The position numbers were made by a program, and so were the translations under genes. Source: Schizochytrium sp. TIO01 (lineage: Eukaryota; Protista; Bigyra: Labyrinthulomycetes). From it: 64,000 bases of DNA. The DNA is taken from NCBI GenBank assembly GCA_004764695.1, contig SMSO01000037.1, positions 3,386,747 to 3,450,746 on the forward strand, written 5' to 3'. The notes under the pieces are model-generated. The model saw only the letters and a list, made by a program, of their open reading frames with translations. It had not been told where the DNA came from and did no database searches. This document shows, one piece after another, positions 1 through 64,000 of the stretch; the first letter of the stretch is position 1; each line of letters opens with the position of its first letter.

Positions 1-1312
1 GGAACCAAAAAGCACACATCTCTTCAAGTTGTTCATCGCCGCCAGTTGTTGAATTTTTGCGACCCGATGAATCATACGTACAATGTACAGTTAGACGATC
101 ATCTGCATAGAGTGTAATATTTGAGGACAACCAATTGACTTGTTGAAGGTTATAGTCAAATTGAGCATCGCAAAACGCAAGGTATGGGCTTTCATAGCTG
201 TTGGCTGGACTCACAGTAGCCCAAATGCCAGTAGACATGCTACGTGCGAAGGCAAATGTAGCCAAGACTGTTACCCCCCGAGAAGGGAAGCTTGATGGCA
301 AACTTCTGCTAGCAGCAATCTCATAGAATGGCTCATCTGGAGGAATAAGTATCGAATCAGTAGACGCCCCAAATAATCCCCACGTAGCTGGCTGAAAGTT
401 GCTTGATGTTTGATTTTGAGGGATATAAGTTATCTCAAACCCGGAGCTGTCTGTATAGTTAGATTCCAATGCAGAGTTGAAATACTGCACCTCTAGAATG
501 TATACTTTATCTTGACCATTGATCATAATCCCAGATTCACTGGGCATACAAAGCGTTTCGCCCCCTGCGGCCCATGAATATACAAAATTAGTACAATTGA
601 GTGCGGACACGGTTCCTTGTGCAGGACTAGAAAACGCCAATTGCAGAGCTGTAGAGTTTTCACAGACCAACAAACGCATGGTTTCAACCATGTCAATTTG
701 ATCAATGACAGGGGAAATCCTTGTTATGTAAATTTTGTCTTCAGGTAGACCATCAAAAAGGTAACTAACTTGCGAGGTCTTTTCCTGCGTGATGGAATAG
801 CTGGGCATAGTCAAATTTACCTCTCGGGACCCAACTGACTTGCCGCATGAGGGTGATGGAGTAGGATAGAAAGTAGGGGAGAAAGTTGGAAAGTGCGTTG
901 GCTTCTGTGTAGGAGCATTGGTACTTTTAACAACGACATCATATACTCCTGGATTCGTGATGCCAGTTACATAAGTTGGAGTGTCTCCTTTCGACCAAAT
1001 ACAGCTGGGGTCTCCGAGTTCCTCGCCATTGGATAGTCCATCTCCATCGCTATCCTTTTTACAAAGTGCCTGAGTCCATGAGTGACCTGCACTTTGAAAG
1101 TCCCGACCAAAATTGTTGAGACTTCCTCCACCGCTTGCACGCGTATGACCTACGCCTGGATAGTAGACCCCACTAGAAGAGTAGACGTTGTGGCCATTTG
1201 GAATTCGATTCTGATAGCTACTATATCCGTAGCTCAAGCCAGGAAAAAGAGCAATGAAAAGCAACTGAGCAATCATGACCAAAATAGTACTTTCTGTTTT
1301 CATCTTTGACAT
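1..1312 (-). CDS. Secreted temptin-like + copper type II ascorbate-dependent monooxygenase-fold protein; 3'-partial (runs off the window); paralogue of 5379..7445
   Basis: Absent from the ORF track, presumably because no stop lies inside the window. Hand translation from ATG 1312: signal peptide MSKMKTESTILVMIAQLLFIALFPGLSYG; temptin-like YQNRIPNG...GVGH...GGGSLNNFGRDF...WTQALCKKDSDGDGLSNGEELGDPSCIW; P/T-rich linker; then VETMRLLVC, YSWAAGG, ILEVQYFN, DSSGFEITY, ATFAFAR, GGDEQLEEMCAFWF. Collinear with the 688-aa ORF. Confidence 0.9.
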   Translation of the reverse strand, partial: MSKMKTESTILVMIAQLLFIALFPGLSYGYSSYQNRIPNGHNVYSSSGVYYPGVGHTRASGGGSLNNFGRDFQSAGHSWTQALCKKDSDGDGLSNGEELGDPSCIWSKGDTPTYVTGITNPGVYDVVVKSTNAPTQKPTHFPTFSPTFYPTPSPSCGKSVGSREVNLTMPSYSITQEKTSQVSYLFDGLPEDKIYITRISPVIDQIDMVETMRLLVCENSTALQLAFSSPAQGTVSALNCTNFVYSWAAGGETLCMPSESGIMINGQDKVYILEVQYFNSALESNYTDSSGFEITYIPQNQTSSNFQPATWGLFGASTDSILIPPDEPFYEIAASRSLPSSFPSRGVTVLATFAFARSMSTGIWATVSPANSYESPYLAFCDAQFDYNLQQVNWLSSNITLYADDRLTVHCTYDSSGRKNSTTGGDEQLEEMCAFWF

Positions 1313-1441
1313 ATAAGCTATGGCTTATCTCGGCTGTACTTTTAACATAGAAGAGCGAAACCGCGAGCTTAGAGAGGAAGTTATTTTTTGTTTTTGTCTC
1401 TTTGCATACCTTGGGCTTTTGGTTTCGACTTTGGTATTGAC

Positions 1442-1475
1442 TTTGGTTTTGGTTTTGGTTTTGGTTTTGGTTTTG
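1442..1475. repeat. (TTTTGG)n hexanucleotide repeat
   Basis: Visible tandem TTTTGG units about 130 bp upstream of the 1312 start codon. Confidence 0.9.
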
Positions 1476-2352
1476 TTCATTATTGCGCTCTTTTACCTGC
1501 ATTGATATATTCCCGCTGCAAAGAAGCATCCATGTATCATAATTTCCAGAATGCAGTTAGGACGACTTAATTGCAAGCAATGAAAACGGAAAGGACATTC
1601 GCACAGTGTCTCACAAATTCAATAAAAAACTCTGGCCTCAGTTTTGCAAAGTATAACCAGCAGAATTCAGAATTATTGTATTTGATGGGCTCAAAGAGCA
1701 GTTGCGTTTCAGCTTTTAAGCAATTAACTTTAGAATGAGTTGTTCTCAGTCAAGAATCCGAACAAAGTTTGTTTCTCCTCTTTTCCAGCTCTAAACTTCC
1801 TTGTGTGATAGGCACTTTGTGAAGCTAATCATCATGCTTTTAAATTTGTTATTTTTTTATACACGCCCTATATCTAGGTAGGCCTAAATACATATTTTTA
1901 ATTGAGATTGTAAAGAATTAAAAAGACAACCAGTTTTAGACAGAGTAAACTTTAAAAAACTGCTTTCTGTGTACAATAACTAACATATTGAACCTGTCAC
2001 TTGGCTATCTCAGTGAGCATCAAGGGAAGCATGCATTATGTACAATGCAACCCAAAGCCATCTTTGGAGTTATGAACCAAAGCCAAAGGTGGGCGGGCCC
2101 CTTCATTCCTGAACATGTGTGCCAAGAGACCGTGCACAGAAAGGATCGCGTCTGGACATATCACCGTCGCCGTGCTGGCCTCCCTCCGTTCTTAGAAATG
2201 ATGTAATGTGTGGCAACCTCGGCTTTCTGAATTGCCCACTCGTCAGGCCACATTGCCGCTGCTTTTTGGTGTTGAATTCGCTTTGTTACTCACGCCTCTT
2301 GCAGCTGAATTCAGAAGGATGAGCGATTTGCTTCTCCCGAGAGTACCCATCT

Positions 2353-2450
2353 GCTACATACTACCTACTTACTACCTACCTGCTTACCTACCTATACCTA
2401 TATACCTGCCTATACCTATATACCTGCCTACCTGTACCCATATACCTACC
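2353..2450. repeat. Degenerate (CTAC/TACC)n low-complexity repeat
   Basis: ctacctacttactacctacctgcttacctacctatacc... tract. Confidence 0.85.
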
Positions 2451-2998
2451 AGTGTCTGTTTTGAAGCTTCTCATAAGAGGGCCTTGTGTTGTTCGTGTTG
2501 CGATTTATCATTGAGTGGTTTGGATTGGGTCTTTTAAAGATAAAGCTAGGAAAGGTACTTTTGAGCTTGCAGTCCTTTTATGCACAGAAGTCGTGATGGC
2601 GACTATAGCTACAGGAGTATTCCATGTACAAGTACATTCATGCTGGGGCAACTCTTTACATTATTCAAAGGGTCTCACCTGAGAGTAGTTGAGGGGGGAC
2701 AACCTAGGTAGGCACTCGAAGTATACGATTTCGGAGAACCCTAGAAAAGTGAAGATATGCTAATGCAATGATTAAGGCTGACATAGTGTAGACTATATGT
2801 ATTTTACACAATTTTCTGAGAATGCTGTAAGCCCTGTCTTCGAATAGAATATACTGTTTCTTTCTGTTCAGACTGTAAACACTGATGTACTAGACGCAGA
2901 ACTTCAAAGTTGAGGAGTTGGTGTCCGAAAGGCAAAACACGCGCTCTAACTTGTATCAGATATAGGAAGCATAATGCTGCGTTGAGATTGGTTCAAGA

Positions 2999-3562
2999 TC
3001 ATTGGTGATTGTGTAGGCCCTTGAAGGTCCTTCCAAGCAAGGTATCAACTTCTTCTTGCTTGAGATACTCTTGCCAGACCACTGGGTCTTCTGCCTTACA
3101 GTGGCATACTCTAAGCATGACAAAGAATATATGTTTGCACGGCCCTAATTCTATCTGATGTGCAGGGCATGTGCAAGATGGTTTGCGCGAAATGGTTACC
3201 TCATACTCGCATTTTGAAGACTCGCCTTGCTCTCCACCCTCGTTACCAGTTGTTTCTTTGAGTTTGAAGATGCCAGCTCCGCTTTGGTTGTATTCACCGC
3301 GAATCAAGCAAATCTCCGATTCGAGAGCAGAATACATGCGGTGTTGCGCATCTCTACTTAGTGTCGCAACGTAGGGGCCACCGCGACCCCGGGTTGGTGA
3401 TGCAGGAGTCAATGTCGATGCATTTGTAGGCGATGCAGTAGAGGAGCAAGTAGAGGAAGACGAAGCGGACGATGTAGATGCAACAGACTGTTTACGTTTA
3501 TTTTGGACCTCACGCGTAGCAACAATGCTTCCATGTCGTTTCCCTATGATAGGAAGGTGCAT
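2999..3562 (-). CDS. SWIM-type zinc finger protein
   Basis: 187-aa ORF containing YEVTISRKPSCTCP...PCKHIFFVMLRV (CxC-xn-CxH SWIM motif, similar to the N-terminal SWIM of ZSWIM2/MEKK1-type proteins) followed by VWQEYL; S/T-rich N-terminus. Confidence 0.8.
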   Translation of the reverse strand: MHLPIIGKRHGSIVATREVQNKRKQSVASTSSASSSSTCSSTASPTNASTLTPASPTRGRGGPYVATLSRDAQHRMYSALESEICLIRGEYNQSGAGIFKLKETTGNEGGEQGESSKCEYEVTISRKPSCTCPAHQIELGPCKHIFFVMLRVCHCKAEDPVVWQEYLKQEEVDTLLGRTFKGLHNHQ

Positions 3563-4183
3563 GATAGATATTCAGATGCGCAGTTTACTGCTTTCAACAG
3601 GGAGATATCTCTTCTATCGCAAATTTCACAAACGGACTGCCAGGCCGAATTCAAGTTCTGCTATACCTTCTTTCAAGTTCCCCGCCCATTAAGTACTACT
3701 ATTGACACTGCCTAGCTTCCCTGGTTTCCTGATAACCTCCGAATCATACATGATTATGCATCCTAAGCAGACTTTAATACGCAACACAGCCTTGTCAACA
3801 TCATAGTATTGTCGTAAGCGCTCGCGTATCGTCTACGTATGCGCATAATATTATATGCCCATGTCCATTTTGCCCAATTGATTGCCACGGCCCTACGTTT
3901 TTGTTAAAAGTAACTTTAAATGAGTCCAGTTGTTCCAGCAGAAGACGGGCAAAGGTAGAACCCTAACAACTTAAATAACAGAGGGAGTCTTCCTTGCTTT
4001 CTTTACTTTATGGCATCGCTTCAATTAAATAAACCATGGGAAAAGCCAGTAGCGGCACTTGTGCGCGTCAATATTTCGCTATTGGTAAGTTTCGCCATCG
4101 TCACAATTTCTTTGAAAGATCTCTGCTTGCACCTTCAGTCCACGTTTAATTGTAATAGGAGTGGATCAGCGAATTCTGCAACT

Positions 4184-4238
4184 CTAGAATATGAGACAAC
4201 AACGCAAAAAGCTAGAATATGAGACAACAACGCAAAAA
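4184..4238. repeat. 28-bp direct tandem duplication
   Basis: ctagaatatgagacaacaacgcaaaaa occurs at 4184 and again at 4212. Confidence 0.9.
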
Positions 4239-5378
4239 AGTACTAAAGTCAGAGCAAAAAATCAATTGTATGCTCAGTTGATTGAGTACACCTCCATTTT
4301 ATAGCTGGCAATAGGCCACACTCGGCAGGTCAAATGGCGATGGTCCAGTTTATTGCTTAGTTATATCCTTGAATCACGCAGCTGGACTATCAACCCCTCA
4401 GTGCTAGGGAAGCCTTTTATGGAAAGCGCAAGACGTTGATAGCCTTATAGCCGTGCTGTGTCGCCACCTTGAGAATCAAATGGGGAGGAAACGAAATATT
4501 GTATTCCAAATCAGCCCTAACTCTATTCCACCTACTAAGGCAAACTACCCTCTGTGTGTCTGTACTTTCTAACTAGCTCCAGCCTAAGCATATCAAATAT
4601 AAAGTTACGAATAGTTTTGTTTTACTATGCAGATATATTTTCTGTCTTCTTAGTTTTACTTTTGTTTTTTAATTATTTATCAGTTTTCCTTATATGCAGC
4701 GTAACGGACATGTATATACAAGAAAAGCTTTCAAGTTGCGTGCCCTTATGGATCTAACTAGCTTACTTGCTGAACTTGGTCCAGCTCAGCAACTTATGAT
4801 AATGGACTTTCACAGCAACCTTGCACGTAGAAGCGTGCGAATCTTGCAATAATTGGGCAGTCAATTGCAACATTCACTATCTTACAACATAGAAGAGGGA
4901 AGGAAGCATGTAAGAATTTCAACACTTGGTCGGTAGATGCTTTTTTTTTTTCAAAGGAGGTCAGATTGATCAAGTCTACAAAGTCAGTTTAAGGTCAGAC
5001 TTGATTTTGATTCAACCCTAGGTTCTACATAGAGAACCTTCTCAATATTTACTGCATGGGAAGTAGAGCGGGAGTTATGGCCAGCTATTTTAAAATATGG
5101 GGATTTGCAAGCAAAGAATGTGTTGATAGATATGATTTGTTGCTCTGTTCAACTCCTATTCTGCAAACAGGATTAGGGTATGGGAGTAGCTTCGAGAAGT
5201 GCGTTGCCGGATAGTTGAGCTATACAAGTTGCGCTAGTCTCTCATACTGATGCAATATGTGCGGATCAAGATGTGCAAAAAGAATGCAACAAAGAAGTGC
5301 TTGTGCGACTCTTTGTGTTGCTTACAACGATAAGAGAAAGGTAGGGAAATATCGATACAGTCTTTGTAACATGATTAA

Positions 5379-7445
5379 TTAGGCTTGTGCGATGACTCTT
5401 GTAGGCGAGCGTGGCCTCTCCACCTCCTGCTCTTCGACATCAAGGAGCGCAGACTTTTGATTCTTTTCGGGGTTTTCTGATTTCGAAATCAAACGGCGAC
5501 GGACAATCATAACAGCAGTGAAGACTAGCAACATTACAATCAGGACAATGCTTGCAATACTCAAAGCACGCGCGGAATCACTCTCCATATAGTAGAGCTC
5601 ATACTGACTTATGCCAAGAAGAACATTCGTGAGTCCGAGAATAATGAGAGCACGACCAAGAAGGTGGTGCGCCCACTCCCATTTTGTGCGCCAGCTTGCT
5701 TCTTTATCGGGCCGCACTATAGCAAGGACCAGATGTGCAAAAACGATGATGATGATCGCAAGTCCAAGCTTACCGTGGGTGGACTGAAAGTTGTTGCCCT
5801 TTTTGTAAACTACAATAACGATGAAGGCAACCAGAGTAAGAAGCATTGCCAAAGCAACGAGAATTTCATGGCCAAGGAACCAAATGCGACTGCCTTTGAT
5901 TTTGAAAAGCAGCGGCAAAAGTGTAGCGCCAGGGACAAGAATGATCCATGCAACAAACATCATCATAGCATGAAGTCCTAATTGCCAAGGTGCTCCGGAA
6001 ATCCAATCGCTAAAACTCGTTCCAGCATCTGCCGTCGAAGATGATGATTCACTCTCACAGCTAATGCTGGAGTCGTATTCCAAACTGAGAGAGGATGAGC
6101 TCGAGCTAACATCGGATGATAAGGCTTCAAGACTGATGGTCTCTTGTGGGTAGTAAAGAAACATGCCAACACACATTTCGTCACTGGAAGATTCACCGCC
6201 ATTTGTTGTGCTAGTAACTTCCGAAGTGTCATATACACAATGTACTGTAACCCGATCTCCAGATGTTAGATTGATTGAGGTATCCAAAGATGACACATCC
6301 TGAAGATCAAAGTCATAGTTAGCATAGCAGGATGCCAGATATGCCTCTGAGGCGTCGTCTGATGGAGTGACAGTCATCCAGACTTTGGTGGCGAGAGTAC
6401 GAGCGTATGCCATTGTAGCAAATACGGTAATTCCATCGTCGGGTAGACCAGAAGGGAGAACTTTTGATGCTGATATCTCGTAGAATGAAGTCTGGGCAGG
6501 AATAGAAATAGATGTAGGTTCAGCACCAACCCAACCCCAAGCTGCAGTTTGAAAGTCATTTGATACTACATCTTCTGTTAAGTATGTTACTTGGAACCCA
6601 GAACTGTCGGAAAGACCTGATGTGCTAGCTGTATTGTCGTAGTGTACTTCAAGAACTAGCACACGACCTGCCGAGGCATTGAAGGCAAGACCAACATCTG
6701 CAGGCATACAGAAGTCTTCGCCTCCAGTTGCCCAGGTAAAAATGAGATTCGTGCAACCACCCATAGAGTCTGATGGTCCTGTTGTGGCAAGAGCTGATCT
6801 AAGCTCTGTTGTGTCCTCGCAGTCGTACAACCGCATTGTCTCAACCAGCTCAGTCTGGTCTGTAATGGCAGAGACTTGGGTAATATAGTTCATACCCTCA
6901 GGTGCTTCATCGTAAAGATACATGGCATATGTACTCTCGTCTGATGGGATTGAATAGCTTGGCATCGTGATGTTAAACTCAGAAGCCCCACTCGGTACTT
7001 CATAGTCCTCACAAGTGGAAGAGCTGCTGGTATCAGTTGATACAGTATTTGCAACGCCAGGATGTGTAATTCCTTCTGTCCTGGTAGGAGTGTCACCCTG
7101 TGTCCATACGCAATCTGGGTCTCCAAGCTCTTCTCCATTAGTCATTCCATCACCATCGCTGTCCATCTGACAAAGTGCTGTGGTCCACGATTCTCCTGCG
7201 CTTCGGAAATCCTCGCCAAAACTGTTTAGACTCCCTCCTCCGCCTGCGCTATTGTGGCCAACACCTGGCCAGGCAGTGTTGTCCTCTGAGAAGACATTGT
7301 CTCCATTCGGAATAAGCTCTTGAAATGAGCTATGGCCAGAACTCAGAGCAGGTAGTGATGCAACTACAATCAGACAAGCAACCACCAGAGGCTTTCCAAG
7401 CCTGATAGTTGGTCCCCGGGCGGGGTTTGCGATTTCCTGTCGCAT
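5379..7445 (-). CDS. Temptin-like + copper type II monooxygenase (DBH/PHM/MOXD1)-fold + cytochrome b561 multidomain membrane protein
   Basis: 688-aa ORF. Hydrophobic N-terminal signal; temptin-like IPNG...WPGVGH...LNSFGEDF...WTTALCQMDSDGDGMTNGEELGDPDCVW; monooxygenase motifs FTWATGG, LEVHYDN, DSSGF, YDFDLQ, GDRVTVHCVYDT, DEMC; C-terminal about 5 TM b561 domain with LHAMMM, WFLGHE, STHGKLG, WAHHLLGR. The 5' end is uncertain (see findings). Confidence 0.9.
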   Translation of the reverse strand: MRQEIANPARGPTIRLGKPLVVACLIVVASLPALSSGHSSFQELIPNGDNVFSEDNTAWPGVGHNSAGGGGSLNSFGEDFRSAGESWTTALCQMDSDGDGMTNGEELGDPDCVWTQGDTPTRTEGITHPGVANTVSTDTSSSSTCEDYEVPSGASEFNITMPSYSIPSDESTYAMYLYDEAPEGMNYITQVSAITDQTELVETMRLYDCEDTTELRSALATTGPSDSMGGCTNLIFTWATGGEDFCMPADVGLAFNASAGRVLVLEVHYDNTASTSGLSDSSGFQVTYLTEDVVSNDFQTAAWGWVGAEPTSISIPAQTSFYEISASKVLPSGLPDDGITVFATMAYARTLATKVWMTVTPSDDASEAYLASCYANYDFDLQDVSSLDTSINLTSGDRVTVHCVYDTSEVTSTTNGGESSSDEMCVGMFLYYPQETISLEALSSDVSSSSSSLSLEYDSSISCESESSSSTADAGTSFSDWISGAPWQLGLHAMMMFVAWIILVPGATLLPLLFKIKGSRIWFLGHEILVALAMLLTLVAFIVIVVYKKGNNFQSTHGKLGLAIIIIVFAHLVLAIVRPDKEASWRTKWEWAHHLLGRALIILGLTNVLLGISQYELYYMESDSARALSIASIVLIVMLLVFTAVMIVRRRLISKSENPEKNQKSALLDVEEQEVERPRSPTRVIAQA

Positions 7446-9616
7446 TAAGAAAGAGGTTAGTAAACTTGACCGTGGCTTCCTCGGCCTCTTCTATTAATGT
7501 TTTGGAATGGCCGAGCTTCGCAATTGCGTTTTGGTTTTGCTTTGTCGCTGCCATATCGATATGGAGTCCAATCAAAGTGCTGCATCGAGTGTCGCATCCT
7601 TTGTTTGAATATACCTAGTATTAGGTCGAATGCGACTTGGACAGTTCCTTTTTAAGTTTAGGTTACAACTTTAGAATTACATCTTCTAAAACACTTAGAG
7701 AGAAGCCTACCTACCTATACCTCATGCAGAACTGGTGTCTGCAAAGTACACTATTCTGCCAACTTGATAGCTGCAGCGTCTGCACGAGCATAGCGTAGGA
7801 AACCGACCCAGTGAACCAACGTGTGCGTTGGTTGGCCAATGCGCCTGCAGAGACGGCGTGGGTGTCGCTTCCTCACCTCCTCTACTGCAGCGGTTGCTGA
7901 GGCATAGAACCTCGCATGGAAACGTACGAACAATAATAAATAACCCCTAAGTACTACACTCAGACAGACTGACTGACTGACTGAATGACTGACAGACTTC
8001 TTGTCAACGAGAATGTGACCATATTTCAACACTGCCAAAGTATAAATGAAGTGTAGCCAATAGCTGTCTCTCGCTGAATCGCCGTCTGCTTCTTGGCATG
8101 AGTCCAAGTGGGAAAGAAGATTTTGAGAACTTCTTCGATCACTTCGAAGCGAAATTAACACCGCCTCTATTATTTGTATTGGATCAACAGTCTGTATTAC
8201 TTTACTTCTCCACTTTCTTCTACTCGAAATAAAAACGCTTTTAGTCTTAGATTTTTTATAATTTTATGAAAATAAAAATTATTTTAAAATAAAATTATGT
8301 ATAAATTGTCAACATAAGAATACTGATATCCAGGCTTTTTCTTCTTGCTGGCAGAACTTGTGCTTTGAAAACAGTTCGCGTAGATCGCCTGTGCAGCGAC
8401 AACACTGGTTATAGGCGTTGGGTACACTGTTGACTGCATTGCACTGCATTTATCTCACTCGATTACTTTTTGTTGTCATCGCGATCGAAGATTAGGCTAC
8501 ATTTATGAACGAGGTTGGCTTCTACTTAAAATGACACGAAGAGAACGATAAATAAATTTAGGACGTGCACGGAAACCAAAGCAAACCAGGCTTGTTGTGG
8601 CTTTTACTTGAAGCAGGCAATTCCGCGGTCGGCGCAAACAGCTGCTGCGAAGAAATGCGGTGCGAGAGAGAGGGATTCCGAGTGTAAGACACTCACTCTC
8701 TTGCTTCAAGTTGCGGCATTCGTCTTCACAGCTCGCGGAAAACCAGAACCTGCTTGGAGGAGATCGGGAGCATCTCAAGAAGCCTTTCTTCTGTTCGTGA
8801 TTGTCATTCTTATTTATTACACATACAAATATGAAGTCATAGGCCGCTAAAATCGGCGTTCTTCTGCACTGCGACCTCTGCCAAATCATAAAAAGGGCAT
8901 CAAAAGGCGTTAATTGCATGACGAGGCGAGCCTCGAAACCCGACCAAAGAAGTGAGTGAGTTAGTATTTCGAAAGCGAGTTTCTATCCAAACCAAAATTT
9001 AGAGTTCTTGGAAACCTCGAAACTTCACCCTTCAAAACTACTACTACACCCAGCAAGGCAGAATTACTTTTTAGAAAAGGCCCAAAACCGTAGTAGCTCT
9101 ATCGACTTCGAGCGATTGACTGCGAATCAATCCTTTCGAAACTGCCACCTCTCTCAATGTACCATCTTCTACTTTTTACTTCCACAACGGTCCCTTCCGT
9201 TTGTTTGTCTCGTGTGGGTCGCCTCGTGCAATTGCAACGCTTGCGTGCCTTATTGACTTCACTTCGTTTATTCAGGCAACAAGACGTCTATTTCATGAAA
9301 TAAATGTTAGAATCTTCATTTTATTGTTTTTTGCTATTTTAGTTTTATTCATTTATTTCTGCACATTTTAGTTTTATTTATTTTGATAAATCAATAAGTC
9401 ACGAAGTCAATAAATCAATAAATCAATAAATCAACAACACATCGAATGCGTGGATGAAGAATCGAAATGGCACCTCGCCACCCATCCACCGGCAGAAACG
9501 GCTTCTCCCGAGCGAGAATCTGATCGTACCAAAGAGCCGAGGCTAGCTCGAGGGATATAAGTGCTACTTCAGGTCGGATGTGATCCCGATTCCGCCGAGT
9601 TCTCGACTTTATCTTC

Positions 9617-9645
9617 GAGTGAGTGAGTGAGTGAGTGAGTGAGTG
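9617..9645. repeat. (GAGT)n microsatellite
   Basis: Seven tandem GAGT units. Confidence 0.9.
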
Positions 9646-11634
9646 CGTGTCTCAGTTCTGTGCCTTGAAGTTCAACTGTTCAGGTGTCGATGGTGGCGAT
9701 GGCCTCTTTCTTTATAATGCCGCCTGAAGTGATGTGGAATTGTGCCTTCATCTGTTGGTTTCGTGCTGATTTACTTCACTTTGGAGAAGAAGTTTGGCAG
9801 TGGGCACAAATAACTAACCGATCGATCTGCCGCCTTTTCCAGACGGGAGCTCATCATTTGCGGCCAGATAAACAGACCTCCTCTGCATTCAGACATGGAT
9901 ACATGCATGCATACACACAGATATATGTATATATATATGGTTTTCAGATAGCTTTAGGGGAGGACGATTCGGCGAAATGTCATATGATCTTGACTGGGAC
10001 CAGAGCTGAAAAGCACTTCTTTCGTGGCTACTTACTTACTTCCTTACTTACTAACTCACGAACTCACTAACTTACGAACTTCGCAAAAGTGCCCAAGTTC
10101 TTAGAACTCGATGTCGCAGCGGTTTCTGAAAACCTAAAAGCCGCTGCTCACAGATGCAAAGGAAGGTACTTTCATAAGGTCGTTCAGAGGCCGAAGATCT
10201 AGCTTCGACTGGCCAATCAGAAAAGTCGATCGAAGTCGATCATCGATTCGATCAACAAAGCAAAGTATTGCTTTCTCTCTCTATCTCTCTCTCAAAGCAG
10301 CGTACCTGAATTCAATGATATGAAAAATGCAACACAGGTGAAAGAAAGAAAGAAAGAAAGCAAAAGCACCTTCAAGCAAGTCCCAAGTGCAGTTGCAGCA
10401 GAACTAAAGAATCGCTCTTCGAGCTTTCATAAACTTCACTGCAGTGAGTGCGTGCAGCAGGAATCTAACCTTGCAGACCTGGAGGAGTGGGTGTCTGTTT
10501 TGGCAGGCCGACTTGATGGCCGCTTTTTGGATGTAGGATTTAGTTTGCTTCGCTTCTTTATATTCATTCTATCATGATGGCATTTAGTACAAAAAATAGA
10601 TTTTTGTAAAATTGAACTTTCTTTCCAAGTTCTCTTTTTCCCCCTTTTTTTTTTATTAAATAAATTAAAATTAAACTAAAACAATATTAAAAAGAAAAGA
10701 AAACAAAAGTAGTAAATCATCGTCATTGAAATCAGAACTTTGACTTTAACATTAAAAAATAAAGTAGTGCGGTAGATTTTTTCCTTCCACAGTGTAACCT
10801 TCAAGTTAATGAACGAACAATTGATCGATCGATCGATAGATCGATAGATTGGATCGATTGATTGACACTGCTGCGATGCACCTTCTGCTCTGAATCCATG
10901 TCGATCGGCTCATGGCTTTCAGAGATTTCAGAGCTTTCAGGCTGTCACAGCCAAAGCCCTTAGGGAGCCCAACATACACACACCACACAAGAAAGAGCAG
11001 GTCCCGCCTCGAAGAGCAGTCTGTCATTAGGTCCACTTCTCGCACGGAGCCGAGTTTACCTGAGTCTCGAAGGGGTTTCCAGCCGAGGATTTCTTTGGTT
11101 GGTTAGCATTCATTCATTTACTCGTGCACTCAAACATATACACTCGTGCCGAGTCGCTTCTTGAGAACCCACGAACGAACACGGATGGTCCTGGAATACA
11201 TTATGTATGTATGTATGTATGTACCAAAGATGCCGTCGATCTCCAAAAGCTCGGGACCCAATAACCGACTGCAGTTGGCGGAGCTGGCGTCGATAGACAG
11301 ACAGGCCGTGGACGAGGCTCGTGGCTTCGATCGGTGCGAATTGCAGAGCAGTCGGTTGACCCAGAAAGAAGCAGCAAGCAAGCAAGCAAGCTTGGAATCG
11401 TCGAGCTCGTAGCCCACGCTGCCAACCAAGTCTTTCGGGAGACCTGGAGGCTGGAGATCTTCTTCTTCTCGCCCGCTTGGAGCTGGTCGGAGCGGCGGTG
11501 GCCTCAAACGAGAGCGAGAGAGCGAGATAGATCCTCTATAAGCGAGTTCGCGTGCGTTTCTTCCTTGGTCGATCGTGAAGGAAGGCCTTTCGTTCGAGTA
11601 GCTCGCTCTGCAAACGCTCTCGCCCAAGATCCAG

Positions 11635-11637
<3 letters not shown>

Positions 11638-11684
<47 letters not shown>
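11638..11684. repeat. (GCT/CAG)n trinucleotide repeat, about 15 units
   Basis: Uninterrupted gctgctgct... tract; it produces the poly-Ala and poly-Cys runs in overlapping ORF calls. Confidence 0.95.
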
Positions 11685-11685
<1 letters not shown>

Positions 11686-12715
11686 TGACGCCACTCCAAC
11701 CCTACACTGACGTGCTCCAAATCCAAATCGACGCTGGGGACCGTGACGTCGACGGCGTCAACATTGGCGCTGTCGAGGGAGTTCCTGCCACGAAGTCATC
11801 ATATGCTCACTCACTCACTCCACTCACTCCGCGAGACGAAGGAGAGGGAGGCCGTGATCAATCCGAGCCTGCACTCGCCTCCTCGACTTGACGACGACTT
11901 GACGCCGCGACCTGCCTGCCTGCTTCAGGGCGGTGGAGGGTCTCGCGCTGCGAGTTCTATCAAGAGCTGAGATTTGCCGGTTCTTCGAGCTGCAGTCCAA
12001 GTCGAAGGATAGGACAATGACGCTCTAGTAAAACGAAGTTCGTCTGCTGCAAATGTAATGCATGCAAAACAAAGTAACGGTGGAATTGGTGTTGGTGCAG
12101 TTTGGAGCAGTTTGCGGATGCTGCTCCAGCCATGGCGCCGGAAGAGCGCTGAGGACGCTCGTCCTGCGCGGCGGCGGCGGGAGGGGGCGTATTTGGGTTC
12201 CTCGCGGAAGATGGCAGGGCTAGTTCCGAACTTGAGGTAGCTAGCTACAGCTGGAGCCGAGCATGCGATGCGGAGCTTTGCTGATGTAAAGCGGGAGCTC
12301 GCTGGAGCAGTGTAAAGGGCGGCGAATCGCTGCTGTGAGCCTGGCTACCCAGAACAACGAGCACAAGGATGCGCAGTGAAGCGCTTGAGCGGTGAATGTC
12401 TGCAGATTCTAAGTAACAGTAGTGCGGGTCAAACCCCATAGGTAAAAACTCAGAGTTAAATAAAAATAGAACGATTCTTTGATTGCGATACCGAGTTTCG
12501 ATATACTCTAAATGTACACATGAAGCGCGAGTTGGGCAGAATCTGCGCCAGAGTAAGCTGGGCGAGCCTGGATTGTGCTTCGAAGAGGATGCGTTTGCGG
12601 GAGGGTTAAAACTTGGAAAAGATAACTGTAGGTACCTACCTACCTGCCTTCCTTCCTTCCTTCCTACCTACCCAACTATACATACTAAAGGGCCGCGCTG
12701 GCGGTGCCTTGTGGC

Positions 12716-14515
12716 CTAGGTCTTGGCAGCGTGCTTCGTAGCTGCCTCGAGAGCCTCACAGATTGCACGGTTGACCGAAGCATGTCTAGTTGGATTTGAC
12801 AGGTTCATCACAATCTTTCTGCCGCAGCCCTCGTGAGATGGAAGCACAAGTGCAAGGCCAGGAATCATTGCATGCCCATGCCCCGACGGTTCCTGCACAG
12901 AGATAACTCGATCTGCGCCAAACTTGGCAGAAAACCAGGAACTCACGCCAAGTTTGAGCTCGGTATCAGCACAGGGCCCAATGTTTGCTGACTTGGGACT
13001 CGTTTCAGAGTCCCCCACAGGCTTGACATCAGCGTTCGCTGAATCGGTTTTGAGGTCCTCCTTGCAAATGCCATGCTCTGTGGTATCCACCTTGGCCTCG
13101 AGGGGGCAATTTACAGAGCTTGCGGATTGCTCTCCTAAAATAGTCGTGTTTCTCTTCGCCATTTGAGAAGAAGTGCTCGGGATGCGTGTTTCAAGACACC
13201 ACGAATTGAACAGAACACCCCCATTCATGAAGGCGTCGGAAAAGGGTCTGCTCATTGCAGCCTCCCGAGCGCGCTGATGATGCCGCAATGATGCATGGAG
13301 ACGGTACTCGGCGTCAAGATCTGAGCTGTTGAGACTTCGCCGCACCTCTTTGTGAGTAAGATAAACAGATTCGCCAAGCCATTCCGCAACAGTTCTTTTA
13401 CTCCGTGGCTTCAATGTAACCTCACCTAAAATACGCACAATTGGATTGCCAGCGGTAAATTCAGATGGAAAGAACTCAGAACGAGCACGGATACTCACCA
13501 CTTGAGCGAAAGGAACTGCAATGCCTTCTTCCTTACGATGGGTGTCGTTATCAGTACCGCCATTGTTGCAGCTATTATTGACTGCTGCACAAGCGCTCTT
13601 CGCATTCACGTCAGCCAGGCCTTGTAAGACTAGAGCCATAATAATTTCATGAGTTGATGCCCATGAACCTGACTTTTTGAGACATTCAGAATGTACAAAA
13701 TCCTTTAGAATCGAGACTTGTGCAGGATCTAAATCAATTGTCTGCTCCACGTCCTTTAGAGCTGTCTGTGATTCTGTGCAAGCTTGACCTAAGGCAGCGT
13801 CGAATACATCATTTGCACTAGTGTCGTTTGGGTGTGTGCTAAAATTCATGAGCTTGCATAAACGAAGTTCTTCTGAAGAGTTTAGAGCTGGCGCAGGAGG
13901 CACCTTTGTAGATTTATGCAGAGGCCAATTTTGTTGGAAAATATCGAGCTCTGTATCTGAAGCGGATTGTGTACATGCAGACCATAAATTGACAAAGTGG
14001 CACATTGTTGTTGCGTCAAAAAGATAATGGCACCCAGCTAAAACAAAGCGAGCTCGCCATCTGCGATCGCGATCGCTACTTCCCGTGTCTTCTTTGTTCG
14101 GGAAGACCTGCACTGCAGCTATCAACATCCGAGAACCAAAAACCTTGCCATCTTTTGACCCAGGAATGGGCAGAGAAGGAGCAGTTAACTCTTGATCAAG
14201 GTCATAGATTCGTAACTCAGCGGCGCAGTCTGTACGTAAAGCCTCAAGTCTCCATGTACGCTCATCCTCTTCATTGGAGGCCAGAACACGTGCCCCAGCA
14301 AGCGGGAAGCAGCTTAGTGCACGAGCAAGGCCTTTACGTATGGTATCAGCTCCCTGTTTACCACGAAGGTGGTCAGCTTTTTCAAGATTGATTTCTACGC
14401 AGTTTGGAAACCGTGCGGTGATGATATCTGCACCATCAAGTTCAGAGACGATCTTCTCTTCGCATGGCGGAGGGTCTGCATGGACTAGACCGTGCCAGAG
14501 CTTCGCCGTTTCCAT
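12716..14515 (-). CDS. HXXXD-type (BAHD/transferase-like) CoA-dependent acyltransferase
   Basis: 599-aa intronless ORF: LARALSCFPLAGARV (typical N-terminal segment), catalytic CHYLFDATTMCHFVNLWS (HxxxD), STHEIIMALV, VSIRAR...GN, and FNSW...AKFG as a degenerate DFGWG region. Confidence 0.7.
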   Translation of the reverse strand: METAKLWHGLVHADPPPCEEKIVSELDGADIITARFPNCVEINLEKADHLRGKQGADTIRKGLARALSCFPLAGARVLASNEEDERTWRLEALRTDCAAELRIYDLDQELTAPSLPIPGSKDGKVFGSRMLIAAVQVFPNKEDTGSSDRDRRWRARFVLAGCHYLFDATTMCHFVNLWSACTQSASDTELDIFQQNWPLHKSTKVPPAPALNSSEELRLCKLMNFSTHPNDTSANDVFDAALGQACTESQTALKDVEQTIDLDPAQVSILKDFVHSECLKKSGSWASTHEIIMALVLQGLADVNAKSACAAVNNSCNNGGTDNDTHRKEEGIAVPFAQVVSIRARSEFFPSEFTAGNPIVRILGEVTLKPRSKRTVAEWLGESVYLTHKEVRRSLNSSDLDAEYRLHASLRHHQRAREAAMSRPFSDAFMNGGVLFNSWCLETRIPSTSSQMAKRNTTILGEQSASSVNCPLEAKVDTTEHGICKEDLKTDSANADVKPVGDSETSPKSANIGPCADTELKLGVSSWFSAKFGADRVISVQEPSGHGHAMIPGLALVLPSHEGCGRKIVMNLSNPTRHASVNRAICEALEAATKHAAKT

Positions 14516-15391
14516 AATCTCGAAACCTGAAGATAGCCAACACTTCTCAATGTTGCTCGTAGCTATTATGAAGACTTATGAGCTATCGCAAATTGTGATG
14601 TAGTACTTGTATAGAGCTCCACACAGATTGATGGAATTAGTTTTTCGCTAGATAGCTCACTGAAGAGGTGTCTCGGTCGTTTGGTTTGAGTCCACCACAA
14701 GGTAGTTGATGTCCTTCTTCGACTTTGCCGACCGTACTCGTTTTGAAACAACGTTGTCTATCAAGCAACCAAACTACCTGACCTGGACAATGTTCACTAC
14801 TTCTCAGCTTGAGGATTGGGTCCGCTTTGCTCTGGATACGGGTCAATTTCCAACGTCAGGGAACGAGTTCTGTCATGATATTAATTGCTCCCTGGAACGT
14901 CTAGATCAAACAGGAACACTCAGAACATATAGAACATATAGAATAGAGTAGAACATCTGGCACAGAGGGCACGTGCACAACTTGGAGGTGAATACTCATG
15001 GATGTGTCAATAAATTGACGGTATAGTCAGGATTTGCGTTTGTCGTAGCAGACCTGGAATAGTGAAGCTCGCGTATGCTGCTCGTCGTGGGAGGACTCAC
15101 AATATTCTTCCATTTCCCGACGCTGGAATCCTGTCATCTCAATAGAGAGAGGTACTGACCGAGACGGGGTGTGAAAAGAATCACACATCTGCGCTGGGTC
15201 CGTAGACTGCAAGGTGACTTGTCTGCTGGGTGAGCTTTGACTGCAGTTTTCAATCATCCACGTTTGCTCACGGAGGCTCATTGTGCAATTACCTTACTGT
15301 GGTCGGGCGGTAAAACGCATCTCCCATTGGTGAACTGCAACGAAGGATTCATCGCGTGGTCGAGACGTGATATCTCTAGAACATATACATC

Positions 15392-16414
15392 ATGACAACA
15401 AGCACTGTTGCGAGCCAAGAGGAGCAAGCTGCACTTGAAAAACTTGTTGTAGAACTTGCAAAAACCCCGCCCACATTACCAGGCCGGGAGTGGCTTCTGA
15501 ACGAGGCTGGCGAGCTTACATACCTTCGATTCCTTCGAGGCCATCAACTGCGAGTGAAGAAGGTTGTTAAGCTTCTCAAGAACACTGCTCGCTGGCGTGT
15601 TGAATACGGCACAAACGATATCACTAAAACATGGCCTTTGGTACAGACCTTTGAAGCACGACTTATTCGTAATCACTGGCCTATGGCTGTAACTGGAAAA
15701 GACTTCGACCAACGACCGGTGCACTATTTTCATATGGCTCATGTGGATTTCCCAGCGCTGGTTGAGAACGTTGGTGTTGATATACTTGTCCGCCACAATG
15801 TTTACCTAATGGAGATGGCTCTTCAGGAAAATCCCCGTGGCGAGGCCATCATGATCGTTGATCTAGGAACGCACAAGGGCCTTGGGGCATTCTCGTTCCT
15901 CAGTTTGACTAAATGGCTCCAAGCAGTTGTCCAGTTTGTGAAGGCCATGGCAAAGATTGCAGACCCTTATTACCCCGAGTCTTACTTTCGGATTTATTTT
16001 ATACGCGTACACAAGGTCTTTGAAAAAATGTATAAGACCATGAGTAGCAATCTAGCAGAAAATACTTTGAGCAAGGTTCAAGTCCTTCCCGAAGAAGGTA
16101 TGTTTGAAGCTTTGCTTGAAGACATTCCTAAAGAAAGTCTTCCAGAGACATTAGGAGGAGAATCCAAGGTCGTATTTGCTAAAGGCGGGCTTATTTCGGA
16201 TGAAGACCTTTTAATTGCTCGTGAAGGTGCTGTTCTTGCAACAGAAGAGCTAGATGCAGAAGATGATCAACCTACGACCCAGACCGCTGTAAACTCGGCG
16301 ACTTCGCCAGCAGCTGGGCCGGGGACTGTAACAGCACCATCGGATAAGCCACGGCAGTCTATCCGCAAGTCAATTGTCAAGCGTATCAGTAAAGTTGTGG
16401 CGAAAAAGAACTGA
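15392..16414 (+). CDS. CRAL-TRIO (Sec14-like) lipid-binding protein
   Basis: YLRFLRGHQLRV...KNTARWR, GKDFDQRPV, IVDLG, DPYYPESYFRIYFI, LLEDIPKESLPETLGG motifs. Confidence 0.92.
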   Translation: MTTSTVASQEEQAALEKLVVELAKTPPTLPGREWLLNEAGELTYLRFLRGHQLRVKKVVKLLKNTARWRVEYGTNDITKTWPLVQTFEARLIRNHWPMAVTGKDFDQRPVHYFHMAHVDFPALVENVGVDILVRHNVYLMEMALQENPRGEAIMIVDLGTHKGLGAFSFLSLTKWLQAVVQFVKAMAKIADPYYPESYFRIYFIRVHKVFEKMYKTMSSNLAENTLSKVQVLPEEGMFEALLEDIPKESLPETLGGESKVVFAKGGLISDEDLLIAREGAVLATEELDAEDDQPTTQTAVNSATSPAAGPGTVTAPSDKPRQSIRKSIVKRISKVVAKKN

Positions 16415-16769
16415 TTCAGAGCTCCTTGTACTTATGTTGATGTTGTTTTGTCTTGATGTTGGTGTTACTTTTAAACAAAATACAATTTTAAATCACACAT
16501 TTTAAATATTGTTGTTCACGTAAAGTCAGTTGTTTCTCTTCTTCAATTGTTTTCATTTTCTTGAAGCCATGTTGTTCTCGGGGTGCTAATTCTAGTTCTT
16601 GTATGTACCTTAATTGTCCTGCACAATATGTGGATCAAGAAGATGAAAATTGATTTTTTTAAAGATCAATTTATGAAGTAAAAGTAAATAATGTTTCATC
16701 AAAGATATTTCCACCTGCGGAAATGAATATTTTACAGAGTGATAGCGCGCTTGTGGCGGTGGGTTAAAT

Positions 16770-18110
16770 TCAAGATTTTGCGTTTCCTGCCATGTCTTGA
16801 GCACTATGAAGAAGGGGTAATACCTTTGCATCTAGATTGGCCTTAACAGTTTCTAAATCTGGTACTTGCCCTTGAAACTGGTCAATAAGACGGTGGCCTA
16901 GCGAGTGCGTTGCCTCTATTTTGAAGTCATCCTGAAGTGCAGACTCATAGCTTTGCCGTTCTTTTCGCATTAAGCTACGGGCAAAACGAGCGTGCTCATC
17001 TCTCAGCCAGTTCCTATGTTCTTCGTCCGCCTCATCTGGGTTGCTCGACTGCAGGAAACAAGATGCCCCAGTGTAGAGTGAACACAAGGTTTTTTGTTTC
17101 AAGCCATTGGATTCATGTCCTTCGGGTTGGGTCTTGCGAAGTCGAAGGTAGGTGCGAACAGAGTTGCGATGATGGGATTGATCTAAGACAAGCAAAGCAT
17201 CGCCCCAACCTTGTTGATGTGCAGCACAACGCATAGTTTCTGCATCCTGTTGATTTGCAGGAAAAAATTGAGCCGAAAACTCCTGTTTTTCACTACGAGT
17301 ACTAGAAGCAAGGTCCGAGAAGAATCGACGCTGTTGTTCAGGTTCGCGAACAAAATGAATTGCCGAGACACTGAGTGCCCAATCAAAACTCTGATCTCGA
17401 AACGGGAGGCCTTGTGTCATATCTGCGAGAACTGTGTCAGCATAGCAAGTAGGCACAAGCTCCAGCATTGCAGGTGCACTATCGATGCCTACGACAAAAG
17501 ATTGAGGTCGGCTCTCGCGTACACTGGCCACACACAGGCCAGAGCCACACGCTACGTCTAAGATCAACTCGCCAGGATCTTTGCTGGCATGCTCTGCGGA
17601 GATAAGATCGAGACAACGATTTGTGAGTCTCTTCTGGGGAATTGTATTCCTCTCTGTATAGATTTGTGCTCTCTCAGCATCATAGTGGTTACTTGCAGAG
17701 AATTCGGTTTGAGCCTCTTCATACCATTGTTTGAGTTCTACAAGTACGTCATCAAATGTGGAGTAAGGGCACGCTGTAGAATCACGCAACGCATTTTCTG
17801 CTGCAAGCGCTCTTTCTGGTGTGAAACGAGGTCTTTTTACAGGAAAAACTGTCCCTGAAGGATCTTGCAGGGCATCAAGGACTGCTTTATTTAATGCTGT
17901 GGAGGTTTGGTTGTCAGACTCTCCAGAGATCTCTTCTCGCCTTCGCTTTACAGACGCCCGATTTCCTTTTTTGCGCTCGTTCACACCACGAAGCATCCAC
18001 TCAACAATCGAGCGCACATCTGTGAGATAAACGCCCTCCACCTCGCCCAGAGTCCGTTGTTTACCAAAGGCCTTCACACGGACAGGTTTTTTGCCCATGT
18101 TGCCGCCCAA
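16770..18110 (-). CDS. BUD23/WBSCR22-like class I SAM-dependent methyltransferase (divergent)
   Basis: AQIYT...QKRLTNRCLDLI, LILDVACGSGL, VGIDSAPAML, DMTQGLPFRDQSFDWALSVSAIHF, AQFFP: the same motif order as Bud23, with atypical N- and C-terminal extensions. Confidence 0.75.
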   Translation of the reverse strand: MGGNMGKKPVRVKAFGKQRTLGEVEGVYLTDVRSIVEWMLRGVNERKKGNRASVKRRREEISGESDNQTSTALNKAVLDALQDPSGTVFPVKRPRFTPERALAAENALRDSTACPYSTFDDVLVELKQWYEEAQTEFSASNHYDAERAQIYTERNTIPQKRLTNRCLDLISAEHASKDPGELILDVACGSGLCVASVRESRPQSFVVGIDSAPAMLELVPTCYADTVLADMTQGLPFRDQSFDWALSVSAIHFVREPEQQRRFFSDLASSTRSEKQEFSAQFFPANQQDAETMRCAAHQQGWGDALLVLDQSHHRNSVRTYLRLRKTQPEGHESNGLKQKTLCSLYTGASCFLQSSNPDEADEEHRNWLRDEHARFARSLMRKERQSYESALQDDFKIEATHSLGHRLIDQFQGQVPDLETVKANLDAKVLPLLHSAQDMAGNAKS

Positions 18111-18141
18111 GTTGCAGGTTTACAGATTCGTCGCTTCCTGC

Positions 18142-18594
18142 AAACTTGTTCTGTTTTAAGCAGCGCCAAAAAGACGTGGACGTGTTTTAGAGACAGAACG
18201 CCCGGCCCAACGCCGAGTCCCTATGCAGTTCGAGGCTGGCTAATCTAGATTTAGAAGTATGGGCTTGATGAGTTGACAGAAAGCCTCCGTCACTTGTGCC
18301 TTTTGATTATTATAGCATTAAAACAATGAAGGACCACTCATTATCAGTATTATATTATCGTCGTGCTAAACTTGTTCTGTTTTTAAGCAGCGCCAAAAAG
18401 ACGTGGACGTGTTTTAGAGACAGAGCGCCCGGCCCAACGCCGAGTCCCTATGCAGTTCGAGGCTGGCTAATCTAGATTTAGAAGTATGGGCTTGATGAGT
18501 TGACAGAAAGCCTCCGTCACTTGTGCCTTTTGATTATTATAGCATTAAAACAATGAAGGACCACTCATTATCAGTATTATATTATCGTCGTGCT
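18142..18594. repeat. Near-perfect 2 x ~226-bp tandem duplication directly upstream of the methyltransferase gene
   Basis: Copy 1 at 18142-18367 and copy 2 at 18368-18594 (aaacttgttctgtttt...attatcgtcgtgct). They differ by about two homopolymer indels and one A/G substitution. Confidence 0.95.
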
Positions 18595-21549
18595 ATTAGG
18601 TAGGTACGTATATGGTTGCAGGTTTTGAGAACACCTACCTTGGTACCTCCAGCGAAGCCTGCAAGTGTTTCGAGCTGGTCGACTTGCGCTTTGCATCAAC
18701 TGTGCCGAGGGCAGGGCCATTCACGAGTTCATGAGTTGGTTGCCACAGCGACTGATAGTTTGCAAAGTATTTCATCGAACCTGATGACTTGGTGTATTAA
18801 GAACCGAGCAAATGATTTTAGCTCTTGGCGAATAATCTGTCATAGCTACCTACCTACATACATATTTCTCAAAGCATGATATCCCTGACCCTCGATCCAA
18901 CTCGGGATTCTCTTGCTTGAGAGTTCCTGAATATAATTTGGTTTTCAATGTGGTCTCTAGAGTAAATGGAAGACACCTTCACGAAGCACAGCCTAAATGA
19001 TTTCATGCATGAGCGCACATACGTGCGGAACTTCCTTTGAGCGTGGCCATGAGCCAAATAATCGCATTAAATATTCACATCCCAATCCGAGTAGTAACCT
19101 CATAATGTCATGGTGGTGATTATATTTCGCCACGATTGTGGCTCTGCCACAGAAGACAACTCCATCAATGGCCACAATGGTGTCTCTTGACATTCTAAAA
19201 CACCACCCCACTTCGACCAAAAGACATTTGAGATGAGCTCACGGCTCCAGTGTTTCATCAAGGTCAAGCTCATCATCTTCATCATCACCATCCCTATCTT
19301 CTTGGTGCTCGCTCAAGTGGAGCAACAGCGAAATGATTCAAGCCAAGATCACGACTTCGCCTTGTTCATAGAACGCGGCCAAGAACAAGAACGATGGCCA
19401 GTGGCATATTCTTTCGAGAAGAAAACTCGATGTGGCAGGAAAGAAAGCCACATGATATTAGTAGAAGGAACATATATATGGTGCAGACTAGGTAGGTAGT
19501 GCTTCCTAGCTGCTGAATGGGCGGATAAAACCACCACTGTTTGTTGTATAAAGTAAAGTGGAGCCTTGAAACATGATAACATAGATCATATGATAGGCCT
19601 AGATGAAAGAAATCTCTGATCGATCATGAATTATGATAGTCACTTGTCGTGCATGATTCTTTTGTGTTTTTGTGTTGGTTATTTAATTTTTATTTATTTA
19701 TTATTTAAAGTTAAAATTTATTATGGGAAAAGCTTGGAACAGAATCGAAGAACTTCAAGAAAAGAACAGTAAAACTTTCGCACGTTCTTTTGTTTTCTCT
19801 ACTTTTTATTGTGTGTGACATGCAAAGTTTTTATTGTTTTGGCTTCAATTGCCCGCTGCATGATTAAAAAGTTCCCCACTCGTGTGAGGAAGGCGAGAGA
19901 GGTGCCGGTGGACATCATTCTTTGCAAGCATGTAATGTCTTTGCAAGCATGTAATGACAAAAGCTCGTTTTGTTTAAATATAATTATAATGAGCTCAAAG
20001 AAATAAGGAATGTGTCACAATTTATAAAACTATCTCTAAAAACAATAAGCACCATGCATCATAGGATTCATCCAGCCATACTATCACTTTATGGAAAGAC
20101 CAAACTCTTCAGGATATCCAAATTTGCCATATTTTGACGTCATTGCCCCATGCAAGACTTCTTCACTAAATTGATATGAATTACGATCATGGCCTCCTCG
20201 TCCATAAACACTGTCAAAAACGATCTTTTTTTCACATTACTAATGTGAGCTGACGTGACTTTCCAGCGAAGCCAAACGATTGAAAAGTAGGAGTAAACTA
20301 GCTCTAGCAAGAGTGAGGATGTTACTATCGTCGTGCGAGATGCCGTTCTAGGTACTCATGCCTATATAACTATGTACCTATGACGAAAATCATCTCCACG
20401 TGACCCTTCTCTAAAACTTTGGTCTAATTTTACCACACTTGGATACTCCTCTTTATTGCAGATATTTGCAAACTTTGCTACTAACCTCCAACTTCTCCAA
20501 ACGGTGGTGCCTTCATAGACGGCAAGATTCTTCAGACAAAAGCAGTAGCTTCGGATCCTCTCTCACGTCTAACCCACGCACTTGTGCTTTCGAGAGCGAT
20601 CAGTTTTGGCAGAACAGATGGCACGGGGGTGAATTCGTCTCGCTATCTGCGAATAGTTTACTTGCGTCACCTATACCCCACTTGGGCCTCGCAATGTCTA
20701 CTTTTTATGGTCTATAATGTACTTTGGGAACCTATAACCTACTTTAAGCAAGTCAGCGCTCAAGTGTGGAAAATGAGTGGATGGGATAAAGAGAAAGGGA
20801 AAGAAGAATCCACAACAGAAAGAAAGAGAGAGAAAGAAAAGGAGAACAACCTGAGGAGAATAGATACTAAGAATGGTCACCTCATAACTTCGTACGCAGC
20901 AAGACAATCGTTGCAGTAAAGCATTTGGGAGCACAGCATCAGAGACAAACAAATGCCAGGGATGCCTCTACGTAGGTACCTGGCAGGCTTTAAAGGCAAT
21001 TAATTACACGATATCCTCTCAGGTGGCACTGCTCGGAAACACAGTCCATTACATGAATCCATACTTTAGTTATTTCTGCTTCTTCACTCATACATACATA
21101 CATGAATAACATGTAAATTGCTCCTCATAAACCCCATGCTTGTGCCGTGGCTTTTGGGTTTCGCTTTGGTGAAGATTGCATCACAGCCCTGCGATGAGAG
21201 CATTGCAATCAGGAGGGCCAGAACGAGCAGCCTTCGAGGAAAGTTAAGTTATGATGCAGTGCAACAAATCAATCAATGAATCAGTGAATCAATGAATCAA
21301 TCAATAGTCCAGAAGCAACAATGCGCATTGATGAGGCAGAACGCAAAGTGCGCTAAACCACATCCTACCGCCCTATCCTACCGTAAACGGTAGTCTTGTG
21401 GGGCAATGGGAAAGACGGCCAATGGACGACCACATACAGTAGAGTATACCGATAGTCTATAGTGCGCTTCGCGTAAACTTCATAGTAAACTTCAAAGAAA
21501 AGGGCACTTCAAACGGAGAGCAGACGGGAAAAAGAAAAGCGATGAGGAT

Positions 21550-21589
21550 GAAAAGAAAAGAAAAGAAAAGAAAAGAAAAGAAAAGAAAA
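21550..21589. repeat. (GAAAA)n pentanucleotide repeat
   Basis: Visible tandem GAAAA units. Confidence 0.9.
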
Positions 21590-22007
21590 AAACACTCTCG
21601 AGAGCAGAAAGAAAAACTATCGCAGAAAGGACCGCTGAGGCAGCGCCACTCCTTCTCGATGCTGCCCTGCGCAGGCCCTGCGATGCCCAGGCAGGCAGGC
21701 AGCGAGGCAGCGAGGCAGCGAGGCAGCGAAGGAAGGGCCTGCGGCAGGCCTCCCGGCCTCTGTCTGCCAGTGTCGGCGGCGGCAGCAGCAGGCGGGGCAA
21801 GGAGCGCTGCCAGGGTTGGTGGCGCTTGCTTCTTTCTTCTGAGTCCAATAATGAATAAATGAAAGAATGAAAGAAAGAAAGAATGAAAGAATGAAAGAAT
21901 GAATGAATGAATGAATGAAAGTATTTTATTTTAACTTTCTTTGATGTCATGAAAACTTCATTTTTCAAAGTTCATTTGAAGTACAGTATCGAAATGGTTT
22001 GTATTCT

Positions 22008-22101
22008 TTGTCTGTATTGTCTGTATTGTCTGTATTGTCTGTATTGTCTGTATTGTTTGTATTGTTTGTATTGTCTGTATTGTTTGTATTGTTTGTATTG
22101 T
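22008..22101. repeat. (TGTATTGT[C/T])n 9-bp minisatellite
   Basis: About 10 tandem 9-bp units; source of the spurious TIQ, TDN and VLS repeat ORFs. Confidence 0.92.
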
Positions 22102-22436
22102 ATATATATTGTTTATATTGTTTAGAGTATGAGATTCTTGCGAACAAGAATTTCTTTCTTTCTTTCGATGATCTGTTTTGTGAAGAACCAAAAAAGAACG
22201 GCCCCAAAAGAACAGAAGGAGCTGCTGCCTGCCAAAGCAGCAGAAGAATTAGGCGCGAGAATCATGCACCGCGACCACAGACAGAATGAGATTGGCATCG
22301 ACGGTCGCACGAGGCCACCGCCTCTGCGCAGCGGCTCTCCCCCAAATTGCAGGTGCCTCGCGGAGAGTCGCCGCGATGCGGATGGAGCGAATTTGGCCTT
22401 CTTCAGCCAATGATGCGGAAGACCGTCGTAGAAAGA

Positions 22437-22502
22437 AATGAATGAATGAATGAATGAATGAATGAATGAATGAATAAATAATGAATAAATGAATAAATGA
22501 AT
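22437..22502. repeat. (GAAT)n microsatellite upstream of TOM40
   Basis: Tandem atgaatgaatga...; a similar tract lies at 21850-21918. Confidence 0.9.
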
Positions 22503-22759
22503 AGTTGAGTCTTCTTTTTAGGTGGAGATGCGGCGAGGACGAGGGGTAGGGTCCGGCTAGGTAAAAGGGTAGGGTAGAATGGAACACTTGCGGAAAAGAA
22601 CGCGAGAAGGGCGCTGCTGATGGATTGATTAGGCCTCGAATAGTTGTCGTCTAGAGCAGACGAAGGAGAAATCGCAAAGCTCTTGGCGCAGAGCAGACCT
22701 CGATTCGTGGACGAAGTTCGAAGCTCGAAGTTCGTTCGTTCGTCCGTTCCCCAGGCACC

Positions 22760-23881
22760 ATGGCCTCTATGCGCCGCGACTCCGACTCCGGTCTCCGCTG
22801 GAGCCTGTTTGACTCCCTCTTCCGCACTGCCGACTGCGCGTCTGCCGCCGGCATGACACCTCTGGATGCCCTGCCCGCAGGCTCCGACGCCGCCTCTGCC
22901 GCCGAGGCACAGGCCGCCGCCAAGGCTCGCCAGGCACGCGACCAGGGACAGCCCATCGGTACCGCAGCTGCTCCCTCCGCCGCTGACCAGCTTGCCGCCG
23001 AGCAGGCTCGCCAGGCCGCAATGGGCGCCGCCGCCCCCGCTGGCACCGCCTCTGGTCGCGAAAACCCGGGCGCCTTCGACAAGGCTGACTCTGAGATCAA
23101 GCGCGTCTTGAACCCGGACCTTTGGGATGGCCTTCGCGTCATTGTGAACAAGCCCCTCAGCCAGCGCTTCCAGAGCTCCCACGAGTTCTGGCTCGGCAGC
23201 AACATGCTCAAGACCGGCAACTCTTACCACTTTGGAGTGCACTGCAGCCCTGCCGATGAGACTATGCTCATGGCCCGCGTCGACCCCACCGGTCAGGTGG
23301 ATGCCCAGTGGCACCAGACTGTAAGCCCGGGAGTTACTTCCAGGGTCATCGCGTCTCTTGGCTCTGATGTCAGCCGCGGCGTTGTCCAGGCCGAGTGCGA
23401 GATCAAGGGTGAGGACTACACTGGCACCATCAAGGCCTCCCAGGGACCCTACCTTGGCTTCTCTTACTTTCAGGCTGTCACGAAGAACTTGGCCCTCGGT
23501 GGAGAGGGTTTCTACCACCACTCCCAGGGCATGTCCCACGTGCTCGCTCGCGCCAAGTACTCTGACGAGAAGCAGGCTGCCACCGCAACCCTGACCACCC
23601 TCAACACCGTCTCGGCCAACTACCTGCGCAAGGTGAACCAGCGCGTGAACCTTGCTGCGGAGATTGAGGTGAACCTCGCTAACCACGACTCCGTTGCCAA
23701 CGTTGGCTGGGAGTTCGCTCTCCGCCAGTCCAGAGTCAGCGGTACCTTCGCTCTTGACGGTTCCATCGTCGCAGCACAGGTCCTCCAGATGATCGACCCC
23801 ACTGTCTCACTCTTCTTCAACGCCATCCTTGACCACTCCAAGGACACCCACCGCTTTGGATACGGTATCCAGATCGGCTAA
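22760..23881 (+). CDS. TOM40: Mitochondrial outer membrane import channel Tom40 (Porin_3 family)
   Basis: ENPGAFD...[46 protein letters not shown]-terminal [17 protein letters not shown]; strong high-expression codon bias. Confidence 0.95.
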
Positions 23882-25487
23882 ACGGGTAGTAGCTTATATT
23901 TTAGCCTTTTCCTTCCTTCCTTCCTTCGCTCGCTCGCTCGCTCGCTCGCTCTTGTTGTCGCTATTCACTCATTCGCTCGCTCGCTCTCATGGTCGCTCTC
24001 TAGTGCTCGCGCGAACTCGTATCGTATGCATTCATTAACTCAACTCATACACCCCCAATTGCCAACACCCCTTTTTTTTGCATTGTCGTTTTCATTGATT
24101 CTATTTATCACTGATTGCGTTCACTACGAGTACTTTCTCCGAGTACCTTTTCGCAGCTTCGCATTGTATTTGCCCTGTTCGTTTGTTCAACCGATTGACT
24201 GTTCGCCCATTCGCTCACTATTACTCTTCTTCAGTTCGGCTGCCTTCGCCGCTGCTACTGCTGCTTGCCTGAGTAGCTGTCTGAGCCGATATTATTTGCT
24301 TGCGCCATAATTCGCCCCTCCTACCCCCCCCCCCCCCCTCCTCCCTCCCCTTCCCCTCTCTCTGGATATCTTACTCGTACTTCACTCGCATACACTGTCT
24401 TCAGTCTGAATCTTCCTTTCTCTTGTGGCGATTGGCCTTGGCTGTCTTTGTTCCTGCTGTTCATTGTTGCTGGATCTGTCTGGTGAGACGCTTGTGTTTT
24501 GCAACTATATCCCCCGTTTTGCATTTCTGAAAAGGAAAAAAGGAAACATATATTATGCACGCGCGAGGAAACAGTCTCGCACGTAGAAGTGGGAGACGAA
24601 TAGATTTTCGTTCCTTACTTTTTTGCATACTACAGCATCATATGTTTGCTTGAGCGATGCGTGCATCGTTTATAATTTACACAAGATTGCCATTAGCATT
24701 ATAAAAGAAAACACAAAACGCCGTCTCTATCATATAGCTACGCAGACCAGAGAACGAGTATCAATGTATCCGTCATGAATAGCAGTTCACATGGGAATTG
24801 CCAGGCATTGCATTCAGAGCCATCCGTATTGAAGGCAGGCGTTTCGAGTTCTATCTTTGACTTGAAAAGTGCATTTCAGCTTAATCCTTTGCAGCAGCGG
24901 GAACAATTACAGTAATTATTACATCATCAACAGCATCAACGAATGAAAGAAATCTACATATCTACCTACTACCTCACCTCTTATCAGAAATGATTTATTC
25001 CTTTTCAGTTGTCCCTCACCGCTTTGAGTTCTCGTCCACAAGACTAATTCTGCGTTTCAAGCTTAGTCGCCTTAAACTTCGATACTCATCTTGCTCCCGT
25101 TCCTTGCAATCAGTCAATTTTTAGTTTTACAAGAAAGAAGAAGTGATGAATGTAATGAATCAGTTCGGGAAATATACTCAGAGAGAGACTATTACAAACT
25201 TTTGGTCTCCAGTTGGTAGATATACTACCTACCCGCCTACCTACCTATACCGCCTTAGCAGAATAGGTAAAAATTGACCATTTGGTTGTATTTGGTGTGT
25301 ACCTCTAGGTGCAGGAGAACTTCTGAAGCTATTTGCATTGCAAACTTAGTGCAAGAAAGATTGCCAGGAAGGCAACAAATCGCATGCGTGCGCACATACT
25401 CAAGCACTTGATTTCGCAAAACTTTAAATATAAGTAAACTCCGGCAACTAGGGCTACTTCTTCAAGTCAGTCAGTGTATGACAGAAG

Positions 25488-26279
25488 ATGCCTGGACCTA
25501 ACTTGCTTCAGCGTCTTCAAACTCTTACGCAACTTGCTTCAGCACAACAATCCGAAGTAGAAGCGCGAACAAAACTCCTGGAAGGTGGAGCCACATATAT
25601 TGGCGAATATAGAGATGGTCCAGGTCGAATCCCACACGGCCAGGGAGAGCTATGGAGGCCGGGAGGCCGAATTCACTACGATGGAGAATGGAAAGACGGC
25701 TTAATGCATGGCAAAGGAACATATTACTTTGAAGACGGAACAAAATGGGAAGGGTTCTTCTGCGATAATGAGCTGCACGGACTTGGAGTCTGGACACCTC
25801 CGGAGGTAGAGCGCACGACTGTGCAGGAAGGAAATCAAATCATCGATGAAGAAGCGCATCAAGCTAAACTAAAACTAAAGCAAAAGTTACGTCGCAAAGC
25901 AAAACAGTCTCGGCCACAAGCTGAGCCACAGAGGCTAGCACACTGTGCTTCAGATGAACAAGATACCAAATCCACAGCCCCATCCACCACGAAAAGAGAA
26001 CCCGTTGACGGACCAAAAGAAGTATACTTTTGGCATGGGAAGCGAGTATGTTCCATTGACGAGCTCGAGAACGCTCGTGTACGCGTGAGATTGGCTAAAA
26101 CCGCACGGTGCGGCACCATTGTTGACATCAGGCGTCGGAGAGGGGAGCGTGCTCGTCCCCAGCACCTTATCAGATTCGATGATAACCCAGAAGCTACGGA
26201 ATGGGTGGATCTGGCACTTTACTGCTTCCAACCCTTGCGCTCCCAAGGCAAACACTATTCTGTTTACTCGGCAACATAG
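25488..26279 (+). CDS. MORN-repeat protein with a C-terminal Tudor/SH3-like beta-barrel
   Basis: Three MORN repeats (YIGEYRDG..PHGQG, YDGEWKDGLMHGKGTY, WEGFFCDNELHGLG); C-terminal RVRV...GTIVD...HLIRFDD...EWVDL. Confidence 0.85.
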   Translation: MPGPNLLQRLQTLTQLASAQQSEVEARTKLLEGGATYIGEYRDGPGRIPHGQGELWRPGGRIHYDGEWKDGLMHGKGTYYFEDGTKWEGFFCDNELHGLGVWTPPEVERTTVQEGNQIIDEEAHQAKLKLKQKLRRKAKQSRPQAEPQRLAHCASDEQDTKSTAPSTTKREPVDGPKEVYFWHGKRVCSIDELENARVRVRLAKTARCGTIVDIRRRRGERARPQHLIRFDDNPEATEWVDLALYCFQPLRSQGKHYSVYSAT

Positions 26280-26894
26280 CGAACGAACCAAGATTTCAAA
26301 GACCTTCTTCAGCAATATTCTTTGAATCAAAGGTACTAATTGTAAATGCTCCAGATTTCTTTCGAAGCAGTCTCTGTTGTCTTGCGAGTCATTACAGTTC
26401 TCCTTCGTACTTTGACGTGGCAAGAGCAAATACGTCTGGCCAATGTTCAGCTTAGACTAGACTAATTGCAAGCTATCATCCACAGGAATTTTTACTAAAC
26501 GAATTCTTTGACAAGGAAAAAATTGCTAAGAATGAAGCAAATGCACCCTGCCAAGCCCGAAGCAACAACTTTTGAAAGCTTTGAGGGTAAGGTGGTGATC
26601 AATGTGCCGTAAGAAACAGCAACTGTGTTGTCTTAGGCCAAGTCATCTTCAAGCTAATCTTCAATGGTTTTAAAACATTAGTAACAACTTAGGAAAAGGG
26701 TCTATCTCTTACTTTTTCGGAATCATCCAATTAACAGAAAATGTAAATATAGAGCATTTTAAGATTGAATCAAAATTGTTGTATCGTAACACAAGCTATG
26801 CATTTGAAAGGGCAAAAAGGGTATACTTTAGAGCAGCAGAGACCCAAAAGCCGTATTGAAATGAATAATGAAACTATAGTCGCTGGATTAGCTT

Positions 26895-27692
26895 TTAATC
26901 GGAACTCTTTTTCTCTTCAAAAGCATCACACTCATCCTCTTCATTCAACGCATCAGAATGGTCACGGCGGTGCGACATACAAATAGCAGTAGCAGTTGCG
27001 AGGCCCGGGGCAGACTTAGTCTTAAGACTTTTCATTACAAGTTCTAGGCCTCGATGGTTAAGTGAGGACAGAAACTCCCGGAAAAGACCCTTTTCCATAT
27101 CACGGAAAACATGTCGCTGAGCGTCAACAAATAAGGCCTCATGAATATTATCCTCGTAGTAGATTTGCTTACGCAGTTGATCAAGCATGTCGCTTGGCAC
27201 ACAATTCTCTGTTGGAGCATTCTCGTCCAAAAACTCAGTAAAAATGTACTTCGCCTGATCCCTCATGTCTCGTTTCGAAAATCCTGCAATTCCAAGCACG
27301 CGATTAGGCTTCCACTTCATGTTTTGAAAGGCTTCAACTGCATTCCAGAACAGAATACCTTCATTTACAAGCCGAATCGTAGCAAATGCATAGAATAACA
27401 TTGTTGCTCTCTCGTTTTGGAGTACGCGATCGAGGGAGATAGCTTGATGATGTCCATCGCTGCTGGTCTCGATGAGAGCACGGCCAACGTGAGTGCCAGT
27501 TACTCGTGAGTTTGCAATCTTTGGTTTTAGCATACTGTAGTTTGCAATTGTGCCCTCACCTTTATCATATGCAGACTTGCTAAAATTTTTATCATAGAGA
27601 TCCTGCAGCTGATTTTGCGAGAATTGGTTTCGAAGCTGTCCACGAGCCTGGAACCCAGCCTCGAGTTTGGTCAAGCGACGATCATCTGCCAT
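26895..27692 (-). CDS. RGS (regulator of G-protein signalling) domain protein
   Basis: SLDRVLQN...LFYAF...EGILFWNAVEAF...AKYIFTEFLDENAP...LFVDAQRHVFRDMEKGLFREFLSS matches the RGS helical pattern. Confidence 0.88.
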   Translation of the reverse strand: MADDRRLTKLEAGFQARGQLRNQFSQNQLQDLYDKNFSKSAYDKGEGTIANYSMLKPKIANSRVTGTHVGRALIETSSDGHHQAISLDRVLQNERATMLFYAFATIRLVNEGILFWNAVEAFQNMKWKPNRVLGIAGFSKRDMRDQAKYIFTEFLDENAPTENCVPSDMLDQLRKQIYYEDNIHEALFVDAQRHVFRDMEKGLFREFLSSLNHRGLELVMKSLKTKSAPGLATATAICMSHRRDHSDALNEEDECDAFEEKKSSD

Positions 27693-29708
27693 GATGCCTC
27701 CTTGATTTGGATCTGAAGTCTATGCGGGCCTTACACCAACAAAATTAATCCAGCCAAATCGTAATTAAGCCGCCGGGCTGCAAAGGAGTAGCACCGCGGC
27801 GGCAGCTTTAATACTATTTCTGCCCCCAATACTCTGTCTTCGGAACGCAACTCGGTAGTTCCTTTTCTGGTTTGGTCGACTTCAGTTCTGGTTGTTACGT
27901 AGCTACAGCTTAGTAGCGAGACCTAGTGACCCGCTTGCTTTGATAGCGAGGGCGAGTTTTTTCTGGTTGGTATCAATTTAAAGTATCAATTATAGACTCT
28001 TGTACTAATAATTGCACATATCCATTCCTGACGAGAACCACATTTTCAAAGAAAGTAAAGCATCAGAGATGGGAATCCAGAGTTTTGATAGTGTCAATAT
28101 CTATGCCCGTTTACAAAAGCAAAGCGCACAGTTTCGTAAAACACGAGAGGTGCGCTATCAGGTACTACAACTTCTTTTGCTTTTACTTAAGCGAAGTGGC
28201 CTTAGTATTAATTAAATACATAAGAATATTTCACTTCTTGATTTGACAGAAAGGACACGAGAGCTAAGGGACTGTTGGCATTTCCAAGTCAAGAACACCA
28301 ATCACGGTAGGTAGTGTGTAAAACCTAAAGAAGGTTTCTATCTTCACAACAAATTTTGTTGGTAAAAAAATAACATTCATCGACAAAATATATATTCAAT
28401 CTCCATGATTATCTGACCTTTACATTGCAAACAAGCAATGAATTAGCTCGGAGACATTCTTCAAATGAGCTTCACAACTAATTTGAAGCCCATCAAAACT
28501 CTTCAGATGAGCAATGAGTTCCCATCATAGAAACCGAGAATAACGGAATACATGTCTCTCTGTTGTACCAACCACCTCAAAACGTTTTTCTCTTTTCTTT
28601 TCTTTTTTTTCCCTTTTTAAAAAAGTAAAAAAATATATATATTATTAAAAAGCACACGTGAATAAGAGCAATAGGAGCTATATTCATATCCATTTTTGTT
28701 TTTGAAGAACCTGGGGGGGGGTTAAAGGTGCTAACAAACTAAAACAAAGGCTCATATCAAAGGAAAGCCTTGAAAGGATAACGTCGACCTCGGTAACGAG
28801 GACACCACGATTCTCAAAATGAACAAGGGAGCAAGTGAAGATATCAATGCAGGGAGTGTTACTTGGCCCCTTGGCTCTTTGAAGATGGTTTGCCCGATTC
28901 TTTTTTTTTTTTTTTTCTCCAGCCTTGGCTTCGGTTGCTTTGACAACGGATCAAATCCAAATGTAAAATGATGAATCGTGATCTTGTACCCTACTTTGAA
29001 CAACGCCGGAACTGGATCATGATAATTATTTCTTCGTTTTGCTATTGCTTGGGGTAGGGCTAAGATGCCAAGGGACACGACCTTGACAATCTAGAGAGCA
29101 TCGTCTCATCAAAATTTGTATTCTCTCCATACGCATGGCTTGCGATTTGCTTCCCGACATGACGGAATAAACTTCCCTATGAAAAGATAATAGAAGGGAG
29201 GGAAAGTTTCATTCATATGGATAAAACACATGTACTAAGACCTTTTCATCACCTGAGAAGTGTCTTTAATATTGGAAAATCCATACTTACTATTCTAGTT
29301 ATGACTTCGACTTTATTAACGGATTTTTATTTTTTATTTGATTGGTACAGCATATGCCTTCTTCACAAATAGAAGGAGATTGCCTTTCTGACCAACTACA
29401 TGAAACTTCTAAGAGAGGTTGAAGACTGTGCTTCATGTAAGGAGATAATATTTTGCGTCTCGTACATGGTGTGCATTAGAACTTTTCTATCCGAGTATTT
29501 GTTGGAAGCTTCAAAAAAGTAAAAGCGCGCGACACTCCAAATTGGATTTTATAGACTCTAACGCGCAGTAAAACTCATACATGCAGTGTCCAGAACAGAA
29601 GGGAAAGGAGTGAAAGGGAAATACTCCAGCTAGATTAGCAGCAACAACTTGGTACGCAACCCCCAAGGTGTGAGCCCAGATTTTGTGCCAAAGATCATCC
29701 AAGGTTAG

Positions 29709-30255
29709 ATGAATCCTTCATATGAAGCGCTTCTGAACGAACTCTTTGATGAGCTTGATGCAGATAAGAGCGAGTTTCTGGACATCCGGGCTTTCGTAAC
29801 TCTTGGCGAAGCAAGTAAGTTGACCCCATTCTCGTATACGACCGACTGTGCGTGCGGTTTCTCAATAAGCAAGCATCGAAATGAGGTGCAAGGTTGGTGT
29901 CGTCCACGGAAATCTCAACTCCCAACAGGGGCTATGGACAATTAAGTCAAAAACAATGTCAATTTCTCTTTGACAAGCCGAGGAAGCTAACGAGGTGCTG
30001 GTTGATCTTATTTTGCTTTCTCTTTAAACAGTGAATGGTGTCCCTGTTTCTACTAGGCAAGCACAAGCTCAGCTTGATCGAGCCGATAAAGACGGAGATG
30101 GGATGGTATCTCGACGTGAATGGATTGAATTTTCGGCAATGCTTGGAAGGCTCGATGAACAGACTTTCACGAAAGTTATTGGGGGCTATCTGACTACGGT
30201 AAAGAAAATGCATGAAAAGAGACGTTCGAGAGTTTCAACAGTGACAATGAAGTAA
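29709..30255 (+). CDS. Small two-EF-hand calcium-binding protein; exons 29709-29814 and 30032-30255
   Basis: Donor GCAA|GTAAGT at 29815, branch GCTAAC near 29986, pyrimidine tract and ACAG| ending at 30031. The phase-1 join gives LFDELDADKSEFLD...GEAMNG...LDRADKDGDGMVSRREW. Confidence 0.88.
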
Positions 30256-30637
30256 GAATTTTAGTGAAACCCTATTTATGACAATGACTATTAAATTGAT
30301 CATTAGCACATGCGAGAGAAGAGCAAGTATGTCAAGCGAGGGATTATTGGATGAATTTATTGATGAATATGTTTTTGGGATTCTCATGAAAGAGAAGCGA
30401 AATGTATAAAGCTGAATCATTCGGGGAAGAAAATGAGGTTCAATGCATATTTGTTTAGAAATTTATGTATGTACGGTCACAACATGATGGGGCTATGTTC
30501 TTTGTTCGAGTGATGGTTCGCGTGTATACATCATGAACAGGAAGCCTCGAGGGCAAGATGAGCCCATAGCCTCGCGCAGAAAGACCCTTCCCTTAATTTA
30601 TTTGACACTTTGAGGTCTAGCAAATTAAACCGCTAAT

Positions 30638-32782
<2,145 letters not shown>

Positions 32783-33269
32783 CTTCAGCTAGTTTCCGCT
32801 GTTAAGAAAGATACGTGTCTAACTGCAAGCGTCAAGTTAAGTTCACTCGAACTACCAAACGTTTGTTGCAACGAGGCCTAGTGAGTCCTCTACTGTCAGA
32901 TCGACGAGGTTCGTGACGCTGCAAGGCGGCACGGGCGTTAAGTTTTTGATCGACCTCGCGACATCGTTCATCGTGAGGCTCGCTGCGTCTTCGGGAGCCT
33001 GGTTCAGGTTTACCCGAGGCCCCTCCGTTAGTTTTGCCGAGCTCTCTCGGTGAAACTACAATAGACCTCCCTCAGCTTCCATCGTGGTCGTTTGTTCTCT
33101 CAAGTTCAAGATGGTTCTCGCAACGAAATCAACCGCTTTCCATCTCTTAAAGCGTGGGATAATGGCGAGTGAAGATGCACGGCTCCAGCCCAATCTTGGA
33201 CTTCCTCTGTCGCCAACATTGGCAGATAAACCTTCGAGACTATACTCTACCTTTGGAAACTTCCTTATG

Positions 33270-33366
33270 TTGCATTAACTGCATTAATTGCATTAATTGC
33301 ATTAATTGCATTACATTGCATTAATTGCATTACATTGCATTACATTGCAATACATTGCATTGCAAA
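33270..33366. repeat. (TGCATTAAT / TTGCATTACA)n 9-10-bp minisatellite
   Basis: About 10 tandem units containing TGCA and ATTAAT palindromes, roughly 500 bp upstream of the reductase start. Confidence 0.85.
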
Positions 33367-36018
33367 TCTGTGATCATCGATTTGTGATTCCGAGCAGAGC
33401 AAATGCAGTTTCCACGGGTCTTCGGCACGCTGTATCTGAACCAGATGCGATTTATTCAGGCAGCAGTTTGTGATGCGCTCTAAGAGGACAAAGTGTTCAC
33501 TGGATTCTCGAACTTGGTATCATCGCCTGTAAATTGGGGTTGGCCAAGCGGTGTGTAACGGGGCTCAGTTCGGGTCGAGGTGACCGGAGTAATTGGCCAA
33601 GAACCCGTCGTGGAATGATTGATGGAATGAATGAATGCATGAATGAATGAATGAATGAATCAGCGAGCCATGGCTCTCGATTCGAGGGAGGGATGGCCAG
33701 TTGCAGGTACCACCAAGAGTGAACTGAGCGGTAGTTAGTCACCAACTTGAAGTCGAGGGCTCGCTGCTCACTCACCCCACGCAGAAACACCGGCTGCCAT
33801 GATGATGATGGGCACTAACTCTAGAGGTAGGTGGTACTACATCCTCCGGATTGGTGACGCTATCTAGCTTCTAGTTCACCTGATACAGAGCCTTGCGCGG
33901 AACAGCAAGATTGAAGAGCACGTGCATGCTGTCGCGACATGTAGGCCCCGGAGAGCCTGTGTGGCGTGGCGAGAACATCCCAGCAATAGTTCAGAGGTTG
34001 ACAAAGTGGTGGAATTAAGTGAGTTGTGTGATGGCATATGCTTGGATTTCGGATCGTGGATTGCGAGTGCAGGAACAACCTTTGACAGCAGTACCTACAA
34101 TTGTTTCTCCGTCGCAAGAAGTGTAGAATGAGTTCCAAAAAATGTATGTCACCAAGAAAGTAACTGAGCCGATGTGCGGTGTCACTTCAATTCAACCTGA
34201 GTTCTCCTAGAATATTCGTACAACAGAGGGATATCTTGAAAGATCGATCATGACTTTTTGTCGTTTCCCATTACTTTGGGAAAGATGTGCACCATCCCTA
34301 GATTTTGTATTCTAGCTCTTTGCACTCAGGGTTTTGGGAAATGTTGAAAACTATGCGCAGATTCTAGCCATATCACATCTAAAATCCAGGGTTGAAATAA
34401 TAACGATTATTATTGATACTTTGTTTGACACAGAGAAATTAAATACATGAAAAAAAAATTGTCGTATTACTTTAGTAAAGATAACAATACATTAGATTAT
34501 TGCGTTTGGGATCTTGCGTACTCGTGGTTCTTATGGGCAACGCTAAAAGACGTGCACCAACTCTATCCATATTAAATTCGATAAAAGGATTTGAACGAGA
34601 TACTTTGAATATGCGCCACGCAGCCAAAAGGTTTCATTTGAAGGTAGATTCTTCTTGCTTTTATAAAACATATTACAAGCCTCTTCTCTCCCCTCCCGGA
34701 GAGAAATCGGTATTCATAGATTCTCGCCTAATGTGCTTAACTTATTCTCTGGATTCCTAGATGCCAACTAGCAAGTCATCAACATTCCATACTTTCAAAG
34801 CTATCTTAGATAGCATGCCTGGTGTAAACCTGCTGCCTGTTGCGTCATTTTCCTGTCTTCAAAGTTGAATCTCTTCAAGATGCTGAGCGCAAGCCCACAT
34901 CCTTTCTTTTGTAATGACCACTGGTAGTACCTGCCTCGTATTTCCGTTATATCGCTTCCTGAAGACCGACGACGAGACTTTCTCAAGAAGAGCTAGACAT
35001 TCGACGCTACTCTTCAGATGCGCATTCAAGAGCTCCTCAGAGATAAAGGACCCAGCTTTACAGCTATGAAAGCTGAAGGGGCGACGTCTTTCGATAATAA
35101 GGGAGCCAATCGCAGTGGACTATTCTACCTGCTTTTATAACTATTTGTCTTGGTAGCCTATGGATTGACACCAGCTACAACAGTGATGGCGAAGTTTTCA
35201 ATCGCAGCTTTGTAGTCACTGACATGTATTTATTTACCTGAGTTTTCACCCTCAGGAAAGGATTGATGCCTCTGACTAGCGAGAGTGTTTTGTCTATGCT
35301 CAATCTTACTCACAAACCATACCATGGAGTTATCAAAGACGTAGTGGCCAGACTACGCATATCTTGCAGTCAGGAACACACCACCTGAGCATGGCAATGG
35401 TTTTGGTCCGTCCCAGCTACTCTATCCAATGATAGCCCAGCGCTTTACATTACCTTCTGCAGAGTAGAAAGTGAAACCACCTCCTACAAAACCGCTTTTA
35501 CTAGTCTAGATGAACAAATCCACTCAATTCCAATGGCACCAGTCAAGGCCTGTTTCATGCCTTCGCAACTTGCAGGCGAACATCATTTTACACGGTATCT
35601 GCTGATTCAATTCGGGCACGAGCAGCTTCGAACTCCGCAAGTTCAAGATGGTGGAGAACTCACATAGTACAATGCCCTCACTGAGAGCGGAATGCCGAGT
35701 CGGACTGACCCTAGAGACCTCATTAGTATCTTTAGTGAGGCCTGAGTTAAAAATAAATGCGAAAGATCAGTGCTTAATGTATGAAATGACAGAAGTAATG
35801 TTTTTCTTTTTATAAAGTCTTATTTACGAAAAGGTATATGAAAAGACTAAGAAGGATCCAAAGTCAGTCAGTCCACGGATTGACGGAATCCTCGAAAACC
35901 TGAAGGAGCAGAACCGCAACAACATACTGTCTGACGTGGACGTTGTCATCAGCTTGTAGATCGCAGAGATCCGTCTTGATTCAGCAGCGAGTCTTCATCC
36001 AAGTAACTCTAAGTCACA

Positions 36019-36825
36019 ATGAGCGGACGCATGCAAGGCAAGGCCTGTGTAGTGACCGGTGCTGCTTCTGGCATTGGTCGTGCAACTGTGCTTGAGTATG
36101 TAAAGGAGGGTGGCAATGTTATTGCAGCAGATGTGCAAGAGGATGGCATCAAGGAGACTGTGCGTCTTGCGAACGAAATTGGAAAGGGCAAGGCTATTGG
36201 ACAGTTCTGTGATGTCAGCAACGAAGCCTCCGTTAAGGACCTCATCGAGCGCTGCTGCAAGGAGTTTGGTGGCATCGATGTGTGTTTTGCCAACGCCGGT
36301 ATTGTTCGTAGTGGACCCTTCTGGGAGGAGACTCCGGAGACCTTTGATGTGACCTTCAAGGTTAACGTTGTTGGTGTATTTTTGTGCTTCAAGCACGCTT
36401 TCCTAAAGATGGATCCGCAAGGCCGTGGTGGCTCGCTCCTCGCTACTGCCAGTGTCGCTGGTGTTCGTAGTGGTGCTGGTGACGCCAGTTATTCTGCCAG
36501 CAAGGCTGCTGTAATCAACTTGTGCCGCGTGGTGGCAAACCAATGCACTGGCACTGGCATTCGTTGTAATGCCATCTGCCCTGGTATTATTGAAACTGGC
36601 ATGACCAAACCTCTCTTTGATGCTGTTGATGTCAAGGGAATTCGCAACAAGGTTGGGCAAATCAACCCGCTTAAGCGTTATGGTGAGCCCATTGAAATTG
36701 CCAAGGTTGCCCTCTTTTTGGCTTCAGACGAGGCCTCATATGTGAATGGCCAGTTCATCAGTGTTTGCGGTGGTCTGACTTCATCTCACCCTGTAGCACG
36801 CAATGGCAAGGGTCTTTCTAGCTAA
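36019..36825 (+). CDS. Classical short-chain dehydrogenase/reductase (FabG-like; probably NAD-preferring)
   Basis: VTGAASGIG, acidic residue at the end of beta2 (AAD), FANAGI, ASVAG, YSASKAA, NAICPG, FLASDEASYVNG. Confidence 0.93.
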   Translation: MSGRMQGKACVVTGAASGIGRATVLEYVKEGGNVIAADVQEDGIKETVRLANEIGKGKAIGQFCDVSNEASVKDLIERCCKEFGGIDVCFANAGIVRSGPFWEETPETFDVTFKVNVVGVFLCFKHAFLKMDPQGRGGSLLATASVAGVRSGAGDASYSASKAAVINLCRVVANQCTGTGIRCNAICPGIIETGMTKPLFDAVDVKGIRNKVGQINPLKRYGEPIEIAKVALFLASDEASYVNGQFISVCGGLTSSHPVARNGKGLSS

Positions 36826-38401
36826 AGCAGTTAATTATGTATAACCTCTGATTCTATGTGCACATAACACGGCTCACATGATACAATACATATCTAAAAT
36901 ATGTTATGTCACGACACGATATCACCACCTGAGGCCTTCCTGCTCAATCTAATTAAAGTCACAATTTTTTTTATTGTTCCGCTTGCTTTTCGTATATATC
37001 TTCGTATACCAAACAAATGAAGAGATTGAAATTTTATCATACATATTAGTTTGTAGAGTCTCGCAACCTTCGCTGCTGAAACATAGTTTTGTGAAAGGTC
37101 GCGTTGAGCAATGCGCACAGGGAGTCATTTTACATTTATAATTTCATGCACGCAGCCCGTGCAATAATGAAGGAAACAGTGTCGCAATGGGGGAACGAAA
37201 TGGAGAGTACAAAAGGAAGAGATCATGTGGTGGAAACAGAGCTGGAGAGCTCCTCAAAAGATTCAAGTCCAGAGCTCGTTGATGACGCGAAGAGCTGCAA
37301 CAGAAAGAGACCCAACGATCACGATAAGATTGTGCCACACAAGAAGCAGTAGCAAATGTTATGTCGGCAAGTCAGCTAAGTCACCCAGAGCTGTTTGACG
37401 ATCATTTTGCATATGATAGGAGAGGGTAGATAGACAAGATCAACCCCGGAGTCATCCATGTGCCAATTCCCAAGTGTCCGATTTTCCACATAGACGCTTC
37501 TGTTTCTGTTCTTCAGATAAGAACCTGCGTCTCTCCATAGAGCAACCAACATGAGCAAGGAATACGGCAGTCTTACATCACCATGCACTTATCAAATGTA
37601 TTTCTACTCGGAGAACATGAAATGTTTTCATCGAACAATCCGTAGTCCGGCAGGGCCCTTGAATCCCACACAACTCCGGCAGTTCCGAATCAAACTCTTG
37701 TTACTCCAAACAGAAATGCGATCAAAGACAGAAGCACAGCTGTGATGTGATTTATACAAGACGAATTACTGCTGGTCCACGGTTTGATGAAAGCCGGAGA
37801 ATAAACAAGACAGTGTGCAGGTCCATGACATTGTTTATAAGAGAACATAAACGTCAGAACTGCAATCGATCTTGTTAAATTTGACGGCATCATCGCATAG
37901 ATTGCAAAGCAGAATCTGAACCTCCAAATGAGAACAGTTGGAGGCATATCTCACATGCTTGATAGTACAACCATGCTCTGACTCCGTAAATAGACCTTTG
38001 GCTCAAAATAGGCTCGCTGCTCTAGAAAAATTTAAAATCACAAAGGGAAATGCAGATGGTGAGACCACCGGAAGGGGAGGGGGGGACTAGAACGAACAGG
38101 TATGGCAAATATACGTTCAAATCACGCAAAATGCCACCCACCCATACATTACTAATATAGACTGCGGTCATGAGTGTGAACAACGAAATGCCCAGCAAAC
38201 ATGTGCAGCTAAAGGAAATGGTTTGGTAGAGCAGTAGAGGAGAGTAGAGAGAGTAGGGGCAAATTATTTCCGATTCTTGTTGTAGAGTGGGAGGAATAGT
38301 AGATACTTGGTATTTTCTTTGCTTGTGTGTAGTTTTGTTTTTTTGAAAGGTTTGATGTTTTGAGGGCAGGGTGTTTTGTGTGTATATGCGTAGCTGGTAA
38401 A

Positions 38402-39670
38402 TTAAGCAGTCATGTAGGTGGACGCGTCAATAGTGTCAGGAACCTCAGGGATCTTAACAACAAAGCGGTCCTGGACAGACTGCAAGACCTCCTTATCAGT
38501 CTCGGAGGAAACAAAGGTGATGGCAAGACCCTTGGTACCGAAACGGCCGGCACGGTTGACACGGTGAAGGTAAGAGTCAGAGCTGTCAGCCATATCGTAG
38601 TTAATGACGGCGTTGACCTTTTCCACATCAAGACCACGACCCATGAGGTCGGTGGTGACGAGGATACGAGCATCGCAGTTCTTGAACTTGGCGAGCACCT
38701 CAAGACGCTCGGACTGCTTCATCTTACTGGTACAGCAGATGGCAGGGAAGTTGCACTCGACCAAGAGCTTGCAGAGCTCCGTGGCGCGCTGAACCTTGCT
38801 GACGAAGATGATGACCTGGTTGAACTGAATAGCGTCGAGAAGGTCGTTAAGCTTGCGGTTCTTCTGGGCCTCCTCAAGCTCCACGTAGTACTGCTGAAGA
38901 CCGTGGAGAGTGAGCTTGGACTGATCATCGATAAAGATTTCGTGGGGGTCCTGGCAGAACTTGCGGCAGACCGGGCGGATCTCCTCACTGATGGTGGCAC
39001 TGAAGAGCATGACCTGTTTGTCATGGGGAGTCTCGCGGAAGATCTCCTGGACATCACGGCGCATATCGAGCTTCTCGAGAACCTTATCGCACTCATCAAT
39101 GACAAAGTTCTTGACGTGGGAAAGATCCATAACCTTGTCCTTGACGGCGAGCTGGAGCATGCGGCCGGGGGTACCGATAACAATGTGGGGGCAGTTCTCC
39201 TTGAGGACCTTGCGGTGCTCAGCGGCGGAGACACCACCGAAGAACACGGCGGACTTGACATCCTTGAGGAACTTGCCGAAGCGCTCGTACTCGTGGTGAA
39301 TCTGAAAGGCAAGCTCACGGGTGTGGCAGAGCACAACCACAGAGATCTGGTTCTCGACGGGCTCAAGCTGGTGGAGAGTGGTCAAAACAAAGACAGCGGT
39401 CTTACCCATACCAGACTTGGCCTGGCAGATCACATCCTGACCAAGCATGGCCTGGGGAATGCAGCTGTGCTGCACCTCACTGGGGCTCTCGAAACCGAGG
39501 CTAGCGATGGCGCGCATCAGCTCAGGCTTCATCATGAAGTCCTTAAAACCAGAGGCATGGACACCAACATAGGAGTCCTTCTTGGCCTTGTCGGCATCAG
39601 CCTGGGCCGTCTTTTGTTGGACCTCGGCCTCATCCTCGTCGTAGTCGAGAAGATCGTCGTCGCCGGCCAT
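38402..39670 (-). CDS. UAP56: DECD-box RNA helicase UAP56/Sub2/DDX39 (splicing and mRNA export)
   Basis: [75 protein letters not shown]. Confidence 0.97.
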
Positions 39671-41768
39671 TTTGCTTGAGTTGTTTTGTATTTGTTGCTT
39701 ACCGTCACAACTGTTGTTTGAAGTTAATTTGTTGATTTTACACGATCAGTACGTGATGCCCAATATATATACATAGATCCACGTAATAATACATATTCTG
39801 CAGATTAGTCTCTAGCTCCAAAACTGTGCATCATCGTCTCCTCGACGTCCGCTCTCCGCTCTCGCATCTCCATTCGCAGCTAATGTCTCGCGATGTTTGC
39901 GATTAAACGTCTCTGCTGTACAGCCTCTTTTCTCCATATATTTCCTCTAAAGGAAGGAAAGCGAAAGAAGCGTGCATGAACAACGTCTAAACAGCAAGCA
40001 GCTCCATGATCATGTCTCATCATGCCAGCTGGCGCGTCGAGCGAGTCCCAGGCATCCCCATACTGGGTTGAAGGGGAGCTCGCAACGCGGGAGGTGGCGG
40101 CGGCGGCGGCGGTCGCGCCGAGTGGCGGTCGCGCCGGCAACTTACAGGCTCGCTGGTGCAATCGATCTTTGCTTTCGAAAGCGATGTCAAATCGTTGTTT
40201 CTCCTTTTCTCTATGATCTTTTAACTCGACTTTTTATCTTTTACCGAGTAGGTAGATACTACCTGCTCTCTAGATACTGCTACTCCCTTTCTCCCTTCAT
40301 TGACTCTCTCTCTCTTTGTATTCACGTATAACCAACTATCTCGCTACCACTATCTCTAACTCATACTATCCTTCTCTCAGTCCACTGCCTCTTAGCGTGT
40401 CCTTCAAACTCTCTCTTTTCTGATGCTCCCCTCACAAAAGTATCGGAGGACAGAATCGTTTTCTTCCTCTCCCCTCTGTAAACATTGTGTCGTTGTGTGT
40501 CCCTTTTGTCCTGTTCTTCTCTCAGCCTCACTGACTTTTGTGCCCTCTCTTGAGCTACTCTGCGAGATGGAGAGCAAGACTTTTTTTCTTCTGCCACTGG
40601 CCCTTACAGCACTAACAGTTATATAGTCTTTATTAATCACCCGGCGGCCCAAAAATCGAACTCTCCTTCTGTTTTTTTATGGCGCTAACGGTCGCCATCA
40701 CTCATACTCTACCCCTACAAAGTAGTACGTTTGAATATCTAACACCTACCACGAGGAGGGGTGTTATAGGAGTGAATGAGCATGGGCCCAAACGGGTGGG
40801 ATAAGCCTCTTTTTCTTCTTTCTTACTCTCTTTCTTTCTCTCTTTCTTCTATGTTTAAATGTTTAAACGTTTTCTTTTTCATTATTTGTTTTTTTACATT
40901 AAAAAAAATTGAATGAAAAATGAAAGTGAAAGAAAGATTCTCTATATAGGCCTCTTAATTAGACCGGTGCCTGGTGAGTTCCTTAAAGGTTCCTCAGCAG
41001 AGTGTTGTTCTGGGAGTTCTGTATGTTCTGCGTGTTCTTCCCTACTTTATCCTCTTTTTCTCTTTTTTCTTTTTGTTCTTTTTCCCTGTAGAAAAAGCTT
41101 TGTTTTATTAATTTCACTTTTTTAGTAATATAGTTCTGTGGTTTTTTCTTTTCTTGAGTTCGTTCGAGAAGTCACCGCGAAAAATTAGACGAATTTCGTT
41201 TCGAGGCGCATTGGTTTAAGCGGACTGGCGCGTTTTTAATAAATAAGACTTGGAAGCAACTTTGTAGCTGATGAGTTTCTTTCGCTTCTTTTCACGCGGA
41301 GGGATCGATGACTGCCGAAGTAGAATTTATGATTTGCGTAATTTTTATTTCTATGTCAATTAGGTATGTTCATTTATCATTCACTTATTATCTATGGTGC
41401 CAAGGTCCGCGATTTACCATTCGTAAAGGTTTTTGTCATCTTGGTCCTCGGAAGCTCGAGGATTCTTCGGCACCCAGGTAGATAGACACACACGGAGAAC
41501 GCAGCTAGCTGGCAGGATGAACGCCACGACGTCTCTATGAAATGAGCTCTGCTATTTGCGAGATGCTTTTGCTTTTCTTCTGCAATATTCCCGCAAGTTT
41601 CTGCCTCTCTCTGGAGTCCTATCTATGTATCTGTGTATTATTACTATGTGAATGAATGTGATGTAATGTGAAATGACTGAATAGAGAAAGGCAAGCAAGC
41701 GCAATTGCGATTGAAGCAAATCTGCATCGCAGCCCGGCCCGTGGCTCTCGTACGAATCCTTTGCAAGG

Positions 41769-42323
41769 ATGATGCTTCGCCGAGGCTCCGTTTCCCTCCG
41801 CCTCGCCTTGCGTCGTGGGCTTTCCTCGACGAGCTCTCCGCCTTCGTCGTCCGGCCCGCGCATGGTGAACAGCGCCGTGGACAAGGCCGCTTTGCAGAGA
41901 AATCTTCCGCAGCATGCCATTCTTAAGGACATTGAACTTCGCGCCGCACACCATGCCATTCGCGAGGAGTACCCTGCGTTTGCGCAGCCGCGCGAGGGCC
42001 CCAAGGTCAGTTCCGAGGCAGCGTACCGAAAGAAGCTCAAGTACCGCTCAAAGCAGCGCGGCTGGCTTGAGGTGGACCTCCTCCTGGGCAGCTGGGCAGA
42101 TGACAACATTGATGGTATGACTTTGGAGGAATGTGCTCAATATGAGGTCATTCTTAACATGGAGACACTCGACATTTACAACATGATCTCTGGTCAGGAC
42201 GAGGTACCCCCCGAGATGGCCACGCCTGTCATGGAGAAGCTCCAGAAGTACTGCCAGTCTAAACCGCTCGGAGAGGCTGATCCTACCATGTATGCCAAGA
42301 TTAAGGCCAAGATGAGCAACTAA
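41769..42323 (+). CDS. SDHAF2: Succinate dehydrogenase assembly factor 2 (Sdh5/SdhE), mitochondrial
   Basis: Arg/Ser-rich presequence, then RKKLKYRSKQRGWLEVDLLLG (RGxxE motif)...YEVILN..TLDIYNMI. Confidence 0.93.
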   Translation: MMLRRGSVSLRLALRRGLSSTSSPPSSSGPRMVNSAVDKAALQRNLPQHAILKDIELRAAHHAIREEYPAFAQPREGPKVSSEAAYRKKLKYRSKQRGWLEVDLLLGSWADDNIDGMTLEECAQYEVILNMETLDIYNMISGQDEVPPEMATPVMEKLQKYCQSKPLGEADPTMYAKIKAKMSN

Positions 42324-43158
42324 GTGCCAAAAATACCACAACAAAAATGTATAGGCGTTTTAAAGTCAGGTTCTTGAGCACGGAATTGCGTCTAACTTGG
42401 AGTGGTCAACTGGGAATTAGTGCGATCTTCTTCTCGAACTCAGTTGATTTCTCTCATACCCCGCCCGCGTGTGGCTAGCATGTAAATGCGCTCAACCAAG
42501 TTCCTATCTAGATGGATGGACGCATTTATGAGGATCTAAGTCGTCTGGCATTGAAATGTCGCAGCATCTTTGCGGTGCCTTGGACCACGCGCGTCAGAAA
42601 GGTGCCAGCGGTCCAATATTTAGGATATTATAATAATACTACTACAACTTTTCATTGATTCCGTTATCATTCTGTTCAACTTGCCATTCCAGACGAAATC
42701 CAAGATCTACGAGACGAGGTTATGTGATCGTCAATCCTAAGGTTTTTTTAGTTAGTGTTAGTTAGCTTAATTTGTTCTTTCAGACTACCTAGGTAATCAA
42801 TCACCTGCAGAAAACCTCACAAAATATAAATCCTTTTTGCTTACATCTAAGAGATATCTTTGTTTTTTTTCTTTAGTTTACGATTCTCGTTCCGAGTAAA
42901 AGAAGAGATAAATGAATAATCTCTTCATGCTTTTCGTGGCCTAGCTGAGACCAGTACAATTTGTGAGACTGTGCCACACGAAAGTGTAAAGCACTGCATA
43001 GAGTGGCAAGCAGAGACGTCCTTTGTGCATACTGCCGATTTCTCTATTGCTTATTTAAAGCTTGTCGAGAAATAGTTATGAGAAAATTAGCAACCGGAGA
43101 CTGTAGCAGTGTCGGCAGAGTTGAATGCCTGTGCTAGTGGGTAGCCTTAGGACAACAA

Positions 43159-45195
43159 TTATGACAGATGTGCGACGTCCATCGCAATCTTGTCTGCAGC
43201 CATCTCACCAAGCATGATACAAGTAGCATTTGTGTTGGCTCCAACAACCTTCGGGATGGCCGAGGCGTCAACCACACGGAGTCCCTTCGCGCCGCGTACG
43301 CGGAAGCGTGCGTCAAGCACAGCTTCAGGATCATCATCACGACCAACACGGCATGTACCAATAGGATGATACATTGTGCCAACATAGCGTCGAATGTAAG
43401 CTTCGATCTCCTCATCTGACTGAACCTCTGCACCGGGAAAGGCTTCGAGTCCAGAGCTTTTGGTTTTGCCAGTTGATTGAAGATCTTTCAGCATCTCCAT
43501 ACCGAGCTTGCGTACAAAGCGAACACCAGCAATGAGCTGAGCCATATCCTTCCCTTCCGGGTCAGTCAAGTAGCGAGCATCAATGATGGGTTGCTCCTCT
43601 GGATCTGCAGAAGCTAAAGTGATAGAGCCAACGCTTTCTGGGTGGATAAGCGAAGGTGTCAACGTAAAGCCTTCGCCCAACGGTTCGAATCCGTCAGGAG
43701 CGAAGAAGATTGTTCCAATGTGTACTTGAAGATCAGGAGATCGAGAGTCTGGGTTAAGCTTCGTAAAAAGACTTCCCTCGCAAATATTGGAATGCGAGTG
43801 AGGGGTTACACCTTGCGGGATGCGGTAGCACATAGGTACGTGAAGATGATCTTGGAGGTGTTTTCCGACGCCCGGGCTGTTCACGATGCAATCAATGCCA
43901 ACTTTCTCAAGATCCTGCTTAGGGCCTACACCAGAGAGCATCAGGAGCCTAGGAGAGTCAACGGCACCGCAGCTGAGAATGACCTCCTCGCGTACGCGTA
44001 CTCGAACAACCTTGCCGCGTACAGCTTCTGTACCGCCAATGAGGCGAGTTTGGCCTGCCTTCGGGTGCTCCTTGTCATCATCTCCAGATGCATTCGCATC
44101 AACATCATCATCGGTTTCGTCGTCATCATCAAATCCAGGCTTGAGTTCAAGTTCTACGCCAATGGCACGTTTGGTCTTGGGGTCTATGATAATGCGACGT
44201 ACTGGCGAACAAAGCCATACGCTGAGTGCACCGGCAGGTTTCTGCGAGGTGGTGGAGAGCTGCCCATGTTGCGGATAGGCTCCCATCATCTTAAGATAAG
44301 ATGCGGCGTTACAGCGCTGTCCATTTCGTGCATTGACGTCGTTTACATTAACGCCAAAAGTTCCTTGAGCAAAGTCCGGGTTTGTTGGCAGACCAAGGCT
44401 ATTGGCAGCTTTGATAAAGGCCATAGTCACGGAGTGCGCCGCACCCTTGGGAAAGTGCAAATCGTGCGTGAGCGGTGCCACAATCATGGGACCATCTTTT
44501 CCGTGAACCTTGGGGTCCCCTGGGTGGGTCTCTGCACGCTTGAAGAAGGGCAAGACTCCTGCGTATGAGAAATCTTCAAAGCCCTTACCCAAGATCTCAG
44601 CCCAGGCATCATAGTCCTTGCCATCCGCTCGCAGGTACACCATGGTATTGAATGACGAGCATCCTCCAACAACCTTGCCTCGAGGCCAGTATAGTGCACG
44701 TCCATCGAGCTCTTTCTGAGCTTCTGCATGATATTGGTGGTCTCTCGCAGAGCCAAAGATCCTTTCTGCTTTATCAAAATATGCCACAGCGGTCTGGATC
44801 TCTGGCAAGTCATCTGTGTCTCCAGCCTCAACTAGCAGCGTGCGTTTATCGGGAGCTCCCTGTGCAAGTCTCGCTGCTAGGGCACATCCTGAGGATCCTG
44901 CACCTACGACAAGTACGTCCACACAAGCGTCCCATTTGATATGATCTGCAAACCCATCTTTCGAGGCAACTTCCGTAACCTTGTGAATCAAAGATTCCGC
45001 ACTCGTGAGGTTCTCTGCACTGCTCCCTTTCTCCCTTTCCTCTACGTTTGCATGAGTTGACAGCTCCTTTCCTTTTCCTTTGTCGTCTTGGGGCTGCGCC
45101 GTCCCATGACTTGGCCGTCCCATGACGCCTACCGTGGCAAGCGGCGCTGCCAATGCGGCAGCTGCCACAGCCACCTTCCGCGACCGCGTCCACAT
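43159..45195 (-). CDS. GMC-family FAD oxidoreductase (choline dehydrogenase/alcohol oxidase-like)
   Basis: DVLVVGAGSSGCALAARL, LLVEAG, WPRGKVVGGCSSFNTMVYLR, SPRLLMLSGVGP, GVGKHLQDH, catalytic TMYHPIGTCRVG and GANTNATCIM; N-terminal targeting-like segment and an acidic insertion. Confidence 0.93.
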   Translation of the reverse strand: MWTRSRKVAVAAAALAAPLATVGVMGRPSHGTAQPQDDKGKGKELSTHANVEEREKGSSAENLTSAESLIHKVTEVASKDGFADHIKWDACVDVLVVGAGSSGCALAARLAQGAPDKRTLLVEAGDTDDLPEIQTAVAYFDKAERIFGSARDHQYHAEAQKELDGRALYWPRGKVVGGCSSFNTMVYLRADGKDYDAWAEILGKGFEDFSYAGVLPFFKRAETHPGDPKVHGKDGPMIVAPLTHDLHFPKGAAHSVTMAFIKAANSLGLPTNPDFAQGTFGVNVNDVNARNGQRCNAASYLKMMGAYPQHGQLSTTSQKPAGALSVWLCSPVRRIIIDPKTKRAIGVELELKPGFDDDDETDDDVDANASGDDDKEHPKAGQTRLIGGTEAVRGKVVRVRVREEVILSCGAVDSPRLLMLSGVGPKQDLEKVGIDCIVNSPGVGKHLQDHLHVPMCYRIPQGVTPHSHSNICEGSLFTKLNPDSRSPDLQVHIGTIFFAPDGFEPLGEGFTLTPSLIHPESVGSITLASADPEEQPIIDARYLTDPEGKDMAQLIAGVRFVRKLGMEMLKDLQSTGKTKSSGLEAFPGAEVQSDEEIEAYIRRYVGTMYHPIGTCRVGRDDDPEAVLDARFRVRGAKGLRVVDASAIPKVVGANTNATCIMLGEMAADKIAMDVAHLS

Positions 45196-45420
45196 CGTCG
45201 CCGCTTACCGAATCCTCGCCGATATCCTCTTGTGCAGATCGAAGGCGTTGAGGGTTGGTCTCAAGAAGATTTGATTCAGATTTGGCATTCCAATGCGCAG
45301 CCTCATCGATATCACTATAGATAGCATTTACTATCATATTCCTTTTAAGATATTACAGTTTAATGAAGCTTCTCACCGTCTCTCAGATCCTATCTATGGA
45401 TCTATTCTGATCCACTCTGA

Positions 45421-45555
45421 CCAGTTCTGATCCATGGAAAGCTGTATCCTCACGCAGGCAGACCAAGTCCTCAAACTGCACGCTCCCTCGTGGCTTGCTT
45501 CAAGTACAGTCCTCTGGAGGAGAAGTGGACTCTCATGAAGATGTGCGAAGCTTAG
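45421..45555 (+). pseudogene. Isolated kelch-repeat-like coding remnant
   Basis: Reading frame gives PVLIHGKLYPHAGRPSPQTARSLVACFKYSPLEEKWTLMKM, resembling one kelch blade (GKxYxxGG...Y.P....W). It has no start codon, and stops follow. Confidence 0.35.
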
Positions 45556-46348
45556 TTTGGCACCAAAGAGGCCCGAGTTATCATCATCATGTTAAGAGCA
45601 CGTGGTCGATGGATGGGCGTCTGAATGGACGCTCACAAGAGTTTGCTCTAGAACAGGAGGAAATCGAGGTGGAGCAGCTCGAGGCAGTGCGGCCTGGGTG
45701 GTGTATGATAACCGCGGTGGCGCACGGCGCTGGTAAGGACTGTGAGGAAAGTAGTACTTTATTTACTTCCTGCAAGCGGTGCTGATGCCCTCGTGATCCT
45801 AACGAGAACCGACGGCATGCTGTGACCAGAAAAACTTGAAGGAGACCGTAAGGAACTGGGGAATGCTTAATAGTACTTGGAGCAGAGGTTTCCAAAGTTG
45901 AATCGTTTTGGCGAGAAGATAACATCGTTCACGAAGCGGCCCCGAACGATCGCTAGCATGTTAATACCCTATGATCAGCTCTTACTGCGCTACCGATTTT
46001 ATTAAAGATAATTAGTTTTCGAGCATTGTCTGCCAAAATATCATGCTACACAAGCCAAACCCTGCACGCTCTTATGCCAACTCGTTCTGAGTTTCTTGAC
46101 GCTGCCGAATGTCAGCATTGCCACTGCTGATCTCGTCCTCTGCAGTGTCAATGCTGCTAAAGTGATGTTGATGTATCTACATCGTAGTAGTGTTAGGCTT
46201 CAAAAGTATAATAAAAGGGGAAGGTTGAAGAAAAAGAAGTGAGAACGGCAAAAAGCGAAAACCGCCAAAGCAAAGTAAAGAAAACCCAACAAAGCAAGAA
46301 CGGGAAACCGATTCTTCGCCAAAGACTATAGCAGAAACTCCGTCCAGC

Positions 46349-47512
46349 ATGGCCCGTGATGAGGCCCTGGCAAGTGCCCTAGCACACCTGGATGCGGCTT
46401 GCTGCAGGCTCCAGAAACCTCACGGCGTTTCACCGTTTGCTGATGGAGTTGGCCACAAGAACGGCAGTCTTGCGAGACGTGGAAAAGGTCGCGTGCGTCT
46501 TGAACGTGAGCTTTCTGAGCAAGAACGCACAGCTGTGAGAAGTCTAGCACTTGCTGGGAAACAAAGGTTTCAGGCTCGTCGCTCAAAACCGATTGAGGTC
46601 CTTGCTGCAGAAACTGCGCAAATTGAATGGGACAACTCTGCCGATGCAGATGAAGCCGCTGCTCTCGTGCGGCGCTTCAAGCAACTCCGAGCTCGACGTG
46701 CAGGGCTTCAGATGAGACAGCAGCAACAGCAAAACCAAGAACAGCAGCAGCTACAGGCAACCCAGGGCAAATCTCAAAGTAGCTTAGAGGTCGAAAATGC
46801 AGATGCGGACTTGAATGCACTCAGAGAACAACTAAAGCTAGCTCGCGAACAGCTTGGAGATGCAGAGGCAGCAGAAACCCAACTTGAGACATCAAGGGCA
46901 AGAATTCGTAAGCTAAGAAACCAGCTTGATGACTTGGACGGTCATGTTCGCGACATGCGTTCTCTACACTCTTCCAAGAGTCCGGCCAGTAAGGCTGGCG
47001 CAACACCTGATACAAAAGGTGTTGGAGAGAGCTCAGAAACATCAAAGTCCCAACAGGCATGCGATGATTTTGCACGAAAAGCAAATGAGTTTGAGCTTGC
47101 CAAGCGCCATGCAGCACATAAGACGGCTAGTCTCCGTGGTCTCCGGGATAAGGTCAACGAAATGCGTCAACGACTCGAGGCACTTCAAGAGGAAGCCCGC
47201 GTAAAGCAGCTCGTCGAGGCAGCTCTCCGAGAGACTATGACTCATGCGTTAAAGACTGCCAGTCTTGGTGATATTTCAGAAGAGACCCAGGCTAGCTCTG
47301 GCTGGCAAGCACGGGCCATGGCAAAGTCTCTCAGCATCCTTCTAGATGAGGGAGGTGAAATGCTTTTGAATGATTGGAAAAAGGCCATCGCAGAGGCCCT
47401 TGAGCTCTCTAGCGCAAAGGTTATTCAGTTTGTTTATGGTCTTGTGGCTAATACGCTTGTTTCTATTGACAGAACACAAAAGGATGCTCGCGTAATAGCA
47501 CACATTGCTTAA
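46349..47512 (+). CDS. Coiled-coil protein with poly-Q tract and a compact C-terminal (possibly winged-helix) domain; function unknown
   Basis: 387-aa ORF with ATG in good context, heptad-rich segments and globular-looking C-terminus LSILLDEGGEM...VIQFVYGLVANTLVSIDRT. Confidence 0.75.
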   Translation: MARDEALASALAHLDAACCRLQKPHGVSPFADGVGHKNGSLARRGKGRVRLERELSEQERTAVRSLALAGKQRFQARRSKPIEVLAAETAQIEWDNSADADEAAALVRRFKQLRARRAGLQMRQQQQQNQEQQQLQATQGKSQSSLEVENADADLNALREQLKLAREQLGDAEAAETQLETSRARIRKLRNQLDDLDGHVRDMRSLHSSKSPASKAGATPDTKGVGESSETSKSQQACDDFARKANEFELAKRHAAHKTASLRGLRDKVNEMRQRLEALQEEARVKQLVEAALRETMTHALKTASLGDISEETQASSGWQARAMAKSLSILLDEGGEMLLNDWKKAIAEALELSSAKVIQFVYGLVANTLVSIDRTQKDARVIAHIA

Positions 47513-47752
47513 ATACATTACTGCTTTGAGCATAAAACATGAGTCACTGTAAATATATTGCTTTTTGTTGTTGCATCTACCTGAATTACATGATCTGTCG
47601 AACTAAATCATTTACCAAATTCGCCTTTATCGAGCACTGGCGATTGCTGTTTGGGTGTTCCACCGCTTGGAGAAGAATGAAGGCGGGGAGGCTAAACCTA
47701 TCAAAGCACACGGAACAATATTTGATGGCTCTTTCGATCCCTATAAATCAGT

Positions 47753-48390
47753 CAAACGAATATGGCTCGATTTGCGACAAAACGAAAACGGACTGACCAA
47801 CTCTTCATCAACCCTTCATCAATATAGAAGAAGAAATATTCCACAACACCCAAAACAATTACCGCCACTGCACTAATAATTACGCAAAGCATTACATTAC
47901 TTTCAGAAGTATCGCCATCGGTGTAGTCGTTGATCCGCTAGAACTACTACCTGTATTTTCACTACCAGAAGAAGAAGAGGTACTGGAACTTGTTAGTGAC
48001 TTTGTTGTTGGTGACCTGGTGGTAGGTTCAGGCGTTTGCTGAGGCTTATTAGTCGGAGCACAAGTGAATCCATCAGTCAGCATATATGCAACACCGGCAG
48101 ATTCGGCGCTTGTGTAGTAGAACAAGAATCATACACAAAACACCTACTGCTTTTGCTGATTTGGAAGCCCTGGCACGAAGTGTACCTGAGACATACCTTC
48201 AGTCACTCAAAGAAAAGGCGTCACACAGTGTTAGCAGCACCAAGGTCGAGAATATACAGCTTTCAATAGCTGTATATCCAGCAGAAGGAGCTGAAAGGCT
48301 GAAAGGCATGTCCAAGCAGGTGTCACAGCTGAAGGAATTTGGAAAGCAGTTAAAGCAGAGGTCCAAAGAGGACAAGATGTAAATCTTCAA
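47753..48390 (-). pseudogene. Frameshifted remnant of a Cys-rich (PAN/apple-like) type I membrane protein gene
   Basis: Successive frames give KVCLRYTSCQGFQISKSSRCFVYDSCSTT / SAESAGVAYMLTDGFTCAPTNKPQQTPEPTTRSPTT + Ser-rich stalk / DGDTSESNVMLCVIISAVAVIVLGVVEYFFF (TM). At least two frameshifts are needed. Confidence 0.45.
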
Positions 48391-48454
48391 TCATTCTGTT
48401 ATATATTGAAAAGGCTTGCCAAAACGCAAATGCTCGGAAATCGTATGGTATTTC

Positions 48455-50687
48455 TTATTTAAATTTATTCCTTCTAATTGATTTATGTCTGAAGAATCTG
48501 CAAAATGAAATTTGAAACAAAAAGAGAAGGGAAAAATAGGTTCTAGGACTACAAGTTATAGGTGGTAAAAAGTTAATCATACAATCTTGTTTCTCTCTAT
48601 TTTCCCTTTTCTTACTTGCCCATAGGATCTCCGTCGCGACTCTTCGCGCGGTAATACGAGTCCATCTCTGCCTCGTTCGGCTCAGCACGCGATGATGAGT
48701 TGGACGCAGACGTTCTGTGGCGTGGTGCTGGAGGAGACCCGCCGCGGGTCTCCTGTTTATGTCTGCGACGACGCTTACGATCACGGTCATTTATTCTCTT
48801 ATCTTCTGACTCACTGCCACTGTTGCTGTCACTGTCTGACGAAGAGTCGGAATCATAAGAGCGACGGCGATGACGAGAATGTCTTCTTTTCTTGCTCTTG
48901 CTGCGTTTGTTCTTTTTGCTTGAGGACGACGATGATGAGTTTTTCTTCCTCTTACTACGAGACGACCGATGGTTTTTACCCCGACTTGAGTCTGAACCAC
49001 TGTCGTCACTACTAGGATCATCTTCACTACTGTCGTCACGGTCAGAGTGCCTACTTCTGTGCTTGCTCTGTTTTGATTTTTTAGACTTCTTGTTTTCGCT
49101 CTTTTCAGACGAGATTTTTTCTTTGCTATCTTGAGCAGACGGTGAAGAAGACTTTTCATTTTCTGCATCATCCTGTTCAGCTTTAACAGATGGTGTGAGC
49201 TCAAAGTTTCCATTTGCATGTTTAATCGCTGCTATCTTAGCACGTCTGCCTGCTTCACCTGTACAATATGACCGTCGCGAGGTCTGCCAGCAGCATTGAA
49301 AACCCCATCGCATACTCTCACGATCAAAGTAAGATCCCCACACAGTTGTGTGATTGCCCTCCATAACATCTTCGTCGTACTTCGGTCCACTCTGAGTCAG
49401 TGTAATACCCTGGCGAATCCTTCGTCCATCGGGTGTGTGCTCCACGAATTCGGAGGATGCCGCGCAAAGCATACTTGGATCTGCTTCCTTACCCATCACA
49501 ACGTTTTCGCCATACTTTTCTTTAAGCGAGCGCTCTCGGATTTCTTTCGCTTTACGCTTGCGCTCCTCAAATTGTTTTTGTGCAAGTGCCACTTGTGTAG
49601 GATTTCCTTGCAAGTGAAGTGCATTGGGGTCCTCGCCGTCGTGACTTTGACGAGCCGAGGCATCCCATGCAAAGATCTGTGCCTTGGCAAGTTCCACAGC
49701 ATCACCAGAGTTCTTGACAAAGTTGTCACCAACATAATCTGCTTGAGTAGCGTCTAACTCTGGGTTTGGGTTCGCTCTCATGGAGCGTGTTTTAGGGTCA
49801 TAGAAGGCAGAATTGACATCCAAATTCAGAAGGTACTTTGCAGTATCTTCTCGAATCCGGAGGTTATGAACTGATGCCTTAACTTTATTGCCAACTTTAA
49901 ATGCTGTGGACTCATTGCCAAGCTGACGTACACCATCGTCCTTATCCGAGTCGGAATCTGAGTCCAAGTCTGACTCTGAGTCGGAATCTGAGTCGGAATC
50001 TGAGTCACCTGAGTTTTGATCTTTCTTTAATTTGCGATTCTCTTCTTTCTTGGCCTTTTTGGCCTCTTTCTTTGCATCCTTCTCCTTCTTGCGCTCAGTT
50101 CTCCTCTCTTCCTTTCTCTTAAACTTTTCATCCCGGATTCGTTGAGCCTCAATCCTCTTCTCCTGCTCTGCCTTTTCATGCAGCCTCATATTCTTTTTCA
50201 TATAGACTTCTGCATCCACGCCATTCCACCTGTCTCTGGACTCGTCGTAGGAGAGCTTGAGCCTTTCTTGTACGATCTCATCGCTCGCTAGGTTCGCGTT
50301 TGTTTTCCAAGCGCCTCGCTTCCGTGGTCTTTCCATGCAGTCTTTTGCCTGGTGTGTCTTGGCTCCACAATTCTTGCAGGCGTTCCGCTCAAACCTTTTT
50401 TTGCGATCTCCTACCAGGACATCTTTTCCACGCGCATACCATGAAGAGTTCAGGTCACTCTTGGCGGTTTCCTGACTCACACGCTGGTGTTTGAGTCCGC
50501 TTCCCTCGTGCTGGTTCAAGTACCAGGGCGCCTGGGATACGAATTCAGGCACGTGCGGGTTAAGCATGTTGCCTTCATTGTCGACTGCGGGCGGGAGCAC
50601 GCCGCTCTTGCGAGCCTCGTCAAGAGCTTTGTTACGGGCGAGCTCCTCTCGTGTCCGGAGCGCCGAAGACGACGCCGAGGATGCCAT
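48455..50687 (-). CDS. SLU7: Pre-mRNA second-step splicing factor Slu7; exons 50687-48616 and probably 48497-48455
   Basis: LDEARKSG..PP.VD.EG...NPHVPEFVSQAPWY, zinc knuckle CKNCGAKTHQAKDCMERPRK, NLRIREDTAKYLLNLDVNSAFYDPKTRSMR, NHTTVWGSYF...WGFQCC, C-terminal EMDSYY...DPM. First ATG is at 50687 (the track start at 50735 is GTG). Probable 118-nt intron at 48615-48498. Confidence 0.95.
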
Positions 50688-51087
50688 GTTGAGAAATGGT
50701 TGAAGCAGCAACCACCACCCACAGCGCCTCAACACGGAAAGGCAAGACTAACGCCAGGAACACGGGCTAGGAGATGGGAAGGCGCAGCGAGAAGGTATAA
50801 TGAAATAGGGAGCGGGGAAAAGGGCTGAGTAGAGAGTTTGCTCAACAACTTGAAGATGGCCAGCAATAGAAGCTCAAAGAGCGCATATTAATACACAGAG
50901 TTTAACTTTACTTATTGTAAGTCTTCGGACTAACGATTCGAGAGGAAATATGGAAACACGAGCTCTGCAAATGTGGGCCTATATCATAAATGGTGGTCAT
51001 ATGTAAGACGAAGCAGGAATAGGAAATGGTTAACCTTGGCAAAGCAATAACAATTAACTGGTTAATACAAGACTAAATGGAGCTACG

Positions 51088-52626
51088 CTACACGTTTGGC
51101 AAGTTTGTAAGAATGTGGGAATAGAAGTGGGCAAGCTGACCAAGCTGTGTGAATGATATCTTCTCGTCTATGCCGTGGAACATTGATGTTTCAGACATGT
51201 CCTGAAACACAACTGGGGTGAAGCGAAAAATGTGGCAATCGCTGTCCTTTGCAAAAAGATCCCAGTAATGACGCGTGTCAGTGTTCCCAATCATTAAAAC
51301 TGGCAGCGAAGGTGCAGCAAACACCTGGGCAACAGTTTTCTGAATGAATCGAAATTCAGCAGTGTCACTCGGGGTTTGCGGGGCAGGAGGAGTGTACTGT
51401 CCGTCATCGCCAAAACCCTCTACACGCACCCTTGAATCGTTAATTATTTTGCGATCGCGCGCAAGGACTTTCTCCAAGTCTCCATCCAAAGGATGAATAC
51501 GGTGATTCACCCATGCCACTGCCTCTCCTGGAATTGTATTAAGCTTCTCACCAGCCTGGACTCGTGTTACCGCCGTTGTTGTACGCACAGCAGCAGCTAC
51601 GACTGGGATGGACAAAGCAAGCTTTTCTAAGGCCTTGCGAAAAAGCCAGCGGTTCGAGACAACCATACGCATCCAGAACGAAAGTTCACTACCCAGATAG
51701 CACAGATGATCAATATACTGCTCCATATAGGGGGAGAAAGGCTCATCCTCTAAGCGTGCAATTGCTCGAGCCAGAACACCTACATTAGACTCTGGATTTG
51801 GCATAGAAGAATGCCCAGGAAGCAAGCTATCAACCGTCAACTTGACTGTACATGAGCCTTTTTCCATTGTGCCGATCAGCGCAACAGGCTTATTCACAGA
51901 TGGAACGACTCCTTTGATTAAAAAGGGGCCCTCGTCTAAAACAAAAGCAGGCGAACATCCCTTTAGTTTTTCTTTTAGACGCAAAGAAAGGTGTGCTGCT
52001 CCCTCCATACCGCCACTTTCCTCATCATGTCCATAAACAAAATAAACTGTTTGTTCTAGTTGCTGCCTTCCTTGACCTAAAATCTGCTCAATTGCAGCGA
52101 GCTGTGTAATGACGTTGTGCTTATTATCTATGGCACCACGGCCCCACACAAGCTCTTTTTCTTCATCAATGTATCCAGAAAATGGCCCATGCTGCCATCG
52201 TTTTGCTTGATATGCAGGAACAACATCTAAGTGAGCGCAAATAACAACAGGTGCCAGCTTTGAGTTTGCACCAACCCACTCATAAAGAAGGCTGTACTTG
52301 TTCACAGTCTCAATGTTGATATGTTTGGCAGAATGTACTAATGGGAATTCTTTGCGTAGAAGGTCATGAAGTTTGAGAAACTCATCCTCATCGGTCTGTT
52401 CATTTGAATCTTCATCATGAGAAATCGTGGGAATGCGAATGCTCTTTGCCAGGATATTGGCAAGAGCCCGGCGCCGCTTGCTCGTGAACGGCGAAGTCTC
52501 TAAAGACACTGTCCCAACGACCTGGTGATTGGGAAGCATCATTGCGTTGCTTACCATCACGGCAAGTACTGCAATAACGAGTGAAATAAGTCCCTATGAT
52601 GAGCATATCAGTATTTGATTTCTCAT
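51088..52626 (-). CDS. Peptidase M20 family protein (PM20D1/carboxypeptidase S-like); N-terminal signal anchor interrupted by an in-frame TAG at 52596-52594
   Basis: SIRIPTIS, SLLYEWVG, AHLDVVPA, WGRGAIDNK, GHDEESGG, VLDEG, GHSSMP, RTTTAVT, GNTDTRHY, FHGIDEKI. The uninterrupted ORF spans 52593-51088; an upstream in-frame ATG lies at 52626. Confidence 0.9.
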
Positions 52627-53750
52627 GGCTGTCACCCTGATGAGTAGTTTCTGCGCGACACATTGTGACACAGACACTGATGAAACCCCAGATCATTTTC
52701 CTATTCAACAAGCACAGGCATGCATTGCTGTGTCCAGGCCGAATAATCGTTCTGACAGTCATGATTACTGTCTATGGCTTGTTGACCCTACTAAGAGTTA
52801 TTGTAACCAAATCGAGCGCAACAGAAAAAAACCGGCACCAGGCTTACCCACCAAATGCCCTGAATCGCTCTACACGTTCCTGTATAAAGTTGCCTCGAGG
52901 CTGTCTCGGTGGTTCGAATCTGGGTTTGCCTCTAGTATAAGGCAGGTTTTGCGAATTGATTAGCCCACACACCTCGGAGTTTTGCCTGTCGTTGCTCTTG
53001 GTCGACTCGTTTGCTGGCTGAAGTTCACCAAAGTTTGCAAAATCGTCGGAGAAAAGTGGAGTCCCCTCTGCAAGTGAGTTAAATAAAATAAGTTACAAAG
53101 CTGTTTACCCTTCAGAGCAGAGGTAACGTCGGAGCTCTTGTTCTGACTATTGCGTATTTGTTGTAATGCACTTTGCAACAGCTTAAGACATCAAAAGCAA
53201 GGACGAGTTGCTGGGTAGTACCTAGTCCGCGGACGTTCTCTTGGCACACTTCACTTTTCTGCCTTTTCTGGGTAAGTATAGAGTATTGTTATTACTACTA
53301 ATTGTACAATTTAGGATAGGAACCTAGTACTTTCTCAATCTCTAGATAGATAGATAGATAGATACGTACTACCTCAGCCAGATGAAAATATTGAGGACCA
53401 TATGAATGGGATTTTGACTTTTGAAGTAATCTGGAGTCCCGCTTTGATGGAGAGACAATGTGTGCTACCATATGGTTTGATAATCTTTATTTCTCGTCTA
53501 TTCTGCGACAAAAAACTTTGGCACTGAATGCAAATTGAAAACGAAGCTGTTTCTAATGAAGAACAAAGAACAACTGCATAAAATCAAAAAACCGCAATCG
53601 TGAACGAGAGTAAACGATATGGCTAACAGGGAGGTATAGCTATCGAGTTTGCTTTAAATAATTGTGTCAAGCCTATCTTCTCATACTTTGAAATGATTAA
53701 GAGATTTATTATTTATTCTAATGCTCAGCAAGACTCATTCATCTTCAATC

Positions 53751-55205
53751 TCAGGCCAGGCGGCTTGGCAAGGTATAGAAAGCGATGCAAAGTTGAGATA
53801 ATACAATTGAAGTCATTTGTAAATGATGGAAAACCTTGATGGTTGGGAAGATAGCAACTGGTGACGCATTTTCTTTCCAACCAAAGCGAGAGACCTGATC
53901 GATCGAAGAGATCCCGACAGTGCTGGTAAGAAAAAGTAAGAGGCATAGCATTACTAGGCGCACTGTTTTGCGAATTTTCAACATTGCCAATAAATATAGC
54001 TGCTGGTTGTTTACAACCATGTAACTAGGCCCACTTTGATTGACGGCTGCATGAAATACTTGGGAATTGTCAATTTTGATTTTGTCCGAGGAAAGTGAAA
54101 TAGTTTTTAATTTCCCTGAACCAACGAAAGGAGCCTCTGACATTTTTCTTCCAATGCTACTCGTATAAGCTATAGTGTAGGACTCTGACCGATCTCCGTT
54201 GTTTTGAGAATCCATCTGAATATCTGGCGAAAGTACGTGTGCTCCTTTTATTTTCGCAAACTTAAGGCTGTTGTAATAAGCTGACGATCCTGAATTGTCA
54301 CGACCATCAAGGGGTGATACTGCGTTGCCTGCAGGAATCGGTGCTGTCGAGCTTGACCTAAATTCGCTATGAACTTTTGCAGCGAGGCGAAACAATTGAT
54401 GCAAGTAGAAGGCACCAGCAGCATATGAAGCAAGTATCAATAATATTAGAGGAACTAAAAGAAACCCCATGATACTTCGCTCAGTGCGTTTTTCATATAT
54501 AGCACCCGTGAGTCCGACAAACACAGAAAAAGCTTCAAACACATAAATGTATTTGCGTGATGCAAGTAGTCTGGAGTGCTGATTTGGAGTTAAACCACCA
54601 GAGCTAAGAGCGATTTGAAGCCAAGTTAAACTCACATGCAAAAGAGCAAGCGCAGAAAATCCTACAGCAAGAGGACCAAAAGCACGACTAGGCCCGTTAA
54701 ATCGTCCTTTGTATAGAACATGAGTATCAGATAGTGGTCCGTCTCGTATCGTTGCAGACAATGCTACCATCAATGCCCACAACGCCGCCATAATAGTCCC
54801 AATCAAAGCAAGAATAATTGTACTCAGCAAGTGGAGGCTTGATACAAGTTTATTCTGCTGCTTCAGACGAATCATTGCCGAGCAGAGGGCGATCACTGTG
54901 AGAATACCTAATATAAACGAAAAAAAGTTCCACGCAATTGTGATTTTAGTTGATATGCTTGGTTCCGTGCATATAGAACCCGTGAACCCATAAAATGTAT
55001 TGCAATAGCATCCAGCCATCGTATCATTAGCTTGGGTCGAGTAATTTCCATTAATGAACCATCCTGTTCTGGAGTAGCACAGCTCATTGGCAGGGCAATC
55101 GTAGTCCGAGACACACGATTGATTTGCTGCAACTCCGACGCTTATTTCATTGAAGAAGATGAATAATGCCCACACCCGTTTGCGAGCATTGTGCGAACGG
55201 TTCAT
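53751..55205 (-). CDS. Orphan seven-TM (GPCR-like) protein with an N-terminal EGF-like Cys-rich domain
   Basis: Signal peptide; CVSDYDCPANELC...GCYCNTFYGFTGSIC; about seven hydrophobic segments with a long S-rich loop between TM5 and TM6. Confidence 0.7.
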   Translation of the reverse strand: MNRSHNARKRVWALFIFFNEISVGVAANQSCVSDYDCPANELCYSRTGWFINGNYSTQANDTMAGCYCNTFYGFTGSICTEPSISTKITIAWNFFSFILGILTVIALCSAMIRLKQQNKLVSSLHLLSTIILALIGTIMAALWALMVALSATIRDGPLSDTHVLYKGRFNGPSRAFGPLAVGFSALALLHVSLTWLQIALSSGGLTPNQHSRLLASRKYIYVFEAFSVFVGLTGAIYEKRTERSIMGFLLVPLILLILASYAAGAFYLHQLFRLAAKVHSEFRSSSTAPIPAGNAVSPLDGRDNSGSSAYYNSLKFAKIKGAHVLSPDIQMDSQNNGDRSESYTIAYTSSIGRKMSEAPFVGSGKLKTISLSSDKIKIDNSQVFHAAVNQSGPSYMVVNNQQLYLLAMLKIRKTVRLVMLCLLLFLTSTVGISSIDQVSRFGWKENASPVAIFPTIKVFHHLQMTSIVLSQLCIAFYTLPSRLA

Positions 55206-56666
55206 GAAACCTCGATAGCTTCAGACCAGAAGCAACTATAAAAAGGCGGGGGGTGTTCATGACCCTCGTGTCGTCACACTCGAACCAAGGGTTACAAACA
55301 CCACCGTCAATAAGGTCTGTTGCCAACTTTTGTTCTCCATTGAGCACTTCATTTATACTACTAGAGTGCGACACATGGAGTTCTGTCCTAGCGAATCAGC
55401 TAGCAAGCCAATCAAATACGTACAACCTACAGCTTTTAGAACCAGTTTTTAATACTTATTACACAAATTCATCTTTTATCGTAACGGACACTCCTGAGGC
55501 CGGTTCGAATTCGTGCTTTAGGCCTACACAACGTTATTCCCTTCTTATCTAGGAGAAGTACTTTGGTTTGGGGATGTCCGTACTGCCTTCATCACAACAA
55601 CAGGGTAGGCTGAAGAACTTCGCGATGTCGCTGCGACAAAGGAAGGTCTTCATCACCCGTTTTGTGTTTCTCATTGAGCTGAAGGGTGACTTGCTCATTG
55701 ACAACAACATCATGAACAGATCAATCAATGATAACTTCTCTTCATAACCCCCTCAAGCCTTTGAATTGTCTCATAGCTCTCTTTCCAGGTGGGGTATAAT
55801 AGTATTGTATAGGGGTGTATAGTTCTACAATGTGCAAATCTCAAGCAATTTCTCAATAGTCCGTACATGTTATTGTGCACCTCTTGAATCAAAATACACC
55901 CACACTGCCCTCCTCCCTGCACGCGCCAGTAAGCGGCCTCCCTCCTTCGCCAATGTTTTTCCCGATGCTTTTGACTACTTCTCCATCGCATCGCATCGCT
56001 CTAGAAAGCCTCTGACAGTGGGGTATAACTTGCGCTACCGCCTCTTGCCTTTATTTCCTCACCCATCATTCCGAAGGTCCTTCCGGTCGCAGCATATACA
56101 TCTGCAATGCTCTTTCACGCGCTGCGACGGGTCCCGTGCACCCTTTTGGAGCACGCTTCTTATTTGTCTAAAAGGGGAAAGAAATGCTTTTTGATAAAGT
56201 GAAAAATAGCTTTGCAAAGACTAATTTTCATCACTCACTCCTATTCCTGATGCATATACTCCTATACCAAAATAAAAACTATTGCGCTCGCCATCATCGA
56301 TAGGTATAGATATATATGTCCCTAAAGATGGTGTTTATTACAACTCGAACTGAGTATATGTGATTGAGCTGGGCTCGCACGTGTAATTTACGCTCATAAA
56401 CGTTTACAATGCCCCTGTGTGGGCTGCTTAGATAAGGTGTTGGAGCGAGTGCACGGGTCTCCAGGGTGTATGAGGTACTCTTTTGGGGTGTGCTTTTGTT
56501 TATCTATTGTTCATTCGCTGTTCGACTCGTAAAGAAGAAGTTGTGTGCCAAAGACCGCAAGCGATCAAGAGCAGCGGCGACTGATTTGTTCACGCAATAC
56601 TTCTACTGCGTGGGGTACGATAGCGGTCCTGCTGCTGTCGAGGACGTGGATTGAGGCGTCTCCAAG

Positions 56667-57591
56667 ATGGCCGACGTCGAGGATGACCCGAAGATGCGAA
56701 AGCTGATCGATGCCGTCGAGGACGAGAACGAGGCTGGCGTCAAGCGCATGCTGCAGCGTGGTGTGGACGTGAATGGCTCCCTCAGGGGAGGATATAGCCC
56801 TCTCCATGCGGCAGCTCGCTTTAATTCAAAGGACATGATCAAGTTCCTCATTGCAAACGGTGCTGAGGTGGACCTCGTCAACAGCGTAAGTCAGACCTAG
56901 ATGTAGGACCTGAGCAGCAGGAGCAAGGACTGCTTGAAGAATGCATTGGGAATTGAGACAAAGCTTTATCCTCACAGAAGATTGGAGCATGATCAAGCTT
57001 GTTGAGTCTGATCTGTGAATGCAGATACAAGTTTGAGGTCTCATACGTGACCAAACTAATTCAATTTTGTGCACGGCTCGTTGCTGTGAAGGATAGATTG
57101 TGTGTTTGAATACACGAGGAAAGTAGAGGATGAGACAGACTTGACTAACAAGGTTGTTTTTCGTGTATTGAATATCTATTGCTTGACTAAATATTCATTG
57201 CGGTGCTAAACCACGGGACGTACATGGTTGGGTTTTATTTTCAAATCTACAGGACAAAAAGAAGGAGACTCCTTTGCACACAGCATGCCATCAGGGACAG
57301 CTTTCAGCAGTAAAGACGCTTGTGCGTAGTGGTGCAAGCCTGAACGCTCGGACGAAGCAGAATCGTACTCCGGTCGATGTTGCCCATATCCGCGGCCACG
57401 AAGATGTGGTTGATTACTTGGAAGGCAAGGGGCTTCGTGACGCTAAGGCTGCCAAGAAAAAGCTCAAGGCTGCCAAAAAGAAGAACAAAAAGAAGAAGAG
57501 CAAGTCTGGGGTCACAGGCATTACCGGAATCTTGCTTCCAATCATGTTTTTGCTCTTCCTCATTCTGATCATCAACCTTATTGGCTCATAA
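56667..57591 (+). CDS. Ankyrin-repeat protein with Lys-rich linker and C-terminal TM; exons 56667-56885 and 57253-57591
   Basis: GYSPLHAAA...IKFLIANGAEVD | ETPLHTACHQG...VKTLVRSGASLN...RTPVDVAH. Donor AGC|GTAAGT at 56886 and acceptor CTACAG| at 57252 give a phase-0 join. Confidence 0.92.
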
Positions 57592-59078
57592 ACGCGGTTC
57601 TCTGATGCACAGAGCGGCTTCTATATGAAGTGAATTGCTGAGCGCGTTCCCACGAGCCTTGATTCCACACATGCGCACGATTGGCCAGGTCGCTAAATCG
57701 AGCCAAGGCTTTGCTAGATGGTACATTCTTTCTGATCGTCTCAGCTTTTCGCTCTTGACCAAATTTTCCCGTCTATTATGCACAGCTCTTATCATGAAAT
57801 TAACAGAAAGGGCTCCTTCAAAAAATAGATTTGATATCTGATCGATCAAAAATTAAAAAATTTGACAAATATCTTACAAGTCAACATTCACACATGTGCT
57901 GTTGCTCCAAATTAGCCAAAACTAGCATGTTGCATTTATTGTTTCATTGAACCTAAAGAATCCTTATTCATTCCTTGATACTCACAATTGAACATATGGC
58001 GGAAAGTCAACAAACATCGTCATGATTTGAAGAGTATTCAACAACAATAATCGAGTCTCAGAAACTTAGCTCGATGAGGGTCGTAGTACGTAGTATGCTA
58101 ATTACTTATGTCAATTCTTTGATCACACATCAACGGGTTGCCATCTTTTGTTTCACTTTCTCGCTTAAGTAATTGCGTACAACGGTAGCTCCTATAGTCA
58201 GTTTTGTTAGTCAGTTGATTTGTGCGCCGTGTTTACATAAGCACTTCTACGTTTTGCACTTGTAATGTCTGCAATACCGGTACAAAACCCGGCGATTTTT
58301 ATATTTATTTTCTCTAGTTGAGTTTTTATTCCGAAAAGTCAATTGAAGAGGAAGAGAGTCCATACATACAAACCAGAGCTGACTCCTAATACGTTGTTTG
58401 GTGAAAAGAAATATTAAAAAAAATGCTTGAAGTATTTAATTTGAATAGAGAAAAGTTCCGTGCACACCAACAAAGGAGGGTAAGGAAAGATAGGCAGAGG
58501 TGAGCCAAATCCAGCAAGCGTCGAGATCGAGGAGAAGCTTGCGTTAACAATGTATCCCTGTTGTAGGTGTTGAAGGAGACGAGTAGGACATTCAGTAACA
58601 AAGTAAGTTAGCAGAATGTGCCACTGAAAAAGGGGTGAAAATCAAAGCCAACACATGAATTTCTTTGCGTTGGCAGCGAATGCCTCCCAACTTGGAATGA
58701 ATGCGCATTATGCATGCAGGTTAGGGGCGAAGAGATACCTCAGGTTTCATAAATAAGGTGATTAAAAAGATGGTAGAGGAGGTGATAAATAACTGCGTGG
58801 AGTTGGTGAGCGCATTTACCTCAACAAATCCGACACATCTTCTGAAGCTTGTATGTTTGTTTTCTAAATTGGGGTTAAAGAAGTAGAGGGATGGTGACGA
58901 TTTTAGAGCGCGTGAGTAAATAAATATTAAAAAAAGAAAAGAAAAGAGGAGAAAGTCGAGAAACGGAGAGAAAGGTATTCAGAGGCTCTGACAGCCTTGA
59001 AATGCATAGATTCTGGAATGCGATTTTGCGTAAACCACACCACCATGAACTACAACAACAACTACTACTACTAAGAGA

Positions 59079-59457
59079 TTAAATAAAAAAAGAAACGATG
59101 GTAATCGTGGAGAAGTGACGCACGAGCGAGTGCACGTGGTCATCTTGGTCGCTGCAGCGGTCTGACTTGCGCTCCAGCACAAATTCAATGTTAGGCAGCT
59201 TGCGGGGAGCAACTTGGCGTGCCTGTTCCCAGTCAGCACGGAAGCTTGCTGTCGTCCTTGCCAGTTGCCCCGTACTTGTTCGAGGCGCAGGAGCAGTTCT
59301 GGCCGACATGGTTGCACTCGTGCACGTCGCTGACGAAGTCGAGGTCCTCTCGAAACGCCATAGCAGCGCTCATTGTCGAGTGCCGAGACTGCGAGAACGT
59401 CTTGACCGGCAAACGGGTATGTTTTGCGCCGCGCACAAAAGCTCCTCTCGCCAACAT
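59079..59457 (-). CDS. Putative small protein split over two overlapping frames (ORF1 59457 or 59373 to 59233; +1-frame ORF2 to 59079)
   Basis: Both frames show the C/G-ending codon bias of real genes in this window, each on its own side of the TGC-TGA junction. The island is flanked by AT-rich DNA. Confidence 0.45.
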
Positions 59458-61028
59458 TGTCGGCGTCTGTCTCCTTTTCTTTGGTTGTGCCCCGCCGCTG
59501 CTGCCTTCCTGCCTGCCTTGCCCTTGCCTTGCCTCTCCTAGTTTCCTCGCGAGCTGCCTCTTCGATGCCTCCACCCACGTCCGTCGCGGCTAAAGCTCTC
59601 GAGCGTGATAAATAAAGAAAATTAAATTAAGGTTTTGCTTTCTTTCCCTTCAACTCTTTCAATCAATCATTTCTGTTTCATCATACAGATGATAGATAGA
59701 TAGATACCTGAGCGAGTTTTAATTAAAACTTTAAAAGCCTCTCGTTATCTATCTTCCTTGTATATTATTATTATTATTTTATTATTATTTTAAAATAAAA
59801 TTAAATAAAACGTTTTCATTTTCTAAACATTCCTTCGAATCAAAAGGTCTTAAACATGTTTTTAAATTCAGAATTTCAAAAATTGTGACACAGGGTCTGT
59901 TAGGGGTTGATTAGACCATACTATAGGAGTGGGTTGTGCTTTGCTCCGTTGTGTTTTCCTCACACAGGCCAGACTTCGGCTCTTCCGTAAGCCCTCCCTT
60001 AGGAGAGTGGCTAGACGGGTCTGGATAGGTGCCGCGTGAGATTACGATGGGGTAATTCTAAGTCATTGCGATAGCTCCATGATCGTAGGCACTATCTACT
60101 ATTCGATGAAACATCATACATCATTCGCTTATAATGAATGTTTGTTTCATTGATACATACATACCTCTTATTCCCTAGGTGGTTCTGGACTGGAGGTGGT
60201 CGAACTGTTGGCGCCAGTATCCAAGGTTGGGGTTGAGTTGCGTCCGAGACTTGGCTTACGACGTTGAGATCAACGATAAGGACAATCAGGCGCAGAGATA
60301 AATGCAAACTGCCAGTCTCTGGAGGCCATGTGGGTTGCGAAATGTGATGGGATTCGATGTTACCCGACGAAGGTACTTGGTTGATTACGTTTGAGTGAGC
60401 AGCTGCGACTACGTACCTCGTAGCTAACTAACTATCTAGCTAGCTACTACCTTGCAGATATCATGAAAACGAAGGTTCTTAACAGTGAATGCGTGCACCT
60501 ACTTTCTTTCAGTGCAAGGTTTGCTTCAAATTGTTCCATCTTCAGATTGCCTCGCTCGATCAATTCTTGCACCAATGAACAAGGGATCTATCTATCTCTG
60601 TGAAAGGCCCGAGGGATTTGGAGAGGACCTGGAGACCTGCGACCCAAGCACAGCAAGACAAGATCGCTTTCATCTCACCGCGGCATTCTTACGGAGAAAT
60701 AAGTTCAACAAGTTGCACAACCTCCGCAACGAGGACCTCACCGGCTCGGAACGAAGAGAGATCGGCTAGAGAACGAAGAGGAATGAGAGTCTGAGAGTGC
60801 GGGAGTGCTACTCCAGTAGGAATAGTGTAAGAGCAGGTAGTGAGAGAAAAAGAAATTTGACTGACTCTGAACCAACTAAATTACAAAAAGTGAGACAAAA
60901 AAAAAATGAAGAGTGAGTTTCGACGTATTTCCGCGCCTCTTTCGCAAAGACGGCCGAGAACGTTCTTTCATATGCGAGAATATGGAGCAACGTCAACTCC
61001 ATTTCTTTAAAAAGAAAGACTACACCCC

Positions 61029-61239
61029 CATACATACATACGTACATACATACATACATACATACATACATACATACATACATACATACATACATACATA
61101 CATACATACATACATACATACATACATACATACATACATACATACATACATACATACATACATACATACATACATACATACATACATACATACATACATA
61201 CATACATACATACATACATACATACATACATACATACAT
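61029..61239. repeat. (CATA/TATG)n microsatellite, about 52 units
   Basis: About 210 bp of nearly perfect tacatacata; source of the MYVC/HTYI repeat ORFs. Confidence 0.97.
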
Positions 61240-63142
61240 TGATACATAAAAGTTCATCGCCCAAATAAAACTCTGCAATGCGGAAAGCAAGCAAAAGCAG
61301 ACGTACCTTGGTGCTCACAGTCATTCATTCATCCATTCAGCCAAAACGTCAAATACTCCAGAACTACGGCTGGCTAAAGCTTCGAGTCTAGTCTAGCAGT
61401 CTCCAGAGTGGAGTCGGATCGAGTCGAACCGGTGTTATTACCGAGCCTGGCGAAGGGTTAGGTAATCTTGGAGGCAGTTTTCCATCATCAGGGTTCGAGA
61501 TTCACATACTCCACCTGCCTACTTACGAGTCCGCGTAGGACAGTCTAGGGCTCAAGTAATGTGGTAACCAACACAGAGGTGGTTGTGTTTTCCTCTGCCG
61601 GCCTAGTTTCCGAAACTTCTAAGATCGTTCTTCGCGCCTGTTTATCATCATTCCACGAGTCAGCAGAGGCCTTTTTCATGATGGCGGCCAGCGCCTTTCG
61701 GCCTCCCTGGTGACGTTGTGGCCCAGAGAGGGATTGATTGGCCATTACACAGAGAGAGAAAGGCTGGCTAGCTAGCTATAGCTAGCTGTCTCGAGGCAGG
61801 AAGACTGGACTTGGTGCTTCTTCTGTGTCTTGTTCTCCTCCATGTACTTGAAAGCGGGCGCCGTGGGATTCTACCAATCTCGCTCTTCTGGCAGCAGCCA
61901 AAGGGTTCGATTGGCTTGGCCATTCGCTCACAACAAACAAACAACTAACTGATGCTGCCACCTGCCTGGTGGTCGCGAGAAGCGAGGCGGCAGCACGAGC
62001 AAGTGGCCGAGAGACCGGCCAATGGGCAGGCAGGCGGGAGGGAGGGATGACTGGCCCGCGTTGGCCAGCCAGACATATACATACATACATACATCCCATG
62101 CTTGGTTTCCGTGGCCATCAATCAGCCTCAGGAAGGCAGGCAGTCAAGTTCCCGTGCCGTTCACACTCGGTAGAAGAGGCCGCGGCCTTTCGTTTGCAGT
62201 CAGTCAGTCAGTCAATCAAACAAACCAACCTCATGAAAACCAGCTTCGACGTCAACTTAATCGATCCACGGGCTCAAGGCCTTCCATGTATGATGTGTGT
62301 ATGTATTTATGTATTTATGTATTGATGTATTATGTATTGATGTATTATGTATATGTATTATGTATTGATGTATTTGTTTCATCGAGAGAGGGAATGGACA
62401 AGAAGGTATGGATGGTATGCGACATTCTGGTGTGCGCGAGAAAGAAGATAAGAAGATCCTCAGAGCCCACTCTGGCGAGGAAAACACAGTTGGTTGTTCT
62501 ATAACCAATGCCGTTTTCTTTGGGGATCGAGTCTGCTCAGGCCCACCCACCCTTCGCCAATGCATGAATTGGCGATGAGAGCGAGGGTAGTTTAGTTGGC
62601 AGGCACCAGATTACGAAGCTAGCTAGGTCTTCTTCGCCACGACAAGCTTCGCTTGCCTGCAAGGAATCTGCGGCAAGATGCAAGAACACGCACAGGCAAA
62701 AGTTGTGCGGAGGGTTTCCAGCCACAGAAGCACCTACCCTGTGTGATTGATGCCAACGCTATCCATGTATGCTGATCAGTACAGAGCTCGCCGAGGCGGA
62801 GAAGCTGTCCTGGTGAGAGCCGAGCGCTGCTGAAGCGGGTCAGCGGCCGTGAGGTTTATATGGAAAGCTGCCCCTGAAGGCCAGTCAGGCTTCTTCTATA
62901 ATCTGCTGGTGGAGCAGGGAGTGTGCTCCATCAATCATGGAAGCTCTTGGAGATGTGAGAATCCTCTTTCATCACGATTCGTGAATTTAGGTCATGATGG
63001 TTGGCGCCAGCAGAGCTTCTTCCAGCTGGCTGTGGAGAAGAGTGAAGGGAAATGGCGCCTCGCCCAAGCCTCGAAACGGCAGCCGGATAAAAGCAGGAGA
63101 AAAAAGCTATAGTGAAGCAGTAATCGCCTAGGTATTTGTTTT

Positions 63143-63170
63143 CTATCTATCTATCTATCTATCTATCTAT
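63143..63170. repeat. (CTAT)n microsatellite
   Basis: Tandem ctat units. Confidence 0.85.
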
Positions 63171-64000
63171 TGATCAATCGATCATTGGCCTCACAGCCTT
63201 TTGTAAGGGATCCGGGCGGTCTAATCTGCACTGGAAGCTTGCCGTGATCCCATTACATTCAGCTGCCTGGCCGCTCCGCTAACAAGTCTGTCCGTACCTT
63301 ACTGGATTTCAACGACTGACATATTTCCCATTAGTTGACCTCGACAACGCGACTTTATTAATTGAAAATTCGATGATGCATTTTTTAATTTTTTTAAATT
63401 AAATATTTAGAGTTAAAGGTATCGTGAAAAGGTCGAGGATCGGTCAATGCGTTTCCAACCACTACGTAGAGAGGCCCAACTATCGAGTTTGAGAACCAGT
63501 AAACTGCACTTATAGATTCGGACCTGATAATCATGTTTGCTTAGATATAACTTATAATTAAATTTTCAATGGTAAAGCCCGGTATTTGTTTTTCATTTTT
63601 TTCCGTAAATAAACACGGCTTTGGGCGTTGGCCTATATTTCTGAGCTAGAGAAAGCTAAAAGGTTTTTATGCTCTAGAGAATTCTGATGAAAACGGTATT
63701 GATTTTTTTTAATCACATCACGCATTAGTAGTCCTACCTACATCTTTTCACATTGGTTGGCTCCTCTGTATGATATCGTATTCGCGTTTCCAGATAATTT
63801 AAGGAGGCGTGGGAATCGCGAGCTTGTATGTCATAAACTTTTACCAGAATTTCACATGTAATCAGAAACTACATTGAGGGCAGAGAATCTATGACCGAGA
63901 TTTGGCTTTCTGCAAAGGAAATTCCTGGGTGCTAAGATTTACGTGAAGGAATCTTCCGAGAAATTACATACTACCATAGAAAATAATCGATTATTTATAG

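Follow-up and report, generated by a model that had tools for sequence, protein, structure and literature searches.

Loss of copper ligands in a DBH-like protein fused to Temptin and cytochrome b561 domains in a thraustochytrid

In copper type II monooxygenases the CuH site is formed by H107, H108 and H172 and the CuM site by H242, H244 and M314 (PHM numbering). The thraustochytrid Schizochytrium sp. TIO01, a marine osmotroph and industrial DHA producer, carries a gene in which both halves of such an enzyme stand between a Temptin domain and a cytochrome b561 membrane domain, with most of these ligands replaced, and this raises the question of what the protein can still do. The gene was analysed within a window of 64,000 nucleotides (contig SMSO01000037.1), where an ORF scan identified a single intronless reading frame of 688 aa from ATG to stop (5379..7445, minus strand). 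All four domains exceeded the family cut-offs in a Pfam scan, bearing out the combination that an earlier note had read from the letters alone: Temptin_C (PF24784; E 1.5e-36, 125.3 bits against a cut-off of 27), Cu2_monooxygen (PF01082; E 6e-18, 65.7 bits against 30), Cu2_monoox_C (PF03712; E 3e-17, 62.9 bits against 23) and Cytochrom_B561 (PF03188, residues 491-614; E 4e-9, 37.3 bits against 23). The features of the locus are as follows.

5379..7445, minus strand: whole gene, 688-aa ORF with its stop codon at 5379-5381; the complete transcript ORF P0247 is 99% identical
7335..7445, minus strand: predicted signal peptide, residues 1-37, assigned by eye (basic n-region, hydrophobic core, ..SSG before H38)
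7053..7340, minus strand: Temptin_C domain, residues 36-131 (Pfam, 125 bits)
7254-7256 and 7062-7064, minus strand: near-invariant Temptin residues H64 and H128 (family alignment)
7116..7163, minus strand: putative Ca loop DSDGDGMTNGEELGDP, residues 95-110 (EF-hand/TSP3-like pattern, invariant across the family)
6624..6977, minus strand: Cu2_monooxygen, the N-terminal PHM/DBH half, residues 157-274 (Pfam, DBH alignment, fold match)
6837-6842, minus strand: E202/T203 in place of HH at the CuH site (alignment)
6831-6833, minus strand: R205, common to all four Cu-less paralogues (alignment)
6642-6644, minus strand: H268, retained CuH ligand (alignment)
6123..6470, minus strand: Cu2_monoox_C, the C-terminal PHM/DBH half, residues 326-441 (Pfam, DBH alignment, fold match)
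6399-6407, minus strand: Y347-A-R349 in place of HxH at the CuM site (alignment)
6174-6176, minus strand: M424, retained CuM ligand (alignment)
5988..6122, minus strand: Ser-rich linker, residues 442-486, with the family-invariant C463 (low pLDDT at 466-474)
5478..5987, minus strand: five-helix cytochrome b561 bundle, residues 487-656 (Pfam, modelled helices, profile matches to 4o6y and 5zle)
5970-5972 and 5775-5777, minus strand: outer-end heme His H492 (helix A) and H557 (helix C) (His columns)
5868-5870 and 5667-5669, minus strand: cytosolic-end heme His H526 (helix B) and H593 (helix D) (His columns)
5733-5735 and 5664-5666, minus strand: lineage-specific extra His H571 and H594 (His columns)
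5382..5477, minus strand: cytosolic tail, residues 657-688, with no recognisable domain (Pfam, model, sequence)
1..1312, minus strand: N-terminal part of the paralogue parB (714 aa, ETQ/FRM), whose gene extends beyond the start of the window

A model of the full-length protein reached a pLDDT of 84.8; most of the core exceeded 90, and residues 18-42 were helical at low pLDDT. All ten extracellular cysteines are retained. An N-terminal histidine brace at H38, the would-be first mature residue, was considered and rejected: the paralogues carry Y, E, K or R there, and the corresponding position also varies among Temptin relatives.

Alignment with human DBH (4zel, E 7e-27) placed E202/T203 opposite the HH pair and Y347/R349 opposite the HxH motif, with the retained H268 and M424 opposite the His of 'VHY' and the Met of 'EMC'. 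Four of the five copper histidines are replaced (HH by ET, HxH by YxR), as the earlier note had stated, together with its observation that the Met is kept; the CuH set is reduced to its third His and the CuM set to its Met. Both PHM/DBH half-domains and the double beta-sandwich fold are nevertheless present. The model matched the DBH fold (4zel; Foldseek E 9e-24, rmsd 2.8 over 306 columns) and also that of PHM (E ~1e-15), and the sequences of the Cu-less ectodomains have no newly conserved His, Cys or Met that might act as a substitute metal ligand.

The membrane domain was modelled as five helices (residues 487-517, 521-548, 556-576, 586-618 and 623-656). The four heme histidines, in the motifs LHAM, GHE, THG and AHH, are all present (H492, H526, H557 and H593) and lie at alternating ends of four consecutive transmembrane helices. 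When the C-terminus was used as a lone phmmer query against the PDB nothing meaningful was returned; the b561 match came from family profiles, which matched the solved structure 4o6y (E 5e-8 and 4e-7 in two runs) as well as 5zle. The four His share columns with the heme His of both structures in the family-profile alignment, which upholds the proposed b561 identity of the C-terminus.

The earlier note had treated the protein as a one-off. The genome contains six Cu2_monooxygen loci, four of them in tandem, and the protein is one of four Cu-less paralogues that derive from an intact tandem neighbour. The array spans 16 kb on the same strand and comprises the intact, b561-fused parA (P0002; CuH/CuM ligands HHH/HHM), whose ORF is broken in this assembly, and three Cu-less paralogues. 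Ligand positions read ETH/YRM in the protein studied here, the least degenerate of the four, ETQ/FRM in parB, and LSD/NNR and QSD/NNL in the others. Arginine has been gained at former ligand sites (349 in this protein and in parB, the Met site in parC) and stands beside the former ligands, at 205, in all four. Among ~250 homologues, 177 (~70%) carry HHH/HHM, including every b561-fused protein of other species. In the survey of His-intact and His-less homologues that had been suggested, the four Cu-less copies form one clade (SH-aLRT 98 in a first tree; 99.2/99 in a second, independent 19-row IQ-TREE analysis with 1000 ultrafast bootstraps), sister to parA with support of 100/100, and nested among intact b561-fused enzymes. 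The gene originated when an intact Temptin-DBH-like monooxygenase with a fused b561 was duplicated, and parA, the intact copy, still lies adjacent; the HH and HxH motifs were lost once and the remaining ligands were shed copy by copy. The suggestion that the fusion unites an enzyme with its electron donor is true of the ancestor, of parA and of the protist relatives that combine HHH/HHM with b561. In other species, neither the best 150 of 6,150 representatives nor a second, word-indexed search with parC yielded a Cu-less orthologue, though the second search had limited sensitivity and its candidates lacked even known relatives such as P0006; evidence that the Cu-less form is conserved therefore comes from paralogues and strains within one lineage.

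P0247, from a sister strain in MMETSP, is a complete transcript ORF identical at 682 of 688 positions (6 aa differences). Because it carries the same substitutions, an assembly artefact is excluded. The observation as a whole, domain matches and ligand positions included, is far beyond chance. No RNA is on record among the 23 sequencing-run holders (11 studies). Between parC and parD, the fully ligand-less pair, dN/dS was 0.108 overall and 0.105 in the dead core. Purifying selection on this core is strong, and its fold and disulfide cysteines are retained. Positions that the intact enzymes conserve were compared domain by domain. Cu-less copies keep 38-41 of 41 such positions in the Temptin domain (41/41 in this protein), 19-22 of 30 in the N-terminal half of the core and 14-21 of 27 in the C-terminal half, and 13 of 16 are kept in the b561 domain, the same as in parA. 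Judged from these alignments, decay is confined to the core, with Temptin and b561 conserved as in parA. Only the protein studied here retains both H268 and M424, which may reflect a remaining role for metal and not just the slowest decay.

The Temptin domain has the invariant Cys pair of its family and the DSDGDG..NG.ELGDP loop. The temptin-like motif pointed out earlier was located here, at residues 95-110, with D95, S96, D97, D99, G100, N103, G104, E106, L107, G108, D109 and P110 as invariant columns; TSP3_bac weakly matches the same region, and the loop may bind Ca. The domain was modelled with a pLDDT of 92. Foldseek returned no PDB match for this model and VIA-align no chain with Z>=2 among 48,161, and since there is no solved neighbour the fold says nothing on Temptin function. 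A search of a protein atlas with the domain returned Temptin_C clusters exclusively, and all Temptin_C matches found in the genome fall within the five paralogues or one further large ORF. The link of temptin with pheromones comes from Aplysia, from which the name is taken; here 'temptin' is a domain name and not evidence of pheromone biology.

The protein is probably a pseudo-monooxygenase ectodomain on a two-heme b561 transmembrane electron conduit, oriented N-out, and the conservation pattern fits the option, already raised in the earlier note, of a repurposed conduit. The ectodomain would have lost the ability to bind the pair of catalytic coppers, and the b561 bundle would still serve as a conduit: cytosolic ascorbate may reduce the inner heme (H526/H593), from which an electron would move to the outer heme (H492/H557) and, with the CuH acceptor gone, exit to an external acceptor. 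Candidate acceptors are Fe(III) or Cu(II) chelates, monodehydroascorbate, or a partner protein. The dead core and Temptin would together form a scaffold or binding platform, an arrangement that would resemble DCYTB, the CYBDOM reductases and the core-less Temptin-b561 proteins of other protists. From its conserved residues the protein is predicted to bind heme, to be reducible by ascorbate and perhaps to act as a reductase. The strong constraint on the dead core (dN/dS ~0.1) counts against this reading in so far as it points to a specific task that a scaffold or platform describes only loosely.

The same retained ectodomain has been considered in other ways. Many pseudoenzymes work with their active paralogues, and the Cu-less proteins might be regulatory or auxiliary subunits of parA or of secreted copper enzymes, donating electrons through b561 or presenting substrate. 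Linkage to parA within 16 kb on the same strand is in keeping with this, purifying selection on the dead core would suit a conserved protein-protein interface, and human DBH is oligomeric (4zel). However, the C-terminal dimerisation domain of DBH is absent: the 4zel match stops at about DBH residue 464, beyond which the protein consists of linker and b561. PHM is monomeric, and parA, having its own b561, would not need a donor subunit, so that we regard this role as unlikely. A surface receptor or sensor, in which the Cu-less pocket binds a ligand or pheromone and perhaps gates electron flow through b561, had been favoured as one option in the earlier note; it finds no support here and appears quite improbable. 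The ectodomain fold is indeed conserved without catalysis, and the pocket-lining residues T171, Y173 and K175 differ between paralogues, as if specificities differed, but the cytosolic tail of ~32 residues holds no signalling domain, the pheromone link is a name from Aplysia, and Temptin_C in this genome is restricted to the five paralogues and one further large ORF. The observation made in that note is confirmed and its interpretation partly supported.

Persistence of an oxygenase or other metalloenzyme through a rebuilt or mononuclear site, such as one formed by E202/H268 or by M424 together with new ligands, would account for H268 and M424 being kept and for the carboxylate at 202. These two residues come from different sites (CuH and CuM), however, sister copies carry Q or D at 268 and R or L at 424, the ectodomain sequences have gained no conserved His, Cys or Met, and Arg occupies positions at or beside the former ligands; we consider this reading very improbable. 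That the gene is a decaying pseudogene or annotation artefact is scarcely credible: catalytic residues are lost and the adjacent parA ORF is broken in the assembly, but the 688-codon ORF is intact, the sister-strain transcript is complete with just 6 amino-acid differences, dN/dS is ~0.1 even in the fully ligand-less pair, and Temptin, b561 and the disulfide cysteines are fully conserved.

The reading of an inactive core on an electron conduit can be set against known systems. With DBH, PHM and MOXD1/2 the protein shares both beta-sandwich halves, the disulfide cysteines, the 'VHY' His and the 'EMC' Met, but four of its five Cu His are replaced and b561 is fused C-terminally; Temptin stands where DBH has DOMON. 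The intact SAR-protist fusions, parA/P0002, P0006 (Durusdinium trenchii, named 'DBH-like monooxygenase protein 2 homolog') and P0009 (the diatom Entomoneis), have the same four-domain order at 36-51% identity, with identical heme His and Temptin motifs. They keep all six Cu ligands, unlike the Cu-less clade, of which they are the direct evolutionary source. The core-less Temptin-b561 proteins of other protists (P0117, P0120, P0132, P0173, P0241 and P0244) have a Temptin_C 50-65% identical to that of this protein and the same 5-helix type of b561, but no PHM/DBH core between the modules. Mollusc temptin shares Temptin_C and is a small secreted protein without a membrane part.

CYBDOMs, such as Arabidopsis HYP1/CRR and animal SDR2/FRRS1, are ferric reductases (PMC10784544, PMC10784552). 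In both types of protein an extracytosolic N-terminal domain is mounted on b561, and the CYBDOM bundle carries electrons outward; the ectodomain described here consists of Temptin and a dead monooxygenase core, without the third heme site. A Pfam scan extended to E 1 listed no DOMON family. As there is no DOMON domain N-terminal to b561, the protein is not a CYBDOM member, yet it may work like one. Stand-alone b561 proteins are likewise ferric reductases and are known to take part in iron reduction by marine protists (PMC11934334). DCYTB and its stand-alone relatives share the four-His two-heme core, seen in the family-profile matches to 5zle and 4o6y, but have six helices and no ectodomain, whereas here five helices (equivalent to TM2-6) follow a 450-residue ectodomain and the thraustochytrid clade adds two His (H571 and H594). 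A literature search found no published description of a Temptin-DBH-like-b561 fusion or its Cu-less form, and nothing relevant on Cu-less DBH-like pseudoenzymes.

The architectures run in parallel, with Temptin-core beside DOMON-core (DBH) and Temptin-b561 beside DOMON-b561 (CYBDOM). Temptin might be a hitherto unrecognised extracytosolic partner module of b561 in the role of DOMON, with the Cu-less copies acting as Temptin-dependent reductases or metal handlers, the core as scaffold, and H64 (with H128) and the Ca loop as acceptor or substrate site; we advance this tentatively and think it rather doubtful. Complex prediction of Temptin (36-135) with the b561 bundle (478-668) and two hemes gave a score of 0.02, which speaks neither for docking nor against it. 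If true, the Temptin partner module would be a new redox-associated domain class, new because it has no solved fold relative.

In animals, an ascorbate shuttle links cytochrome b561 with PHM/DBH across a distance. This thraustochytrid, like many SAR protists, has both on a single polypeptide, so that direct heme-to-copper electron delivery becomes testable in a natural construct. Temptin, confidently modelled and with no solved structural neighbour, is flagged as a module recurring beside redox enzymes. The thraustochytrid copies form a graded natural series within one genome, from six ligands to two, one and none on the same b561 chassis, in which Temptin, b561 and a folded core have remained selectable after catalysis was lost. 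Such a series could reveal that these proteins have a second function that needs no copper, for example metal reduction at the cell surface.

A single uninterrupted reading frame of 688 codons, from ATG to stop (window 5379-7445, minus strand), encodes the protein studied here (the query), in which Pfam matched four domains above the curated cut-offs.

Domains of the query (residues, Pfam family, E-value)
36-131, Temptin_C, 1.5e-36
157-274, Cu2_monooxygen, 6e-18
326-441, Cu2_monoox_C, 3e-17
491-614, Cytochrom_B561, 4e-9

The closest solved relative of the query is human dopamine beta-hydroxylase (DBH; 4zel, E 7e-27). An AlphaFold model, built from an input alignment of 40 sequences, had a mean pLDDT of 84.8, with most of the core (both halves of the PHM/DBH fold) above 90, and contained five long helices across residues 487-656. 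In Foldseek searches with this model, DBH (E 9e-24) ranked at the top together with some 30 PHM entries (E ~1e-15). All ten extracellular cysteines are kept. Alignment with 4zel placed E202/T203 of the query at the positions of the DBH HH pair and Y347/R349 at those of the HxH pair, while H268 (the His of the DBH 'VHY' motif) and M424 (the Met of 'EMC') are kept. An earlier note had described a four-domain fusion with lost copper histidines and intact heme histidines, and every particular was borne out by Pfam, the 4zel alignment and the family profiles. Each coordinate was verified at the level of single codons.

Six Cu2_monooxygen loci were found in the genome (64 Mb, 37 contigs). Four stand head to tail within a 16-kb array, all on the minus strand of contig SMSO01000037.1 (C36; the window corresponds to C36:3386747-3450746), parC lies 151 kb away, and the sixth is an unrelated PHM+NHL gene on contig C32.

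Location and ligand columns of the five paralogues (CuH/CuM; HHH/HHM in an intact enzyme)
C36 ~3377.6-3379.6 kb, minus strand, parA, intact ligands, HHH/HH(M)
C36 3380.6-3382.6 kb, minus strand, parD, QSD/NNL
C36 3385.9-3388.1 kb, minus strand, parB (N-terminal part at window 1-1312), ETQ/FRM
C36 3392.1-3394.2 kb, minus strand, query, ETH/YRM
outside the array, parC, LSD/NNR

The database proteins P0002, P0003, P0004 and P0005 are 99% identical to parA, parD, parC and parB, respectively. In the TIO01 assembly the parA reading frame lacks a single G immediately ahead of the DEMC motif (L001:1006-1095 = C36:3378310-3378399, minus strand); this breaks the frame, and the b561 part resumes in the next one. 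The transcript-derived P0002 (664 aa) and P0251 (674 aa, from a 27-kb genomic contig) read through this point (T-S-D-E-M-C) and present parA as a complete Temptin-core-b561 protein with HHH/HHM. The break reflects an error of the assembly or else a pseudogene specific to this strain. The C32 gene (L006, C32:437774-441043, minus strand) is a 775-aa ORF that joins NHL/beta-propeller repeats to a PHM-like core with all six copper ligands (HHH/HHM), and so gives this thraustochytrid the domain layout of a bifunctional PAM-like (PHM+PAL) protein. The interval that separates parB from the query holds an ORF of 187 aa (window 2999-3562, minus strand) with a match to the SWIM zinc finger (E 1.9e-5), and this ORF looks unrelated to the family. 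For a 599-aa ORF at window 12716-14515 (minus strand), Pfam gave no hit within an E-value limit of 0.001.

The C-terminus of the query alone reached no solved b561 by phmmer. Family profiles did so: A1 matched 4o6y (E 5e-8) and 5zle (E 0.014), and A2, a profile without monooxygenase columns, matched the same structures at E 4e-7 and 1.4e-4. These profile matches confirm the b561 part of the fusion. In the profile alignments four His coincide with the four heme-ligating His of 4o6y and 5zle; their counterparts in the query, H492, H526, H557 and H593, lie at alternating ends of successive helices, as judged from the model helix limits, and are kept in all five paralogues. Based on these limits and the N-out topology implied by a predicted signal peptide, H492/H557 would pair on the outer side and H526/H593 on the cytosolic side. 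The basic loops of the bundle fall on the predicted cytosolic side. Two extra His near the predicted cytosolic heme, H571 (window 5733-5735, minus strand) and H594 (5664-5666, minus strand), are present in 5/5 thraustochytrid paralogues, intact parA included; elsewhere in the family, 95% of members carry Gln at 571, and position 594 varies.

Two database searches yielded about 250 homologues, 177 of them with all six ligands (HHH/HHM), including every b561-fused homologue from other species (for example Durusdinium P0006, the diatom Entomoneis P0009 and many environmental proteins). Temptin-core proteins that lack b561 are numerous in molluscs, where they are annotated as DBH-like, tyramine beta-hydroxylase-like or Temptin. 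Sporadic ligand loss occurs among these mollusc proteins (P0068 (Lymnaea, named Temptin), P0159, P0171, P0188 and P0201) and was never combined with b561. With P0116 (grouped with P0201), P0219 and P0235 added, the b561-less Temptin-DBH-like proteins that lost copper ligands, independently of one another, are mostly from molluscs, and pseudo-monooxygenases have therefore arisen on several occasions in this family. No Cu-less b561 fusion was found outside the query's lineage among the best 150 of 6,150 hits of an exhaustive search or in a parC-seeded search of limited sensitivity, and to date the Cu-less clade has been recorded in a single lineage.

The history of the five genes was reconstructed in a quick IQ-TREE analysis of 48 rows (SH-aLRT support) and an independent tree of 19 rows and 613 columns (LG+F+G4, 1000 SH-aLRT and UFBoot replicates). 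In both trees the five thraustochytrid genes form one clade (100/100), nested among intact b561-fused protist enzymes. The Cu-less four (the query, parB, parC and parD) are monophyletic with parA as sister (98 in the 48-row tree; 99.2/99 in the 19-row tree), and within them the query pairs with parB (98; 97.9/95) and parC with parD (100/100). The states E-T and [YF]-x-R are common to the query and parB. The shortest branch is that of the query (0.22-0.26), which also retains most ligands. This topology indicates that an active, self-fuelled monooxygenase was duplicated and that the HH and HxH pairs disappeared from one of the daughter lineages; the leftover ligands H268 and M424 were then eroded copy by copy. 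Such progressive, uncoordinated loss is expected if copper sites were abandoned and not rebuilt.

Purifying selection is clear for parC and parD, which are 74% identical and have lost all six ligands: dN/dS (Nei-Gojobori) was 0.108 overall, 0.105 for the dead core alone and 0.10 for b561 together with the tail, ratios that are approximate given a dS of 1.1-2.0. The distribution of constraint was determined by tallying, for each paralogue, positions whose conservation reaches 85% or more across 21 b561-fused enzymes with intact ligands.

Conserved positions kept (Cu-less four; parA)
Temptin: 38-41/41; 40/41
N-core: 19-22/30; 28/30
C-core: 14-21/27; 27/27
b561: 13/16; 13/16

By this count decay is confined to the core. 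The non-ligand positions lost include T171, Y173, K175, M228, F379, D380, E383 and R410; Y173 may correspond to PHM Tyr79 near CuH.

The Temptin module contains an invariant EF-hand/TSP3-like loop, D-x-D-x-D-G-x-x-N-x-x-E, as well as two near-invariant His, H64 and H128, the latter replaced by Asn in parB, parC and parD. Modelled alone (window 7041-7340, minus strand), Temptin_C gave a pLDDT of 92 and a pTM of 0.84; no solved structural relative was found by Foldseek, or by VIA-align at Z of at least 2 among 48,161 PDB representatives. Temptin_C occurs in six places in the genome, the five paralogues and a 940-aa frame on contig C13 (L012, C13:3586610-3589822; match at C13:3588110-3588322, plus strand), its sole occurrence outside the paralogues. 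Other protists have complete core-less proteins in which a signal peptide and Temptin are followed by a linker and a five-helix b561 (P0117, P0120, P0132, P0173, P0241 and P0244; alignment A2). Temptin-core parallels DOMON-core (DBH), as Temptin-b561 parallels DOMON-b561 (CYBDOM). Together, the core-less proteins and these parallel architectures suggest that Temptin and b561 together make up an independent functional unit, toward whose function the Cu-less paralogues may have drifted.

By alignment and phylogeny, the query has lost copper ligands, has retained heme ligands and b561 homology, and derives from an intact fused enzyme. We propose that it lies N-out, draws electrons from cytosolic ascorbate and would pass them through two hemes to the outer face, where they may leave to an external acceptor, as in the ferric reductases DCYTB and CYBDOM (PMC11934334, PMC10784544, PMC10784552); the dead core and Temptin would serve as a scaffold or binding platform. 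The query may work like a CYBDOM but has no DOMON, and so is not one.

Alternatively, the query could be a partner subunit of parA, which is unlikely, or a receptor, which is less probable still, as the protein lacks a signalling domain and ends in a tail of only 32 residues. A rebuilt metal site is very improbable: sequence comparison found no ectodomain His, Cys or Met conserved in the Cu-less four yet absent from intact enzymes. R205, directly after the lost His pair, is present in all four, R349 occupies a former ligand position in the query and parB, and parC has Arg at the Met ligand position; Arg side chains may fill the emptied sites. Replacement ligands, the outcome by which the earlier note would have given up the pseudoenzyme reading, left no sign as far as sequence can tell. 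That the query is a pseudogene is hardly credible: it is under purifying selection and transcribed, and an MMETSP poly-A transcript carries its complete 688-aa ORF (682/688 identical) with the same VETM and YAR substitutions.

The pseudoenzyme reading is solid. The query is a member of the PHM/DBH superfamily by fold, but is not classed as a copper monooxygenase because it fails the two defining catalytic features; its domain matches place it in both the b561 and the Temptin_C family. A literature search found no publication on the intact fusion or the Cu-less form, the only related mention being a diatom 'DBH-like' gene induced by Cu (PMC9724779). The graded natural series of ligand loss and the link between Temptin and b561 make this family worth experiments.
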